In this document: in pieces, positions 1 to 64,000 of the stretch | Layout: each line of letters starts with the position of its first letter | How positions within the stretch are numbered: the stretch's first letter is position 1 | NCBI GenBank assembly: GCA_051382295.1 | Contig: JBBCAW010000005.1 | Location: 62,367-126,366 of the forward strand | Source of the DNA: Bdellovibrionota bacterium FG-1 | GTDB lineage: Bacteria; Bdellovibrionota; UBA1018 | Direction: 5' to 3' | DNA length: 64,000 bases | Position numbers and translations under genes: made by a program | The notes under the pieces: generated by a model | Told to the model about the DNA's origin: nothing | Databases searched by the model: none | What the model saw: only the letters and a program-made list of their open reading frames with translations

Positions 1-86
1 TGAGTCCCTATTTTTTGCTTTAGTTTTTTAAGCCATCGACGAAAAGAATAGTGTTCGGCCTTGCGACCGTTCTTCTTGTTTTTCAT
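1..86 (-). CDS. Small basic peptide, array copy 1 (partial, runs off window): MKNKKNGRKAEHYSFRRWLKKLKQKIGT...
   Basis: ATG at 86 preceded by AAAGGAGGT; visible residues identical to copy 2, with two synonymous nucleotide differences. Confidence 0.8.
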   Translation of the reverse strand, partial: MKNKKNGRKAEHYSFRRWLKKLKQKIGT

Positions 87-157
87 CGGGGTTACCTCCT
101 TTCTTGTGAAAAGGGGGTAGCTCCATCTTTCCTGTCCGATTTGGCAGGGACCCATTG

Positions 158-174
158 AGCAACTTCAGTGCCAG
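158..174 (-). promoter_or_regulatory. sigma54 (RpoN) -24/-12 promoter, array unit 1
   Basis: Minus strand CTGGCACTGAAGTTGCT matches YTGGCAC-N5-TTGCW with exact GG-N10-GC spacing. Confidence 0.85.
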
Positions 175-298
175 CGTTATCGCGATTTTCTCGATGTTTT
201 TGCTGGAGTTTGGTTCGATACGCGGTGAGTGCGGCTGAAAGTCGGATCAGTGAATTGCAGTCTTCTTCAAAAGCTGAGTGCTAAGCGCTGATGGCTCT

Positions 299-362
299 AA
301 AAAAACCAAACCGGACAGCTCCCATCCATGAGAACTCCAGTTGCGCTGCACCCCGAGCCTCC
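299..362 (-). terminator. Conserved 3' tail of unit 2: stem-loop, CATGGATG mini-hairpin, 13-nt segment complementary to the 5' leader, then a U-tract
   Basis: Minus strand GAGGCTC...GAGTTCTCATGGATGGGAGCTGTCCGGTTTGGTTTTTTT; near-identical copy at 742-804. Confidence 0.55.
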
Positions 363-515
363 TCATTGATGATCTAGATAGAACAGAACCAACTTGGCTA
401 AAAACCACAAAAACTGGGATAGAATTTTTTGAGTCCCTATTTTTTGCTTTAGTTTTTTAAGCCATCGACGAAAAGAATAATGTTCGGCCTTGCGACCGTT
501 CTTCTTGTTCTTCAT
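363..515 (-). CDS. 50-aa basic/hydrophobic peptide, array copy 2; putative type I toxin-like membrane peptide
   Basis: MKNKKNGRKAEHYSFRRWLKKLKQKIGTQKILSQFLWFLAKLVLFYLDHQ; SD AAAGGAGGT 7 nt upstream of ATG 515. The upstream ATG at 584 lies before the predicted sigma54 start site. Confidence 0.8.
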   Translation of the reverse strand: MKNKKNGRKAEHYSFRRWLKKLKQKIGTQKILSQFLWFLAKLVLFYLDHQ

Positions 516-586
516 CGGGGTTACCTCCTTTCTCATTAAAAGGGGGTAGCTCCATCTTTCCTGTCCGATTTGGCAGGGACCCATAG

Positions 587-603
587 AGCAAGGTTGGTGC
601 CAG
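587..603 (-). promoter_or_regulatory. sigma54 -24/-12 promoter, array unit 2
   Basis: Minus strand CTGGCACCAACCTTGCT. Confidence 0.85.
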
Positions 604-741
604 ATTTATGTGCAACTTCCGGGGGTTTTTGCCTGGGGGTTGGTTCGATACGCGGTGGGATGGTCGAAAATCGGATCAAATGCTGAAGTGATCTTCTTCT
701 TCGAAGGCTGAGAGCTAAGCGCTGATAGCTGATTGCTCTAG

Positions 742-804
742 AAAAACCAAATCGGACAGCTCCCATCCATGAGAACTCCGGTTGCGCTGCACCCAGAGCA
801 CTCC
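742..804 (-). terminator. Conserved 3' tail of unit 3
   Basis: Homologous to 299-362; CTGTCCGATTTGG followed by TTTTT on the minus strand. Confidence 0.55.
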
Positions 805-960
805 TCACGGCTGTCTTAGATAGTAGGATATTGCATCGGCTAGAATCACTAAAACCTTGGCTAAGACGTAGAGTCGCCAAGATTTCAATTTAAGTTTTTC
901 CAGCCGAATCCGAGACGAATAATGTTCGTTGGTCTTACGACCAATTTGTTTATTCTTCAT
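805..960 (-). CDS. 51-aa basic/hydrophobic peptide, array copy 3 (diverged C-terminus)
   Basis: MKNKQIGRKTNEHYSSRIRLEKLKLKSWRLYVLAKVLVILADAISYYLRQP; same SD and leader; length and charge/hydropathy pattern kept despite DNA divergence. Confidence 0.8.
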   Translation of the reverse strand: MKNKQIGRKTNEHYSSRIRLEKLKLKSWRLYVLAKVLVILADAISYYLRQP

Positions 961-1031
961 CGGGGTTACCTCCTTTCTTGTTAAAAGGGGGTAGCTCCAT
1001 CTTTCCTGTCCGATTTGGCAGCGACCCATCG

Positions 1032-1048
1032 AGCAAAGTTGGTGCCAG
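1032..1048 (-). promoter_or_regulatory. sigma54 -24/-12 promoter, array unit 3
   Basis: Minus strand CTGGCACCAACTTTGCT. Confidence 0.85.
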
Positions 1049-1214
1049 GTTTATGTGCAACTTCCTGGGGTTTTTGCTGGAGTTTGGTTCGATACCCGAT
1101 GAGGATGGCCGAAAATCGGATCAGTGATGGGGTGAATAGGACAGAAAGCCGGGATGGCGTGTGGGTGTATTCTGAGTGGCATGGGCCCGCAAGCTCTGGT
1201 CGTTGAGCAGTATC

Positions 1215-1292
1215 TACTGCCGCGCGGAGGCAGCTCGTGGCGTTCACCCCGACCTCGGCGCAGTGTACTGCCGCGCGGAGGCAGCTCGTGGC
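1215..1292. repeat. Two direct copies of a 27-bp REP-like palindrome TACTGCCGCGCGGAGGCAGCTCGTGGC
   Basis: Exact copies at 1215-1241 and 1266-1292; internal CTGCC/GGCAG hairpin; third copy inverted at 57580-57603. Confidence 0.85.
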
Positions 1293-1371
1293 ACTCACTC
1301 CGAGCTGCTCGCTTTAAAAAGTTGCTCTAAATGCAGACTTAGGTTTCACTACTGACGGGAGGTTTCCGAAA

Positions 1372-1749
1372 ATGGCAGCTCAAGTGGCCCCAAAAAGTGG
1401 CGAATTTCTGGATGGTAAGCTTTGGTTCGAGCGTAAGGGTAAGACCGTGACGCTTGGCATCACTAGTTTCGCCGTAGAGGAAGTCGGCGAGGTTCAGAGT
1501 ATTGAATTTCCGGATGAGGGCACCGATTTTGTCAAAGGCGACACCGTGCTCACGGTTGAAGGCGCCAACGGAAAGCTCGAAGTCATTGCTCCGGCAACAG
1601 GGATTATTCAAGAGGTGAACGAAGCCGCTCGTGCGGAGCCGGACATGGTTTCGGATGATCCTCTCGAGGAAGGTTGGCTCATTAAACTTGAAATCGAAGA
1701 CACCTCGGATCTCTCAGAGTTCCAAGCCGAAGAAGACGAAGAAAGCTGA
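1372..1749 (+). CDS. Glycine cleavage H protein-like (GcvH fold), lipoyl-lysine apparently substituted
   Basis: GITSFA..VG.V..IEFP, APATG.I.EVN and DPLEEGWLIKL motifs; canonical ESVK position reads EGAN. Confidence 0.85.
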   Translation: MAAQVAPKSGEFLDGKLWFERKGKTVTLGITSFAVEEVGEVQSIEFPDEGTDFVKGDTVLTVEGANGKLEVIAPATGIIQEVNEAARAEPDMVSDDPLEEGWLIKLEIEDTSDLSEFQAEEDEES

Positions 1750-1759
1750 CGCGGGCGGG

Positions 1760-2965
1760 TTGCTCGCGAGTTTTCAGCCCGGCTTGGCCGAAGCGCTTTC
1801 GGTAGGGCATCAGCCTTTGGCCGAACTTGCGCCGCGCGACGAAGCTTTGTTTCGTGCTTTTCAGGCTAATTTACTTTCACTCATTTCGCATGAGCTTCGT
1901 ACCCCGCTCATGGGCGTTTTAAACGCCCTTAGTCTGATCGAAGAGCGCAGCGGGCCCGAGCATGAGGCCGCCGAATGGGTTCGGATGGCGCGTGAAAATG
2001 CGCAGCGCCTTCAACGCGCACTTGCGGCGCTTCTGGATCTAGCTGCGATCGAAAGCGGGAGCTTTCACGCCCGACTCCGTGAGGTCGATTTAGGAAGAAT
2101 CGCCCAAGGACGGCTGGATGCTTTTGGTGCCCAATTTCCGGAGGCCAAGGGGCGGATCGAAGTGCTGCCAGGCGAACACAGTGATTCGGACTCGTCTCAC
2201 GGGGGTCCCATTTTAGCGGATCCTCAAAAACTGGGGCGCGCCATCGATTTATGTTTTCAACTTTGGTTGTCCAAAGGAGCCTTGGGGCAGAACTTACAGC
2301 TTCGGATATCCTTTAGCTCCGTCCGCCTTTCCTTTGCTTTGCGCGATGATATCGCACCGCTCTGGGATGCGGCCTGGAGTCAGGCCTTGGCAGGGTTTCA
2401 AGGGGGCGTGGCTTCGCCGGGATCTGCGTTTTCTGGAGTCCTTCAGTCCGAGCGCGAGTTTTTGTCTCGAATGGAAGAAGGCCTTGGGAGCGAGTTTTTG
2501 CTGATCCACCAGATCATGCTTCTGCATCGAGGGGAGTTTATCGCTGCGCATGGGCCGAACCAGGATCATGAGCAGATCATTTTGACTCTCGAGCTGCCAG
2601 AGCTCGCGAGCGAAGAGGGCCTAAAGGCCGTCCTCGCATCAAGGGCTTACTCGGTTTCGACCGAGTTGGGTTCGGTGGCCCTCATTTTGATCGAAATTCC
2701 GTCGTCGGCGCACGAGTCCCAGGACGAATCGACCTGGGTGAATGAAATTCGAAAGCACCTCTTTCGCTCCTCCGACGCCGTTTATTGGCTCAAAAAGCGT
2801 CGGCAAGTGGCGCTGATTCTCGAGGATTGTCGACCCGAGGATGCTCCGCGGCTGATGAGGCGGATCGAGGGTGGGAAGCCACTCAAATTTGGCGTTGCTC
2901 ATTGTCCGGACGATGGACTTGATCCCTCGCTGCTTCTGCCTTTGGCTGAGGGGCGCATGCGGTGA
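1760..2965 (+). CDS. Sensorless histidine kinase-like protein (HisKA + degenerate HATPase + degenerate GGDEF-like C-terminus); start uncertain
   Basis: H-box SHELRTPL; GLG..LIHQIMLLHRGEF resembles the HATPase end; RSSDAV...GVAHCPDDG..LLPLA resembles a GGDEF fold without the GGDEF motif. Frame is open from 1631; TTG at 1760 follows the gcvH-like stop. Confidence 0.75.
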   Translation: MLASFQPGLAEALSVGHQPLAELAPRDEALFRAFQANLLSLISHELRTPLMGVLNALSLIEERSGPEHEAAEWVRMARENAQRLQRALAALLDLAAIESGSFHARLREVDLGRIAQGRLDAFGAQFPEAKGRIEVLPGEHSDSDSSHGGPILADPQKLGRAIDLCFQLWLSKGALGQNLQLRISFSSVRLSFALRDDIAPLWDAAWSQALAGFQGGVASPGSAFSGVLQSEREFLSRMEEGLGSEFLLIHQIMLLHRGEFIAAHGPNQDHEQIILTLELPELASEEGLKAVLASRAYSVSTELGSVALILIEIPSSAHESQDESTWVNEIRKHLFRSSDAVYWLKKRRQVALILEDCRPEDAPRLMRRIEGGKPLKFGVAHCPDDGLDPSLLLPLAEGRMR

Positions 2966-3585
2966 GTGTCGGGAAACCCGCGATGAAGTCCCAGGCAATG
3001 CGCTCTTTGCTCGTGGCGGGGCTTCTTCCGGTCATCGCATTTACGTTGATCGAAGAATATTACGGCACCCTTGCTGGGCTGGTCGCCGGAATGGTTTTTG
3101 GGGTGGGCGAGATTCTTTACGAATGGCGGACGCAGGGGCGGGTGGACGCCATGACCTGGGGTGGGAACGGTTTATTGCTCACACTGGGAGCGGTTTCGCT
3201 TCTGACTGACCAAGGCGTTTGGTTTAAATTGCAGCCCTCGATCATGGAGGCTTTTATGGCCCTGGTTTTGGCGGGGTCGGTGATTTTAGGAAAGCCTCTG
3301 CTGACCGGCATGATCGAAAAACAGTTCAAGGCGCAAGGGCGTGAAATTCAAGGGCTTGCCCCTCAGTTTCGGCAGGGCTTAACAGGGATGACCTGGCGGA
3401 TGGCCGTGTTTTTGGCATTGCATGCAGCTTTGGCCGGATGGGCGGCGCTGAGATGGTCGACCGCAGCCTGGGCGGCGCTCAAGGGGTTGGGGTTTACCTT
3501 GAGCTTTGTGCTTTACCTAGTGGTCGAAAGCCTTGTTTTAAGGTATAGACTCGCTTCCGGAAAACGCGAAAACCACTATGAATAA
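2962..3585 (+). CDS. YciB/IspZ-family inner membrane protein
   Basis: Multi-TM protein; WFKLQPSI, GKPL, W..WAALK motifs. Confidence 0.75.
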   Translation: MSVGKPAMKSQAMRSLLVAGLLPVIAFTLIEEYYGTLAGLVAGMVFGVGEILYEWRTQGRVDAMTWGGNGLLLTLGAVSLLTDQGVWFKLQPSIMEAFMALVLAGSVILGKPLLTGMIEKQFKAQGREIQGLAPQFRQGLTGMTWRMAVFLALHAALAGWAALRWSTAAWAALKGLGFTLSFVLYLVVESLVLRYRLASGKRENHYE

Positions 3586-4989
3586 TGAGAAGTTACCAGA
3601 AAAATTTTTTATCCGCACCTTTGGCTGCCAAATGAACGTGTCTGACACTGAGCGGATGACCGCTCTGTTGGCCGAGCAGGGGATGGAGCCGACCGCAAAG
3701 GTCGATGAGGCCGCTTTGATTATTATTAACGGCTGTACCGTTCGTGAGAAGGCCGTACATAAGGCGGTTTCGACACTGGGCACTTATCAAGGGCTGCGTT
3801 TAGAAGGTAAAAAACCCCTCATCGGGGTGGGGGGCTGCGTGGGGCAGCTCGATAAAGCCGGATTGTTCAAGCGGGCACCTTACCTGGATTTTGTTTTTGG
3901 AACGGACACGATTGATAATCTTCCGGAGATTGTGCATCGCGTGCGTAATGGTGAGCGCCATATCGTGTACGCCGATTTTGACAAGTCGATGGATTATTCG
4001 ACTGAAACCAAAGTTTTCGGTCAAAAAGCGCAGGCTTTTGTCAATATCATGAAGGGCTGCGATAAGTTTTGCACCTATTGCATTGTTCCGTTCACGCGCG
4101 GGCGTGAAAAATCCCGCACGATGAGTGAAGTGGTGGACGACGTTGCACGCTTAGTGGCGCAGGGGGTTCGCGAGGTGACCCTGCTCGGGCAAAACGTTAA
4201 TTCGTACGGGAAGGACAAGCCGGGCGAAAAGTTTCCGGATCTTCTTCACGCAATCGATACAGATTCTCGATGTAGCAATTTGAAGCGGATTCGGTTTACC
4301 TCGAGTCATCCTTTGGACTTTAGCGATGAGCTGGTGGAATGCTATGAATCTCCTGAAAAGGGAGGCGTGGCGCGCCTCGCCACTCATTTGCATCTTCCCG
4401 TGCAAAGTGGAAATGACCGGGTCCTTCAGAAAATGGGGCGACATCATAAAATTGAGACCTACATCGCACAGATGGATCGGCTTCGCGAAATCAACCCGGA
4501 TATCGGGCTTTCGACGGATCTGATTGTGGGCTTTCCGACGGAAACCGACGAAGAATTCGAAGACACGCTCCGGCTTTTGGATCGAGTGCCTTACGACAAT
4601 ATTTATGCGTTTGCGTACTCGGAGCGGCCGGGGACTCGCGCCGCCAAATTGCCGGATGATGTGCCGTTGAAAGTTAAAAATGAGCGCCTGAATCGCCTAC
4701 TGAATTATCATGGTAAAATCGCCGAAAAAAGTTATGCCGTTCGCATTGGCAAAACCCTGGAGATTTTGGTGGAGGGTGAGGCAAAAAATCAAAAACTCGC
4801 CGGTGGTAAAAACGCACCCACGGCCGGTCCTCGCGTTTGGACCGGACATACTTCGTGTAATCGCATCGTCAATTTTGCATGGGATAGTCCCCGGAGTTTG
4901 GTGGGACGTTTTGCGCACGTCAAAATCACCTCGGCCACGGCATTTTCGCTGCAGGGCGAACTTCAAGAGCAACGGTTAGGAGCGGACGA

Positions 4990-4993
<4 letters not shown>
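3578..4993 (+). CDS. miaB: tRNA-i6A37 methylthiotransferase MiaB
   Basis: TFGCQMN, radical SAM CDKFCTYC, HLPVQSG, C-terminal TRAM domain. Confidence 0.97.
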
Positions 4994-8710
<3,717 letters not shown>

Positions 8711-8738
8711 GGGGTTTAGAACGCTGGGGGCGCCGTTT

Positions 8739-9743
8739 TTAAAATTTAATCTTGCGAATAAAATGGCAGGTATACCCATGCGGATGGTGGGCTAGATACT
8801 TTTGATGGTCGTCTTCAGCTCTTACGAATGATTTGGCGGGTACGATCTGTGTGACGATCGGTTTGCCCCATTTTCCGGATTTTTCAACGCGTTTTTTGAC
8901 GGTCTCCGCCACACGTTTTTGTTCTTCGTCGGCATAAAAAATCGCTGATCGGTATTGGGTGCCGGTATCATTGCCCTGACGGTTGCTGGTGGTGGGGTCA
9001 TGCATCTTGAAAAAGCGGAGTAAAATTTCCTCGTAACTCAGCCTTTTGGGGTCAAAAAGGATTTGAACCGATTCGGCATTGCCTGTATTACCCTTTTTGA
9101 CCTCGTCATAGGTCGATTTGGCGGCATCACCGCCCGCGTAGCCTGCTTGGGTTTCGACGACTCCTGGGATCTGGCGGAGCAGGTCTTCCATTCCCCAAAA
9201 ACAACCTCCCGCGAGAGTAGCGGTTTTCCACTGTTCCTTTTCAGCAAATGCAAAAAGATATTTTCCATATCCTTCGTCTTTCATCTGGGCTAACGGCACG
9301 AAACGGAGCGAAGCTGAATTCATGCAAAAACGTTTGCCGGTAGGCAAGGGGCCATCATCAAAAACATGGCCTAGGTGTGAGTCTGCCCGAGAAGAGCGGA
9401 TTTCTGTCCGTTCTACACCGAGTTTGCGGTCGCTTTTAGTCTGAACTGCACCCGATTCGATCGGCCGAGTAAAGCTCGGCCAGCCGGTGCCGGAGTCGAA
9501 TTTGTCCAACGAGCTAAAGAGGGGTTGCCCGCTGATCACGTCGACGTAAATTCCGTCTTCATGCTGATCCCAGAATGGGTTTTCAAAGGGACGTTCGGTG
9601 CCTTCTTCTTGGGTACATTTGTATTGCTGCGGGGTCAGTTTTGCGCGAAGTTCCGTGGCGGTCGGCTTTTTGTAAGCGGGGGTATTGTTATCAGCCATGA
9701 CGTTGAACACTCCCAGTACGATAAAAACGAGGTTAAGCAGCAT
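8739..9743 (-). CDS. msrAB: Bifunctional methionine sulfoxide reductase, MsrB-MsrA order, with hydrophobic N-terminus
   Basis: SGTGWPSF, HLGHVFDDGP, RFCMNS (MsrB); GGCFWG, AEDDHQKY, GYTCH (MsrA). Confidence 0.95.
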   Translation of the reverse strand: MLLNLVFIVLGVFNVMADNNTPAYKKPTATELRAKLTPQQYKCTQEEGTERPFENPFWDQHEDGIYVDVISGQPLFSSLDKFDSGTGWPSFTRPIESGAVQTKSDRKLGVERTEIRSSRADSHLGHVFDDGPLPTGKRFCMNSASLRFVPLAQMKDEGYGKYLFAFAEKEQWKTATLAGGCFWGMEDLLRQIPGVVETQAGYAGGDAAKSTYDEVKKGNTGNAESVQILFDPKRLSYEEILLRFFKMHDPTTSNRQGNDTGTQYRSAIFYADEEQKRVAETVKKRVEKSGKWGKPIVTQIVPAKSFVRAEDDHQKYLAHHPHGYTCHFIRKIKF

Positions 9744-9857
9744 ATTAGCCTTTTTGCGAAGCGCGTTCTTGAAATCTTACTTAGCTTTGCAAGCTCGGAA
9801 TGTTTTAGTGACTCGGGCCGGGCTGGGCATTGAATTCAAGAGGTTTGTATCGAAAGT

Positions 9858-10190
9858 TCAGGCGACCAATAGTTCCAGCACTGCTGGATTCAAAGAAAGA
9901 AGTTGCAACAGTCTTGCCGCCGCTCCTGAAGGGGTCTTTTGGCCCTGCTCCCAAGAACGAACCGTAGACGGTGTGACGTTCAGCAAAGCCGCGAAAAGAG
10001 GCTGACTTAAGCCACAGCCTTCCTTTCGTAAGCGGCGAATGGCAGCGGCTGTCCACTTCGGTGCTGGGCCAGGTACTTCTACCGCGTGTTCCTTGGCTTT
10101 TAATTGACCCTTGCTATACCGAATGGCCTCATGCAATCCCTGCCTAAGTCCTTCGGCCATTGATTTAGGTTCCCGTTTATCGGATGCCAT
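9858..10190 (-). CDS. XRE-family HTH protein, HigA-like antitoxin
   Basis: IRRLR...LSQPLFAALLNVTPSTVRSWEQG.KTPSGAAARLL; AGGAG SD before ATG 10190. Confidence 0.85.
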   Translation of the reverse strand: MASDKREPKSMAEGLRQGLHEAIRYSKGQLKAKEHAVEVPGPAPKWTAAAIRRLRKEGCGLSQPLFAALLNVTPSTVRSWEQGQKTPSGAAARLLQLLSLNPAVLELLVA

Positions 10191-10201
10191 AAAGCTCACT
10201 C

Positions 10202-10275
10202 CTAATTATTGAGAATTTCAGCTTCAATCGTTCGAAGAAGGTCGTCTCCTCCCCGATCAAAAAGACGCGTTTCAT
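10202..10275 (-). pseudogene. Remnant of a RelE/HigB-like toxin gene
   Basis: MKRVF start, then in another frame DRGGDDLLRTIEAEILNN-stop, resembling the HigB-2 N-terminal helix; lies directly upstream of the HigA-like gene. Confidence 0.5.
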
Positions 10276-10289
10276 ACTCACACACAGTG

Positions 10290-10314
10290 TGACATAATAC
10301 CTGGTGTTATGTCA
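10290..10314. promoter_or_regulatory. Inverted-repeat operator overlapping a minus-strand TTGACA
   Basis: TGACATAATAC-CTG-GTGTTATGTCA (10 of 11 paired). Confidence 0.65.
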
Positions 10315-10637
10315 AGGCCGGTCAGCAAGCTGTATATTGGAAAGTTAAAGTGCGGGCCAAGCCAACGAAATATGTTTAAAGCAAGCTGGACGTTATTCGA
10401 TCCAGCTCTATTGATCCCCGTTTTCTCTCCGACCGCAGCCGCTCTCCGGAAATCTCAAAGACTCCCGGCTCAGTGAAAGGTGAAATAGGGTTTTGTGGAT
10501 CTTGGACGTTAGCCAGACTTCCTTAGATGCCAAACCGATTGAGAAGCGGCTCCATCGCGTCCGCCATCGGTCGAAGATCGGTCGCAAGCAGAAGGCCCCC
10601 ACTATTTTCAAGCCAGCGTCCTGCCAGTTCGGACCCA

Positions 10638-11036
10638 TTACCAGCGCGTGGGATTAGCGGTATGGTCTACTCCCTGTACTTCCCAGAACATGCAATACAT
10701 ATCCGGACGGACTTCCTTTTGGCAGATATCAAAACTCATGTATTGGTAGCCCTGATCTCCAGCCTGCGGCCCCCAGCTGTTTTTAATGATGAAATAGCCG
10801 CCACTCTTGATCTTGGGATCCAAATGGTAGCCCACGATCGCCACCGCATGGCCACCTTTGGTCCAAGCGGAGTCCGAGCAAATGACGGATTCATGTCTTC
10901 CCATTCCGGCGGGCACGCGCAGGCCGACATATACCGGATTGCCACGATTCAAAGCGGCCAAAGCTTCATCCACGCTTCCCAATGTGGGTATTCGGCTCAG
11001 GCTTGTGGTGGCATGGTCCATATAATCCGCTATCAA
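10638..11036 (-). pseudogene. C-terminal fragment of a papain-family (C1) cysteine peptidase
   Basis: GGHAVAIVGY and FIIKNSWG..GDQGY motifs; no catalytic-Cys motif, in-frame stop just upstream. Confidence 0.75.
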
Positions 11037-11333
11037 AGAACGGGATTACTTAAAATCCAGGCCGAGGCGTACTGCTTCCTACAAAGTGCGAACTATCTCG
11101 CTAGTGAGAGCTGCCACGTCGACCGATGCGGCAAGAGCAAGGCGTCGAAACGCCTCTCCGAATGGGGTACCCAGGTTGGGGCACCAGCCTTCAGTTTTTG
11201 CCGCGACCTTGGCGGCCAGGGAATGATCGCCGAATATTGGAATGGCATCCAATGGAAAGACAGCGATCTGTGCTTCTTTGGCGACCATAGATTCGTCGCG
11301 ATGAGTTGGCTTCTTAAGGAGAGATCGCCATAG
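11013..11333 (+). CDS. Small Cys-rich hypothetical protein, probably N-terminally truncated
   Basis: 3' part of ORF 10527-11333 reads as protein-like (GAPAFSFCRDLGG...WKDSDLCFFGD); its 5' part is only antisense to the C1 fragment. Confidence 0.4.
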   Translation: MVHIIRYQRTGLLKIQAEAYCFLQSANYLASESCHVDRCGKSKASKRLSEWGTQVGAPAFSFCRDLGGQGMIAEYWNGIQWKDSDLCFFGDHRFVAMSWLLKERSP

Positions 11334-11368
11334 GAGCCGATCGAAGCCCCTGCGATCATTCCCCGCTT

Positions 11369-12532
11369 TTACTTCCGCCGAGGCTTGATCGTTGGACCGT
11401 CCGAAACCGGACGGGGTCCCCTGGAAAGAGGACGAGGCCCACCCGAGAATGGTCGAGGTCCCCCTGAAACCGGACGAGGCCGTGAGTCGCCAAATGAGCC
11501 TCTCGGTGAGGGCTTTGAAAACTTTGAAGGGCGACTGCCTGGTCGACTAGGACGATCACTTCGCTCAGGTCGGTCTGCGCGCATTGGGCGACTATCGGAG
11601 CGCATTGGACGATCAGAACGTACAGGGCGATCAAATTTTGCGAAGTGAGCGGCTCTCTTCACCGGCTTCAGTAGAGGTGCGACGGCGGGGCGAGGGCGGG
11701 TTTTAGTATCGGCATCTTTTGACTCATCTGAGTCATCTGATTCATGCGATTCATGTATTTTACGCTGCCCTTTAGGCTTTTCTGACTCTTCTTCGTGGGC
11801 GAGGCGTTTTAGGCCCAGATCAGGGTGTTCGAGGATGGCATGAACCTGAGAAGCTTTGAGAAGGCGAAAGTGTCCAGGTGCCAAGCCATGAAGTGTTAAA
11901 TGGCCGATGGCAGTGCGGGTGATTTTGTCGACCAAAAAGCCCTTCATTTCTAACATCGCTTTGATGTCGACGGCGCCACCACCGAGCATGACGATATCGA
12001 GTTGCGATTTGTTTTCGAGTTCGCGCACAATCCGGACGGAGTGGGGTTTGACCATCCGATTTTCAATTTTAGCACCTTTTTCGAGGCGTTTGACCATATC
12101 GTCCGTGGGATGGCCTTTGACTTTGATGCGGTAAACGCGAGGAACATCGTCACGACGCTGAAGTTTTTCGGCAAAATCTCCGTCATTCGTTAACAGAATG
12201 AGGCCTTCGCTCATGAAGTCCAAGCGGCCGATCGGAAACAGACGATGGTTCAGTTTTTTGACATAATCCGAAAGCGTGGGACGGCTGTCGGTATCGACCA
12301 TCATCGAGATTACGGCTTTGGGCTTGTAAAAAGCGTAGTAGACCGGCGCTTCCACTCCTTGAAGGAGTTTGCCTTTGACCTTGATGGCATCCTCGCCAAT
12401 CGTGGCTTTGTCGCCTAGTTTGGCAACTTTACCATTGACCGTGACGAGTCCTTCTTCGATGAATTCTTCAGCCTTGCGGCGAGATGCGACTCCAGCCTTG
12501 GCTAGGATTTTCTGCAAGCGTTCTTGTGCCAT
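11369..12532 (-). CDS. rluB: RluB/RsuA-family pseudouridine synthase with S4 domain and long Arg/Pro/Ser-rich tail
   Basis: ERLQKILAKAGVASRR, GRLDFMSEGLILLTNDG; adjacent to scpAB. Confidence 0.88.
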   Translation of the reverse strand: MAQERLQKILAKAGVASRRKAEEFIEEGLVTVNGKVAKLGDKATIGEDAIKVKGKLLQGVEAPVYYAFYKPKAVISMMVDTDSRPTLSDYVKKLNHRLFPIGRLDFMSEGLILLTNDGDFAEKLQRRDDVPRVYRIKVKGHPTDDMVKRLEKGAKIENRMVKPHSVRIVRELENKSQLDIVMLGGGAVDIKAMLEMKGFLVDKITRTAIGHLTLHGLAPGHFRLLKASQVHAILEHPDLGLKRLAHEEESEKPKGQRKIHESHESDDSDESKDADTKTRPRPAVAPLLKPVKRAAHFAKFDRPVRSDRPMRSDSRPMRADRPERSDRPSRPGSRPSKFSKPSPRGSFGDSRPRPVSGGPRPFSGGPRPLSRGPRPVSDGPTIKPRRK

Positions 12533-12608
12533 AATGAGGGGGGCTATTAGCACCCTGCAATATAAAAAGCGAGAGAGAATCTTGATTAAAACTGTTTATC
12601 TAAGGATA

Positions 12609-13934
12609 TCAGCTCTGTTCAGTAGCTAACTCGGTAGGAATGTCGAGTGGCGCAATTTCGCCTGAGGCGATCCGAGCGGCTTGTTCTTTGGCCGCTTTTT
12701 CGAGGGTTTTTTGCTCCTCAAGATAAGGGGTCGAAGTGGGGATGGCTTTGACCCGTTCCCGAATTTCCTGAAGGATAATCTCATCCTCGCGAGGATCGTA
12801 GAGCAGTGAGGTGCTGGTGTCGGCTTTCATCTGGCCTACGAGGCGGCGCATTTCCTTGACTCGAGGGTCTTCATCCTCTGGGTTTTTGCTCTGGGATTGA
12901 GGAACCATCTGCTCAAGTTCTCGAAGCGGAGGCATCGAGGTGAGGTCCTTGAGGCCAAAGAGTTCCAAAAAGTGGTCAGCGGTTGAGTAAAGCATGGGTC
13001 GACCGGGAAGTTCTGAGCGCCCTGAAATGGCGATCAACTTTCGATCCAGCAAGCCGCGCACGAAATAAGAAGAGTCGACGCCGCGAATTTTATCGATTTC
13101 TTCTTTAAGGACGGGTTGCCGATACGCAATAATGGCCAAGGTTTCCATGCCACCGCTGGAAAGCCGCTGGGTTTGAACACGGGCCAATTTTTTTGCGAGG
13201 GCCGCGCGTCCGGGTTTGGTTCGAAGTTGCCAGCCCTGTCCGACTTCGACCAGCTCAATGCCGTGGCTTGGTGAGGAGTAGCGTGCCTGGAGCGCCTGGA
13301 GGGCGTTTTCAAATAGTTCTTGTTGAAATGTGGGACCGAGCCATTCTTGAAGTTTTTTGGCTGAAACCGGCTTGTCCATCATAAAAAGCAAGGTTTCGAT
13401 GCAGGATTGAAGTTCTGAAAGATCGAGATTTCCATCCACGTCCACTTGAGGTTCTTGAGGAAGAGCGGCGAGCAGTTCAGGATCGAGCTCAAGCGCTTTT
13501 TCGGCTTCGGCTTGTTCTTGGGCCATGAGGGCGCTCAGGGCTTGGTCTTCGGCGATTTGGGCAGCGAGTTCTACCGCCTGCTCTTCCGCGGTTTGGGCTT
13601 GGGCCTCGCGAGCGGCGGTTTCGATTTTAGCGGTTTCCTGTTCCATCGCCCGAGCGAGGTGTTCGAGTGTTGAGTCGTCGAGCTCTTCAAACTCGTCGGC
13701 ATCGTTCAAGTCGAGTTCGTCGGCGATCTGTTGGGCTTCGGCAATTTCGATGGTTTTAATGCCAAATGGATCATCGATGAAAGCGACATAGTCGTTGCCA
13801 CCCTCGGGGTTCAAAGGGGAGATTGCGGGAGAAATCTCCGCAAATGCCGAAGTTTCAGCGTCAGGGCACCATTCTGAAGCGGCGTCTGAAAGCAAGGAGG
13901 CAGGGTCTTGAACGGGGATTTCTTTTTCACTCAT
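12609..13934 (-). CDS. scpB: SMC-Scp complex subunit ScpB with acidic N-terminal extension
   Basis: ETLAIIAYRQPV...IRGVDS, GRPMLYST..FLELFGL. Confidence 0.93.
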   Translation of the reverse strand: MSEKEIPVQDPASLLSDAASEWCPDAETSAFAEISPAISPLNPEGGNDYVAFIDDPFGIKTIEIAEAQQIADELDLNDADEFEELDDSTLEHLARAMEQETAKIETAAREAQAQTAEEQAVELAAQIAEDQALSALMAQEQAEAEKALELDPELLAALPQEPQVDVDGNLDLSELQSCIETLLFMMDKPVSAKKLQEWLGPTFQQELFENALQALQARYSSPSHGIELVEVGQGWQLRTKPGRAALAKKLARVQTQRLSSGGMETLAIIAYRQPVLKEEIDKIRGVDSSYFVRGLLDRKLIAISGRSELPGRPMLYSTADHFLELFGLKDLTSMPPLRELEQMVPQSQSKNPEDEDPRVKEMRRLVGQMKADTSTSLLYDPREDEIILQEIRERVKAIPTSTPYLEEQKTLEKAAKEQAARIASGEIAPLDIPTELATEQS

Positions 13935-14800
13935 AAACTTTGTTCGACCTCAAGAGGGTGAGCGATTGAAGGGTGGAGGAGTTCGAGTGCATCGGCGGCG
14001 TGGGCGGCTTGAACCTCGGCTTCTGCTTTGGCAATCGGGCTGTCAAAGCCACGCGCGAGATTCATATCGAACCCTCGCAGGGATTCTAGAAGTTCCAGCA
14101 AAATTTCCTGATAGTGCCCTTCTTGGTGAAGTCGCATTTTTCGGAGTCGCGATAATTCAAGCGAGGCAAGAAAGGTGACCACGATCTCAGGTTTTTCAGC
14201 CAAAGGCGACAGGATCTCTTTGAAGTTTTTGGGAATGCCTATTTCGAGGCGGTCTGAAAATTCAAAGATTTTATCAGTCAAAGAAACGGTTTCTTTTTTC
14301 AGAATAGTCGTTCGCTTCCGGGCGCGAACGAGCGTGTCTTGAAAGCTGAGCGCCAAGGTGCTGATGTCCAGCTCTTTCCAGGTTTTTTCAATCGGCGGCT
14401 TACGATTGGGACGGCAGAAGACGTCTTCGCCAAGCATCGGAACTTGAGCGAGGTCCTGGCCAGCGGCGAGAAACCGCTGATGCTCCAAGAGTTGGCGCAT
14501 GAGCTCTTCGGGAGTCATGGCGCTATCGTCATCAGACAAAAGATCGATCGGCTTGGCTTCTTGAGGAAGTAAGGCCTTGCTCTTCCAGTGTAAAAGAGTG
14601 GCCGCCATGATCAAAAACTCACTGGCAATATCAAAGTTGAGTTCTTGCATGAGGCGGACGTAGGCGACAAACTGTTCCGTGAGCGCGCCAATGGAAATGC
14701 GGTTGATATCCATTTCGTGGCTCTGAATGAGATAAAGGAGTAGATCGAGCGGTCCTTCAAAACTATCGAGCTGAACGGTGATTGCGACGCGGTTGGCCAA
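13931..14800 (-). CDS. scpA: Segregation/condensation protein ScpA
   Basis: FEGPLDLLLYLI, ASEFLIMAATL, VVTFLASLEL. Confidence 0.95.
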   Translation of the reverse strand: MANRVAITVQLDSFEGPLDLLLYLIQSHEMDINRISIGALTEQFVAYVRLMQELNFDIASEFLIMAATLLHWKSKALLPQEAKPIDLLSDDDSAMTPEELMRQLLEHQRFLAAGQDLAQVPMLGEDVFCRPNRKPPIEKTWKELDISTLALSFQDTLVRARKRTTILKKETVSLTDKIFEFSDRLEIGIPKNFKEILSPLAEKPEIVVTFLASLELSRLRKMRLHQEGHYQEILLELLESLRGFDMNLARGFDSPIAKAEAEVQAAHAADALELLHPSIAHPLEVEQSL

Positions 14801-14916
14801 TGTACTAGAGTCTCCTTCTGTGTTGGGCCATCATAGCGAAGCATCTTGATAAGGCAAGGTGGCGGGGAAAAAAATGTGAGCGGACAGCTCCGGCGTCGGT
14901 GTTGCGGTGCGGTAAT

Positions 14917-15924
14917 CTAACGGTATCTTCCCGGTAAAAGTCCAATCCGGTCGTAAACCACTGCCAGCGTCTTGCGCGCCTTCTCCCTCGCGCGCTCCGC
15001 GCCTTGATGTAAAACCGCATCGAGCTGCGCTTTATCTTGCATGAGGTCTTCCACTTTTTGTCGGAGGGGACTCACTGACGCAATCACGAGTTCAGCCGTG
15101 TCGACTTTGAGATGGCCGTATTGTTTGCCAGCATATTCGCCCACCAAAGTCTCAACCGTCTTGCCGGTCAGAGCGGATTGAATCGAAAGTAAATTGCTGA
15201 CTCCGGGCTGGGCTTCTTCGGCATAGCGAATTTCGGAACCCGAATCCGTGATCGCGCGTTTGAATTTTTTTCGAATCAGCGCGTCCGTATCATCCAGAAA
15301 AATCGTGGCGTTCAAATCTGGATCCGACTTGGACATCTTCTGGGTCGGAACTTGAAGACTCATGATTCGCGCGCCCACGGGTGGAATAAATACATCTGGC
15401 ACCGTAAAGAGATCTTCGCCATAAAGATTGATCATGCGAAGCGCGACGTCGCGCGTGATCTCGACATGTTGCTTTTGGTCTTCGCCGACGGGCACAAGAT
15501 CCGTGCGGTAGAGCAAAATATCGGCCGCCATGAGCGCGGGATAGACAAAAAGACCGGCACCGATATTGGTGCCTTGTTTCGCACTTTTGTCTTTGTATTG
15601 AGTCATACGGCCGAGTTCACCCATGTAGGTGTGGCAGGTGAGGATCCACGCGAGTTCAACATGCTCGGGAACATGGGATTGCACAAAGAGCGTGGCTTTT
15701 TGCGGGTCAATGCCCGCGGCGATATAGGTGGCAATCGTGCGATAAGTTCGCTCGCGCAGGGCTGCGGGATCCTCTTGCCGCGCGGTGATCGTATGAAGGT
15801 CGACTGCAAAAAAGAGGCAGTTGTAATCGTCTTGGAGATGAACCCAGTTTTTAATCGCGCCTAGATAATTGCCTAAGGTGAGACTTTTGGAGGGCTGAAC
15901 CGCGGAGAGCATGGTTTTTTTCAC
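14917..15924 (-). CDS. trpS: Tryptophan--tRNA ligase
   Basis: QPS...TLGNYLGA, VPVGEDQKQH, KMSKS; GTG start overlaps the upstream stop. Confidence 0.97.
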   Translation of the reverse strand: MKKTMLSAVQPSKSLTLGNYLGAIKNWVHLQDDYNCLFFAVDLHTITARQEDPAALRERTYRTIATYIAAGIDPQKATLFVQSHVPEHVELAWILTCHTYMGELGRMTQYKDKSAKQGTNIGAGLFVYPALMAADILLYRTDLVPVGEDQKQHVEITRDVALRMINLYGEDLFTVPDVFIPPVGARIMSLQVPTQKMSKSDPDLNATIFLDDTDALIRKKFKRAITDSGSEIRYAEEAQPGVSNLLSIQSALTGKTVETLVGEYAGKQYGHLKVDTAELVIASVSPLRQKVEDLMQDKAQLDAVLHQGAERAREKARKTLAVVYDRIGLLPGRYR

Positions 15925-16607
15925 GAGAAAATTCCAGGAAGCTGAAACAGCTTGGCCATTAAATAGAGCGTCAAATTCGAACAAAACTGAATCGGATAAC
16001 TGAGCACTGAAAGCCCACCCGTGAGCAGGAGTGCCATCAAAATGAAGAAGCTATACTTGGAAATCTGTTCGTATTTTATGGATAGGCGCGCTGGCAAAAT
16101 CGATTCAATGATTTTGCTGCCATCCAGCGGCGGAAGTGGAATTAAATTGAAAACCGCGAGCGCATAGTTGAGCGTGACCGAAACATAGGCCATCGCTTCG
16201 AGAGGTTCGCGAAGATAAAAACCTTCGGGCATCCAACGAGCGACTGCGCAAAAAAGCACCGAGGATATCAGCGCGAGCAGGAAGTTCATGCCCGGGCCCG
16301 CTAAGGCGACCCAGAATAAGCCGGGCCGATATTTGCGAAAGCGTCTCGGATTAATCGGGACGGGGCGCGCCCACCCAATGAGAAAGGGCGTGCTCGCTAG
16401 CATATTGATCAGAGGAAAAATCAACGTTCCGAGCGGGTCAATGTGAGGAAGCGGGTTAAGCGTGAGGCGGCCTTGTTCTTCCGCAGTTTTGTCGCCCCAG
16501 CGTTTGGCAATCCAGCCGTGGGCGTATTCATGAAAAATGACCGCCAGAATAAACGGCGGAAATTGGATCGATAGTCTTTGAATGCCTTGCGACAGCGATA
16601 AATCCAT
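15921..16607 (-). CDS. Site-2 protease family (M50) membrane metallopeptidase
   Basis: HEYAHG, AGPGMN, NLIPLPPLDG. Confidence 0.93.
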   Translation of the reverse strand: MDLSLSQGIQRLSIQFPPFILAVIFHEYAHGWIAKRWGDKTAEEQGRLTLNPLPHIDPLGTLIFPLINMLASTPFLIGWARPVPINPRRFRKYRPGLFWVALAGPGMNFLLALISSVLFCAVARWMPEGFYLREPLEAMAYVSVTLNYALAVFNLIPLPPLDGSKIIESILPARLSIKYEQISKYSFFILMALLLTGGLSVLSYPIQFCSNLTLYLMAKLFQLPGIFS

Positions 16608-16639
16608 TCGCGAAGCCTAGCATGGAGAAAGGGGTGGGC

Positions 16640-17572
16640 TCAACCCCGAGGATGAAACTTCCGGTGGGCGGTTTTGAGATGCTCGGGGCTGATATGAGTA
16701 TAGATTTGGGTGGTCGATAAGTCAGAGTGCCCCAGGAGCATTTGGAGCGAACGCAGATTCATGCCTGCGCCTAAAAGATGGGTGGCGAAGGAATGGCGCA
16801 AAGTGTGAGGAGAGAGAGAAGAAGGAATTCCTGCTAACAATGCAAGTTCTTTAAGGATTTTCCAAAAACTCTGACGCGTAAGGACCAGCCCTCGGTGATT
16901 CACAAAAAGATGATCCGTTCGCGGGTTGAGCGCAAGTCGATGGGTTTGGAGATAGTCCCGAAGAAAATGAGCCGCCACCGGTGCAAAGGGCACAATCCGC
17001 TCTTTGTCACCCTTACCTCGGATTCGGACATACGCCGCTTTTAAATCCAACTCATGAGTGGTGAGCCCGACCAACTCTGAAACCCGGAGCCCGGTGGCAT
17101 ACAGGAGGTATACCATGGCGCAGTCTCGGGCGCGAAGTCGCTCTCCGATGCGGGAGGACTGGGGATAGGGGAGGCCTTGTTCGGCTGCGCCGAGGAGCTC
17201 GGTGATTTGCGCCACGGTGAGATAGCCGGGAAGCGCGTGATTTTTTTGGGGGCTGCGAAGCTGCTCGGCCGGATTGATGACGAGCCCTCGTTCTAAGCAA
17301 CAGAATTTGAAAAATTGTCGAAGGGTACTGGTTTTTCGCGCTATCGAGGTCGCCTTTTGTCCTTCTTCGTGAAGGGCAATGAGGTAACTGAAAAGATCTT
17401 CGGAGTGGATTTGGGTGATTTGTTTTTTTGGGACCGCGGCCGAAAACTGCTCCAGGTCGCGGCGGTAGGCTTCGACGGTGTTATCGGAGGAGCCACGGTC
17501 GACTCGGCACGATTCGACAAATGCATGAATTTCAGGTTGAAGTGCGGGAGGAAGCCGATCATCCGAGGGCAT
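16640..17572 (-). CDS. xerD: Tyrosine recombinase XerD-like
   Basis: YATGLRVSEL, GKGDKER, HTLRHSFATH, LGHSDLSTTQIY; TAAGGAG SD. Confidence 0.88.
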   Translation of the reverse strand: MPSDDRLPPALQPEIHAFVESCRVDRGSSDNTVEAYRRDLEQFSAAVPKKQITQIHSEDLFSYLIALHEEGQKATSIARKTSTLRQFFKFCCLERGLVINPAEQLRSPQKNHALPGYLTVAQITELLGAAEQGLPYPQSSRIGERLRARDCAMVYLLYATGLRVSELVGLTTHELDLKAAYVRIRGKGDKERIVPFAPVAAHFLRDYLQTHRLALNPRTDHLFVNHRGLVLTRQSFWKILKELALLAGIPSSLSPHTLRHSFATHLLGAGMNLRSLQMLLGHSDLSTTQIYTHISPEHLKTAHRKFHPRG

Positions 17573-17591
17573 GCTCCTTATTTTACGACAC

Positions 17592-17640
17592 AAAAGCAAA
17601 AAGGCCCTCACCGTTTTCTGGGTGAGAGCCTTTTTGTTTG
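17592..17640 (-). terminator. Intrinsic terminator hairpin, possibly bidirectional
   Basis: AAAAAGGCCCTCACC-GTTTTCTG-GGTGAGAGCCTTTTT with A/T tracts on both sides. Confidence 0.75.
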
Positions 17641-17866
17641 AACGGGTCAGACTTTAAGATCCCCGAGAGGAGGAGAAGAGACCTTCTCAATCACTCGTGC
17701 CGACTGGGTGCTTCGACTTTTGTGCTACTTCGTTTGCTCTTTTTGACGTGGGCGGCGTCTTCGCTCAACTGAACTGGCCCCAACATGAGTTTCTGCTATC
17801 ACGGGTGCTTGTACCGTCGCTTGCACTTGCATTCGTCACTCGATACCCGCTTCGGATGGACTTAGC

Positions 17867-18613
17867 TTAAAAGTCCAAGGCTAGGCCATGCTGTTGGCCG
17901 TTGACGAAGAAGTAAATCGAGCCCAGATACAGCCACTGCGAACTGATCGTGTGCTGTAAGTCGAGGGCCAAGCCGCTGACACAAGTTTGACCTGTGGGGG
18001 CAGCTTGAGGATAAGCTTGAGGATAGCCTGGAATTTGTCCGGGCATCGGAAAGCCAGTCATGGGCATGCCAGTACTTCCAGCAGCGATTTGGATCAGCAT
18101 CTGTTGAATCTGTGTGCTGAGCTGAATCATGCCGGAGGCGTTGACGTTGCCAACACCCATACCCATGCCAGTCCCCATCGGGTTATAGGAATAACCAGGA
18201 ATGGGTGGAGCCGCTCCGGGGACCGCAGCTCCCGTGGATTGAAGGTCCATGGTGATGCTCGTTCCATCGACCCGTTGGCCGCGAAACTGTGAGCCAGGGG
18301 TCGCTGCTACTGGAGCAGCACCTCCGACCAGAACCGTTCCAAAAGCTTGTTGATACGGAATCGCACCTGCTTTGACACGAGCTTGGTCAAAGTACATCCC
18401 GGTGATCGTAAAAGGGATCATCGTGGTGGCATTGAGCGGTACGCATCCCGTTGCTGCTGCAAGCGGGGCGGGTAGCGCCGGGGCGATCGGTGCGGGCACC
18501 GCCGAAGGCGGGGCCGTATTATCAGGACTCTTGCCGCAACCTGTCAGCAGGGCAAGGCTGGAGACTACAAGCGCAGTCGCTGCAATCTTCCGGGGGTTTA
18601 ACTTTCTTTTCAT
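17867..18613 (-). CDS. Pro/Gly-rich putative lipoprotein
   Basis: Basic N-terminus, hydrophobic core, LLTGC lipobox; GGAGG SD. Confidence 0.8.
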   Translation of the reverse strand: MKRKLNPRKIAATALVVSSLALLTGCGKSPDNTAPPSAVPAPIAPALPAPLAAATGCVPLNATTMIPFTITGMYFDQARVKAGAIPYQQAFGTVLVGGAAPVAATPGSQFRGQRVDGTSITMDLQSTGAAVPGAAPPIPGYSYNPMGTGMGMGVGNVNASGMIQLSTQIQQMLIQIAAGSTGMPMTGFPMPGQIPGYPQAYPQAAPTGQTCVSGLALDLQHTISSQWLYLGSIYFFVNGQQHGLALDF

Positions 18614-18667
18614 AACTCCTCCACTACATCTACATTCAACTATTGTGTTCTCTCAGAGGCTAGTATG

Positions 18668-18684
18668 AGCAAGAGGGATGCCAG
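18668..18684 (-). promoter_or_regulatory. sigma54 promoter of the lipoprotein gene
   Basis: Minus strand CTGGCATCCCTCTTGCT, ~55 nt upstream of ATG, with AT-rich region further upstream. Confidence 0.75.
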
Positions 18685-18773
18685 CATGCGTCAAAATCGA
18701 CATATCGACTTAATTACATGAATTTGTTGGATAATATATATTGAGTGGAGTTTTGGGATCTCGGTCTAAAGTG

Positions 18774-19622
18774 TCAATTAACTTTACACCTGCTCAGCGC
18801 TGTAGCTGCTGAAGGGGTACCTTTCGTGGTTTTGAACTGCAAAATGGCTCGGGCAATGGCGATACTCATGGTGCGACGTCCACGCAGCGAGAGCACGAGC
18901 GCTCGGTCATGAGAGTTCGACAAAAACCCCGCTTCTAATAGGACGCTGGGCATGTCCGCACCTAAGAGGACATGAAAGAGGGCTTGTTTGACGCCCCTGC
19001 TCCGATGTTGGCTGATGGTGAGGTTGCTCTGAATCGAGCAGGCGAGGCGTTTACTTTCGGAAAGGTTACCGTCAAGTCGGAGGTCGCGCAAAATCAGGGC
19101 GACATCGGCTTGTGCGGGGGTCTCGATGCCTTCGTGAGAAATGACTGTGTTTTCGAGGTGTGCGAGCCGGCGCGAGGACGCATCGGTGGCATTGTTGAGG
19201 ATATAGGTTTCGATGCCCTCGGCATCATGAGTGCCTAGGATTTGCGTTGAATTCATGTGAATGGAAAGAAAGAGATCGGCCCCCAAGCGATTGGCAAGCC
19301 CAGTGCGAGCCCCAAGGGGGATGTCCCGGTCATCTTGGCGGGTCAGGGTGGCTTCGATGCCTCGCGATTTTAGTTCCTGAGCGACTCCTTTGGCGAGTAG
19401 CAACGTGGCTTCTTTTTCGGCAATTCGAATGACTTGGTTGTCAAAAATGGTTCCGTAGTCGGTGCCGCCATGGCCGGGGTCGATGACTACCTTAAAAGGA
19501 TGACGGCCCGCCCCCGGGGCGGCGGAGGTGAAATTGCTGGCCAATCCCGCCCACAGGAGATTGAACAAAATGAAGAAGCCTATCCTTCGCATGCGGCCCT
19601 TTGAGGTTTTGACTATGAGCAT
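18774..19622 (-). CDS. N-acetylmuramoyl-L-alanine amidase (Amidase_3)
   Basis: IDPGHGG.D.G, EK, LSIHMN, PSVLLEAGFLSN. Confidence 0.93.
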   Translation of the reverse strand: MLIVKTSKGRMRRIGFFILFNLLWAGLASNFTSAAPGAGRHPFKVVIDPGHGGTDYGTIFDNQVIRIAEKEATLLLAKGVAQELKSRGIEATLTRQDDRDIPLGARTGLANRLGADLFLSIHMNSTQILGTHDAEGIETYILNNATDASSRRLAHLENTVISHEGIETPAQADVALILRDLRLDGNLSESKRLACSIQSNLTISQHRSRGVKQALFHVLLGADMPSVLLEAGFLSNSHDRALVLSLRGRRTMSIAIARAILQFKTTKGTPSAATALSRCKVN

Positions 19623-19663
19623 CCCAGATGACTCCTCCTCTATGGTATGAGAAGACGTGCCCA

Positions 19664-20704
19664 ATGGGCAAGAAAGCTAGCGTGAAATCCTTAACCGAAT
19701 GGTTCGAAAAGACCCATCGAGTATTGCCGTGGCGTGACCAACCCACGCTTTATCGCGTGTGGATTTCTGAAATCATGCTCCAACAGACGCAGGTGGTGAC
19801 CGTGATTCCCTATTTTGAGCGGTTTTTGAACCGATTTCCTACCGTGGAAATTTTGGCGCAAGCTTCTGAGCAAGAGGTGCTGCTTTATTGGGCTGGCTTG
19901 GGTTACTATTCACGGGCTCGTAATTTACAGCGGGCGGCCCGTCAAATTGTAAGCCAAGGGGCCTTTCCCCAGACTCGCGACGGTTGGTTGGAGGTGCCAG
20001 GCGTGGGACCCTACACAGCAGGGGCGATCCTCTCCATCGCGTTAGACCAGCCGGAGTCGATCTTAGATGGAAATGTCGAACGCGTGCTGGCGCGGGTAAA
20101 GCGCGTCGGGCGACAGGGCGGGGATGCGGTTTATAAACAAAATCTATGGAAACTGTCGGGTCAGTGGGTCACCACGGCCTACACCCATGGTTTTCGTCCG
20201 AGTGTCATCAATCAAGCGTTGATGGAACTCGGGGCAACCGTGTGTTTGTCTCGTCAGCCACTTTGCGGTGTTTGCCCGTTGAAAATTCGGTGTGAGGCGC
20301 GGGCCTTTGATGAGGTTGCCCTCTATCCTCCTCGAAAAAAGCCCAAGGATTGGATTGAAGTTCAAGAGAAGGTGCATTGTCTCGTTGACGCGCAAGAGCG
20401 GGTACTTTTGCGAAGGCGCAAAAAGGGGGAGTGGCGCGAGGGGCTTTGGGATTTTTTGGATGAAAAACCACGTGGTAAAATCAAAAAGGTAGGTCAGATC
20501 GAAACCCATCATATCGTTACGCGCCACAAAATTACTCGAATGACGCAAGTTTGGCAGTGGTGCGCTGCTGAGGTGGACATTCTTGTGGACGAAAGTCAGC
20601 GCTGGGTTTCTATTGAAAAGCCTGAGGTACCAGTGGGCTCTGCGCTGAAGCGTACGATGCAGGGGATTCGAGAACGGTTCGAGTTGGAAATATCGTCTTC
20701 ATGA
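19664..20704 (+). CDS. mutY: A/G-specific adenine glycosylase MutY
   Basis: WISEIMLQQT, GLGYYSRARN, PGVGPYTA, CX6CX2CX5C Fe-S motif. Confidence 0.95.
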   Translation: MGKKASVKSLTEWFEKTHRVLPWRDQPTLYRVWISEIMLQQTQVVTVIPYFERFLNRFPTVEILAQASEQEVLLYWAGLGYYSRARNLQRAARQIVSQGAFPQTRDGWLEVPGVGPYTAGAILSIALDQPESILDGNVERVLARVKRVGRQGGDAVYKQNLWKLSGQWVTTAYTHGFRPSVINQALMELGATVCLSRQPLCGVCPLKIRCEARAFDEVALYPPRKKPKDWIEVQEKVHCLVDAQERVLLRRRKKGEWREGLWDFLDEKPRGKIKKVGQIETHHIVTRHKITRMTQVWQWCAAEVDILVDESQRWVSIEKPEVPVGSALKRTMQGIRERFELEISSS

Positions 20705-22902
20705 GGAACACCATGAAACTTTCATCGGCAAAAACAAAACCTTCCCAGCAGCTTGAATTGAAAATAGAAGGCATGACTTGTGCCGCTTGTGTTTCGAGGG
20801 TTGAAAAAGTGCTGAATCGCATCGAAGGCGTTGAGGCCAATGTTAATCTCGCGACGGAACGGGCGAGCGTTCAGGTGTGGGGGGATGTTTCGACTGAACG
20901 GCTGGTGCAGGCAATCGAAAAGACGGGGTACCATGCCAGTCCAGTGACCGAGGCGAATCGGGCTGGGAGTGTCCCAAAAAGTCTGCGGGAATTTTTCATT
21001 TTTTGGATTTCTTTTGCACTCACTATTCCTTTTTTCATTCAAATGATCGTGATGACCTTTCAGGGCGGGCACGACGTGGCGTTACCGTTTTGGATTCAGT
21101 GTGTACTCGCGACGATCGTTCAGTTTGTTGTGGGTGCCCGCTTTTATCGGGGCGCCTTTCTTGCCTTGCGTTCGGCAAGCGCCAATATGGATGTATTGGT
21201 CGCGCTGGGGACTTCGGCTGCGTATTTTTACAGCGTGTGGGTCGGGTTTTCCGGACTGCATCAGCCTTTGTACTTCGAAAGCAGTGCCTCAGTGATTACG
21301 CTTGTTTTACTCGGTAAACTTCTCGAGGCGAGCGCCAAGAAGAAAACCGCAGGCGCAATGATGGCGTTATTATCATTGCAACCGAAGAAGGCGCGGGTGG
21401 AGGCGGCCTCGGGTGAGATCGTGGAAATTGAAATCGCACAAGTGAAGGTCGGCGATATTTTTTGGGTTCGCTCGGGCGAAAATATTCCGGTGGATGGAAA
21501 GGTTATTTCAGGGAACGCCTGGGTGAATGAGGCGCTCCTAACGGGTGAGAGTTTGCCGGTTTCAAAATCAGTGTCTGATGGGGTTTTTGCAGGGACTCAA
21601 AATCTCGATGGCCAATTGCGTTGTCAAGCCATCGAGGTGGGGGCGAAGACCGTTTTGGCAAAAATCGTTCACCTCGTTGAGCGTGCGCAAGGGTCCAAAG
21701 CGCCGGTGCAGCGTTTGGCGGATATGATATCGGGTGTATTTGTGCCGGTGGTGATCAGCCTTGCGGTTTTGAGTTTCGTGCTGAATTGGATTTTATTAGG
21801 TGAATTTTCGCTCGCCCTGATTCGCGGGATTGCGGTGCTGGTGATTGCCTGTCCTTGTGCGCTCGGTTTGGCCACGCCCACCGCCATTCGAGTTGGGACT
21901 GGAAACGGCGCGCGACGGGGCATTTTGATTAAGGACGCCTCGGCGTTAGAACGCGCGGGTGGAATCAAGGCATTGATCCTGGATAAAACGGGAACGCTGA
22001 CTCTTGGTAAACCTCAGGTGGTGGGTGTGCGGGCGTTGGGGGGGCATTCCGAAAGTGAAGTTCTTCGATTCACGATGACGCTTGAACAAGGGGTGAGTCA
22101 CCCACTTGCGCACGCGATCGTTGAAGCGGGGCGTGAGAAAACACTTTTGCCGTTTGCGATGGAAAAATTTCAATCCTTTGCGGGACAAGGCGTGATGGCC
22201 TGGATTGAAGGGGTGCAATATTGGGTGGGCTCGCCTACTTTTCTTGCCGCCCAGGGAATGCTATTTGAATCGAGCACTCTTTTAAAGGTGAACGGGACCG
22301 AGGCCGCAACACTGGTGGGTGTGGGGTCGGGGCATGAGGTTTATGGTTGGATCGCTTTGTCGGATCAGCTTCGTCCAGAGGTACCCAGTGCCGTGCAGCG
22401 TCTGCGAGAGTTGGGGGTTCGGTTGATCATGATTACGGGGGATCATGAGGCTGCGGCCCGGAAGATTGCGGCAGAGGCCGGAATTGACGAATATTTTGCG
22501 CAAGTATTGCCGCAAGATAAAGAAGCTCATGTTCGCAGGCTTCATGCGGAAGTGGGGCTGGTGGGAATGGCGGGAGACGGTCTAAACGATGCGCCTGCGT
22601 TGGCGGCGGCGGATGCGAGCTTTGCGATGGGGGCGGGAGCGGATGTAGCTCTGGAAGCCGCGGATGTGGTTTTGATGCGCAGTGATTTGCACGGAGTGGT
22701 GGACGCGATTGAACTTTCGCGTGCGACGACGCGAAAAATCTGGCAAAATCTATTTTTCGCGCTTATTTACAACGTTTTAGGAATCCCCTTGGCTGCGCTG
22801 GGGCATTTGAGTCCGGTGGTGGCGGGCGCGGCCATGGCGATGAGTTCGGTGTCGGTGGTTTCTAATTCTCTTTTGTTGGGGCGGTGGAAACGGAAAATAT
22901 GA
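20701..22902 (+). CDS. copA: Cu(I)-translocating P1B-type ATPase
   Basis: GMTCAAC HMA domain, TGES, CPCALG, DKTGT, GDGLND, YN/MAMSS. Confidence 0.95.
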   Translation: MRNTMKLSSAKTKPSQQLELKIEGMTCAACVSRVEKVLNRIEGVEANVNLATERASVQVWGDVSTERLVQAIEKTGYHASPVTEANRAGSVPKSLREFFIFWISFALTIPFFIQMIVMTFQGGHDVALPFWIQCVLATIVQFVVGARFYRGAFLALRSASANMDVLVALGTSAAYFYSVWVGFSGLHQPLYFESSASVITLVLLGKLLEASAKKKTAGAMMALLSLQPKKARVEAASGEIVEIEIAQVKVGDIFWVRSGENIPVDGKVISGNAWVNEALLTGESLPVSKSVSDGVFAGTQNLDGQLRCQAIEVGAKTVLAKIVHLVERAQGSKAPVQRLADMISGVFVPVVISLAVLSFVLNWILLGEFSLALIRGIAVLVIACPCALGLATPTAIRVGTGNGARRGILIKDASALERAGGIKALILDKTGTLTLGKPQVVGVRALGGHSESEVLRFTMTLEQGVSHPLAHAIVEAGREKTLLPFAMEKFQSFAGQGVMAWIEGVQYWVGSPTFLAAQGMLFESSTLLKVNGTEAATLVGVGSGHEVYGWIALSDQLRPEVPSAVQRLRELGVRLIMITGDHEAAARKIAAEAGIDEYFAQVLPQDKEAHVRRLHAEVGLVGMAGDGLNDAPALAAADASFAMGAGADVALEAADVVLMRSDLHGVVDAIELSRATTRKIWQNLFFALIYNVLGIPLAALGHLSPVVAGAAMAMSSVSVVSNSLLLGRWKRKI

Positions 22903-23120
22903 AAAAAACAGAGTTCAAAGTAGACGGAATGACTTGCATAGGATGCGTAAAGAATGTCGAGAAGGTTCTGCGTGCCATTCCGGGCGTGGACAAAGTGAGT
23001 GTGATTTTGGAACAGGGACAGGTCACGGTGGAGTTTGATCCCGCGCGAGTGCAAGAGCAGGGGTTAAAGCAGGCGATTGAAGACGCGGGGTATGATATGT
23101 TACCGAGTGGGCGTGGGTAA
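22899..23120 (+). CDS. copZ: Heavy-metal-associated copper chaperone
   Basis: GMTCIGC, AIEDAGY; ATGA overlap with the copA stop. Confidence 0.9.
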   Translation: MKKTEFKVDGMTCIGCVKNVEKVLRAIPGVDKVSVILEQGQVTVEFDPARVQEQGLKQAIEDAGYDMLPSGRG

Positions 23121-24593
23121 CCAACTCTGCTTTTTCCCCAGCGGCGAACAAGACATCGCCACGGCAGGACTTGTGGTTGAGCACCCGAGCGCGCGCCGTA
23201 AATCCGAATTGCGTAAAAAATTGCGGTTAAATCGGACAGTTGTGTCCTGGTGTGAATCCCCCCATTTTGGAGGAAGGGTCATCTTCGGATTGGCTGGAAG
23301 GTCCTCACATGAAGGTTCTTGTGAGGCTTCTTCATATATGTCGAGAGGTGTTTCAGTCGGTGAAGGCGTCGAGAAGGGTTGCGCCGAGTCGTCGATACAC
23401 CAAGAGGTTGCGATTCTCTGAAAGACTTTTCGTTTTGCTCCTAGGTCCAAATTGGCTTGGGATTCAAAATATTGAGCCAATGCGGTTCCTGCCCAAAAGT
23501 CGGCTTCGGCTTCCTCCCATTGTGAAGGATAGGGGGATAGCGCACCTACAGAGCATCTTTTTTGAAGCAAGTCATCCAATCGCGTTTGCTCTCTTGGACA
23601 CGCGTTCGGAATGGCATCGTGAGGGGCGGAAAGGATTTCTAAGCAGGCCGTCGATTGAATGAGTAAACGGGTCATGTCGTCGTCGTGTTTTTCGGTTTTT
23701 TTGAGAAATTGCGCACGAAAAGCCTGAAAACGGTCGGTAAAATCCTCAGATGCCTCTTTTTTATAAGCTTGGGCGCTTTTTTGATTTTTTAAAAACAAAC
23801 AAGAATTCAGGGAGTGCGCGAATTCATGGAAAAGATAAAAATAGCAAACCTCCGTTCCTTCTGCGCATTCGCGCCAAGTCATGGGATTCAGGTAGAGTTT
23901 ACAAGTTGCACCGGTGCTGCCGACAGGAAGCTTGTCGTCTTCTGCTTCGAGTAACTGCGCTTCTCCCAGGGGATTATTCCACTCCCTAAAACTTTTATTC
24001 CAGCCGTTGTGGCGTTCGGGGCCCTGGTTCCAGAGCCCGGGATTTTTCGCGCATCCCTCCAGATATTGACCCAAAACGGCGAGTTCTTTGGGGTGGAGGT
24101 ATTTGCGCTTTCCGATAGCCGTCATGAACAGCTCTTTAGCTTTTTTCAGGGTTTGGAGCACCTTGCTTTTTTGGGGCTTTTCGATTTCAGCGAGCATCAG
24201 TAATCTGTGGTGGGTTTTCCATTTTTCTTGTTCTTCTTCGTTGAGTTTTTTTGACGTTGGAGATTTTTGGTGGGCAGTTTCAACATGGGTGATGAATTGT
24301 TCGACTTGTTGATCGACCGCTTGGGCGAACTTGGTCAGTTCTTTCTGCCGACGAACGACTTCGGGCGGAATGTTCTCGCAGAGTTTTTCATACGGATCGG
24401 GTTCGCAAAGTTCGGCTAAAGGCACGGGAGGCGGAGCGGGGACTGCGGGGCAAACTCGGGGAGCGGTCACTTGAAAAGTCTGGATCACGCCTAGCGGAGT
24501 AAGATCAATCATCCCACTCAAGTCATCGGCGTGCGCGGTGGCCGCGAGGACCAAAAGACTGAGCAAGAGGAAGGGGGCGGACCGCAATAGCAT
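23100..24593 (-). CDS. Secreted Cys-rich putative zinc metallopeptidase (gluzincin-like)
   Basis: Signal peptide ending AHA; HEFAH; downstream EAEADFW; H...RFN near C-terminus. Confidence 0.65.
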   Translation of the reverse strand: MLLRSAPFLLLSLLVLAATAHADDLSGMIDLTPLGVIQTFQVTAPRVCPAVPAPPPVPLAELCEPDPYEKLCENIPPEVVRRQKELTKFAQAVDQQVEQFITHVETAHQKSPTSKKLNEEEQEKWKTHHRLLMLAEIEKPQKSKVLQTLKKAKELFMTAIGKRKYLHPKELAVLGQYLEGCAKNPGLWNQGPERHNGWNKSFREWNNPLGEAQLLEAEDDKLPVGSTGATCKLYLNPMTWRECAEGTEVCYFYLFHEFAHSLNSCLFLKNQKSAQAYKKEASEDFTDRFQAFRAQFLKKTEKHDDDMTRLLIQSTACLEILSAPHDAIPNACPREQTRLDDLLQKRCSVGALSPYPSQWEEAEADFWAGTALAQYFESQANLDLGAKRKVFQRIATSWCIDDSAQPFSTPSPTETPLDIYEEASQEPSCEDLPANPKMTLPPKWGDSHQDTTVRFNRNFLRNSDLRRALGCSTTSPAVAMSCSPLGKKQSWLPTPTR

Positions 24594-24650
24594 CTACAAA
24601 ATTGTAGTGCAGATTGCTGGGCGCTGAAAGCTGAAAGCTGAGTGCCCGTC

Positions 24651-27287
24651 TCAGGCCTGCTCGGCCATCTCCTGTAATTTAACGACAAAATGGAGAGCTT
24701 GGAGAGGCGTCATCTCGTTGACGTTCATTTTACCGAGTTCAAGCAAAGCCGGATGAGGTCCGGGGACGACGGGCTGTGCTTCTTCGGGTTCGGGCAATCG
24801 GTCAAAGAGCGAGAGCTGATTGGAGGGCCCAGTGTTTCCAACGCCATGCAGGGCCTGTTGTTCGAGCTCCTCCAGAACCTTCCACGCGCGTTCCACGACG
24901 GGCTTGGGTAGCCCCGCAATTCTTGCTACATGAATCCCAAAGCTTTCTTGGGCAGGTCCCTCTCGCAGTAAATAGAGAAATCGCAACGCACCGGTGTTTT
25001 TTCCCGCCCGTGTTCCTTCCACACCCATGTGAGCATTGGCTACTCGGGGGAGTTCTGAGGCGAGGCGGGTGAGTTCGTGATAATGAGTCGCAAAGAGCGT
25101 GCGGCACTGAATTTTACCGCAGATCCATTCGAGCGTCGACCAAGCCACGCTGATGCCGTCATAGGTGCTCGTGCCACGTCCGATTTCGTCGAGGATGATT
25201 AACGAGCGTGGGTCCGCATAATGAAGAATATGCGCGAGCTCACTCATCTCCACCATAAACGTGCTTTGGCCGCGGGCAATCGCGTCGTGCGCGCCAATTC
25301 GGGTGTAGAGGCGTGAAACCGCACCCCAGCGCGAAGGGGCGGCCGGAATCGGCGCACCCATCTGGCCTAGGATCACAATCAGCGCTGTTTGGCGCATGAC
25401 TGTCGATTTACCCCCCATATTGGGGCCAGTGATCATGAGAGTCAGTCGAGTTTGAGGCGAAAGTTCGAGGTCATTGGGCACGAAATGGCCGCGGCTGGCT
25501 TGATCCACCAGCGGGTGTCGACCCTGGTAAATTTCGAGCGTGAGCGAGTCATCAATCTGCGGAAAACTCCAACCCGGCTCTTGCGCGGTTTTGGCGAGTG
25601 AAACGAAGGCGTCGGCTTCACCCAAAAGGCGCGCGGCCTCCATGATCTGAGCCGTTTGCCCACGAATTGCCGTCAAAAGATCTTCAAAGAGCTCTTGTTC
25701 TAAAGCCCGTTGTTTCGCGCTGGCATTGACTATCTCGTCTTCGAATTTTTTGAGTTCTTCCGTAAAGAACCGTTCCGCGCCGACAGTCGTTTGTTTTCGT
25801 TGGTAGTGCGCCGGCGCGTTTTTAAGATGAGCTTGGGTGATTTCAATATAATAGCCAAAAACGCGATTGTAGCGAACTTTGAGCGAAGGGATTCCGGTGG
25901 CTTCGCGCTCGCGGGTTTCGAGTTCGATCAGCCATTTCTGCCCATCCGAGGTCAGCGAAAGCAACCGATCGAGGTCAGGATGGGTTCCGATATTGAAGAT
26001 TCCTCCTTCACGGACGACGAGCGGTGCTTCTTCCTTTTGGGAGGTGGTAATGCGGATCGCGAGAGGCGAGAGCGCCGCAGACAGTCGGCCGAGGTGCTCG
26101 TGGATGGCCTTGAGCAGGTCTGTTTGAGCCTCGCGGGTGCGGTGAGCGAGTTCCGCGAGGAGTTGGAGTGAACGCCCAAGCGCAAGGGTGTCGCGAGGGT
26201 TCGCCAGGCGCGCGGTGACACGCCCTAAGATGCGTTCGAGATCGTAGACTTCGCTAAAGGTATGCGAAAGCCGATCGCAATCGCTGCGCTCGGAGAGTTC
26301 GCGAATCGTCTCTTGTCGAGAAAAAATTTCTTTAGGGTCGCAAAGAGGCTCGAGCATCCAGCGTTTGAGCTGTCGCGCCCCAAGTGCGCTCCGAGTTCGG
26401 TTGAGCAGCGAAAAAAGGCTTGTGCCTGTTTCGGCGCTCGGAAGCAAGTCCAGGTGTTGAGCCGTACGTGGACCCAAAACCAGCGTACTGGGGCGATGCA
26501 GTGGCGCTGGCAGACGGAGGTGGGCCATTCGTTCTTGTTTTTGGGTGCGTAGCGCGTAGGTCACCAAAATTCCCAGGGCCAGAATTCCGGCGGGGGAGCT
26601 AATGAAGGTGTCCAGCGAGGCGATTTCGTACTGGCGCTCCAGAAGCTCAGCCGCCTGAGTGAACGCGAGGTAGTTCGAGGGGAGTGTTTCTACCAGGATG
26701 GAAGGGGGGAGAGCACCCAGGTCGTCGGGGGCTCCTTCAAATTTCAGCAGCTGTCGAATCGGGAGCGTCGTGATCTCTCCAAGGAGGCATTCAGCCGCCA
26801 ACGGTTCGCTCACGAGGGTTTCGCCTGTCGAAGCGTCCATGCAAGCCAGGACGAAGAGTTCCGAGGAAGGTACTGCTACCGCAATGTAGTTGGCCTCGGC
26901 ACCATCGACGTCAAATTGCACTCCTGGTGTAAATATTCGCACCACCTCGCGGCGGACGATGGCTTTGCCGGTGACTTTTGAGGGGTCTTCCATTTGTTCG
27001 CCGATGGCGACTTTTTTTCCAGCCTTGAGCAGTCGCTGGATGTAGCCTTGGACGCTATGGTGAGGGACTCCCGCCATCGGAGTTGGGTTGGGTTTATTGC
27101 GATCCCGGGAGGTAAGTGTGATTTCTAAAAGGCGGGACGCCTCGACGGCGTCTTCGCCAAAAAGTTCATAAAAATCTCCCATGCGAAAAAGCAACAACGC
27201 ATCTCCGACTTGAGACTTGAGGTCGTAATACTGTTTCATTAGCGGCGTGGAGTCGTCTGGGATTGCTGGGGGGGTAACCGTACTCAT
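24651..27287 (-). CDS. mutS: DNA mismatch repair protein MutS
   Basis: TPLMKQY, GDFYELF, GPNMGGKST, DEIGRGTS. Confidence 0.98.
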   Translation of the reverse strand: MSTVTPPAIPDDSTPLMKQYYDLKSQVGDALLLFRMGDFYELFGEDAVEASRLLEITLTSRDRNKPNPTPMAGVPHHSVQGYIQRLLKAGKKVAIGEQMEDPSKVTGKAIVRREVVRIFTPGVQFDVDGAEANYIAVAVPSSELFVLACMDASTGETLVSEPLAAECLLGEITTLPIRQLLKFEGAPDDLGALPPSILVETLPSNYLAFTQAAELLERQYEIASLDTFISSPAGILALGILVTYALRTQKQERMAHLRLPAPLHRPSTLVLGPRTAQHLDLLPSAETGTSLFSLLNRTRSALGARQLKRWMLEPLCDPKEIFSRQETIRELSERSDCDRLSHTFSEVYDLERILGRVTARLANPRDTLALGRSLQLLAELAHRTREAQTDLLKAIHEHLGRLSAALSPLAIRITTSQKEEAPLVVREGGIFNIGTHPDLDRLLSLTSDGQKWLIELETREREATGIPSLKVRYNRVFGYYIEITQAHLKNAPAHYQRKQTTVGAERFFTEELKKFEDEIVNASAKQRALEQELFEDLLTAIRGQTAQIMEAARLLGEADAFVSLAKTAQEPGWSFPQIDDSLTLEIYQGRHPLVDQASRGHFVPNDLELSPQTRLTLMITGPNMGGKSTVMRQTALIVILGQMGAPIPAAPSRWGAVSRLYTRIGAHDAIARGQSTFMVEMSELAHILHYADPRSLIILDEIGRGTSTYDGISVAWSTLEWICGKIQCRTLFATHYHELTRLASELPRVANAHMGVEGTRAGKNTGALRFLYLLREGPAQESFGIHVARIAGLPKPVVERAWKVLEELEQQALHGVGNTGPSNQLSLFDRLPEPEEAQPVVPGPHPALLELGKMNVNEMTPLQALHFVVKLQEMAEQA

Positions 27288-27408
27288 TGTCGAATCGAAT
27301 TAGCAGGCCCGGTTCAGGATCTCAAGAGCTGGGGTAAAGTTCTTGTGTGACAATATGCGTTAACTATAGCCTAAGGCAGAAACATCGACCTATTTTTTGG
27401 AGGCAGCT

Positions 27409-28851
27409 ATGGAATCAGGCCCATTATCCCAGTCACACCTCGACCTTCCCAGTCGGCGTGGGATCTTTTGTAACCGCACGCTGAACCTGAGATCCATCAA
27501 GGCCATCGGGTACGATATGGACTACACCCTGATTCACTACAAGGTGAAGGAATGGGAAAGGCGCGCTTACGAGTATTTAAGGCAGTATTTTGTGGGCAAG
27601 GGGTGGCCGGTCGCGCATTTTCAGTTTGATTCGGAGATGACTTGTCGAGGCCTGATTGTGGATAAGGATTTGGGAAATTTGGTCAAGTCCAATCGGTTTG
27701 GTTTCGTGAAGCATGCCTTTCATGGCACGCAGGAACTGGATTTTGAGGCGCAGCGCAAGGCGTATTCGCGGACGATTATTGATCTTCACGAGCCGCGTTG
27801 GGTATTTGTCAATACGCTGTTTTCGATCTCAGAGGGCTGTTTTTTTTCACAAGCCGTGGAACTTTTGGATCGGCATGCGCTTCCGGGGGTGATGAGTTAC
27901 TCGGATCTTTACAAGCGAGTGCGTGCCGGCTTGGACTTTCTGCATATGGAAGGGAAATTGAAGGCCGATATTCTGGCCGATCCCGAGCGATTTATCGATG
28001 TCGATCCGGACATGCCCTTGGCGTTATTAGATCAAAAAAATGCCGGGAAAAAGCTTTTACTGATCACGAATTCCGAATGGTCTTATACCGTTCCCGTGAT
28101 GGATTACGCGATTAATCAGTTTTTGCCAGAGGGGATGACCTGGCGGGATCTTTTTGAAGTCATGATTCTTAGTTCGCGCAAACCCGATTTTTTCAGTCGT
28201 GAAAACCCGCTTTTTGAAGTGGTCAATGAAGAGGGCCTTCTTAAGCCCTCGCCTGGAATCCTTAAACCGGGCACGGTTTATTTCGGGGGAAGCGCTCGGC
28301 AAGTCGAAACGAGTCTCGGCCTTTCCGGGGATGAAATTCTTTATGTGGGTGATCACATGTTTGGGGATGTGTGGGCGAGCAAGAGTGTCCTGAGATGGCG
28401 GACGGCGCTCGTACTGCGGGAGTTGGAAGACGAAATTGGCAATGCGATCGAATTTAGGGATCACGAGATTCAGCTTTCGAAATGGATGGCCGAAAAAGAA
28501 CAAATTGAATCGGAGCAATGTCAGTTACGTCTGAAGCTTCAGCGCAAACGGGTGAAGTATGGCCCGCAGCCGGATGAATCAGATGAGGAACTTCAGGTTC
28601 ACGTGAATCAGTTGAGGGCTCGTGTCGAGCTGCTGGATGAAAAAATCGGACCACTGGCTCGCGCCGCCACGGCCTTAGCTAATCCGACTTGGGGGACGCT
28701 GATGCGCGCCGGCAATGACAAAAGCCATTTGGCTTTTCAGATTGAGCGCTATGCGGATATCTATACTTCGCGCGTGTCTAATTTTTTAGCGGCGACACCG
28801 TTTGTTTATTTGCGTTCGAGGAGGGGCGTATTGCCGCATGAGCCCAGATAA
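27409..28851 (+). CDS. HAD-IG family (cN-II-like) 5'-nucleotidase
   Basis: GYDMDYTL, LITNS, KPDFF, YVGDH..GD, RYADIYTS. Confidence 0.92.
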   Translation: MESGPLSQSHLDLPSRRGIFCNRTLNLRSIKAIGYDMDYTLIHYKVKEWERRAYEYLRQYFVGKGWPVAHFQFDSEMTCRGLIVDKDLGNLVKSNRFGFVKHAFHGTQELDFEAQRKAYSRTIIDLHEPRWVFVNTLFSISEGCFFSQAVELLDRHALPGVMSYSDLYKRVRAGLDFLHMEGKLKADILADPERFIDVDPDMPLALLDQKNAGKKLLLITNSEWSYTVPVMDYAINQFLPEGMTWRDLFEVMILSSRKPDFFSRENPLFEVVNEEGLLKPSPGILKPGTVYFGGSARQVETSLGLSGDEILYVGDHMFGDVWASKSVLRWRTALVLRELEDEIGNAIEFRDHEIQLSKWMAEKEQIESEQCQLRLKLQRKRVKYGPQPDESDEELQVHVNQLRARVELLDEKIGPLARAATALANPTWGTLMRAGNDKSHLAFQIERYADIYTSRVSNFLAATPFVYLRSRRGVLPHEPR

Positions 28852-28862
28852 GGCATCCATCC

Positions 28863-29276
28863 TTATTGAATCCGGCACTCCATCATCACGCATTCGGTTT
28901 GCTTGAGGGGGCTCTCTGAATTGAAGTAGCTGAGGAGTCCGTGAATGGAGCGAGCTTTATGGGCATTGATTTGCCCAAGATCGTCGCTCAAAAAGGTGAA
29001 GCAGTATTTATTGTCGGTCGCGTTGCTGGCGCAAAACCGGGTCGTCACCGCGTCTTGTTCGATTCCTCCTTGAAGGGTGGCATCGAGGTCGGTCTTAGGG
29101 GAGGGCGAGCCCAAATCAGTGAGGGCAAACGCCGAGGCGGGTCCTTTTCCATCGCTCGTGCAACGAAGGCGAGGGGCGGTGGGTGAGGTACTTCCCCAAC
29201 CTCGAGGGAGGAAGGTGAGGCAAGAAAAAGAAATAACTCCTATCAAAAATAGGATGAGTCGCGAGCGGCCGAGCAT
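28863..29276 (-). CDS. Small exported hypothetical protein (Cys-containing)
   Basis: Fills the gap between convergent genes; hydrophobic N-terminus. Confidence 0.55.
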   Translation of the reverse strand: MLGRSRLILFLIGVISFSCLTFLPRGWGSTSPTAPRLRCTSDGKGPASAFALTDLGSPSPKTDLDATLQGGIEQDAVTTRFCASNATDNKYCFTFLSDDLGQINAHKARSIHGLLSYFNSESPLKQTECVMMECRIQ

Positions 29277-29343
29277 AAGTCAAAGTCTCCACCTTGCCCC
29301 ATACCGCCCCTGGCCTAAAGCGTCAAGGTTTCGTCGTCAGCTT

Positions 29344-30828
29344 TTATCGGCCGCCTGAGGAACGACCGCCTGAAATCCCCATACGGTGAACCTTGATCAC
29401 ATTAGTTGTGCCGCGCTGCAGCGAAGGGACTCCGGCTGTGACGACCACTAGGTCATCATCTTCAGCCCAACCGTGATTCCGCAGGACGTTCTCTACCATC
29501 GAAAAAAGATCATCGGTAGCGACAATTTTTGGAATCAAAACGCCGCTCACCCCCCAAACAAAGGCGAGGCGTCTGATCATGGCCTCGTTATCCATGATTG
29601 CCACAATGGGTGGCTCGGGACGGTATTTGGCTAAAGTTCGGGCGGCCATACCGGAGTGGGTGAGGCAGGCAATGACAGTAGCTCCGACCTGATGGGCAAT
29701 CGTTGAGGCACTGGCTTCGATCGCGTCCACCACGGAACCAGGCATAGGATGAACGTCGCGATGGCGAGAATATTGATCTCGAGCGCGTTCCGCTTCCAAG
29801 ATAATTCGACCCATCGTGCGCACCGCTTCGCGGGGAAACTGTCCCGAGGCGCTTTCAGCCGACAACATCACGGCGTCTGTTCCGTCATAGACGGCATTGG
29901 CCACATCGCTCGCTTCCGCACGCGTGGGAGTGGGGCATGAAATCATCGATTCGAGCATTTGGGTTGCCGTAATGACAGGAACCCCTAATGCATTGCAGCC
30001 ATGAATGAGTTGTTTTTGAACTGTGGGAACGCGTTCCGCACCAATTTCAACTGCCATATCACCGCGCGCCACTAAAAGGCCGTCAGTGACTTCGATGATG
30101 GATTCCTGAAACTCGATGGCTTCTTCCCGTTCGATTTTTGCGACCAAAATAGGAGGGAAATTACTCAGTTTACGCACGCGGTCGCGAACACTCGTAATGT
30201 CCTGAGCTGAACGCACAAAGGAGAGGGCCACCGCATCCACACCTTCAGAGAGTCCAAAGCGCAGGTCTTCTAGATCTTTTTCGGTCACACAAGGAATCGA
30301 AAGGGGCGTTCCTGGAAGGTTCATTCCTTTATGGTCACTGAGGTGACCTCCGACTTCGACTTCAACGACAATTTCCGGAGGTGAAACTTGGATTGCCCGT
30401 GTGGCTATTTTTCCATCGTCAAACAGGATTCGTGCGCCCTTTTTTGTATCACTCGAAACGGCTTGGGCGATTTCAGCGGAAATCGGAACCGCAATTTTGC
30501 CGTGAGTGGAGCCCTTGATGGTCGCTCCTTCGGGGTAAAGTAAAAGAGTGTCTCCCGGCTTTACGTCAAGCCCATTCGGCCCAAGCTTCCCCAAGCGAAT
30601 CTTGGGTCCTTGCAGGTCCTGCATAATCGCGATTGGCCTTTGCGCGCGACGGGAGGCTTCTCGAATCGTTTGGATCATGACTCGGTGAAATTCGTGGGTC
30701 CCATGACTGAAATTGAGCCGGGCGATATCCATGCCGTCTTCGATCAGGGCGGAAATTTGTTCAAGGGTCTTAGAAGAAGGACCCAGCGTACAAACGATTT
30801 TAACTCTTCTTGGATGGGTTGATGACAT
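29344..30828 (-). CDS. pyk: Pyruvate kinase
   Basis: KIVCTLGP, RLNFSHG, DLQGPKIR, ARGDM, ATQMLESM. Confidence 0.97.
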   Translation of the reverse strand: MSSTHPRRVKIVCTLGPSSKTLEQISALIEDGMDIARLNFSHGTHEFHRVMIQTIREASRRAQRPIAIMQDLQGPKIRLGKLGPNGLDVKPGDTLLLYPEGATIKGSTHGKIAVPISAEIAQAVSSDTKKGARILFDDGKIATRAIQVSPPEIVVEVEVGGHLSDHKGMNLPGTPLSIPCVTEKDLEDLRFGLSEGVDAVALSFVRSAQDITSVRDRVRKLSNFPPILVAKIEREEAIEFQESIIEVTDGLLVARGDMAVEIGAERVPTVQKQLIHGCNALGVPVITATQMLESMISCPTPTRAEASDVANAVYDGTDAVMLSAESASGQFPREAVRTMGRIILEAERARDQYSRHRDVHPMPGSVVDAIEASASTIAHQVGATVIACLTHSGMAARTLAKYRPEPPIVAIMDNEAMIRRLAFVWGVSGVLIPKIVATDDLFSMVENVLRNHGWAEDDDLVVVTAGVPSLQRGTTNVIKVHRMGISGGRSSGGR

Positions 30829-32845
30829 GCGATCGCCTTACCTTTTCAATTTCTTCTTGGAAGTTTTGAGTCATGGAGCGTTCTTTCTCCTCGTGCTGTG
30901 CTAGAAGCTGGGCGATTCGTTGTTCGTATTGCCGAGACTGATCTTCTAGCCCGGTTCTCACTTTTCGCTCCCCCTCGCGCTGGGTCAGTTGCAGCTGGGA
31001 TCGAAGTTCATCGATTCGCTCATCATAATCGATTTTTTGATCCGCGATCTTCTTATCATACTCACGAATAGTTTCATTTTGTTTTGAGGCAAAGTTTCGA
31101 TGAGCCATTTTAGACTGAAAATCGGCTTCTTGCCTGAAAGCGCCCATTTTGGTGGCCGCGTCGTCTCGCACGGCCTGGATCATGGTTTCGAATTCATTGC
31201 GTTGGCGCTGGTTCATTTGCGAGAAGGAGCGGTTCATGCCTTCGGTCTCGCGCGAATGATCGTAGTCTCGATTGCGTATAGCTTCTTCTTTTTCTAATTC
31301 GACGGCAGAGGCATGTTCGCGGAATCGACCAATTTCTTGCTGACGCGTGAGCAGGTTGTCCCGTTCCTGTTTGGTTAGAACCTGCGTATGTTCCTCATCG
31401 GTGGTGTGCATCCGGTCCGAGTAATTATTCCGCATCTGTTCAAGTGCGCGCCGAGAACGCTCCGTCTCGGCGTTCATGGTTTTGTCGTATTCTTTGGTGA
31501 TCGACTTCCTTACCGCGTTTTCTACTGCTGGAGTGACTTCTGAAGTGTCTTGTACCGTCGCTTTACGTTGAAGCTCTTTTTCAAGGCGTTGAACCTTATC
31601 GTTGGCGGTGATGTTAGAGGCCTCGGTGCTCTCCCGAAATACTTTGGCTTGATTTTGAAGGGCTACATGTCGTTGTTCATTCACTCCGGTGAGGGCGGTT
31701 TCCAACTGGTCTTGGGCTTTAACTCGGTCGTTTTTCATGCGACTTTCGAGATCTAAATTGCTTTTTTCGTAGCGCGAAATAATATCTTTTTGTTGTTCGT
31801 GGTTTTCGTTGCCGACTTTGGACATCAAGGCTGCAAAGCGAGTGTCTTTTTCTTTCGTGTTTCGTCCGTTGCTGGCCGTGAAATAATTTTCAGTCTCCTT
31901 TATTTTTTGGCGGGTGCGATCCATTTCTCGTGCATGGCTGTCTTGTTCAATTTCCAGCTTGGCCCGCCATTCATCATTATATTCCTTGACTGCATCTGCC
32001 GTGCCTTGACCTTTTTCCTTGACGTAAACCCCTTCACTGGCGACGAGGTCTTTCATTTGATCGCGGAGCGCGGTCGTTTGCTCAGCGTTGGTTTGAGTCA
32101 TTTTTTGAGTCAAATCTTCCAGTTTATTAGTGCTGTCGCGGTGGTTTTTATTGATGCGGCTTTCGATGGCGGATTCATCATGAAAGCGCTGATTTTCGAG
32201 GCTTTTTTCAGAATCGGCCACGATTTTTTCGAGTTCGCGGTGCTGCGCGGCCGCATCTTTCATTCGGTCTTGGTTGAGTCCATCGTATCTTTTTTGCAGT
32301 TCGTGCCGTTGCTCATCTCCGGCACTGCGATCTTTTTGGAAGGCTTGAGAAAAGTTTTCCTGGGAGGTTTGCCGAGCCTCTTGCATCGCACGCTCCATTT
32401 TGGCGCCATCGCTGCGGCTCATTTCCTCCATTTGTTTGCTTTGTGTGTCCTCGGACGCCTTCATGTTTCGGACGTCGTTTTCGTGAAGAAGGGCCGAGCT
32501 CTCGACCGTCTGCTGTAAGAGCTGCTTGTATTTGTCCGCTTCGTCGGTCTTGATGCGGCCGAAACGGTCATAATTGGACCTTTTCATCTGATCCAATTCG
32601 GCCCGATCGCCTTCACGGCTTCGAGTTGAGGACTCCTGAAAGTCGTCTCGAATTTTTTCAACCGCCTGATCTGATTTTTCTTGATGCTTATTGATCGAGT
32701 TGCGATAGCCTTTTTCGATTTCGTCGACTCGTTCTCTGCCTCTTTGCTCGTTCCGGGCGTAATCCCGCTTGAGTTCGTCCTCGAGCTCGTTGATGTGTTT
32801 CATGTAGTAGCTGTTATTGCCATCGGACGGGGTCACGGAAGCCAT
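30800..32845 (-). CDS. 681-aa highly charged coiled-coil protein
   Basis: Long ORF, E/K/R/Q/D-rich heptads, no TM segment. Confidence 0.85.
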   Translation of the reverse strand: MASVTPSDGNNSYYMKHINELEDELKRDYARNEQRGRERVDEIEKGYRNSINKHQEKSDQAVEKIRDDFQESSTRSREGDRAELDQMKRSNYDRFGRIKTDEADKYKQLLQQTVESSALLHENDVRNMKASEDTQSKQMEEMSRSDGAKMERAMQEARQTSQENFSQAFQKDRSAGDEQRHELQKRYDGLNQDRMKDAAAQHRELEKIVADSEKSLENQRFHDESAIESRINKNHRDSTNKLEDLTQKMTQTNAEQTTALRDQMKDLVASEGVYVKEKGQGTADAVKEYNDEWRAKLEIEQDSHAREMDRTRQKIKETENYFTASNGRNTKEKDTRFAALMSKVGNENHEQQKDIISRYEKSNLDLESRMKNDRVKAQDQLETALTGVNEQRHVALQNQAKVFRESTEASNITANDKVQRLEKELQRKATVQDTSEVTPAVENAVRKSITKEYDKTMNAETERSRRALEQMRNNYSDRMHTTDEEHTQVLTKQERDNLLTRQQEIGRFREHASAVELEKEEAIRNRDYDHSRETEGMNRSFSQMNQRQRNEFETMIQAVRDDAATKMGAFRQEADFQSKMAHRNFASKQNETIREYDKKIADQKIDYDERIDELRSQLQLTQREGERKVRTGLEDQSRQYEQRIAQLLAQHEEKERSMTQNFQEEIEKVRRSHVINPSKKS

Positions 32846-32869
32846 GCATTTGTCTCCAATGTGCTGTTG

Positions 32870-32886
32870 AGCAAGCTTCGTGCCGA
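32870..32886 (-). promoter_or_regulatory. sigma54 promoter of the coiled-coil protein gene
   Basis: Minus strand TCGGCACGAAGCTTGCT, ~25 nt upstream of ATG. Confidence 0.75.
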
Positions 32887-33027
32887 ACTTACCGTTTCGG
32901 CCTTGATCAAAAATTTCTTTAATTTCATGTACGGCGGATCGAAAAACGAGTTCATTTCTGCGAGCAAATAAAAATCTCTGGGTAAAAATTTCCGTTGAGG
33001 CAATTGTTGCCTACTGACCGCTGAGTG

Positions 33028-33582
33028 CTAAAACCTTGAACCCTCGATGGCTTTTTTAGTTTTTTCTTCTTCCAGATAAGTCAGCTTCATTCGGACAAAA
33101 ATAATCCGCCCGATTCGATAGAGTAGCGTGTTTTCGTCGATCGTGTCGGTCTCCATAGGACGCCAGCCTTCCAAAACGTCGCGCTGAACGAGCTGCTCTT
33201 TCTGCACAGACACTTTGACCGAGGGTTGGCCGTTGTAAAAACCTTTGGCGACATTCACTCGAAAACGGTATTGAGCCTTGAGATAGGAGTCTTGGCCGCC
33301 AAAGGAATCGACAAAGTTTTTCTCGGCCGTATTTTCGTTCCATTTGGTCTGAACGTAACCGCCCTCGCGGTTGGAAACATCCAGGCGGCTCATTTTGAGT
33401 GAATCGAGGACTGCCTGCCAAGCAGTATTGAAATCAGTGAGGTAGATGCGGTGAAACACTTGGGCGGTGTCTTCGCCCATGCTTTGTTTATACGCGGTCA
33501 CACAACCCGATGCATTAAAAATCAATGCCGCGAGGGTCGCCAGAATCATGACCAGGCTGATCCGCTGAGGGGTTTGGTGCAT
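33028..33582 (-). CDS. Lipoprotein, possibly BamC/NlpB-like domain
   Basis: ASGC lipobox; NREGGYVQTKW pattern. Confidence 0.6.
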   Translation of the reverse strand: MHQTPQRISLVMILATLAALIFNASGCVTAYKQSMGEDTAQVFHRIYLTDFNTAWQAVLDSLKMSRLDVSNREGGYVQTKWNENTAEKNFVDSFGGQDSYLKAQYRFRVNVAKGFYNGQPSVKVSVQKEQLVQRDVLEGWRPMETDTIDENTLLYRIGRIIFVRMKLTYLEEEKTKKAIEGSRF

Positions 33583-33614
33583 CTCTATTCTAGTTTGGCC
33601 CCGAGTGGGCCGGA

Positions 33615-33733
33615 GTGCAAGTTCGGTTTCGCGGTGAGTTGTTTCGCGAAAGCAAACCTCCTGTTTTTACACAACTACCGCCATCCATGGCTGTTGTGAT
33701 TTTCGCGAAACAACTCACCGCAAAACCTTGCGC
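33615..33733 (-). repeat. Branched palindromic element with two GGA-loop hairpins
   Basis: 27-bp inverted repeat (33625-33651 vs 33701-33727, 1 mismatch) enclosing minus-strand GCCATGGATGGC and AACAGGAGGTT hairpins. Confidence 0.8.
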
Positions 33734-33778
33734 GCACAAAAAGGTGGTTCCCGCTTTCAGCGGGGACTTCTTTAAATG

Positions 33779-35254
33779 TCAGTTCAGTGGGGAGGAATTT
33801 TCGCCAATATGGGCACCCGCCCGCGAAAATCTTTGAAGCCCCTGCATGATGGTTTGCCCATCCAAGGAGCCGTTGTCAAAGCCCGGCCCAAAATCCAGGC
33901 TCATGACCGAGTACGAAGTGGCTTTTTCTAAGCCCAAGCCGCGCTGGGCGGGCACTTGTGTTTGCCCAGCTCCCGGCAGGACAAACACATACCAAAGAGG
34001 GATGGTTTGAGCTTGGTAGACGACTGCCGATACACCCGTCGAGAGGGCTGGGACTGAAATCCAATCAGGAATCGAGGGGGCATCAGGGCGTTCCTCGGTC
34101 GTCAAAAAATCACCAGGATTGACGTCGGCGCCTGCGTTTTGGGTTACGATGCCGCTCAGCCTCCGACCTTTTCCGCTTTGGGCGATGGTGACCACATCGT
34201 GGGTTTTTCCGATGGATGAGTCTGCGCTGCTTAGTGATACCGTCCGGTTTTGGTCCGGGTGATCACTGCTTCGCGCCAGCTTGATGTCCGTAGGCATGAG
34301 GATTTCTCGATCGCCATGAATATCGGTCACGGCTGCTACAATCACATCGGCTTCGAAGGGTGGATTTTTTACGCTGACTCGATGGCAGGGACGTAACCTG
34401 AATGCAGCGTTGACATCGATGGAGCGATCTCCTTCGGTGGTGACGACGTCACTCAGGCCTGAACGTTGAAATTTCAGTTTGTTGAGGAGATTCAGAGATA
34501 GTTTTCCGCCGCCTTGAATCATGGCTAAAACATCGGTGGTGGCGATGGTGCCTTGGACGGTCGCTAGGCGGATTGATCTATTTTTAAGGATGGGGAGTCG
34601 ATAGGTGGGCTTATTGAGGGTGATAGAACCAAAGAAAATCGAAATGTCCTGCTCAGGAAGGATGAGGTTGGAGGGGATCTCGTGGCTGCCAAAAACATCG
34701 ATCGTATCCTTAAGAGGGGAGATGAACGAAGAGGCATCAAAATGGATTAGGTCAAAAACGCTGAGGCTTTTGAATACCAACCCGGCGCTAATGACATCCG
34801 AATTGGGGCGTGGAGCCCATCCGGTCATTTGACCTGAAAATGTCACCCATTCGGTCAGGGGAAGTGGCTTGAGGTAGACGGTGAGTTGGGGGCTCTGGAT
34901 TCCGACTAGGGAGAGAGTGGAAAAACCTTCTCTTGAGACGGTCAGTGCGGGATGGCGGGTGAGTGCTCCTCGAAACAGCAGGGTTCCATCTTGTCCGGTT
35001 ATTCCGCGGGCGGCGGAATCTTCGTCTTTGAGTGTATCTGCGAGGGTGATTTTGGCATCGCTGAGAGGAAGGCCATTCTCCTCATCTAAAACGAGGACTG
35101 CAAGGTCATCTAAAGCCGCCCCCGGGGGCCGAGCTTGGCTTAGGCTAAATCCAAGGGTTTCGGCCTGAGCGTTGTGCCCCATCCAAAGAAGGGTTCCAGC
35201 GGCAAATCCTAGAAGTGTACAGCCCCAGAGTAGTGGATGTTTTTTAGTAGTCAT
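33779..35254 (-). CDS. Exported hypothetical protein, possibly with a carboxypeptidase-regulatory-like N-terminal domain
   Basis: Signal peptide ending AQA; GLPLSDAKI...TGQDG pattern. Confidence 0.75.
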   Translation of the reverse strand: MTTKKHPLLWGCTLLGFAAGTLLWMGHNAQAETLGFSLSQARPPGAALDDLAVLVLDEENGLPLSDAKITLADTLKDEDSAARGITGQDGTLLFRGALTRHPALTVSREGFSTLSLVGIQSPQLTVYLKPLPLTEWVTFSGQMTGWAPRPNSDVISAGLVFKSLSVFDLIHFDASSFISPLKDTIDVFGSHEIPSNLILPEQDISIFFGSITLNKPTYRLPILKNRSIRLATVQGTIATTDVLAMIQGGGKLSLNLLNKLKFQRSGLSDVVTTEGDRSIDVNAAFRLRPCHRVSVKNPPFEADVIVAAVTDIHGDREILMPTDIKLARSSDHPDQNRTVSLSSADSSIGKTHDVVTIAQSGKGRRLSGIVTQNAGADVNPGDFLTTEERPDAPSIPDWISVPALSTGVSAVVYQAQTIPLWYVFVLPGAGQTQVPAQRGLGLEKATSYSVMSLDFGPGFDNGSLDGQTIMQGLQRFSRAGAHIGENSSPLN

Positions 35255-35333
35255 ACGGTTTCCCCCGGCAGCAGACTAATGGGGTGATTTCGTTCTTGTC
35301 AAGAAATAGGGGGCACCATAACGTAGCTAGAGT

Positions 35334-36356
35334 ATGGTGCCTTCTATTGATATTCTTGCCGAGGTGGGTCGAGTCTTGAATCTCGAGGGCCAGGCCATCT
35401 TGGATTGTTCTCAGCGGCTCACTCAAACGGTGGACTCGCCTGCTGCCCTCGCTGTTCTTCGCGCAGTCGAGTTGATGGCGCACGCGCTTGAGAGCGGCGG
35501 AAAGATTATTGTGAGCGGGGTGGGGAAATCCGGCAAAGTGGGGCAAAAAATCGCCGCTACGCTCTGCAGCACGGGGAGTTTGGCGGTTTTTCTTCATCCG
35601 ACTGAAGGGCTTCATGGAGATCTCGGAGTCTTGGGTGCTCAGGATGTTGTTTTGGCGTTGAGCTATACGGGTAACACAGAGGAGTTGGTGAAACTCCTTC
35701 CGTCCATTAAGAGCCAAGGGGTTCCTGTTATTGGGTTGGGGGGAAATGCTCGATCTCGCATAGCGTCGCAATGTGATGTCTGGGTGGATGGCTGGGTGGA
35801 TCAAGAAGCCTGTCCTCATAATTTGGTGCCTACATCCAGTACTACGCTTGCCCTCGCCTTGGGTGATGCCTTTGCGGTCGCGCTCATGCAGCTTCGGGGT
35901 TTTGATGTTCAGTCTTTTGCTAAAAATCATCCAGGGGGATCTCTGGGGAGGCGGCTCAATTTGCGAGTTCAGGATGTGATGCATCAAGGACAAGCTGTTC
36001 CGACCGTCGCGATTCAGACCTTAATGGATGAAGTTGTCGTTCTGATGACCCAAAAAAAGCTCGGGGCCGTTCTAGTGGTTCAGCGGGACACAGGGGGGCA
36101 GGGTGAGCGGATGTTGGGTATCATTACTGAGGGAGACTTGAGGCGAGCGCTCCAGTATCGCGAAAAGTTTTTTCAGCTCAAGGCAGGCGATGTCATGACT
36201 GCTCAGCCGATTACCGCGCACCCTGAAATGATGGCTAAGGCGGCTCTCGATTTGATGGAAAATCGACCCAGCCAGATCAGCGTGCTCCCCGTCGTAGACG
36301 AAGCCGGGAGCTGGAAAGGCCTAGTTCGGGTGCATGATCTTATTTCCAGTTTTTGA
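35334..36356 (+). CDS. kdsD: Arabinose-5-phosphate isomerase (KpsF/GutQ family)
   Basis: GVGKSG, HGDLG, PTSSTT, HPGGSLG, CBS pair. Confidence 0.93.
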   Translation: MVPSIDILAEVGRVLNLEGQAILDCSQRLTQTVDSPAALAVLRAVELMAHALESGGKIIVSGVGKSGKVGQKIAATLCSTGSLAVFLHPTEGLHGDLGVLGAQDVVLALSYTGNTEELVKLLPSIKSQGVPVIGLGGNARSRIASQCDVWVDGWVDQEACPHNLVPTSSTTLALALGDAFAVALMQLRGFDVQSFAKNHPGGSLGRRLNLRVQDVMHQGQAVPTVAIQTLMDEVVVLMTQKKLGAVLVVQRDTGGQGERMLGIITEGDLRRALQYREKFFQLKAGDVMTAQPITAHPEMMAKAALDLMENRPSQISVLPVVDEAGSWKGLVRVHDLISSF

Positions 36357-36630
36357 ACACTCTAGCGAGAACTCGTGTTCTTCGTGCGGAGGCCCCCTGG
36401 CTTGGCGCCAGGAGAAGGCCTACCCCTTGGTGACACAGATTTTATTTGGGGCCAGTTTTTTGGTTTTTATGCTTGTTGCCGAGAAGTGGTTTGGCCGGGG
36501 TAAACATAGGGGCGTGTTATTCAGTTGGGTTGGAATTCAGGTTTTTTTGGGTGTGAATTTGATTTTGGGCAGGATCCGAGCAAAAAGGCGAATTTTACGT
36601 TGCATCCGTTGCAGTCAGGATCTACGATAA
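36334..36630 (+). CDS. Small two-TM protein flanked by CxxC pairs
   Basis: CSSC...two hydrophobic segments...CIRC. Confidence 0.55.
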   Translation: MILFPVFEHSSENSCSSCGGPLAWRQEKAYPLVTQILFGASFLVFMLVAEKWFGRGKHRGVLFSWVGIQVFLGVNLILGRIRAKRRILRCIRCSQDLR

Positions 36631-36664
36631 AACAGTAAAATTTTTTTAACTAAGGAGACAGCGA

Positions 36665-37747
36665 GTGACTCATCGGCAACCTCATAAAAATTACTTCTCT
36701 CTCAGCCTGGCCACTGTGCTTTTGACCGCCGGGGCTTTTGCGATTGTTTCAGCCTGCACGGATCAACAGGCCAAGGCTAAGCCCAATATTGTGCACAAAA
36801 CAGCCCCTAAGCCGGGTGTGGTTGCCAAGATTGGCAATGACGAGATCACCGAAGCGCAATTGATTGGTGATGATAAACTTGATTTTTTTGATCTCAAAAA
36901 GCGCGAATACGATCTTAAGATGGATCGGCTGAATAAACTCATGGTGGATCGATTGATTGGTGCTGAAGCTAAGGCCGCCAATATGAGCACCGAAGATTTT
37001 ATTAATAAAAAGGTCATTGGTGGCGCCATCAAGATCTCAGACAGCGATTATAAAAAGTTTGTCGCTGAGAAGCATATTCCGGACAGCCAGATTAATCCGC
37101 AGATCAAAGAGCGCATTCAATCTTACCTGCAAAACATTAAGAAGCAGGATCTCGTTCAGGCTCATATTGCTAAATTGACCAAAGGCTCCCCAGTTGAGGT
37201 TTACTTCAACAAACCCAAGATGGAAGTCAAAGTGGAAGCGGGCAATTCGCCAGGCTTTGGCTCCGACAAGGCGCCGATCCAAGTGGTCGAGTTCTCGGAT
37301 TTCCAATGTCCTTTTTGCTCCCGCGGAGCAGACGTAGTGCATGAGCTGAAAAAGAAGTATGGCAGTAAGATGCACTTTGCGTTTAAACAATTTCCGCTTC
37401 CGATGCATAAGGATGCTCGTGGCGCTGCGGAGGCCTCTCTTTGCGTGAATGACCAAAGCTCAGACAAATTTTTCAAGTTTCATGACGTTTTGTTCAAAAA
37501 TCAAGACAAGCTGGATGCGGTTAACCTTGAAAAGTTTGCTAAGGAAGCTGGCGCCAATGTGGACAAGTTCAAGCAATGCATAAGCAGCAAGAAGTTCGCA
37601 AAGGTGGTTCAAGATGAATTGGAATATGGCGAAAAGATTGGTGTAAAATCCACACCGACCTTCTTTGTGAATGGCCAATTAGTCGCTGGTGCGGTTCCGA
37701 TTGAACAGTTTGCTGAGATCATCGAAGATGATCTCGATAAGAAATAA
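36665..37747 (+). CDS. DsbA/DsbG-like thioredoxin-domain lipoprotein
   Basis: VSAC lipobox; EFSDFQCPFC; STPTFFVNG cis-Pro loop. Confidence 0.9.
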   Translation: MTHRQPHKNYFSLSLATVLLTAGAFAIVSACTDQQAKAKPNIVHKTAPKPGVVAKIGNDEITEAQLIGDDKLDFFDLKKREYDLKMDRLNKLMVDRLIGAEAKAANMSTEDFINKKVIGGAIKISDSDYKKFVAEKHIPDSQINPQIKERIQSYLQNIKKQDLVQAHIAKLTKGSPVEVYFNKPKMEVKVEAGNSPGFGSDKAPIQVVEFSDFQCPFCSRGADVVHELKKKYGSKMHFAFKQFPLPMHKDARGAAEASLCVNDQSSDKFFKFHDVLFKNQDKLDAVNLEKFAKEAGANVDKFKQCISSKKFAKVVQDELEYGEKIGVKSTPTFFVNGQLVAGAVPIEQFAEIIEDDLDKK

Positions 37748-37779
37748 GTCCGTTATTTTTTCTTTCAGTCTTATGAGTT

Positions 37780-37810
37780 GCGGGCGTCCTTCGGGGCGCC
37801 CGTTTTATTT
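37780..37810 (+). terminator. Intrinsic terminator
   Basis: GCGGGCGTCC-TTCG-GGGCGCCCGT followed by TTTATTT. Confidence 0.85.
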
Positions 37811-37838
37811 GACGCAGATCTCAACCAAAAGGTACGGC

Positions 37839-38555
37839 CTACTTTTTAAGCTTCTGAACCCGTGCGCTCAGCGAAGCCCCTTTTTTCGGGGTTATTCCCG
37901 TTAATTTTTCGAGCGTCGTGACGGTTTGGGTGAGAAGGTCAGGATCCTGAGAGTGCTCTAAAAGGGGTTTCAGGCGTGAAATGATTGTAGTTGCTTGAAG
38001 TGAGGCTAGCACCGCCAGTGCTTTTTGTGGAATCCATTGAGCCTTTCCGTTGTGGTAATTCGCCGGCTGTTCAAGAATGTCGGCGAGTGCTTCAGCGGTC
38101 CCTGGAGGGTGGAGTTTTTTAGCAGCCTCCACTGCTTCGGCGCGTACCACGAGGGCGGGATCTTTTAAAAGCGGCAAGATGGCTGGGGCCGTTGTCGGTT
38201 GGTTGAGCGCACTCAAGATTCGAAGGGTTCCTGCACGGATCATCCATGAAGAATCTTTGAGAAACGGAACAAACAAAGATGCCGCAGCGGGGCCTCCGAG
38301 TTTGGCTGCTCCCATGAGGGCAATATAGCGGTGCGAGTCCTGAATATTTTGACTGGCGACTTCAAGAAGCGGGGCGACAGCCAGGGTTCCGTAATTCGTT
38401 TGCCAGTGTCGCAACAGGGGTTCAAAAGAAGGCGCTGAACGAGTGGTGATTTCTCGCGTGAGCATGGGTGCGCTAGGAGTGGTAGGAATAGGCATGGCAA
38501 AAGCCGCAGCGGTACCCAAAAAACCCAAAGCGCCAAAAACGCCGATATTTGTCAT
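37839..38555 (-). CDS. HEAT-repeat exported protein
   Basis: LKDSSWMIRA and LLKDPALVVRAEA repeats; signal peptide. Confidence 0.8.
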   Translation of the reverse strand: MTNIGVFGALGFLGTAAAFAMPIPTTPSAPMLTREITTRSAPSFEPLLRHWQTNYGTLAVAPLLEVASQNIQDSHRYIALMGAAKLGGPAAASLFVPFLKDSSWMIRAGTLRILSALNQPTTAPAILPLLKDPALVVRAEAVEAAKKLHPPGTAEALADILEQPANYHNGKAQWIPQKALAVLASLQATTIISRLKPLLEHSQDPDLLTQTVTTLEKLTGITPKKGASLSARVQKLKK

Positions 38556-38574
38556 ACTTTTGGACTAATCCTTA

Positions 38575-39600
38575 TTAGCTGTTCAACATTTTTTCGAATT
38601 CGGCAACGAGATCAGCATCCGATTTAGCAGCCGGGGGCGGTGGTGCGGGTGTTGCTGCGGGAGGGGGGGTTGGAGCGGCTGCTGGAGCCGGAGCAGCTGG
38701 TGCTGCCATGACGGGCGCCGCAGCTGGCGCTTGCTGAATGCTCTTTTCAACCTGGTCCACCAGAGCTTCAAAGTTGACTGAATCATCAACCGGAGCCGGG
38801 GCGACCGGAGCGGGTGTTGCTGCGGTTGGGGCGGCAGGAGCTGCTTCTTGCGCCGCCATCGCGGCTTCGAGTGCCGCATCTGCCGTGGCTTGAGCGGCAG
38901 CCGTTGGATCCATAGCCGCCACTGGAGCGGCAGCAAGCGGGGTTGCCGCTGTGCTGCCCTTTGTCGCTAGTTGAGCTTTGAGTTGTGCGTTTTCTTGCTG
39001 AAGGCGTTTGAGATTGGCCAGATCATCTTCGATGACGCTGTATTCAGCCAGTTTGGCTTCCAACATTTTAATTTTTTCTTGCAGCTCTGAATTACCGGCA
39101 CTCGCGTTGGGAGCTCCGGCTTTGCTACCGGAGACCTTGGCCGCTGCAAGTTCGGTTTCAAGTCGAGCTTTGTCGGCTACGATCTCTTCCATGGCTTGGG
39201 CCTGTTCGGAAATCGCGGCTTCAAGCGCGGCTAGTTGCGCAACGGCGTGAGGATCTCGGGCTGAACTGTCGGCTGGCGCCGCAGTCATGGGCACCACGGG
39301 AGTGGTTGCAGCAAATGATCCCCCTGTTACGCGGAGAGCAGTAATGGAGACTGCTGGAATTTCGTCGCCAGCCAGTAGTCCAAAAAGTTGGATACGTAGC
39401 TGTTCCGCGTCCACGATGAGTTCAGTGAGAACGCCCTTCACGAGATTCGTGGATGGCTGCGGGCCAAGTACACCGTATTTGCGTTTTTTGAGAATCCAAA
39501 ATGCCGCATAGGAAGCACAAAGCGTGAAAATAAAAAGCAACTCAAAGAGCAGTGCTTCGGGTGTAAACTTGGAAAATAGGTAGATCCAAGATGCCATCAA
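38575..39600 (-). CDS. Membrane-anchored coiled-coil protein with Ala/Pro-rich linker
   Basis: N-terminal TM, heptads, C-terminal DLVAEFEKML. Confidence 0.8.
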   Translation of the reverse strand: MMASWIYLFSKFTPEALLFELLFIFTLCASYAAFWILKKRKYGVLGPQPSTNLVKGVLTELIVDAEQLRIQLFGLLAGDEIPAVSITALRVTGGSFAATTPVVPMTAAPADSSARDPHAVAQLAALEAAISEQAQAMEEIVADKARLETELAAAKVSGSKAGAPNASAGNSELQEKIKMLEAKLAEYSVIEDDLANLKRLQQENAQLKAQLATKGSTAATPLAAAPVAAMDPTAAAQATADAALEAAMAAQEAAPAAPTAATPAPVAPAPVDDSVNFEALVDQVEKSIQQAPAAAPVMAAPAAPAPAAAPTPPPAATPAPPPPAAKSDADLVAEFEKMLNS

Positions 39601-39670
39601 ACAGGCCCTTCCTTTGACCTTCTTTTATTGTAAAGACCGCGAAGCGGCCTGTCAAACTTGGAATCAGGTG

Positions 39671-40477
39671 TCAGCGGTTTGACGAGATCACCTTTCGTAA
39701 GACTTTGTGAAGATAGGGGTTAGCGGCGATGATTTCACGCTGTTCTGGGTGAAAAGCACTGCCCTTGAAATCCGTTACGAGTCCGCCAGCTTCTTGTACA
39801 AGCAGGGCCCCCGCAGCGACATCCCAGGGCGAGAGTCTGCGTTCCCAAAAACCGTCAAACACCCCTCGGGCAGTGTAAGCAAGATCCAAGGCGGCACTTC
39901 CTGGGCGGCGTACCGCACGGGTGAGTGCACTTAACCGCTCGAAGGCCTCGACTTCGATTTTAAGCCAGTTCTTTTTGCGATAGGTAAAACCCGTGGTCAA
40001 AAGGGAGTCGTGAATTCGGCGGGTTTCTGAAACATGCAGCCTTTTGCCGTTGACCGTCGCGCCCTTCCCCTTCGTGGCAATATAGGTGTCATCCAGGATG
40101 GGGTGGTAAATTACCCCGACCACCACCTCGTTGTTCCATTCCGCCGCAATTGAAACACAAAACATCGGAAATCGATGGATAAAATTAGTGGTACCATCCA
40201 AAGGGTCACAAATCCAGCGGCCCATTTTACGGGAGGTTTCCGGATCTGGAGCGGATTCTTCCGTTAAAATTCCAAAAGACGGAAAGTCGCGGCGCAAAAT
40301 TTTCATCGCAGCATTTTCGGCCTCGATATCGGCATTGGTGACCAAACCTTCACCCTTTTTTTCGCGTACTTTGAGTTTTCGGCCAAAATGTTTGCGATGA
40401 ACGGCTCCCGCTGCATGGGCTGCCTCGATAGCGGTGGCTTTGAGTTGATGGAAGGAAGGCACTTTGAGTTCTTTCAT
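39671..40477 (-). CDS. suhB: Inositol monophosphatase family protein
   Basis: DPLDGTTNF, GSAALDL, PWDVAAG. Confidence 0.92.
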   Translation of the reverse strand: MKELKVPSFHQLKATAIEAAHAAGAVHRKHFGRKLKVREKKGEGLVTNADIEAENAAMKILRRDFPSFGILTEESAPDPETSRKMGRWICDPLDGTTNFIHRFPMFCVSIAAEWNNEVVVGVIYHPILDDTYIATKGKGATVNGKRLHVSETRRIHDSLLTTGFTYRKKNWLKIEVEAFERLSALTRAVRRPGSAALDLAYTARGVFDGFWERRLSPWDVAAGALLVQEAGGLVTDFKGSAFHPEQREIIAANPYLHKVLRKVISSNR

Positions 40478-41415
40478 GCTGAGAGTCCTAGGGTTTTTAG
40501 TGCGGATTGTCGAAAGGCTTGGCGCAAATTGAGGGTAAGGGGGCCTGGTTTCCCAAGACCGACTTTTCGCTGATCAATTTTTGTTACGGGAAATACTTCT
40601 TTCGTGGTGCTGGTTAAAAAAATCTCATCCGCTTCGTAGAGTCGTTCGCGAGGGAAACGAACTTCGCGGGATTCAATGCCTAGGGCTGTGGCCACTTCAA
40701 TGAGCGTGCGTCGGGTGATGCCGTCCAAAATACCGATGTCTAAAGGTGGAGTCGCGAGTATGCCGCGGCGAATATAGCCAATATTGAACGTAGTGCCCTC
40801 CGTTAAATGGCCATCCGCATTGCAAAGGAGCGCATCGTCATAGCCGGCGGTCGATGCGTCGAGGTAGGCGAGGAGATTGTTGAGGTAATTTCCTGATTTC
40901 ATTGCCGGATCGAGGGCACGTCGGTCGTTTCGCAGTCGCTCTGAAATTTGAAGATGGGCCCCCTTCATGACCTGGATCTCGGAGGGTTCATCCAGGGGTT
41001 GAACGATAATGGTGTATTGAGTGGGCGATTCCACGCAAGAAAGGCCAAACCCGATTCGGCCCACGCCACGGGTCACGATGAGTCGAATATAGGCCTCGAC
41101 CAGAGGGGTTGGGGATGGCGTTTTTGCGGTGCTTTGATAAAAAGCATCGAGCGAGCGCTGCATTTCGGAGGCGTAATGGGAGACGGATTGCGACAGGACC
41201 ATGTGGCAAAGAGCGGCAGATTTTCCGAGTCTTTCCAAATGCTCTTGAGCGCCATACATCCGGCCCTGGTAGGTGCGGCAGACCTCGTAGAGGCTGTCGC
41301 CATAGAGATAACCGCGGTCAAAAGCAGAGATTTTTCCCGCCGCGATTGAATCTGCTTCTTTACGTTGAAAGAGCTGCCCATTGACGTTAATCAGCATGAA
41401 GGTAGGATAATTCAA
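40474..41415 (-). CDS. Class IV PLP aminotransferase (IlvE/Dat/PabC family)
   Basis: DRGYLYGD..YE, KSGNYL, EGTTFN, ILDGITR. Confidence 0.92.
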   Translation of the reverse strand: MNYPTFMLINVNGQLFQRKEADSIAAGKISAFDRGYLYGDSLYEVCRTYQGRMYGAQEHLERLGKSAALCHMVLSQSVSHYASEMQRSLDAFYQSTAKTPSPTPLVEAYIRLIVTRGVGRIGFGLSCVESPTQYTIIVQPLDEPSEIQVMKGAHLQISERLRNDRRALDPAMKSGNYLNNLLAYLDASTAGYDDALLCNADGHLTEGTTFNIGYIRRGILATPPLDIGILDGITRRTLIEVATALGIESREVRFPRERLYEADEIFLTSTTKEVFPVTKIDQRKVGLGKPGPLTLNLRQAFRQSALKTLGLSA

Positions 41416-41475
41416 TCCTTGTGAAAAGCCAGTGCCAAGACAAGCTGGGGTATGTTAGCCTGCATTGCATAACAC

Positions 41476-42762
41476 ATGCTAGAAACTGACCATTCCCTTC
41501 TTCCTCATTCGACCTCTTCGCGTCCCAATCAAAAGCTCCGAGTGATTTCTGTGGGGTTTGACGACATTTCCTTAGATGAACTGGAACGGTTATTAACAAC
41601 CTTAGGGGTCGAGCCGGTCGGTCGGGTCATCGCGACTTCACGCAAAATTAATCCCGCGACTTATATTGGCGCGGGTAAAATTGATGAAGTCAAAAACGCG
41701 ATGGCGACCCTGAATGCCGAGGGCGCTATCATGGATGTTGAGCTTTCGCCCAATCAGCTTCGCAATCTTGAGGCTGCCCTGGGGTTTCCCACTTTGGATC
41801 GTCCAGGCGTGATTATTGAAATTTTTACGCGACATGCGCGAACCAAAGAATCCAAAACCCAGGTGGCTTTAGCGAGGTTGCAGTATTTGCTTCCCCGATT
41901 AGCGCATTTTTGGAGTCACTTTGAGCGACAACGCGGCAGTGGCGGCGGTGGCGGGGCTAATCGCGGGATGGGTGAAAAGCAGGTTGAGGTGGATCGCAGG
42001 CTCGTTAAAAAAAGGATGGCTCTTTTGCAGGACCGTCTTCAGGGGATTGAGCGGGAACGCCAAGTCCAGCGTTCGGGGCGAAAGAATGTTTTGAAGGTCG
42101 CACTGGTGGGATACACCAATGCTGGAAAATCGACGCTGCTCAATGGCATGACTCAGAGTAATGTTTTGGCGGAAAATAAACTGTTTGCCACGCTGGATGC
42201 CTCTGTTCGTTCGTTGGATCCTCATTCACACCCCCCTGTGGTGGCGATTGATACGGTCGGATTTATCAGTCGATTGCCTCCTTCGCTCGTGGCTTCATTT
42301 CGGTCGACCTTGGAAGAACTTGAAGAAGCTGATTTGCTCGTGCATGTCGTGGACGTGAGTTCGCCGCAAGCGCGCGAAGAACTCGATGTGACCGAAAAGA
42401 TCTTGATCGAGCTTAAAGTCGGCGATAAGCCTCGGATCACCGTACTGAATAAGGCGGATCGGTTAGGCGATACTGTGGCTGCTCGTAATTCTGCCAAGGT
42501 GATTTGTCCGGGGGCCTTGGTGGTTTCCGCACTCAATGGCGACGATGTAGCGCGTCTCAGAGACATGATTTTAGAGCACTTTCGGAAGCATATGGAAGTC
42601 TGGGAAGTATTGATCCCCTATGCGCTCAGTAAGCTCGAAGCGCAAATTTACGCGTATGGCAGCGTAGAGATTCATCGACATATGGAAAAGGGCACGTTTT
42701 TCAAACTTCGAATCGAAGATAGCTGGGCCCAGAAGCTCGAGTTGGAGAAGTATAGACTATGA
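41476..42762 (+). CDS. hflX: GTPase HflX
   Basis: GYTNAGKST, LFATLD, DTVGF, NKAD. Confidence 0.95.
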   Translation: MLETDHSLLPHSTSSRPNQKLRVISVGFDDISLDELERLLTTLGVEPVGRVIATSRKINPATYIGAGKIDEVKNAMATLNAEGAIMDVELSPNQLRNLEAALGFPTLDRPGVIIEIFTRHARTKESKTQVALARLQYLLPRLAHFWSHFERQRGSGGGGGANRGMGEKQVEVDRRLVKKRMALLQDRLQGIERERQVQRSGRKNVLKVALVGYTNAGKSTLLNGMTQSNVLAENKLFATLDASVRSLDPHSHPPVVAIDTVGFISRLPPSLVASFRSTLEELEEADLLVHVVDVSSPQAREELDVTEKILIELKVGDKPRITVLNKADRLGDTVAARNSAKVICPGALVVSALNGDDVARLRDMILEHFRKHMEVWEVLIPYALSKLEAQIYAYGSVEIHRHMEKGTFFKLRIEDSWAQKLELEKYRL

Positions 42763-44666
42763 TCAAAGCAGCGTCACTTTTCGTGTTGGCGGGTGTGGCG
42801 CTCGGCGTTTTGACAGAGGTACGGGCGGCCCCTCCGACTCGGCATTTGCCGGATATTTCGCTCAAGTCCGTTTACCAGGAGGCTTCGGAGCCGCTCACGA
42901 CTGAAAAAGCGTGGGCTCTTGATTTTGATGAACTCAATCCTCACCGGAGTCGTTGGATTTTGAATCGCAAGGTCGAGTTGGGGGGGCTTCAGGCGCGTGA
43001 AATCGAGGGGGCCCCCGAGGGGGCGCGTTTCGGTGTGAGCGCTGAGGCGATTGTTTCAACGGTCACCGCGTTTTTTCGGCCGGCGGGGGCTTGGTACCGG
43101 CCTTTGGCCGAGTTTCCGTGTCACGAGGAGCCTGCGTCTTGGTTTGGGACTTTGGAGGGTTCCCGAAAGGCCGCCGAAGTCGCGGCCAAAGAATGGGAGC
43201 GGACGCTGGGTGAGCGCAAGCTCAAGCTTGCGGCGATGTTTCAGCAACTGAACGCGGTGTCCGCCGAAGTCGCCGTCAAAAACGCACAAATTTTGTTTCA
43301 AAATTGGCTTCATGAGGTTTCCGCAATTTGGCGGTCCTCCGGCCGTCATCAAGCGAAACTTGCAGAATGGCAGCTTTATCGTCTTGAGGCCGCGAAAACA
43401 AAAGCCTGCGCAAAAGACGGTGTCATTCCTTGGGAAAAAATGATGGAGCCGCTCGCGGAAGGCGAACTGGGGCGTGCGGGATCGCCCGGCGACGAGGTGA
43501 GACTGCTGGCACGGGCGCCCTCCAAACGTTGGGATGGCTTGTTCTCGATACGGGGCAATGTTACGATTGCGGGCCGTAAATTGAATGGGCGATTCTTGGT
43601 GGACTCTGGCGTGGGTACGAGTGTGCTCTCTCCTGAATGGCTTGAGAATCAGGGGATTTTGCCTGCGTGGATTGAGGTTCCGGGAGCTCCTCCTCGCCGC
43701 ATTCCGTGGGGCGGGAGTCTGGATGCTCCGCAGGGAGGTCTGGGTCCGGTGGGCAAGGTGGACCAAGTGGAGATTGGCAACTTTGCATTGAGCTTAAGAG
43801 AGTTTGCGCTTTTTGATACCGATTTTTTTGCGCCGCCCGATACCGCAAGCTCGTGTTGTGATGGAGTCTTAGGAACTGATTTTTTGCGCCGCTACGTGGT
43901 GGAACTCAATCCAGGGCCTCCGGCGGAGGTCAGGCTTTGGCCATCGGAGCACTTTCATTTGGCGGATTCGACGGATTCGCAGTGGCTCGAGGAGGGCATG
44001 ACTCCTGCGGGCGCGCCAGTCAGCGCTTGTTGGGCGCAGAGCGGGGATCTTCGCCTAGGCGGAGTTTATTGGGATACGGGGCGGGAGGCCGCGCTGGATG
44101 TTCATGTGCCTTGGCAAAAATCCGCACGTGCGGCCAATGCGGCCCATTCGAGTGGACTCTCCAATCAGTGGGATGTTCGTTGTGGCGTGAATCCGAATTC
44201 TCCGATTGCCCAAGGCGTGCCGGCGTCCTTTCCGGTGATGGATCCTTATGAAAATAAAGCAATTCTGGACAAGGTTCCTGCGGTGTCAATTGGCATGGCC
44301 TTGCTAGGGCGCGGTCGGGTTTTTTTGGACTTCCCTCATGGGCGAATCTGGTTTCCAGCCAAGACTTCGTCTGAGGTCATTCGTGAAAATAAGACGGGAC
44401 TCAAGCTGAAGTTCGAGATGGTGAAGGGCAAGTTTGATAAACGCGAGCTCTTGGTTCGTGGTCTAGGTCACAATCCCATCGTCAAAAGTTTGGTGAGCCG
44501 CGGTCTGAAAAAGGGCATGCGGATTATCCGAATAGATGAAATCGACGCTGACGAACTCGATACTTGGGAGGTCGAGCAGCGGCTGGCGGGAGTTTACGGT
44601 GAGCAAGTGATGCTGCAGTGGAAAACCCCCAAGGGGCTACGGCTGGGTGCGCTTAAAGTCCGGTAA
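42759..44666 (+). CDS. Exported retropepsin-like aspartyl protease (two lobes) with C-terminal PDZ-like domain
   Basis: FLVDSG...GVLGTDFL, second YWDTG...IGMALL, then GLKKGMRIIRID. Confidence 0.7.
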   Translation: MIKAASLFVLAGVALGVLTEVRAAPPTRHLPDISLKSVYQEASEPLTTEKAWALDFDELNPHRSRWILNRKVELGGLQAREIEGAPEGARFGVSAEAIVSTVTAFFRPAGAWYRPLAEFPCHEEPASWFGTLEGSRKAAEVAAKEWERTLGERKLKLAAMFQQLNAVSAEVAVKNAQILFQNWLHEVSAIWRSSGRHQAKLAEWQLYRLEAAKTKACAKDGVIPWEKMMEPLAEGELGRAGSPGDEVRLLARAPSKRWDGLFSIRGNVTIAGRKLNGRFLVDSGVGTSVLSPEWLENQGILPAWIEVPGAPPRRIPWGGSLDAPQGGLGPVGKVDQVEIGNFALSLREFALFDTDFFAPPDTASSCCDGVLGTDFLRRYVVELNPGPPAEVRLWPSEHFHLADSTDSQWLEEGMTPAGAPVSACWAQSGDLRLGGVYWDTGREAALDVHVPWQKSARAANAAHSSGLSNQWDVRCGVNPNSPIAQGVPASFPVMDPYENKAILDKVPAVSIGMALLGRGRVFLDFPHGRIWFPAKTSSEVIRENKTGLKLKFEMVKGKFDKRELLVRGLGHNPIVKSLVSRGLKKGMRIIRIDEIDADELDTWEVEQRLAGVYGEQVMLQWKTPKGLRLGALKVR

Positions 44667-45624
44667 ACACCCGCTCCAGCCCCCAGGTGTCTTGCTCCCG
44701 GCGCGCGACGGCCACGAGTTTAGGTCCTTCATAAATCGTTGCAATAGCAGAATTTATCGGACCCGTCCCCGCTGCCGGAAGGCGCGCTAAAATCTGCGGT
44801 AACACCGCTTGCTTGCCTTGAATTAACGCCAAGGCTTCGGCACTTGAAGCCTCCGCTCGTGGATAACCATCTAGCAATCGATCAAAAGGCACCCAAGCGG
44901 AGAGCTGGTCCCAAGAGGTTCCCCTTGCGCTGGCTTCAGCGATTTGATCGACCGTGAGGGCTTTTCCGACCGTAAACGCGCCCGAGGCGGTGCGATGAAG
45001 CGAATCCAGCATGGCGACCGTTCCGAGTGATTGGGCTAAATCTTGGGCCAAGGTGCGCACATAGGTGCCGGAGCTGCACTCCACACGAAAAGTCGCATGA
45101 GGAGCCGTATATGAAAGAATATCGAATTTAAAGATTTTGAGTTCCTTAGCCTCGCGTTCAATGGTGATTCCTTGACGAGCGAGTTCATACAGGGGTTTGC
45201 CATCCACTTTTTTGGCGGAATGCATCGGAGGAGTTTGCAGGTACGGCGTTTGAGTAAATAAATGCGCTTTTTGTTGAATCCACTCAAGCGAGGCGGGAAT
45301 GTTTTCACTGCGCTCCGAAATCGGGGCTGTAGGGTCACCCGGAATCGTCGTTTCGCCAAAGCGGATCACTCCTTCGTAGGGTTTTCCAGAGCCTAGAAAG
45401 TAGCGTGAGAGTTTAACCCCACGGCCCACGCAAACCGCTAGAAGCCCTGTCGCAAACGGGTCTAGCGTGCCCCCATGCCCCATTTTGGGGAGGTCTCGGC
45501 GGCGCGCAAAAGGAGCGTCGCGCCCCACGGCTTGGGGATGCGAGAGGAGTATTTTTTGGAGAAGTTCGATCACTCCAAAGGAACTCGAACCCGAGTGTTT
45601 ACAGACTAAAAGGGCACCATCCAC
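44653..45624 (-). CDS. truB: tRNA pseudouridine-55 synthase
   Basis: GHGGTLDPFATG, PPMHSAKK, CSSGTYVRTL. Confidence 0.95.
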   Translation of the reverse strand: MDGALLVCKHSGSSSFGVIELLQKILLSHPQAVGRDAPFARRRDLPKMGHGGTLDPFATGLLAVCVGRGVKLSRYFLGSGKPYEGVIRFGETTIPGDPTAPISERSENIPASLEWIQQKAHLFTQTPYLQTPPMHSAKKVDGKPLYELARQGITIEREAKELKIFKFDILSYTAPHATFRVECSSGTYVRTLAQDLAQSLGTVAMLDSLHRTASGAFTVGKALTVDQIAEASARGTSWDQLSAWVPFDRLLDGYPRAEASSAEALALIQGKQAVLPQILARLPAAGTGPINSAIATIYEGPKLVAVARREQDTWGLERVFTGL

Positions 45625-45633
45625 TTAAAACTT

Positions 45634-46044
45634 TCAGGTCTCGGAAGAAGGTTTGTCTGAAACCAGTTTGTGCAAAAGCTCATGAACCCGGTTGGAGTTT
45701 TCAAAACCCCGGTCTTCGCGAAAAACCAGGGTGGGAGTGTGGCGGACATTGAGCACTCGCGCGAGATGGCGTCGAATAAAGCCCGATGCCGCGATCAGGC
45801 CGTCCAGGCATTCTTTGACTTGCCTTTGCGCGACCTTGGGGTCTTCGTCGATAGAACCATCCGGCCGTCGTCCTGCTCCACCGAGGATTGAAACAAAAAC
45901 GACCGCATGGCTGCCATCCTGAGTGACCTGAATTTCGGTAAAGGTAACCGGAGGGATACGAGGATCCTTCACTTCTCGCGATACAAACTGCGAGATCTCT
46001 TGTTGGATCACGGATTGAAGTCGCTGCCTCCGGTTTTCCTGCAT
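45634..46044 (-). CDS. rbfA: Ribosome-binding factor A
   Basis: KDPRI, RHTPTLVF; position after infB. Confidence 0.93.
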   Translation of the reverse strand: MQENRRQRLQSVIQQEISQFVSREVKDPRIPPVTFTEIQVTQDGSHAVVFVSILGGAGRRPDGSIDEDPKVAQRQVKECLDGLIAASGFIRRHLARVLNVRHTPTLVFREDRGFENSNRVHELLHKLVSDKPSSET

Positions 46045-46046
46045 GA

Positions 46047-48938
46047 TTACACTCCAAGCTCTGGGGTAATCAAATCGATCTGATAGGCTTCGATGATATC
46101 GCCAGGCTTGAGGTCATTATAATTTTCGAGTCCGATACCGCACTCAAAACCCGTGGCCACTTCCTTGGCGTCGTCTTTAAAGCGACGCAACGAAGCCATT
46201 TTACCGTCAAAGATCACGCGGGAGTCGCGCAACAACCGGACGTTGGCGCCACGCAAAATCTTGCCGTCAATCACCGAGGTTCCTGCCACGGTGCCAATCT
46301 TAGGGACGGAGAAGATTTGGCGTACTTCGGCCCGACCTAAGAACTTCTCGACTTTCTTTTTGTCCAGAAGGCCCGTCATTGCCAACTTGATGTCATCCAA
46401 GAGTTGGTAAATGATCGTATAGGTTTTGATATCCACGTGCTCCGCTTCAGCGAGCAGGCGAGCTTTGGTTTCAGGCCGCACGTTAAAGCCAATGATGACG
46501 GCGTTTGAGGCGCTGGCCAGAAGGATATCACTCTCAGTGATCCCGCCCGGAGCAGAATAGATCACTTTGACTTTGACTTTTTGAGTCGAAGCCTTGATGA
46601 GGCTTTCTTTGATGGCTTCACACGAGCCAAACACGTCCGCCTTAAGAATCACATTGAGCTCTTTGACATCTCCGGATTGCACTTTAGAGAAGAGGTCTTC
46701 GAGGCTCAATTTAGCGCCAGATCCTGAAATCTTGGCCCTATTGGCGTCGATTCGCGTTTCGGCAATTTTGCGCGCATCCGCTTCAGTGGTGGTGGCGTTG
46801 AATTTTTCGCCCGCATTGGGAACGCCTTCGAAGCCGAGGATTTCAACGGCCATGCCGGGCGATACGGATTCAACCGTACGTCCCAGATGGTCGCTGAGCG
46901 CTCGAACTTTACCGGAAAAAGAACCCGATACGATCGCATCGCCGACTTTCAGTGTACCGCGGCTCACCAGCACGCTGACCATGGGCCCACGGCCCTTTTC
47001 AAGGCGTGCTTCCAGTACCGTGCCGCTCGCGCGTGCATCTGGGTTGGCTTTGAGATCCAACACTTCAGCTTGAAGCAGAATCGAATCGAGCAGTTTGTCG
47101 AGGTTGGTTTTCTTGAGGGCCGAGACGGGAACAAACATCGTCTGACCGCCCCAGTCTTCGGCTAACAAATTGAGTTCCGAAAGGCCTTGCTTGATTTTTT
47201 CAGGATTGGCCCCAGGTTTATCAATCTTATTGACGGCCACAATGATCGGTACCTTGGCGGCCTGCGCATGACTGACGGCTTCGCGCGTTTGCGGCATCAC
47301 ACCATCATCGGCTGAAACCACCAAAACGACCAAATCCGTGACGTTAGCGCCACGGGCGCGCATCACTGAAAAGGCTTCGTGGCCAGGAGTGTCGATAAAG
47401 GTGATGAGCTTGCCGTTTTTGTCCACGGTATAGGCACCAATATGTTGGGTGATCCCGCCGGCTTCGCCACCGGCCACATTGGCTTCACGAATCGCATCCA
47501 AAAGCGTGGTTTTGCCGTGGTCGACGTGACCCATAATGGTCACAACCGGTGGTCGCGGCACGAGCTTTTCGACTGCATCGTCCGTGGTGGATTCGATCAG
47601 AGTCGCTTCTTTGAAAGCTACATTTTTGACTTCGTATTGGTATTCCGCAGCAACCAGAGTGGCGGTATCAAAATCGACCGTCTGATTGAGCGATGCCATC
47701 ACGCCCATTGTCATGAGTTTCCGGATGACATCGGCTGATTTTGTAGCCAGCTGGTTAGCGAGATCTTGAACAGAAATGGAGTCACCCATTTCAACCACTC
47801 GTTTGTGCGCAGCTGCCTGCGTAACCTCTGTTCGCTTGATGGTTTTTCCTACGGGCAGTCTTTTCCTCTTAGGAAGGAAAACCATTTCCTTTTTACGGTA
47901 ATCTGCAAAGCGGACGTCTTCAGGGCGAATCTCAGGTACGCGCCCTCCACCGCCTCGTTTTTTTGCCGCTTCTTCCTCAACCATCTGGTCGAGGTTTTCC
48001 TTGGTCATTTTAAAGACGCGGAAATCCTTGTCGTTCCCCGTGATCACGGTGCCGGGCTTGACAGCTGTCTTCGGTTGGATGGCCAGCGTCGGCGGCTTAA
48101 TCATAGGCCTCTGCGGAGGAGGCGTCAGGTCGACAACCTTAAGAATACTGCGACGAGGTGCCACGGGGCGTGGGGGCAACACAATCGGAGGTCTTTGTGG
48201 TTTTGGAGGAGCTGGGGTGGGACTTGGTGCTGAAGTCATCGCTGTCATAGTGCCAGTGTTTTCTGATTGAGCAGAAAGAGGGGTAAAAGGAGAGGGAGTG
48301 GGAGATTCCACTTGTTCATCTTGGGTCGAGATTTCAGTGGTCTGAGGCTCGGAAGTCAAATGCTCGGTGGCTTCGTACTCAGAGCCCATCGGAGCTTCGG
48401 GCTCCATTTCAAAGTGCTGCGAAGGTTCAGCCGAACCATCGGCGTGCACCATAAACTCGTGGGTGTCCGCATCAGCCAATTCCTGCTCCTCGGAAGGAGA
48501 TCGGGTATAACCTGGGATTGGGGCACTCACCGTTTCGGTCACGCCGTCTGCTTTGACCCGTCGGCGAATCACCGGCGAGACCGTTTTTGCCGCAGCGGCG
48601 GGCTCAGGAGTGGCGGGTGTGGCTTCGGTAATGGATCTTTTTCGCGTCTTAATGGCGGAAGCGGCAACTTTGGGCACCGTGGTCTTGGCCGCGGTGGCTT
48701 TGGTTGCAGTGGTTTTAGCTGCGGTGGTTTTAGCTCCTGTTTTTTTGGTTGAAGCTTTGGCGAGTTCTCCCCCTTTTTTAAAGGAGGCCCGTGCCACTTG
48801 AACGTCACCGGCTCCGAGTTCGCTCATGTGGTTCTTGACGTTTAAATGAAGAGCTTTCAGCTTATCCAACAAAGAGAGCGAGTCGATTCCGAGCTCTTTG
48901 GCTAATTCGTAGACTTTTACGGTTTCTTGTTCAGACAT
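46047..48938 (-). CDS. infB: Translation initiation factor IF-2
   Basis: [21 protein letters not shown]. Confidence 0.98.
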
Positions 48939-48978
48939 TCAGTCTTTGTCCTCTTAATCTCGCGTTACTCTTAATCTC

Positions 48979-50406
48979 TTAATCTTGAGCGTTTCCGGAA
49001 TGGCTTGTGGAGTCACCGTTACCGGCTTGTTTCATCATTTCACGAAGACGCTCTTCGGCGAGGGTCTTGGCATCCTTGGGAGCGGTCGGGGTCGCACTGA
49101 AGCTCCCTTTGTTTTCATCCACGCTGGATTGAGTCGAGCCAGCCAGCATATCGCCTGCTTTTTCGACCACCGCAGCCGCACTGAGTTTAAGTTTTTCAGC
49201 ATCAGCCAACTCTTCATAACCCGGAATCTTTTGAACCTGCTCGATCGGAGCGTCCGCCACTTGTCTGACATTCAAGAAGCCTGCCTGATAGATCGAATGA
49301 GCCATCGTTTCATTCACGCCTTCCATGTTTTGGAGATTAAACACGGCCTCTTGGGTGCGTTTTTGGAGTTTGGTTTTGGAAATGATATCCAAACGCCAGC
49401 CGGTCAGTTGAGCGGCCAGCCGAACATTTTGTCCCTTACGGCCAATGGCCAGGGAGAGCTGGTCGTCTTCGACCATGATTTCCATCGTTCTATTTCGCTC
49501 GTCGACGCGAATCGAGCTAATTTCAGCAGGGGCTAAAGCCGACCGCACAAAAATCACGGGATTGTCCGACCACGGAATAATGTCGATTTTCTCGCCCTTG
49601 AGCTCTTGAATCACATTTTGAACGCGAATCCCCTTCATGCCGACGCATGCGCCGACCGGATCCACGTCGCGATCCTTGGAAACAACGGCGATTTTGGAGC
49701 GAGCGCCAGGCTCTCTGGAGCAGAGTTTAATTTCCACAATGGCTTCGCGGATTTCAGGAACTTCGACTTCAAAAAGTTTCATGAGATATTTGGGCGAAGT
49801 CCGGGTGAGATAAAGCTGGGGTCCACGAGGCGTGAGTGCCACATCCGAGAGGAAGGCTTGGACGCGATCGCCTGGCTTGAACTGCTCGCCAGGGATAATT
49901 TCGCTGCGAGGAAGAAGGGCGTCCGTTTTGCCTAAGTCAATGACGAGGTTGCCCCGCTCAATGCGGCGGGCGATGCCGGTGATGATTTCCCCTTTGCGGT
50001 GGACATATTCGTTGAAAATAATTTCGCGCTCAGCGTCGCGTACTTTTTGAAAAATGACTTGTTTTGCCGTCTGCGCATCGATTCGGCCAAAGTCGGCCCC
50101 TTCGGCCTTAACGCCGATTTCGTCCCCAATTTGAGCTTCCGGGTCAAGTTTACGGGCTTCTTTGATTTCCACTTCTTCGGCTTCGTCGAGCATTTCGGGC
50201 TCAGATTCAACTACTTTTTTGAATTGAAAAAGATCGATTTCGCCAGTGTCGTTATTGTAATGAGCCTCAAGAACCGCATGGGCGCCATACTTCTTTTGGG
50301 CAGCCATCAAAACTGCTTGTTCGAGCGCGCTGATGATAATTTCTTTTTTAATTCCGCGATCTTTGCCTACGGCTTCGATCACACGGCTAAGTTCTGAAGC
50401 ATTCAT
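48979..50406 (-). CDS. nusA: Transcription factor NusA
   Basis: DPVGACVG, AIGRKGQNVRLA. Confidence 0.97.
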   Translation of the reverse strand: MNASELSRVIEAVGKDRGIKKEIIISALEQAVLMAAQKKYGAHAVLEAHYNNDTGEIDLFQFKKVVESEPEMLDEAEEVEIKEARKLDPEAQIGDEIGVKAEGADFGRIDAQTAKQVIFQKVRDAEREIIFNEYVHRKGEIITGIARRIERGNLVIDLGKTDALLPRSEIIPGEQFKPGDRVQAFLSDVALTPRGPQLYLTRTSPKYLMKLFEVEVPEIREAIVEIKLCSREPGARSKIAVVSKDRDVDPVGACVGMKGIRVQNVIQELKGEKIDIIPWSDNPVIFVRSALAPAEISSIRVDERNRTMEIMVEDDQLSLAIGRKGQNVRLAAQLTGWRLDIISKTKLQKRTQEAVFNLQNMEGVNETMAHSIYQAGFLNVRQVADAPIEQVQKIPGYEELADAEKLKLSAAAVVEKAGDMLAGSTQSSVDENKGSFSATPTAPKDAKTLAEERLREMMKQAGNGDSTSHSGNAQD

Positions 50407-50475
50407 TTTATCACTCTCTTTCTATAATCATCCATCAGTCGGCCATCGGCTTTCTGGATGATTGGGGCAAATTCC

Positions 50476-51093
50476 CTAAGGGTTTTGATCAAAAACCGGT
50501 TCAAGGTTTGCCTTGGATATGAGGGGAAGGGGGATTCCGACCACCGCTTCCGCGCTATTTGTGGGATTTTTTCCGGATTTTTTGGAGCCCTTATCTGGGG
50601 AGACGTTGTCATGGCCTCCCGTTAAGTTAACCGCAAGAATAACCTTGCCGTTTTGGACTCCTCGAAGTGTGCCCAGAAAGTTCTTTTGTTTGGGGTTTTT
50701 AGTCCCATACTCCGGATTATCGAGTTCTTCGCCCGTCAATGGTCGAAAAACATGAATACGGACTTCTCGGCCGGCGAATTTTTCATACTCTCGTTGGGTC
50801 CGGAGAGGACGATCAATTCCGGGTGACGAAACTTCAAGATCGTAGGGGCCATCCCTAAATACATTAATAATTTCAGGTATTTGATCGAGAGGTTCGTCGA
50901 GGAACCGAGTGACTTTTACGCAATCTTCAATTCCTACCCCGTCCGCTCGGTCCCGGTGATCAATAAAGATTCGGAGGACCTTTTGGCGAGGAATAACTTC
51001 AAGATGAACGACCTCATATCCCATTGGTAGTACCAACGGGTTTATTTTTTCGATCAACTTTTCAGTCAAGTTTAGGTTCAAAGACTCGGTCAT
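50476..51093 (-). CDS. rimP: Ribosome maturation factor RimP
   Basis: LRIFID, IEDC, LEVSSPGIDRPL. Confidence 0.95.
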   Translation of the reverse strand: MTESLNLNLTEKLIEKINPLVLPMGYEVVHLEVIPRQKVLRIFIDHRDRADGVGIEDCVKVTRFLDEPLDQIPEIINVFRDGPYDLEVSSPGIDRPLRTQREYEKFAGREVRIHVFRPLTGEELDNPEYGTKNPKQKNFLGTLRGVQNGKVILAVNLTGGHDNVSPDKGSKKSGKNPTNSAEAVVGIPLPLISKANLEPVFDQNP

Positions 51094-51126
51094 TTTTTCC
51101 TATCCAGTGATCTCATCAAGCAGGCC

Positions 51127-51153
51127 AAAAAAAAGGCGGGCTTTCGACCCACC
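51127..51153 (-). promoter_or_regulatory. rimP-leader-type premature terminator/attenuator
   Basis: Minus strand GGTGGGT-CGAAA-GCCCGCC followed by T8, ~35 nt upstream of rimP ATG. Confidence 0.75.
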
Positions 51154-51205
51154 GTCGTCGTGACCTGGAAATCCTCATTCGAATTAGCATAGCTGAGTTA
51201 TAAAT

Positions 51206-51318
51206 CCAACCATCATTCTCGATGAGGGTGCCGGGGTCGGCCCTCCCTGTCCTCCGCGCCAAAACGCGCATCCTGCGCGCGCGGATCCCCTTCACCCGCA
51301 CCGAGAATGATGGCGTGG
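51206..51318 (-). repeat. Branched palindromic element with GGA-loop hairpins (copy A)
   Basis: CCATCATTCTCG/CGAGAATGATGG closing stem; minus-strand CGCGCAGGATGCGCG and GACAGGGAGG. Confidence 0.7.
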
Positions 51319-51453
51319 GCTGGAAACCGTGGCAGCAGTTCCTGCTTGCAGCTTGTCTCGCAATCCTGCCCCGGCCCTAAAAAACGCCCGAAGCGGCCCA
51401 CCCCTTTAAATCGAAGGTGAGGCATTTATGCCGCGCGGGCTCCTTCGCCGCAG

Positions 51454-51572
51454 GCGGGCACAAGGAATTTTGAGGCGAGGAGAGGGGCGTCCGCGTCGCA
51501 TGGATGCGACAAGAGTGGCCGAGGCCTGGATGGCCGTCCCCGACAGCCTCGCTGAGAATTCCTGTTTCCCGC
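51454..51572 (+). repeat. Branched palindromic element with GGA-loop hairpins (copy B)
   Basis: AGGAATTTT..GCGAGG/CCTCGC..AGAATTCCT closing stem; GTCGCATGGATGCGAC and GGCCTGGATGGCC hairpins. Confidence 0.7.
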
Positions 51573-51609
51573 TCTCGACATTCCTGAAGACGTCAGTCAA
51601 AGTGATCCT

Positions 51610-52371
51610 ATGCTCTTCAAATCGCAACTCTATCGCATTGTAGGCCTGGGGGTTGGCTTGGCCGTGTTTGCTGCCGAAACTCGGGCGGAAACATTCAAAG
51701 TGATGTGGAATGCCACTGGCCCCGAGCAAGAGTTGATTTCCTGGAATTCTGAGGGGTTAGGTAAACTTAAGTCTGTTTCGACTCACGAAAAAGATCCTTT
51801 GACTGGCAAGCTCACCCAGTACAAAGGGGTGTTGCTCTCAAAAATTCTTGAAAAATCGATGAATGGCCTGACAGTTGATCGTAAAGCTCAGATTGATTTA
51901 CTGATTTTTAAGAATGCATCGGGCGGCCAAGTCTTAGTCCCGCGGTCGGTGGTGACCAAGTATCCGGTGCTACTGGCTCTCAAAGGGGATCAAGTCTCGT
52001 TGGTGATGCCCTGGACCTCCAAGCCCAAGATGATGCAGGAAGGGCTGCCGGTGGAAACTTACTTTTTGGCAGATGTGTCGCGGCTCGATTTGTCCAATTA
52101 TCAAGAACGTTATGGAAATCTGCTGTTGAAGCGCCGTACTGATCCGCTGGCAGTTCGGGGCGAAAAAATCTTTGTTCAAAATTGCATCAGCTGCCATTCC
52201 AACGGGAAAATTTCGGTTTTGACCGAGGTCAAAGGCGATTCGATTTTACGGGGCCTGGCCGGAACGGCCCATTTGAAGGTCAAAGGAAGCCCCAAGCTCA
52301 CGGAGCGCGACTTGAAGTCACTTTTGAATTATCTGGGCGCCTATCGCGTCGAAAATACGCTCGCTAAATAG
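51610..52371 (+). CDS. Exported c-type cytochrome domain protein
   Basis: Signal peptide; GEKIFVQNCISCH heme motif. Confidence 0.85.
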   Translation: MLFKSQLYRIVGLGVGLAVFAAETRAETFKVMWNATGPEQELISWNSEGLGKLKSVSTHEKDPLTGKLTQYKGVLLSKILEKSMNGLTVDRKAQIDLLIFKNASGGQVLVPRSVVTKYPVLLALKGDQVSLVMPWTSKPKMMQEGLPVETYFLADVSRLDLSNYQERYGNLLLKRRTDPLAVRGEKIFVQNCISCHSNGKISVLTEVKGDSILRGLAGTAHLKVKGSPKLTERDLKSLLNYLGAYRVENTLAK

Positions 52372-52375
52372 TCGA

Positions 52376-53017
52376 TCAATTCCATTGAACCGAGACTTGG
52401 ACGATTTTTTCTTCCGAGCGTTGAATTTTGACAAAACCATTTTGGCGCCCGAAATTAAAGATGTCGCGGGTGACTTTGACGTCTTGCATGCAGTAATCCA
52501 TGACTTTTTGAATTTGGCCGGCTTTATACCACTCTACCGCCATAAGACCGTCCGCCGATTTTCCTTCGCCGAGGGTTCCTCGTGCTACCGCTTCGAGTTT
52601 TAAAAATTGCTGACGAGTGAGGGTTTGGAGGTCATACATGATGTCAAACGCATCAATCCTCTGAATGTTCAGGCCATAAGGGACCATGACGGGCAAGTCA
52701 AAACCTCGGATATTGTAGCCGATCACGAGGCGCTCTTCACAGAGGTCGATCAGTTTTTTGAGTTCTTCCTCGCGATAACCGATGAATTGATCTGTCTTAC
52801 TGTCATAGGCGCAGGCCACTGAAATCCCCAGCTTGTCGATGTTATCCCAGCCCCCTACATCCTGCACAAGTTTTTGGGTTTCAACGTCGATGATCAGAAA
52901 ATGCCGATGTTTGAGAAATAAACTCGACGGGACCACATCTTCCGAAAAGGGGACGCAGCTATTATGCCGCCAAAAAGAAGGATTGAGTTTGATGCGGGTC
53001 GTTGTTTCGTTTGCCAT
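52376..53017 (-). CDS. RNase H-like / DEDD 3'-5' exonuclease domain protein (YprB/RNase_H_2-like)
   Basis: IDVET, GYNIRGFD, YCMQDV. Confidence 0.85.
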   Translation of the reverse strand: MANETTTRIKLNPSFWRHNSCVPFSEDVVPSSLFLKHRHFLIIDVETQKLVQDVGGWDNIDKLGISVACAYDSKTDQFIGYREEELKKLIDLCEERLVIGYNIRGFDLPVMVPYGLNIQRIDAFDIMYDLQTLTRQQFLKLEAVARGTLGEGKSADGLMAVEWYKAGQIQKVMDYCMQDVKVTRDIFNFGRQNGFVKIQRSEEKIVQVSVQWN

Positions 53018-53128
53018 GAATTCCTCTGAAGTAGCTGGAACGAATAGCTGGAAAATGCAAATTTCGAAAGCCCCCGTTTGCAACCGGCCCGCTCTGAAGC
53101 TAGGATGCCTCCCCAGGAGATGAGCTTT

Positions 53129-54565
53129 ATGCCTAAAACACCAGCGGAATATCTGAAACAGAATTTTGAAACCTATCTCGAAGATCTGAAAACATTGGCT
53201 CGGATTCCGAGTGTGAGTTTTGAAGGTTTTCCTGAAGCCGAAGTCCGTCGTAGCGCGGAGTCAGTGGCAGAACTTCTCAAAAAACGTGGACTTGAGAATG
53301 TTCAGATTTTAGAGGTTCCTGGCGCCCATCCCTATGTTTTTGGTGAACGGCTCCGAGCGCCAGGCAAACCGACGCTTTTGCTTTATGCCCACTATGATGT
53401 TCAGCCGGCCGGTCGGACGGAACATTGGAAGACCCCCCCTTTTGAACCTACGATTTGCGAGGGGCCTGGGGGGGCGCGACTTTATGGACGAGGGACCGCT
53501 GATGATAAGGCCGGGGTGGTGATTCACACCTCGGCAGTCGATGCTTATCTCAAAACAGTGGGAGAGCTTCCGGTCAACGTTAAGGTGGTCATCGAGGGCG
53601 AGGAAGAAGTGGGCAGCCCTCATTTAGATGAATTTGTAAAAATCTATCGCAAAAAGCTGGATGCCGATGTGTTGGTGCTTACCGATACGGACAATCATGA
53701 TTCAGGGGTGCCGGCTTTGACCGTCGCTTTGCGTGGATTGGTTGGTCTCGAAGTCGAAGTTCGCTCTTTGAGTAAGACGGTTCACTCTGGAATGTGGGGG
53801 GGGCCAGTTCCTGATCCCGCGATGGCCCTTTCAAAAATGTTGGCGACCTTGGTCGATGATCAAGGGCATATTGCCGTTGCGGGAGTGATGGACGGGGTCA
53901 AGCCGATTACCGACGCCGAACGAAAGGGTTTCAAAAAAATCCCCTTCCGCGAGGCTGATTTTCGTAAGCAGTGTGGCCTGATTGATTCAGCCCAAATTTT
54001 GAAGCCTGATTTGCCTCTCGAACAAAGAGGCCAGACTCTCGATGTGTTACCTTCGATTCAAACTTGGCGCTTGCCCAGTCTCACGGTCAACGCGATCCAA
54101 GCGTCTTCGCGAAAAAGTGCGAGTAATATCATTAATGATACGGCCTGGGCCAAGGTCACGATTCGTTTGGTCGATGGCATGAATCCTGAGCTCGTGGCTC
54201 GTCAACTCGAAGAACATCTGCGGGCGCGAACGCCTTGGGGACTTGAAGCGACTTTTAAACTCGACTCTTGTGGTCCTGCTTGGTCGACGGATACTCAGCA
54301 TCCCGTGTTTGAGGCCGCAGATCGAGCATTGGCTCAAGGTTATGGCAAAGAGCCTTTGCACATTGGTTGCGGGGGAAGCATCGGCTTTGTGAAACCTTTT
54401 GCGGATGCGCTCGGCGGCGTGCCCGCGTTGTTGGTGGGCGTTGAAGACCCCTATACTAACGCGCATGGCGAAAATGAGAGCATGCTGATCAGTGATTTTC
54501 GAAGTGCTTGCCTAGGTCAGGTTTTCTTGTTTGCCGAGAATTTGAAGCTCACGCGAACTCGTTAA
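53129..54565 (+). CDS. M20-family metallo-dipeptidase
   Basis: HYDVQP, GRGTADDK, EGEEE.GS, HGENE. Confidence 0.93.
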   Translation: MPKTPAEYLKQNFETYLEDLKTLARIPSVSFEGFPEAEVRRSAESVAELLKKRGLENVQILEVPGAHPYVFGERLRAPGKPTLLLYAHYDVQPAGRTEHWKTPPFEPTICEGPGGARLYGRGTADDKAGVVIHTSAVDAYLKTVGELPVNVKVVIEGEEEVGSPHLDEFVKIYRKKLDADVLVLTDTDNHDSGVPALTVALRGLVGLEVEVRSLSKTVHSGMWGGPVPDPAMALSKMLATLVDDQGHIAVAGVMDGVKPITDAERKGFKKIPFREADFRKQCGLIDSAQILKPDLPLEQRGQTLDVLPSIQTWRLPSLTVNAIQASSRKSASNIINDTAWAKVTIRLVDGMNPELVARQLEEHLRARTPWGLEATFKLDSCGPAWSTDTQHPVFEAADRALAQGYGKEPLHIGCGGSIGFVKPFADALGGVPALLVGVEDPYTNAHGENESMLISDFRSACLGQVFLFAENLKLTRTR

Positions 54566-55669
54566 TTGGAGAGTAACGGCTCCGAGGGCAGACAGAGTGA
54601 GAAGAAATCCGGTCGCGCCAAAGTAATAGGTGCTTGCGCCGGTGACCAGGGGTCCTACCAGTGAACCCAGGCCGTAGGCTCGCGCAAAGGCGCCCGAGGC
54701 GAACCCATAATGGGCTTGCGGGACACCTTGCAACATCCAGGTAAAGCCAGTGGGGTAGATACCGCCAGCCAACACTCCAAAAAGGGCACACAACAAGAAT
54801 GCCGCGCCTTCACCTTGAAGGTGGAGGGCCGCCAGCGCTAAGGGCAGGAGAAATAATCCAGAAAAAAGAAGTCGTAAGGTCGGGCGGGCGCCCCAGCGGT
54901 CGGTGGCAATTCCCCAACCGACTGAACTCAAGGCGGCCGCGACTATACAAACCATCAAAGATTTTTCAGGCAGGACATGAAACTGGGTGACTGCGAGCAC
55001 CGGAAACACCGCAACCAAGCCCGCCTCCATGAATCCGTAGCTTGCGCCGCAGGCCAGGGGGCCTCGGCCCGCAGGGGGTGGGGGGAGGGTGTTTTCAAAG
55101 TCGGTTGCGGGCACCTGGATCAGGACCAGGCTAAAAACGCCCAAAAAAACGGCGATTGCCGCCACCGCCGCGAGCGATTGAGAGAGATGGTTTGTGGTGA
55201 GGTTGAGAAGCGGTCCTGCCAAAAGGCCGACCGACAAAGCCACGCCGTAATAGGAAAGCCATTGCCCCCGAGTCTCTTCGGGTGACACTCGGCCTAATAT
55301 AAAATCAGCGCCGACCAGCACAGCGCTGATGGCGAGGCCTTCCAGCAGGCGAATGGCCAAAAGCAGGATCTCGGAGTGAGTTTGCCCCATCAAAAGCAAG
55401 CTGATCGCGTAAGCAAAAAGCCCCCAGCCCATCAAACGGTGGACGAGCCCGCGATCCGCTAATGTTCCATAACGGTAGGTCGAAATAAAAATTCCTAGAT
55501 ACATCATGGTGGCACTGAGACCTGAGGAAAGCGCGAGTCGGTTGGAATGGGCGAGCAGTTCAGGTAACTTGGGGGCAACGACTCCTTGGCCCATGCCGCA
55601 AAGACACACACAAATCAGCGCCAAAAAGCGGGGATCGTGGTGTCGGGTGAGACGGGTGAAAAATAACAT
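54512..55669 (-). CDS. MFS transporter
   Basis: About 12 hydrophobic segments; G.LADR.G-like motif in both halves. Confidence 0.88.
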   Translation of the reverse strand: MLFFTRLTRHHDPRFLALICVCLCGMGQGVVAPKLPELLAHSNRLALSSGLSATMMYLGIFISTYRYGTLADRGLVHRLMGWGLFAYAISLLLMGQTHSEILLLAIRLLEGLAISAVLVGADFILGRVSPEETRGQWLSYYGVALSVGLLAGPLLNLTTNHLSQSLAAVAAIAVFLGVFSLVLIQVPATDFENTLPPPPAGRGPLACGASYGFMEAGLVAVFPVLAVTQFHVLPEKSLMVCIVAAALSSVGWGIATDRWGARPTLRLLFSGLFLLPLALAALHLQGEGAAFLLCALFGVLAGGIYPTGFTWMLQGVPQAHYGFASGAFARAYGLGSLVGPLVTGASTYYFGATGFLLTLSALGAVTLQLTSSRELQILGKQENLT

Positions 55670-55672
55670 GAT

Positions 55673-57436
55673 TTAGGCGGCCTTGGATTCGGTTTTGGGA
55701 TGGGGTTGTCTCACCGAATTTCCAACCGGGGCCTTACCTTTGGAGGCCTTTCGGCTTTTGGCGCGTCCGACTTCAAATAGGACTTTGCCAGTCATATAAC
55801 CGGTCACCAAGAAGATGACATGATTGAGATTCATGACCAAAAATTGAAGTCTCGCTGAGGTCAAGGCAAAGGCCAGGACAAGGACCAGCATGCCGATGGC
55901 AAAGAGCGGTTCCCGCAGTCTGCGAAATTGATGAAGTTGAAGGCCAACGAGAGTCGCCAGGCAAAGGGAACTCCCGACATCTTTGTTGGCGATCAGATAT
56001 TTAAAGATACCAGGTTGAAAAAATTGAAAAGGATGGACGAGAACGGCGTAGTTGATAAAGTCATCAAAAAGGCTGACTACCGCCACAAAAGGAACTAGAA
56101 AAGTCAGTTTGTGTTTGCGTTCTGCCCAGTGGATTGCAACGCAAAAGGTCACGCCCCAAAGAAAAAAGTGATTGGCATCGAAATAGAGAAAGTCGCTGAC
56201 GACGCTTCGAAGGGGCCATTCAGTGAGAGGCGCCGAGGCAAAAAAACCGTATTTCGTAAGGACCTTTTCGGGCAAAGAGCCAAAGTGGTTGATCAGCGCA
56301 AAACTCAAAAAGTTGATTACGACCATGGCCGCCGTGAGCGGATAGCGCAAAACGGGTTTACTGATCGTGCGCAGGAACCAATGGGGGGTGAGTTGAAGCT
56401 GGGGTTTGAAAGAGAGCAGAAGAGCCCATAGTACCTTAATCCAAGCGCGACTATCGGGCAAATCGGCTAAATCATTTTTGACGCAAAGGTGGACACTTTC
56501 CCAGCGTTGGGGTTTGAAACGTTTACGGTAGATCTCCATGCCTTGAAAATTATAAAATCGACTGAAGGTGGCTGGAATCGTTTGCATGAAGAAGCGCACG
56601 GTTTTCGGGATAGGTCCGGCGGCTGAATGGCCATCCACGCTGTTCATTGATACGACGCCGAGGCTTGCTTGGCGTGCGCCGGAATGTTGCAGGCTGACCA
56701 TGGCTTCGAGGGTCAGGAGTTCGCCCGTGCCACGGGGGGCGTGGGGCCTGGTGATGAGATCTTCCAAGTAATAGCTTTGAATTCCGGGCACGGGGGTGGC
56801 GACAAGGTAAGCCTCAACGCGTTCAGCGGATTTCAGGATAAAGTATCGGCGGTCTTGCATGTGCGCGAACGGATCGGTTGCGTTCATGAACCCGGTGAGG
56901 GCAACCAGTCGCTCGCTGGACCAGCGGTGATAGATTTCTTCCATGACTTTGCGCTTCGAGGGATCCGTTTGAATTTCAGCGGCGGTCCATTCTTCGACTC
57001 GAAGACCGGCGTGAATCGCTTGATTTCGAGCGGAGCGAACACCTTTGCCGGCGTTTCCCTTGGGGATACAGTCGGCAAGATCAACCCAGGGTTCTTCGCC
57101 GGCTTTGATCCACTGAAAGCCTTCTTGTTCGAGGATTTGGCAAAAGGGGCGATAAACGGCCGCAAAGGCTGAAATTTTTGGACGAACCGTTGCACAAAAC
57201 TCCGTCCAAGCTTTCTTAAAAGCGGTGGCTGTTTCGGGCCCATATTCGGTGGCTGAGGCGGGGAGGAGGGGCTCGAGCGCCAAAAGAGTGACTGACCCGA
57301 TCTGCGTGAAGCCAAAAATCCATCCATCGGAGCTTTCAAAGAAGCGAAGTTTGGCTAAAAACCAGACGAAATGGCTGGAATTTCGCCCCTCTTTTCGAAA
57401 ACGTTCATAGGCTGGGGATGATTCGATAAACGGCAT
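55673..57436 (-). CDS. Aminoacyl-tRNA-dependent lipid aminoacyltransferase-like protein (DUF2156/MprF catalytic domain) with C-terminal membrane domain
   Basis: KAGEEPWVDL, APRGTGELL, YNFQGMEIYRKRFKPQRWE; several TMs at the C-terminus. Confidence 0.8.
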   Translation of the reverse strand: MPFIESSPAYERFRKEGRNSSHFVWFLAKLRFFESSDGWIFGFTQIGSVTLLALEPLLPASATEYGPETATAFKKAWTEFCATVRPKISAFAAVYRPFCQILEQEGFQWIKAGEEPWVDLADCIPKGNAGKGVRSARNQAIHAGLRVEEWTAAEIQTDPSKRKVMEEIYHRWSSERLVALTGFMNATDPFAHMQDRRYFILKSAERVEAYLVATPVPGIQSYYLEDLITRPHAPRGTGELLTLEAMVSLQHSGARQASLGVVSMNSVDGHSAAGPIPKTVRFFMQTIPATFSRFYNFQGMEIYRKRFKPQRWESVHLCVKNDLADLPDSRAWIKVLWALLLSFKPQLQLTPHWFLRTISKPVLRYPLTAAMVVINFLSFALINHFGSLPEKVLTKYGFFASAPLTEWPLRSVVSDFLYFDANHFFLWGVTFCVAIHWAERKHKLTFLVPFVAVVSLFDDFINYAVLVHPFQFFQPGIFKYLIANKDVGSSLCLATLVGLQLHQFRRLREPLFAIGMLVLVLAFALTSARLQFLVMNLNHVIFLVTGYMTGKVLFEVGRAKSRKASKGKAPVGNSVRQPHPKTESKAA

Positions 57437-57579
57437 TGTGTCCTTACTTTCGTCCTTAAAAGAAGTCCTTGAGGAAAGATCGGTACAACGAGGGGCAAAG
57501 TTAAGGGGAATTTGGGCGGTTTTGGGTTGTCGGTTTGTACGTCAATGCGGTGTCAGTGGGGTCGGTGGTGTCAGTGGCC

Positions 57580-57603
57580 CGAGCTGCCTCTGCGCGGCAG
57601 TAC
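57580..57603 (-). repeat. Inverted copy of the REP-like palindrome at 1215-1292
   Basis: Reverse complement GTACTGCCGCGCAGAGGCAGCTCG, 23/24 identical to 1265-1288. Confidence 0.85.
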
Positions 57604-57694
57604 GAACTGTGGGCCCTCTTTTAAGTCTCTAACTATTAGTTCCGTAGGCTTATTCAGATGCGAATGCCCCGCCATCCCGATCATCTGGCCCCCC

Positions 57695-57731
57695 AAAAAG
57701 ACGAAGGCCAGGGTTTTTTGCCCCGGCCTTC
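57695..57731 (-). terminator. Intrinsic terminator
   Basis: Minus strand GAAGGCCGGGG...CCCTGGCCTTC-GTCTTTTT. Confidence 0.7.
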
Positions 57732-57759
57732 CCGATTGAGTTCTTAGCTTTGCCTTGAA

Positions 57760-58522
57760 TTAGAAGGCTGCGCCGACCCCGAAGATGTTGGTCGTGACGC
57801 TCTTCTGTTGGGAATCCTGACCGCCGCTTTGTGCGACATCGTAGTCATGATCCCAGCAGACGCCCACTGGGGAGCCAGCGATCTTGTCGAGTCTCACTGA
57901 ATTGTGGACTTGGACAAAGTTAGAAGAGGGGTCATCTTTTTGATTATGGCCTGTGACCTCACCCGTCTTTGAATCTTTAACATCTTCCATGTGTGAATAC
58001 TGAACGGTATCCAAAGACACGCTAGCGTGATCGCGTATGTTGAAGGCTTTGCCGATTTGGATACCGGCGCAGGCTTCGGCACCCAGTCCAAGCGAAGCGC
58101 CATTTGATCTACCCATCATGGTGATTTCGCCGAGCTTGATCGTGCCCTTGGCGCCGGCACACAGGTCGAAATTGACATCGTTAATCTTGAATGCCACTTG
58201 TCCGTGAATCTTAAGATATTCAAGGACTGCTGCATTGACTTCAACCCCCAGGGGTCTATTCGATCCCCGCTCATAGAGAACCGAAACTGTTTCAAAGGAT
58301 AGCGCTCCTTCAGCTCGTTCTTTCCCGGTGGTGGGATCTTTTGTTACGCCGTAAACAGTCTGGATTGCACCCACACCTAGACTAGGTGAGCGAACATCGT
58401 AAGAAACTAATTTGACCGCCTCGCCATCGGATTTGGCAAAGCGTATTTGTCCGTCCGCGCCGAGCCAGAGCTTAAAGGCACCATAGGTTGTGGGACTCCT
58501 CTCGTCATCTTCTCCTCTTTTT
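57760..58522 (-). pseudogene. Outer-membrane beta-barrel-like gene lacking an in-frame start/signal peptide
   Basis: Ends FGVGAAF (beta-signal-like); frame open ~49 codons upstream of GTG 58374 with no start; SD+ATG near 58508 is out of frame. Confidence 0.5.
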
Positions 58523-58758
58523 CAGTTTTCTCTCTATTTAAGCTTTCCTTGCTGGCTGGAGGTCATTGCAGTGGGCGTGCCACTGGGACGATGGCTCGAG
58601 GTATTTGGCGATTTCAAGCGTAATTTGGAGGGGTTGGGTGTTTTTGAATGAGTATTATTGAGAAAACATCGTGGTCCGGCGCTGTCTCGGTTTTTTACAG
58701 GTGTCGAACGAATTTGGCCCTGGGTCTGGGGGGACACGGCGACGACCAATCCCGCGAA

Positions 58759-59679
58759 CTACTCGCTATCCCGATCATCTGGCCCAAAATGGCCGTATTC
58801 GTAATGCCGGCCTTCTTCGAGGTCCGCGACGATTTTTTTGCAAAACGGGGGGGCGTCCTCATAGCCTGGCACGTTCGACGTCCTTGCGTGGCGGGGTTCG
58901 TAAAGTACGATCGTGAAGTCGTTTCGATACAAAGCTTCAATGATCGAGGGGAGCGCTACGGCGGTGTGGGCCCAAACATCATGAAATAAGAGAATCCCTC
59001 GAGGTCGAGTCGCGAGTTGCGTCATCACTTGATTGTAAATCATCCCCGGCGTGGATTCGGCGTGGCAGTCCGTCGAGTCGACATCCCAAAAAAACGCGGC
59101 TTGATGAGCATCCCGAAGGGCGTTGTAAGAAACCGTGTTGATTTCGCCTCCGGGGAATCTAAAAAAGGGCACCTCAAGGCCCGTGGATTTCCCGACTAGG
59201 TAACTGCCGCACTCGATCTGTTCGCGCGCATAGGCCGGCGAGGGGTTTCGCATAATGGGATGGTTGATGGAGTGGGAGCCGATCACGTGGCCGGCCGCCG
59301 CGACCTTTTTTGCGATATTTTTAAAATAGAAAGCGTTTTTTCCCATCATGAAAAAATTGACTCGTAGGCCGGCGCTCGCGAGGATCTTGAGGATATTTAC
59401 TGTTTTCTGAGGCTGCGGACCGTCGTCAAAACTCAGGTTGACTTCATGGTCACCCAGTTCACCCTCGGGGATCGCGCCGGCGTTTTGCAACCAGCGGATT
59501 TTGGGTTGAGTAGAGTACAGCGGAGAATGCTCCGTATCGATCGAGACCGTGCGGGTCCAGGGCCGGGTTCGAGTGGCTAGGTGGGGGTCCAGATTGACGG
59601 TGAGTTTGTCCGCTCGGCTGGTGACTGGGGTCATGACGACCAGAAACCCGAAGATGAAGGTGAGGGGTGTTCGATCCAT
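58759..59679 (-). CDS. Polysaccharide/peptidoglycan deacetylase (CE4, NodB-like)
   Basis: SFDDGP, HSINH, FRFPGG, LFHD; signal peptide. Confidence 0.92.
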   Translation of the reverse strand: MDRTPLTFIFGFLVVMTPVTSRADKLTVNLDPHLATRTRPWTRTVSIDTEHSPLYSTQPKIRWLQNAGAIPEGELGDHEVNLSFDDGPQPQKTVNILKILASAGLRVNFFMMGKNAFYFKNIAKKVAAAGHVIGSHSINHPIMRNPSPAYAREQIECGSYLVGKSTGLEVPFFRFPGGEINTVSYNALRDAHQAAFFWDVDSTDCHAESTPGMIYNQVMTQLATRPRGILLFHDVWAHTAVALPSIIEALYRNDFTIVLYEPRHARTSNVPGYEDAPPFCKKIVADLEEGRHYEYGHFGPDDRDSE

Positions 59680-59806
59680 AGAGGATGCGTGTATCGCATT
59701 GCGTCACGCTGGAGTCAAGCCCGGAAAGAGTTGCCGATTGCGATCGTTAATGATTCCATTACACTGAAACCAAAGTCCATTCGAACAACCGGAGAACTCC
59801 CTCTTT

Positions 59807-60385
59807 ATGAAAATGATTCAACCCCTGGTATTGATCAGCATTGTTTTGAGTATGAGCAGCCTTTGCGCCGCGGGAGTCAGTCAAAATCTCGTTTCCGGGA
59901 AGCGGGTGATGCCAAAGATGCCAGCGCCGGATTTACATTTCGTAATTACTCCGAGTCCCATTGTCGTGAATGCGAGCAGGGTAGGAAATGCACCCGTCAC
60001 GGTATCTTTGGTGACACTTGTGGGTTATACTTACACCGCAAGTCTGAAGATTCCTCCGTTGCCGGCCGGACAGGGTTGTGACTGGGAAGTTGACTTTTTG
60101 GAGACTAAATCCGCGGCTCACTTTGATTTATGCAAATCAAATTTTTCAGCAAAGCAGTCCTTTCAAGTGGATATTTCAAAAACAGAGCCAGGCAAAGCGC
60201 TGACGGCTGATGCTATAGCGAAATGTACTAATTCTCCGTCCGGCACGGGACCCTTCAGAATGCGGGTTCCCCTTCCTCAAGGAACTGTGAATATTTTTGT
60301 CAAAGGGAAGGGCGCGGCGGTGGTTCAAACCCTCACCCAAACTGCACCCGGTGGCGAAATCATGGCTGAGATCTATTGTAACTGA
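59807..60385 (+). CDS. Exported hypothetical protein
   Basis: Signal-like N-terminus, four Cys in the mature part. Confidence 0.65.
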   Translation: MKMIQPLVLISIVLSMSSLCAAGVSQNLVSGKRVMPKMPAPDLHFVITPSPIVVNASRVGNAPVTVSLVTLVGYTYTASLKIPPLPAGQGCDWEVDFLETKSAAHFDLCKSNFSAKQSFQVDISKTEPGKALTADAIAKCTNSPSGTGPFRMRVPLPQGTVNIFVKGKGAAVVQTLTQTAPGGEIMAEIYCN

Positions 60386-60418
60386 CAGGAGTAACTCACT
60401 GGCCAGCGCGAGTCTCCC

Positions 60419-60799
60419 ATGAAATACCTACACACGATGCTCCGAGTGATGAATCTGGAAACCTCCCTCAAGTTTTATTGCGAGGGGTTGGGGTTTCACC
60501 TAGTGAAACGCAATGACTTCCCTGACGAGAAGTTTACCTTGGCGTTTCTTCGTGCCGAGGATGACGATGATAGCGGCCCTTTGATTGAGCTGACTCATAA
60601 TTGGGAGACGGCTTCCTACGAGCGTGGCAATGCCTACGGACATGTGGCCTATCGAGTGCAATCGATTGAGGTCATTCAGGCGCGTCTACGCAAGCATGGG
60701 TATGATTTGAGCTGGGGGCCCGGCAAAACTCCGAGTGGTAAAGGGTTGATGGCCTTTGTTGATGATCCGGATGGATACGAGATTGAGCTGTTAGAATAA
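60419..60799 (+). CDS. gloA: Lactoylglutathione lyase / VOC family
   Basis: YLHTMLRV, IELTHNW, YGHVA, DPDGYEIEL. Confidence 0.9.
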   Translation: MKYLHTMLRVMNLETSLKFYCEGLGFHLVKRNDFPDEKFTLAFLRAEDDDDSGPLIELTHNWETASYERGNAYGHVAYRVQSIEVIQARLRKHGYDLSWGPGKTPSGKGLMAFVDDPDGYEIELLE

Positions 60800-60874
60800 C
60801 GCATGTAGTTATTACATTTGACAAAAAGAGTTGGATATAATATTTACACACTGGCCCGAAAAGGATTGGTGTGT

Positions 60875-62095
60875 ATGATCCGATTTTCATTCGTTATTTT
60901 AAGTATCTTGGGGGTGGTTTCGTTGGTTTCTGGCGCCCGTGCCGACGAAGTCCAAGTGTTTGGGAGTCCTCCTCTAGAGTTTTCTTCAGACGATATTGCG
61001 GGCCGCGCTTGTCTCGCTCGGGTCAATGAAGCCCGTACCTGGACGCGAGATATTTTGGGCGATCGCATCCCCTGGCTCAATCAACCGATTATTTGTGAGG
61101 TGGCGGCCGACACCGGCTGTGGTTCCGCGATGTACGGAAACGAACTTCAGTTTCTCACGGGCGATAAGGGCTGCACGCGGGCGGTATTGATTTCGGAATA
61201 TGTCTACCATGAATGGGCGCACGGCCTGAATCGCGAATTGGCCGGAATCATTCGTGGCGATTTGGATGAGGCCATGGCCGATGTGTTTGCCGTGTATATG
61301 ACCGGGGACTCCCGCTTTGGCAAGGGCATGTACTTCGAACGCGAACACTCCTGGCCGCGGGATATCAGCGAGCGCAAAATCTATGACGGCCTGACCAAGC
61401 AACTCTATACGCAAAGCGAGACCCTTTCGGGAGTGTGGTGGGATTTTCGAGAACGGTTGAGTAAAACTTTGGGTGTAACGACTGGAACACGCTTAGCGCG
61501 TGAAGTGTTTTTGTGGCATCTCAAGCTGATGGGGCAAGGAGTGTTGGGAAGTCCCGAACTCACGCGCGATTCAGCTTATGCCCTCGCTGCGGTGGAGGAT
61601 CTCGGAAACCCGCTAGCGCGTTGTGCTCTCGTTAATTCGTATCTGGATCATGGTTTCAAGCTCGTATCGGATTGCCTGCGTGAGCATTTGCCCTCGGGGG
61701 ATGAACTCGTGTTGGCGGCGGCCTTAGCGCCATCCCCCCTGTTTTCGGCTGAAGCCTCCGCAGTGTTTCCGATGGAAATTCCAGATGCTCAAACGCTCAC
61801 CCTCAAATTCGAAGTGAAAGCGCCCGCAAAAGCGCGGGCGCGTGGGTTGGTGCTCAAAACCAAAATCGCGCATCCGCTTTCGGATGATTTGTTGATTCGC
61901 GTGACCGCGCCCGATGGGTTTCATCATGACATCTATAAAGGCGAGGAAGAATTGGCCGTGCCCAATGAAATCACCGACCGCTTTCTTTTTGATGGCCGCC
62001 CCGTGAACGGCACTTGGAAAGTGGAGATCGTTAATTTCGGTACGGGGCTGCACGGAGTGATTCATGCGATGGGGTTGAGTGTGATTGGGAAGTAG
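60875..62095 (+). CDS. Secreted M4/M36-like zinc metallopeptidase with C-terminal P-domain
   Basis: HEWAHG...DEAMADVFA; IPD...I.H...DL.I...APDG...GTWKV. Confidence 0.8.
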   Translation: MIRFSFVILSILGVVSLVSGARADEVQVFGSPPLEFSSDDIAGRACLARVNEARTWTRDILGDRIPWLNQPIICEVAADTGCGSAMYGNELQFLTGDKGCTRAVLISEYVYHEWAHGLNRELAGIIRGDLDEAMADVFAVYMTGDSRFGKGMYFEREHSWPRDISERKIYDGLTKQLYTQSETLSGVWWDFRERLSKTLGVTTGTRLAREVFLWHLKLMGQGVLGSPELTRDSAYALAAVEDLGNPLARCALVNSYLDHGFKLVSDCLREHLPSGDELVLAAALAPSPLFSAEASAVFPMEIPDAQTLTLKFEVKAPAKARARGLVLKTKIAHPLSDDLLIRVTAPDGFHHDIYKGEEELAVPNEITDRFLFDGRPVNGTWKVEIVNFGTGLHGVIHAMGLSVIGK

Positions 62096-62111
62096 GCGGA
62101 GCGCCCCCCGT

Positions 62112-63932
62112 TTATCGACTCATGCGGCGAGGTTCTTTCGCTTCTTTTTCCTTCTCCTCCTCCACTGCGGCGCGCTCTTGTTCGGCGGCATGGTCCTGTT
62201 CGACCGTGTTCGCGATTCGATATCGCGTTACCGTGGGCGGCTTTTCTTGGAGTTGTAGGGAAAGGGGAATGTCCCAGGTCAACACTTTGCCATCCAAAAA
62301 TGTGGCGAGCAGTCGACGTCCATCAGGTGAAAAAGCGATCTCTCCGACTGTTGCTTTTCCGCCCGTAAAATGGTCGATTCCTTGCCCGGTTTTAGAATCC
62401 CAAAGAAAAACCGTGCCGTGCTCGGATCCCGTAGCGAAGGTGACGCCATTAGGCGCAAAGGCTGCGGCGATCAGGTGGTCGTTTTCTTTTTCCCTTACGG
62501 ACATGATTGATTTTCCGTTTTGAGTATCCCACAGGGTCAGGCGTTGTTTTGAAGTCGTGGTGAGGGCCCGGCTCCCATCGGGTGAAAGATGGGCCAAAAC
62601 GGGACGGTAATGATCGTCTGGCTCGACCATCGTGCTGACTTTTTGGCCGGTCTGAGCGTCAAAGACACTGGATCCGACGGAGGAACTCAAGATGACCCGA
62701 GTGCCGTCACTCGAGAGCTCGGTTGAGTTGTGTTGTCCCACCAATCCTTTTACGGTGAGAGCGTCTCCTGCCTCGGTGTTCCAAATCTGAAAAACACCAT
62801 AATCCGCCGCAATGAGGAGTTTTTTCCCGTCCTTTGAAAAACGAACATCTCGGGTTTTTTCAGTGGGTTCACTGAATTTTTTGAGTCTTTTGCCAGTTTT
62901 TGCGTCCCATAGTTCGAGGGTTTGCCATGCTGTTCGCCACCAAGGGGCTGCTGAAATCGTGATTACTGTGCTCCCATCGGAAGAAATATCCATGGCTTTG
63001 AGAGGGGTGGCTTTTCTTCTGAGCACAGTGAGGAGCTTTCCGGTTGCGGTATCATAGATTTGGATCGCGCCCGTTTGCGTCTCCACTAAAACTCGCGTGC
63101 CGTCCTGAGAGGCGCGAATTTTAGTGAAGGAGTCCACTAAATCGGTGAGTTGCCAATGGACGGCGTTCGTCTTGCCATCGACGACTTGGATGCTCCCCCT
63201 TTTTTTTTGCCCAATCGTCCATTCGGAGGATCGAACGAGAATCCAAGGGCCATCGCCTAAAAACTGGGCGGATTCGAGGTGTTTGCCACTGTGTTGAGAG
63301 TGTTGCACGAGGATCGACGGGTGCGAGGGGAGCGTCTCATCACTGGGTACTCCTGATTCGCGGTAAGGCCCGGTCTTGGGCCTGGCCTGGGAGGTGTTTT
63401 TCCTAATTTGGATTTCAACGATTTGCCCATCCAAGTAAGAAAGACTTGTTGTTGTTCCGTTAGAACGGGTGTGAGCCGGACGTTGGGCCTGGTAGGTGTG
63501 TTTTCCAATCTGGATTTCAACGACTTGCCCATCCAAGTAAGAAAGACTCGCTGCTGTTCCGTTAGCAAGGGTATGGGTAATGGGGTCTTTTTGGGGGGCG
63601 TCCTTCGAACGATCTTGTGATTCGATTTTTTGGAGAGTTTCGAGGTCAATGATTCCGAGTTGGTGGAGGCGTCTGAGTGCGGCATAATCTCCCCCTCCAT
63701 AGCCGAAGGATGCGGTTTTTGAGAGCTGCCACCACGCGTTTGTGGAAAGTTGGTTGAACACTTGCTGAAGACAGGGTCGAGAAGACCTCGGGTCATTTGC
63801 CCACGCGCCGTTGCTCGCCCCGCATAGAGCGGCTGCCAAAATCAGGGTGCCTAACCCCAGGGATTTTCCTGCCCCCCGGCGGCCACTTGAAAAGCGGCCA
63901 GTCGTGGCCGGGTCAAAACCGGCCAGCGGCAA
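62112..63932 (-). CDS. WD40-repeat exported protein with N-terminal 34-aa duplication; start uncertain
   Basis: Repeated S.DG...LWD..TG units. Confidence 0.88.
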   Translation of the reverse strand: MPLAGFDPATTGRFSSGRRGAGKSLGLGTLILAAALCGASNGAWANDPRSSRPCLQQVFNQLSTNAWWQLSKTASFGYGGGDYAALRRLHQLGIIDLETLQKIESQDRSKDAPQKDPITHTLANGTAASLSYLDGQVVEIQIGKHTYQAQRPAHTRSNGTTTSLSYLDGQIVEIQIRKNTSQARPKTGPYRESGVPSDETLPSHPSILVQHSQHSGKHLESAQFLGDGPWILVRSSEWTIGQKKRGSIQVVDGKTNAVHWQLTDLVDSFTKIRASQDGTRVLVETQTGAIQIYDTATGKLLTVLRRKATPLKAMDISSDGSTVITISAAPWWRTAWQTLELWDAKTGKRLKKFSEPTEKTRDVRFSKDGKKLLIAADYGVFQIWNTEAGDALTVKGLVGQHNSTELSSDGTRVILSSSVGSSVFDAQTGQKVSTMVEPDDHYRPVLAHLSPDGSRALTTTSKQRLTLWDTQNGKSIMSVREKENDHLIAAAFAPNGVTFATGSEHGTVFLWDSKTGQGIDHFTGGKATVGEIAFSPDGRRLLATFLDGKVLTWDIPLSLQLQEKPPTVTRYRIANTVEQDHAAEQERAAVEEEKEKEAKEPRRMSR

Positions 63933-64000
63933 GACGTCCCACGGACTTAACCTGAATCGCTCTTGTTGGCAATCCTGGCCGCAGCCTGTTTGAGACGGTA

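Follow-up and report, generated by a model that had tools for sequence, protein, structure and literature searches.

Type I toxin-antitoxin-like genes that may share a candidate sigma-54 competence promoter in one Bdellovibrionota order

Introduction

Type I toxin-antitoxin loci abound on chromosomes, and what they are for has long been debated. The question is raised again by a stretch of 64,000 nucleotides (the window) from Bdellovibrionota bacterium FG-1, contig JBBCAW010000005.1, which opens with a tandem array of units, each with its own promoter, leader and small peptide gene: what are these peptides, and when would a cell make them? An initial annotation, made from the letters alone, saw an undescribed family of activator-gated, membrane-active peptides, either self-toxins or agents of prey lysis or competition. 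The answer developed here, which in our judgement has an even chance of being right, is that the units are multi-copy type I toxin-antitoxin-like modules, transcribed with the regulon for natural transformation (competence) in one order of Bdellovibrionota.

The array and its family

The array consists of exactly three complete units on the minus strand (Table 1), with start-to-start spacings of 429 and 445. The annotation had counted at least three; the units are real, but the DNA upstream of the array is unrelated, so the array ends there. Extension leftwards into the contig, as the annotation had proposed, found unit 1 complete (stop at window position -66) and no further unit. The tandem arrangement thus stands, corrected in one respect: it is one of 19 loci in this genome of a family that is genome-wide and order-wide. 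The anatomy of the units is largely as first described: each has its own TGGCAC-N5-TTGC promoter (window 1047-1033, 602-588 and 173-159), a nearly invariant leader (58-60 of 61 nt identical among the three), an ORF for a peptide of 51, 50 or 50 aa, and a conserved 3' tail (54-56 identical nucleotides out of 58-59). The peptide C-terminus is indeed less conserved than the non-coding parts, with 34 of the last 66 coding nucleotides identical between units 3 and 2; the hydropathy of the C-half, said to be kept, is kept only roughly (the highest Kyte-Doolittle mean over 19 residues is 1.78 for unit 3 and 1.29 for the other two). The ORFs of units 1 and 2 differ by two silent changes in 153 nt and encode the same 50-aa peptide.

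Table 1. Features of the three units in the window (negative positions lie in the contig before it)
Unit	Feature	Position	Strand	Remarks
3	Distal upstream palindrome copy	1107..1121	.	centre 68 nt before the -24 GG
3	Proximal, weaker palindrome copy	1087..1101	.	centre -48
3	Sigma-54 -24/-12 element (GG-N10-GC)	1033..1046	-	predicted start 1021-1019
3	Closing helix, 5' arm	1006..1019	-	pairs with 746-759
3	Anti-SD/SD hairpin	961..998	-	stabler on + strand; also putative antitoxin hairpin
3	ORF	805..960	-	51 aa; net charge +9; hydrophobic residues 30-48; one predicted helix
3	Putative antisense -10 hexamer AATAAT	918..923	+	antisense RNA predicted from about 930 through leader
3	3' UTR hairpin and closing-helix 3' arm	746..804	-	3' arm 746-759
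2	Upstream palindrome pair	642..676	.	662-676 strong, about 642-656 weak
2	Sigma-54 -24/-12 element	588..601	-	predicted start 576-574
2	Leader	516..574	-	5' arm 561-574; anti-SD/SD hairpin 516-553
2	ORF	363..515	-	50 aa; net charge +11
2	Putative antisense -10 hexamer AATAAT	476..481	+	
2	3' UTR hairpin and 3' arm	305..362	-	3' arm 305-318
1	Upstream palindrome pair	213..247	.	233-247 and 213-227
1	Sigma-54 -24/-12 element	159..172	-	predicted start 147-145
1	Leader	87..145	-	5' arm 132-145; anti-SD/SD hairpin 87-124
1	ORF, first 29 codons	1..86	-	rest before window: stop -66, 3' arm -124 to -111

An assembly artefact is an unlikely source of the array, since its copies are not identical and members of the family occur in further genomes as well. 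Nor is the architecture due to chance: compared with 200 shuffles, folding gives z-scores of -6.6 and -4.3, and every one of the 25 intact copies of this genome has GG-N10-GC 85-92 nt upstream of its ATG. The copies, three decayed ones among them, are dispersed and share no common neighbour; spread by duplication, suggested at the outset, is supported. Of the other genomes of the order, 25 of 115 contain relatives; a sample of 309 genomes from outside the order contained none. Copy number ranges from 0 to 25 per genome, in scattered positions.

The peptide found one unrelated family in Pfam (best E 0.03) and nothing significant in NCBIfam, PHROGs, PADLOC or PDB; in the Atlas the closest named cluster was TisB, at an insignificant 0.77; and the RNA had no Rfam match at threshold. 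Neither peptide nor RNA thus showed sequence membership, in the libraries searched, of the named type I families (Hok, Ldr, Fst, Ibs, TisB, AapA and others). The unit 3 peptide, one short and therefore insensitive query, found no relative among plasmids, and 83 candidate stretches in viral contigs yielded none confirmed. The family can be called undescribed in the sense of these libraries; supplementary tables of predicted type I loci, or T1TAdb, could list members. Searches of the open-access literature turned up neither a sigma-54-driven type I toxin nor an account of competence control in the phylum Bdellovibrionota.

The peptide and its message

The ORF encodes a real peptide under purifying selection: dN/dS is 0.39-0.46, the reading frame is kept in 52 of 54 units, indels are in-frame, and the Shine-Dalgarno sequence (SD) is conserved. 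The product, 41-53 aa long, is cationic (median charge +8) and then hydrophobic, with a 19-residue hydropathy of at least 1.6 in 47 of 54; a single hydrophobic helix is predicted, and a stretch R-x-x-L-E-K-L-K is conserved.

The predicted transcript, of about 270 nt, is closed on itself by a covarying 14-bp helix between its 5' and 3' ends. In a re-anchored alignment, from which the consensus structure was taken, this helix is 97.8% paired in 48 sequences (slid controls, 38-50%), 10 of its 14 pairs have changed on both sides, and it appears in the best fold of every one of the 54 units. It tolerates G-U and not A-C (79 cells against 2), which identifies it as RNA on the coding strand. The SD lies in a local hairpin (82.7% paired, 4 of 7 pairs covarying), with a computed pairing probability of 0.6-1.0 in 54/54 units. 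The type I-like architecture proposed at the outset is thus supported by modelling, a hidden SD in the primary transcript being a hallmark of type I toxin-antitoxin systems (PMC6733600). A hairpin loop ANGGAN with four closing pairs is found in 31 of 54 leaders; the genome has csrA, within a flagellar locus.

An antisense antitoxin RNA is suggested by several features. The best -10-like site of the whole unit occupies one fixed place in the ORF (mean score 3.9, next best 2.9), accompanied by a poor -35 and no U-tailed terminator that we could find; Tyr codons, and base pairing to the start region, also account for its letters. The antitoxin promoter of aapA sits in the ORF, where silent changes abolish its activity (PMC5416894, PMC6733600). 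The SD hairpin is stabler on the opposite strand in 42 of 48 sequences, the coding strand being favoured in 5, and its inner positions hold 32 A-C against 5 G-U; the bias is not unique to this hairpin, since the start-codon stem also has A-C above G-U (60 and 40). The stretch where the antisense RNA is predicted to start is the most variable transcribed part (0.22 in 13 close pairs, against 0.07 for the rest of the ORF).

Promoter and candidate regulon

Both earlier claims about transcription, sigma-54 promoters and gating by an activator, gained support. An exact -24/-12 element stands in each unit, and 26 of 29 units from relatives have it, as GG with GC or GT; the genome has rpoN and 25 activator-domain matches. 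The closing helix begins 0-4 nt from the predicted +1, the starts having been calibrated by the ATG position in co-regulated genes: in 20 of 44 of these the ATG comes 27 nt after the GG, the point at which the helix begins in the units. No antisense sigma-54 site is conserved in the units. A search for a self-regulated or unusual activator singled out none of the 25 candidates, and a literature search for a Myxococcus DNA-damage activator gave no paper.

Upstream of each unit promoter lie two phased copies, 20 bp apart, of a 15-bp palindrome (GTCCGAAnTTCGGAC), with centres at -68 (15) and -48 (17) and 10-bp phasing. It was found de novo at 10.9 bits (6.5-7.0 in five shuffles), and a matrix built from 28 units of other genomes matches 23 of the 25 units here against 27 of 188 other sigma-54-like sites. 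Independently, 44 regions upstream of dprA, comM and radC yield the same consensus (8.1 bits; 6.1-6.4 in four shuffles), and the matrix drawn from them matches 23 of 25 units against 10 of 188 controls. At a score of at least 17, the full promoter-plus-pair arrangement is present at dprA in 7/30, comM in 4/17 and radC in 6/13, against 1/28 for recA, 3/283 for other genes and 3/60 out of phase, counts that, like the others taken across related sequences here, overstate independence. One ssb carries the tandem pair in 8 of 22 cases and the other ssb in 0 of 8; an operon for an XPB-Bax1 helicase-nuclease is a further member of the candidate regulon. By strict thresholds the element is present at dprA, comM, radC and ssb in a minority to half of the genomes for each gene, many dprA, comM and radC promoters showing no clear palindrome. 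A phased scan of this genome alone gave 12 non-unit matches, not above shifted controls (14, 14, 6 and 11); the case for a regulon therefore rests on the identity of the genes and on conservation in relatives.

The membership of the set is informative in both directions. SOS/LexA genes lie outside the shared element: besides recA, uvrA, suspected from two genomes, was rejected at 0/29; for recN no promoter was found directly upstream in five genomes, and the lexA-imuA region has no palindrome match. The palindromes matched at recQ and recA in this genome fall within coding sequence and were discarded. The uptake genes give a mixed picture. The ComEC gene, divergent and beside comM (found in this genome by tblastn with relatives' proteins, PF03772 having missed it), has a palindrome half-site in phase here and the full arrangement in 0 of 12 relatives at threshold; comF has the arrangement in 1 of 4 by eye; and no ComEA was found, the helix-hairpin-helix matches being proteins of about 800 aa that resemble Tex. 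For these reasons competence in the order is called putative here. Elsewhere, Haemophilus parasuis has CRP-S sites at comM, dprA, radC and ssb alike (PMC5809987), and dprA and comM are transformation genes (PMC12378983). The gene set under the palindrome matches such known competence regulons, and the palindrome defines a candidate sigma-54 competence regulon in this uncultured order.

How the units might work

The preferred reading can be set out as a sequence of steps. An enhancer-binding protein would bind the two palindromes and open the sigma-54 promoter, and would likewise open those of dprA, comM, radC, one ssb and the XPB-Bax1 operon, a step read from sequence and not from cells. The transcript would then close through its end-to-end helix, as covariation indicates; with the ribosome-binding site hidden, the toxin mRNA would be stored untranslated. 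Trimming of the 3' end, by analogy with aapA and hok, would open it for translation; a short antisense RNA, transcribed from within the ORF, might cover the start region and neutralise the opened form. The peptide, judging by its composition, would enter the inner membrane, its cationic half staying inside, and depolarise or arrest the cell. Toxin message would thus be loaded only in the DNA-uptake state, with the consequence of a growth pause, or of death for any cell left without the antitoxin, as might happen if its locus were overwritten by incoming DNA.

The last outcome leads to a more specific proposal, which we regard as tentative and somewhat doubtful: a competence-triggered addiction module. 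The element would borrow the host's transformation switch and stockpile stable toxin mRNA only in cells about to recombine foreign DNA; were the locus lost by transformation, the short-lived antitoxin would disappear and the cell would die. Such a module would be a selfish defence against chromosome curing, cost-free outside competence. It could explain both the 0-25 scattered copies and the rapid change at the antitoxin's predicted recognition end, and it would reveal a sigma-54, enhancer-controlled competence regulon.

A different perspective, which we think unlikely, makes the peptide a non-lethal brake on DNA uptake: a ComI-like single-pass inhibitor of the transformation machinery, or a timer that shuts it off. 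Processing of the mRNA would delay synthesis of the peptide, which would serve the host or guard the copies against curing. ComI, encoded by plasmid pBS32 of Bacillus subtilis, is a competence blocker with one transmembrane domain (PMC12378983); the single hydrophobic helix here, the switch common to dprA, comM, radC and ssb, and the R-x-x-L-E-K-L-K stretch, which could serve as a binding surface, would suit such a role. However, a brake needs neither 25 copies, nor decayed copies, nor a possible antisense RNA, and 90 of the 116 genomes of the order lack the family, some of them while keeping the palindrome at dprA and radC.

It is slightly less probable still, in our estimate, that the regulon answers DNA damage or single-stranded DNA and not competence, the peptide being a stress toxin that imposes dormancy during repair. 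TisB is an SOS-induced type I toxin (PMC8167048) and the nearest named cluster, though insignificant; ssb, radC and the helicase-nuclease operon would fit repair, as would the missing ComEA and the lack of a clear palindrome pair at comEC. Against this stand the near-absence of the arrangement from recA, its absence from uvrA, the results at recN and lexA-imuA, and the transformation genes dprA and comM.

Little probability attaches to the view that the RNA or DNA element is functional and the ORF incidental, whether as a CsrA-binding regulatory RNA or as a miniature mobile element with terminal inverted repeats. The ANGGAN loop and csrA, the patchy multi-copy distribution and the greater conservation of the RNA parts over the peptide would favour it; the dN/dS of about 0.4, the in-frame indels and the conserved SD argue for the peptide, the position of csrA tells against a CsrA role, itself a minor lead, and the terminal repeats pair as RNA, with conserved promoter and palindromes outside them. 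Very improbable, finally, are exported peptides, for prey lysis or competition as the initial annotation had allowed, or for fratricide that frees DNA from neighbour cells: the cationic-hydrophobic composition, the many diverged copies, a host in Bdellovibrionota and the existence of competence-linked killing in other bacteria (PMC6783263) would be in keeping, but the 102 neighbouring ORFs show no recurring transporter, peptidase or immunity gene, the alignment, inspected by eye, shows no evident cleavable leader, nothing ties the shared regulon to predation genes, and an mRNA locked against translation is how a product that acts on its own cell would be built.

What appears to be new is the occurrence of the same palindrome at toxin-like units and, independently, at dprA, comM and radC, as well as at one ssb, which suggests toxins armed only when the cell takes up DNA. 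A whole family seems to be coupled to a single physiological state, that of DNA uptake and recombination; this coupling allows a direct test among growth arrest during transformation, a brake on uptake, and addiction against curing. The shared palindrome is also a handle for finding the activator of the candidate regulon.

Comparison with known systems

In hok/Sok and ldr/Rdl a stable closed mRNA is thought to be activated by 3' trimming, Ldr genes form tandem direct repeats, and the peptides are of about 35-50 aa. The present family resembles them in its closed mRNA, its tandem direct repeats (as in Ldr) and its peptide length; it differs in lacking any match in Pfam or Rfam and among plasmids or viral contigs, and we noticed no overlapping leader ORF that is conserved.

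Closer in design is aapA/IsoA of Helicobacter pylori, as described in PMC5416894 and PMC6733600: several chromosomal copies, a small peptide, an mRNA of about 250 nt closed by an 11-bp 5'-3' helix (14 bp here), an SD hidden in local hairpins, and an antitoxin promoter inside the ORF, predicted in our case. Unlike aapA, the family has a sigma-54 promoter with an upstream activator pair in place of a plain -10 box, a peptide of 41-53 aa and not 30 aa, and an SD held by the local hairpin and not by the long-range helix itself; there is no sequence similarity in the libraries searched, and the antitoxin, known for aapA/IsoA, is here putative. With tisB/IstR (PMC8167048) the likeness is that of a type I toxin-like gene tied to a global DNA-related regulon; there, LexA represses TisB and the antitoxin does not overlap it, whereas here sigma-54 needs an activator, and recA, uvrA and lexA lie outside the regulon.

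Shared control of comM, dprA, radC and ssb recalls the CRP-S/Sxy regulon of Pasteurellaceae (PMC5809987) and the RocR-controlled genes of Legionella (PMC12378983). In contrast to these, the order has a pair of 15-bp palindromes with sigma-54-like, near-leaderless promoters, comEC is weak and ComEA did not turn up, and toxin-like genes outnumber all other targets. ComI of pBS32, as presented in PMC12378983, offers a small, competence-linked, single-pass membrane peptide, as predicted here; unlike plasmid-borne ComI, the genes of this family are chromosomal, multi-copy, translation-locked and apparently induced together with the competence genes.

The array and its family

The window corresponds to G000:C5:62367-126366. 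Three tandem units lie on the minus strand at its left edge, spaced by 429 and 445 bp, and the initial annotation described them accurately. Its 'at least three' can be tightened: three are present and the array ends there, because the DNA left of the window finishes unit 1 and then enters unrelated genes. Units 1-3 share 58-60 of 61 nt in their leaders and 54-56 of 58-59 nt in their 3' tails; over the final 66 coding nt, unit 3 agrees with unit 2 at 34 positions. The palindromic repeat beside unit 3 has six additional matches across the rest of the genome. Two small gene pairs resemble, by eye, type II toxin-antitoxin modules (helix-turn-helix antitoxin and short toxin).

Features of the array, the FG-1 genome (G000, with contigs C) and locus stretches (L)
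Feature	Location	Strand	Details
Unit 3 ORF	window 960-805	-	51 aa
Unit 2 ORF	window 515-363	-	50 aa
Unit 1 ORF	window 86 to -66	-	50 aa; peptide identical to unit 2, two silent differences
41-nt palindromic repeat	window 1215-1306		two copies separated by 51 bp, immediately upstream of unit 3
Type II-like pair	window 9858-10281		by eye
Type II-like pair	L001 near 9.2-9.8 kb		by eye; about 2.2-2.8 kb before window
ComEC gene	G000:C33:23.4-25.6 kb		about 700 aa, divergent, adjoins comM
recA sigma-54-like element	L160-L187; G000:C13 near 106.75 kb		28 relatives; FG-1
XPB helicase-Bax1 nuclease operon	L141:11647-14230		full promoter arrangement
lexA-imuA spacer palindrome	L142 near 2.4 kb		16 bp; divergent genes
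GTCTAA-N3-TTAGAC near uvrA start	L212-L241		several genomes
GTCTAA-N3-TTAGAC, other sigma-54 promoters	G000 C5:6071, C5:43069, C12:28803		~92 nt before promoter
Promoter and leader before a 160-aa ORF	G000:C5:6071-6291		sigma-54; 220-nt leader
Strong tandem palindromes near gene starts	G000 C18:7432, C106:14927, C141:21773, C63:6039		four genes

An iterated profile search finds 25 intact and three decayed units (one 3' half, one with an internal deletion, one truncated 5' part) at 19 loci of FG-1. The peptide profile, built from 24 distinct sequences, has hits in 26 of the order's 116 genomes, FG-1 counted, with 1-18 matches in each of the others; outside the order it matches none of the 309 genomes of a phylum sample (17 candidates scored per genome). 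Two protein collections yield 58 and 38 matches, almost all of 38-53 aa, none named other than 'hypothetical protein'. Neighbours (102 ORFs) differ from locus to locus and are unrelated: housekeeping genes, DUF4423 paralogues and several type II toxin-antitoxin-like genes, including HipA, PIN and nucleotidyltransferases. Each unit is a self-contained cassette.

Peptide and message

The analysed set comprises 54 units, 25 from FG-1 and 29 from loci returned for relatives, two of 56 having been dropped for want of a promoter region. Peptides are 41-53 aa long with a median net charge of +8, and 47 of 54 reach a 19-residue hydropathy of at least 1.6. The reading frame, judged by a fixed internal anchor, is kept in 52 of 54, and pooled pairwise dN/dS is 0.39-0.46 across all distances, the pairs not being independent. 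AlphaFold models a single helix (residues 5-49, mean pLDDT 76); nothing significant appears in Pfam, NCBIfam, PHROGs, PADLOC, PDB or Atlas.

The type I toxin-antitoxin-like architecture originally proposed is supported, for the mRNA, by computed folds. The best fold of every one of the 54 units joins the two transcript ends in a closing helix of 10-19 bp, which begins within 0-4 nt of the predicted +1; SD pairing probability is 0.6-1.0. Fold z-scores are -6.6 for unit 3 and -4.3 for unit 2 against shuffles; those of the 54-unit survey rest on 12 shuffles each. In a 48-unit alignment the closing helix is 97.8% paired, with both sides changed in 10 of 14 pairs; its cells hold 79 G-U against 2 A-C, and it is therefore a helix of coding-strand RNA and not a DNA inverted repeat. 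Pairing over the full set of 56 pairs amounts to 83%, compared with 38-50% in slid controls, a comparison biased in its favour as the structure was drawn from the same sequences; start-codon helices are weaker (69-77%). An Rfam search with the units gave no match.

A putative antisense antitoxin RNA is likely, with patterns for and against it. When -10-like positions of the opposite strand are ranked across the unit, one fixed early-ORF site scores highest (mean 3.9, next 2.9); against it, the hexamer is also explicable by Tyr codons and sense pairing, the -35 is poor, and no terminator was found on that strand. Of 48 distinct SD-hairpin segments, 42 are stabler in antisense form (two units lacked the anchor and one segment was mis-cut), and inner positions show 32 A-C against 5 G-U. 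Five hairpins that favour the coding strand, and a start stem in which A-C likewise outnumbers G-U (60 against 40), count against the antisense reading. The putative antisense start stretch carries 0.22 differences per site against 0.07 for the remaining ORF (13 disjoint close pairs), as expected if antitoxins diverge for specificity, and also if it just forms a loop.

A predicted switch shared with transformation genes

The sigma-54 promoter element claimed for each unit recurs in the family: GG-N10-GC is exact in all 25 intact FG-1 copies, and the GG is present in 26 of 29 relatives' units. FG-1 has rpoN and 25 activator-domain hits, which are candidates for the cognate activator. Motif discovery in 53 upstream regions returned the palindrome GTCCGAAnTTCGGAC (10.9 bits against 6.5-7.0 in shuffles). 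It occurs as pairs with 20-bp spacing, whose positions relative to the GG are -68/-48, -58/-38, -77/-57 or -92/-72. A matrix from 28 other-genome units matches 23 of 25 FG-1 units and 27 of 188 other sigma-54-like sites. Enhancer-binding proteins use tandem, helically phased sites; the phased pair supports the activator gating suggested at the outset.

Palindromes occur elsewhere in FG-1. Strong tandem copies lie near the starts of four genes, which we take to be three 330-aa transposase-like copies and one IS91-like gene, as if mobile elements also used the switch. A related palindrome, GTCTAA-N3-TTAGAC, possibly points to a second regulator; one of the three sigma-54 promoters it precedes is followed by a presumably CarD-like gene. 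The 160-aa ORF, whose leader has a long internal inverted repeat, is divergent from a Tad-like gene.

In FG-1 the units' promoter-plus-pair arrangement also stands upstream of comM, dprA-topA, one ssb, radC and the XPB-Bax1 operon. Taken by itself, the FG-1 scan does not exceed background, with 12 matches outside the units against 14, 14, 6 and 11 in shifted controls. The case for a shared switch rests on conservation in relatives. Among 30 chosen relatives, 15 with the peptide and 15 without, a score of at least 17 was reached at dprA in 7/30, comM in 4/17 and radC in 6/13, against 1/28 for recA, 3/283 for other genes and 3/60 out of phase, the phase list having been slightly broadened after an earlier look at the data; comEC reached it in 0/12. 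ssb has the tandem pair at one copy in 8 of 22 genomes and at the other in none of 8, and none of 29 uvrA genes shows the arrangement.

The cleanest test, made without the units, gave the same motif. Of 60 dprA, comM and radC loci, 47 belong to the family, and 44 of these have a promoter-like anchor; de novo discovery upstream of these 44 recovered a consensus identical to the units' (8.1 bits against 6.1-6.4 in shuffles), and the resulting matrix matched 23 of 25 FG-1 units (positions -68 and -48), compared with 10 of 188 controls. In 20 of the 44 the ATG lies 27 nt past the GG, the distance at which the closing helix of the units begins; this places the predicted transcription starts of the array near window 1019, 574 and 145. 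It also suggests that dprA, comM and radC (L081-L138) are near-leaderless sigma-54 transcripts across the family.

At recA, most genomes of the order conserve a sigma-54-like element, consensus TGGTACGGTCGTTGCT, with the palindrome pair absent. The lexA-imuA palindrome is unlike the shared element and is a candidate LexA box.

Probable competence link, possible addiction and known systems

The regulon sharing the palindrome is probably a competence regulon. PMC5809987 places CRP-S sites in common at comM, dprA, radC and ssb of Haemophilus parasuis, PMC4630621 has several species inducing radC in competence, and PMC12378983 has DprA, Ssb and ComM processing incoming DNA. The FG-1 ComEC gene beside comM is preceded by a site like those of sigma-54, with an in-phase half palindrome; ComEA was looked for and not found. 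Pfam PF03772 misses this ComEC, and ComEC scores similarly weakly across the family. A DNA-damage response is the less probable identity.

Five predicted features can be read in the sequence itself: the promoter, the palindrome pair it shares, the closed mRNA, the hidden SD and the selected peptide. On the most likely reading, at about even odds, the units form toxin-antitoxin-like modules of type I, and their toxin message would be transcribed together with the transformation genes; 3' trimming and antisense control of the mRNA would follow, and the peptide would insert into the membrane and be toxic. The boldest extension, a tentative one, joins this architecture to the chromosome-curing idea reviewed in PMC12378983: the units would be addiction modules that become armed only in the state in which transformation might remove them. 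A ComI-like brake on DNA uptake is unlikely, and a TisB-like damage toxin more unlikely still. A regulatory RNA or mobile element is improbable, and exported killing peptides are fractionally more so.

The mostly open-access literature covered yielded no type I toxin that is driven by sigma-54 or wired to competence, and no sigma-54 competence-type regulon for Bdellovibrionota. For aapA, PMC6733600 and PMC5416894 describe the mRNA design predicted here: the primary transcript cannot be translated and has a 5'-3' helix, trimming of the 3' end activates it, and the promoter of the antitoxin lies within the ORF. In mode of working the units resemble aapA/IsoA and hok/Sok, while standing outside every named family of the libraries searched.
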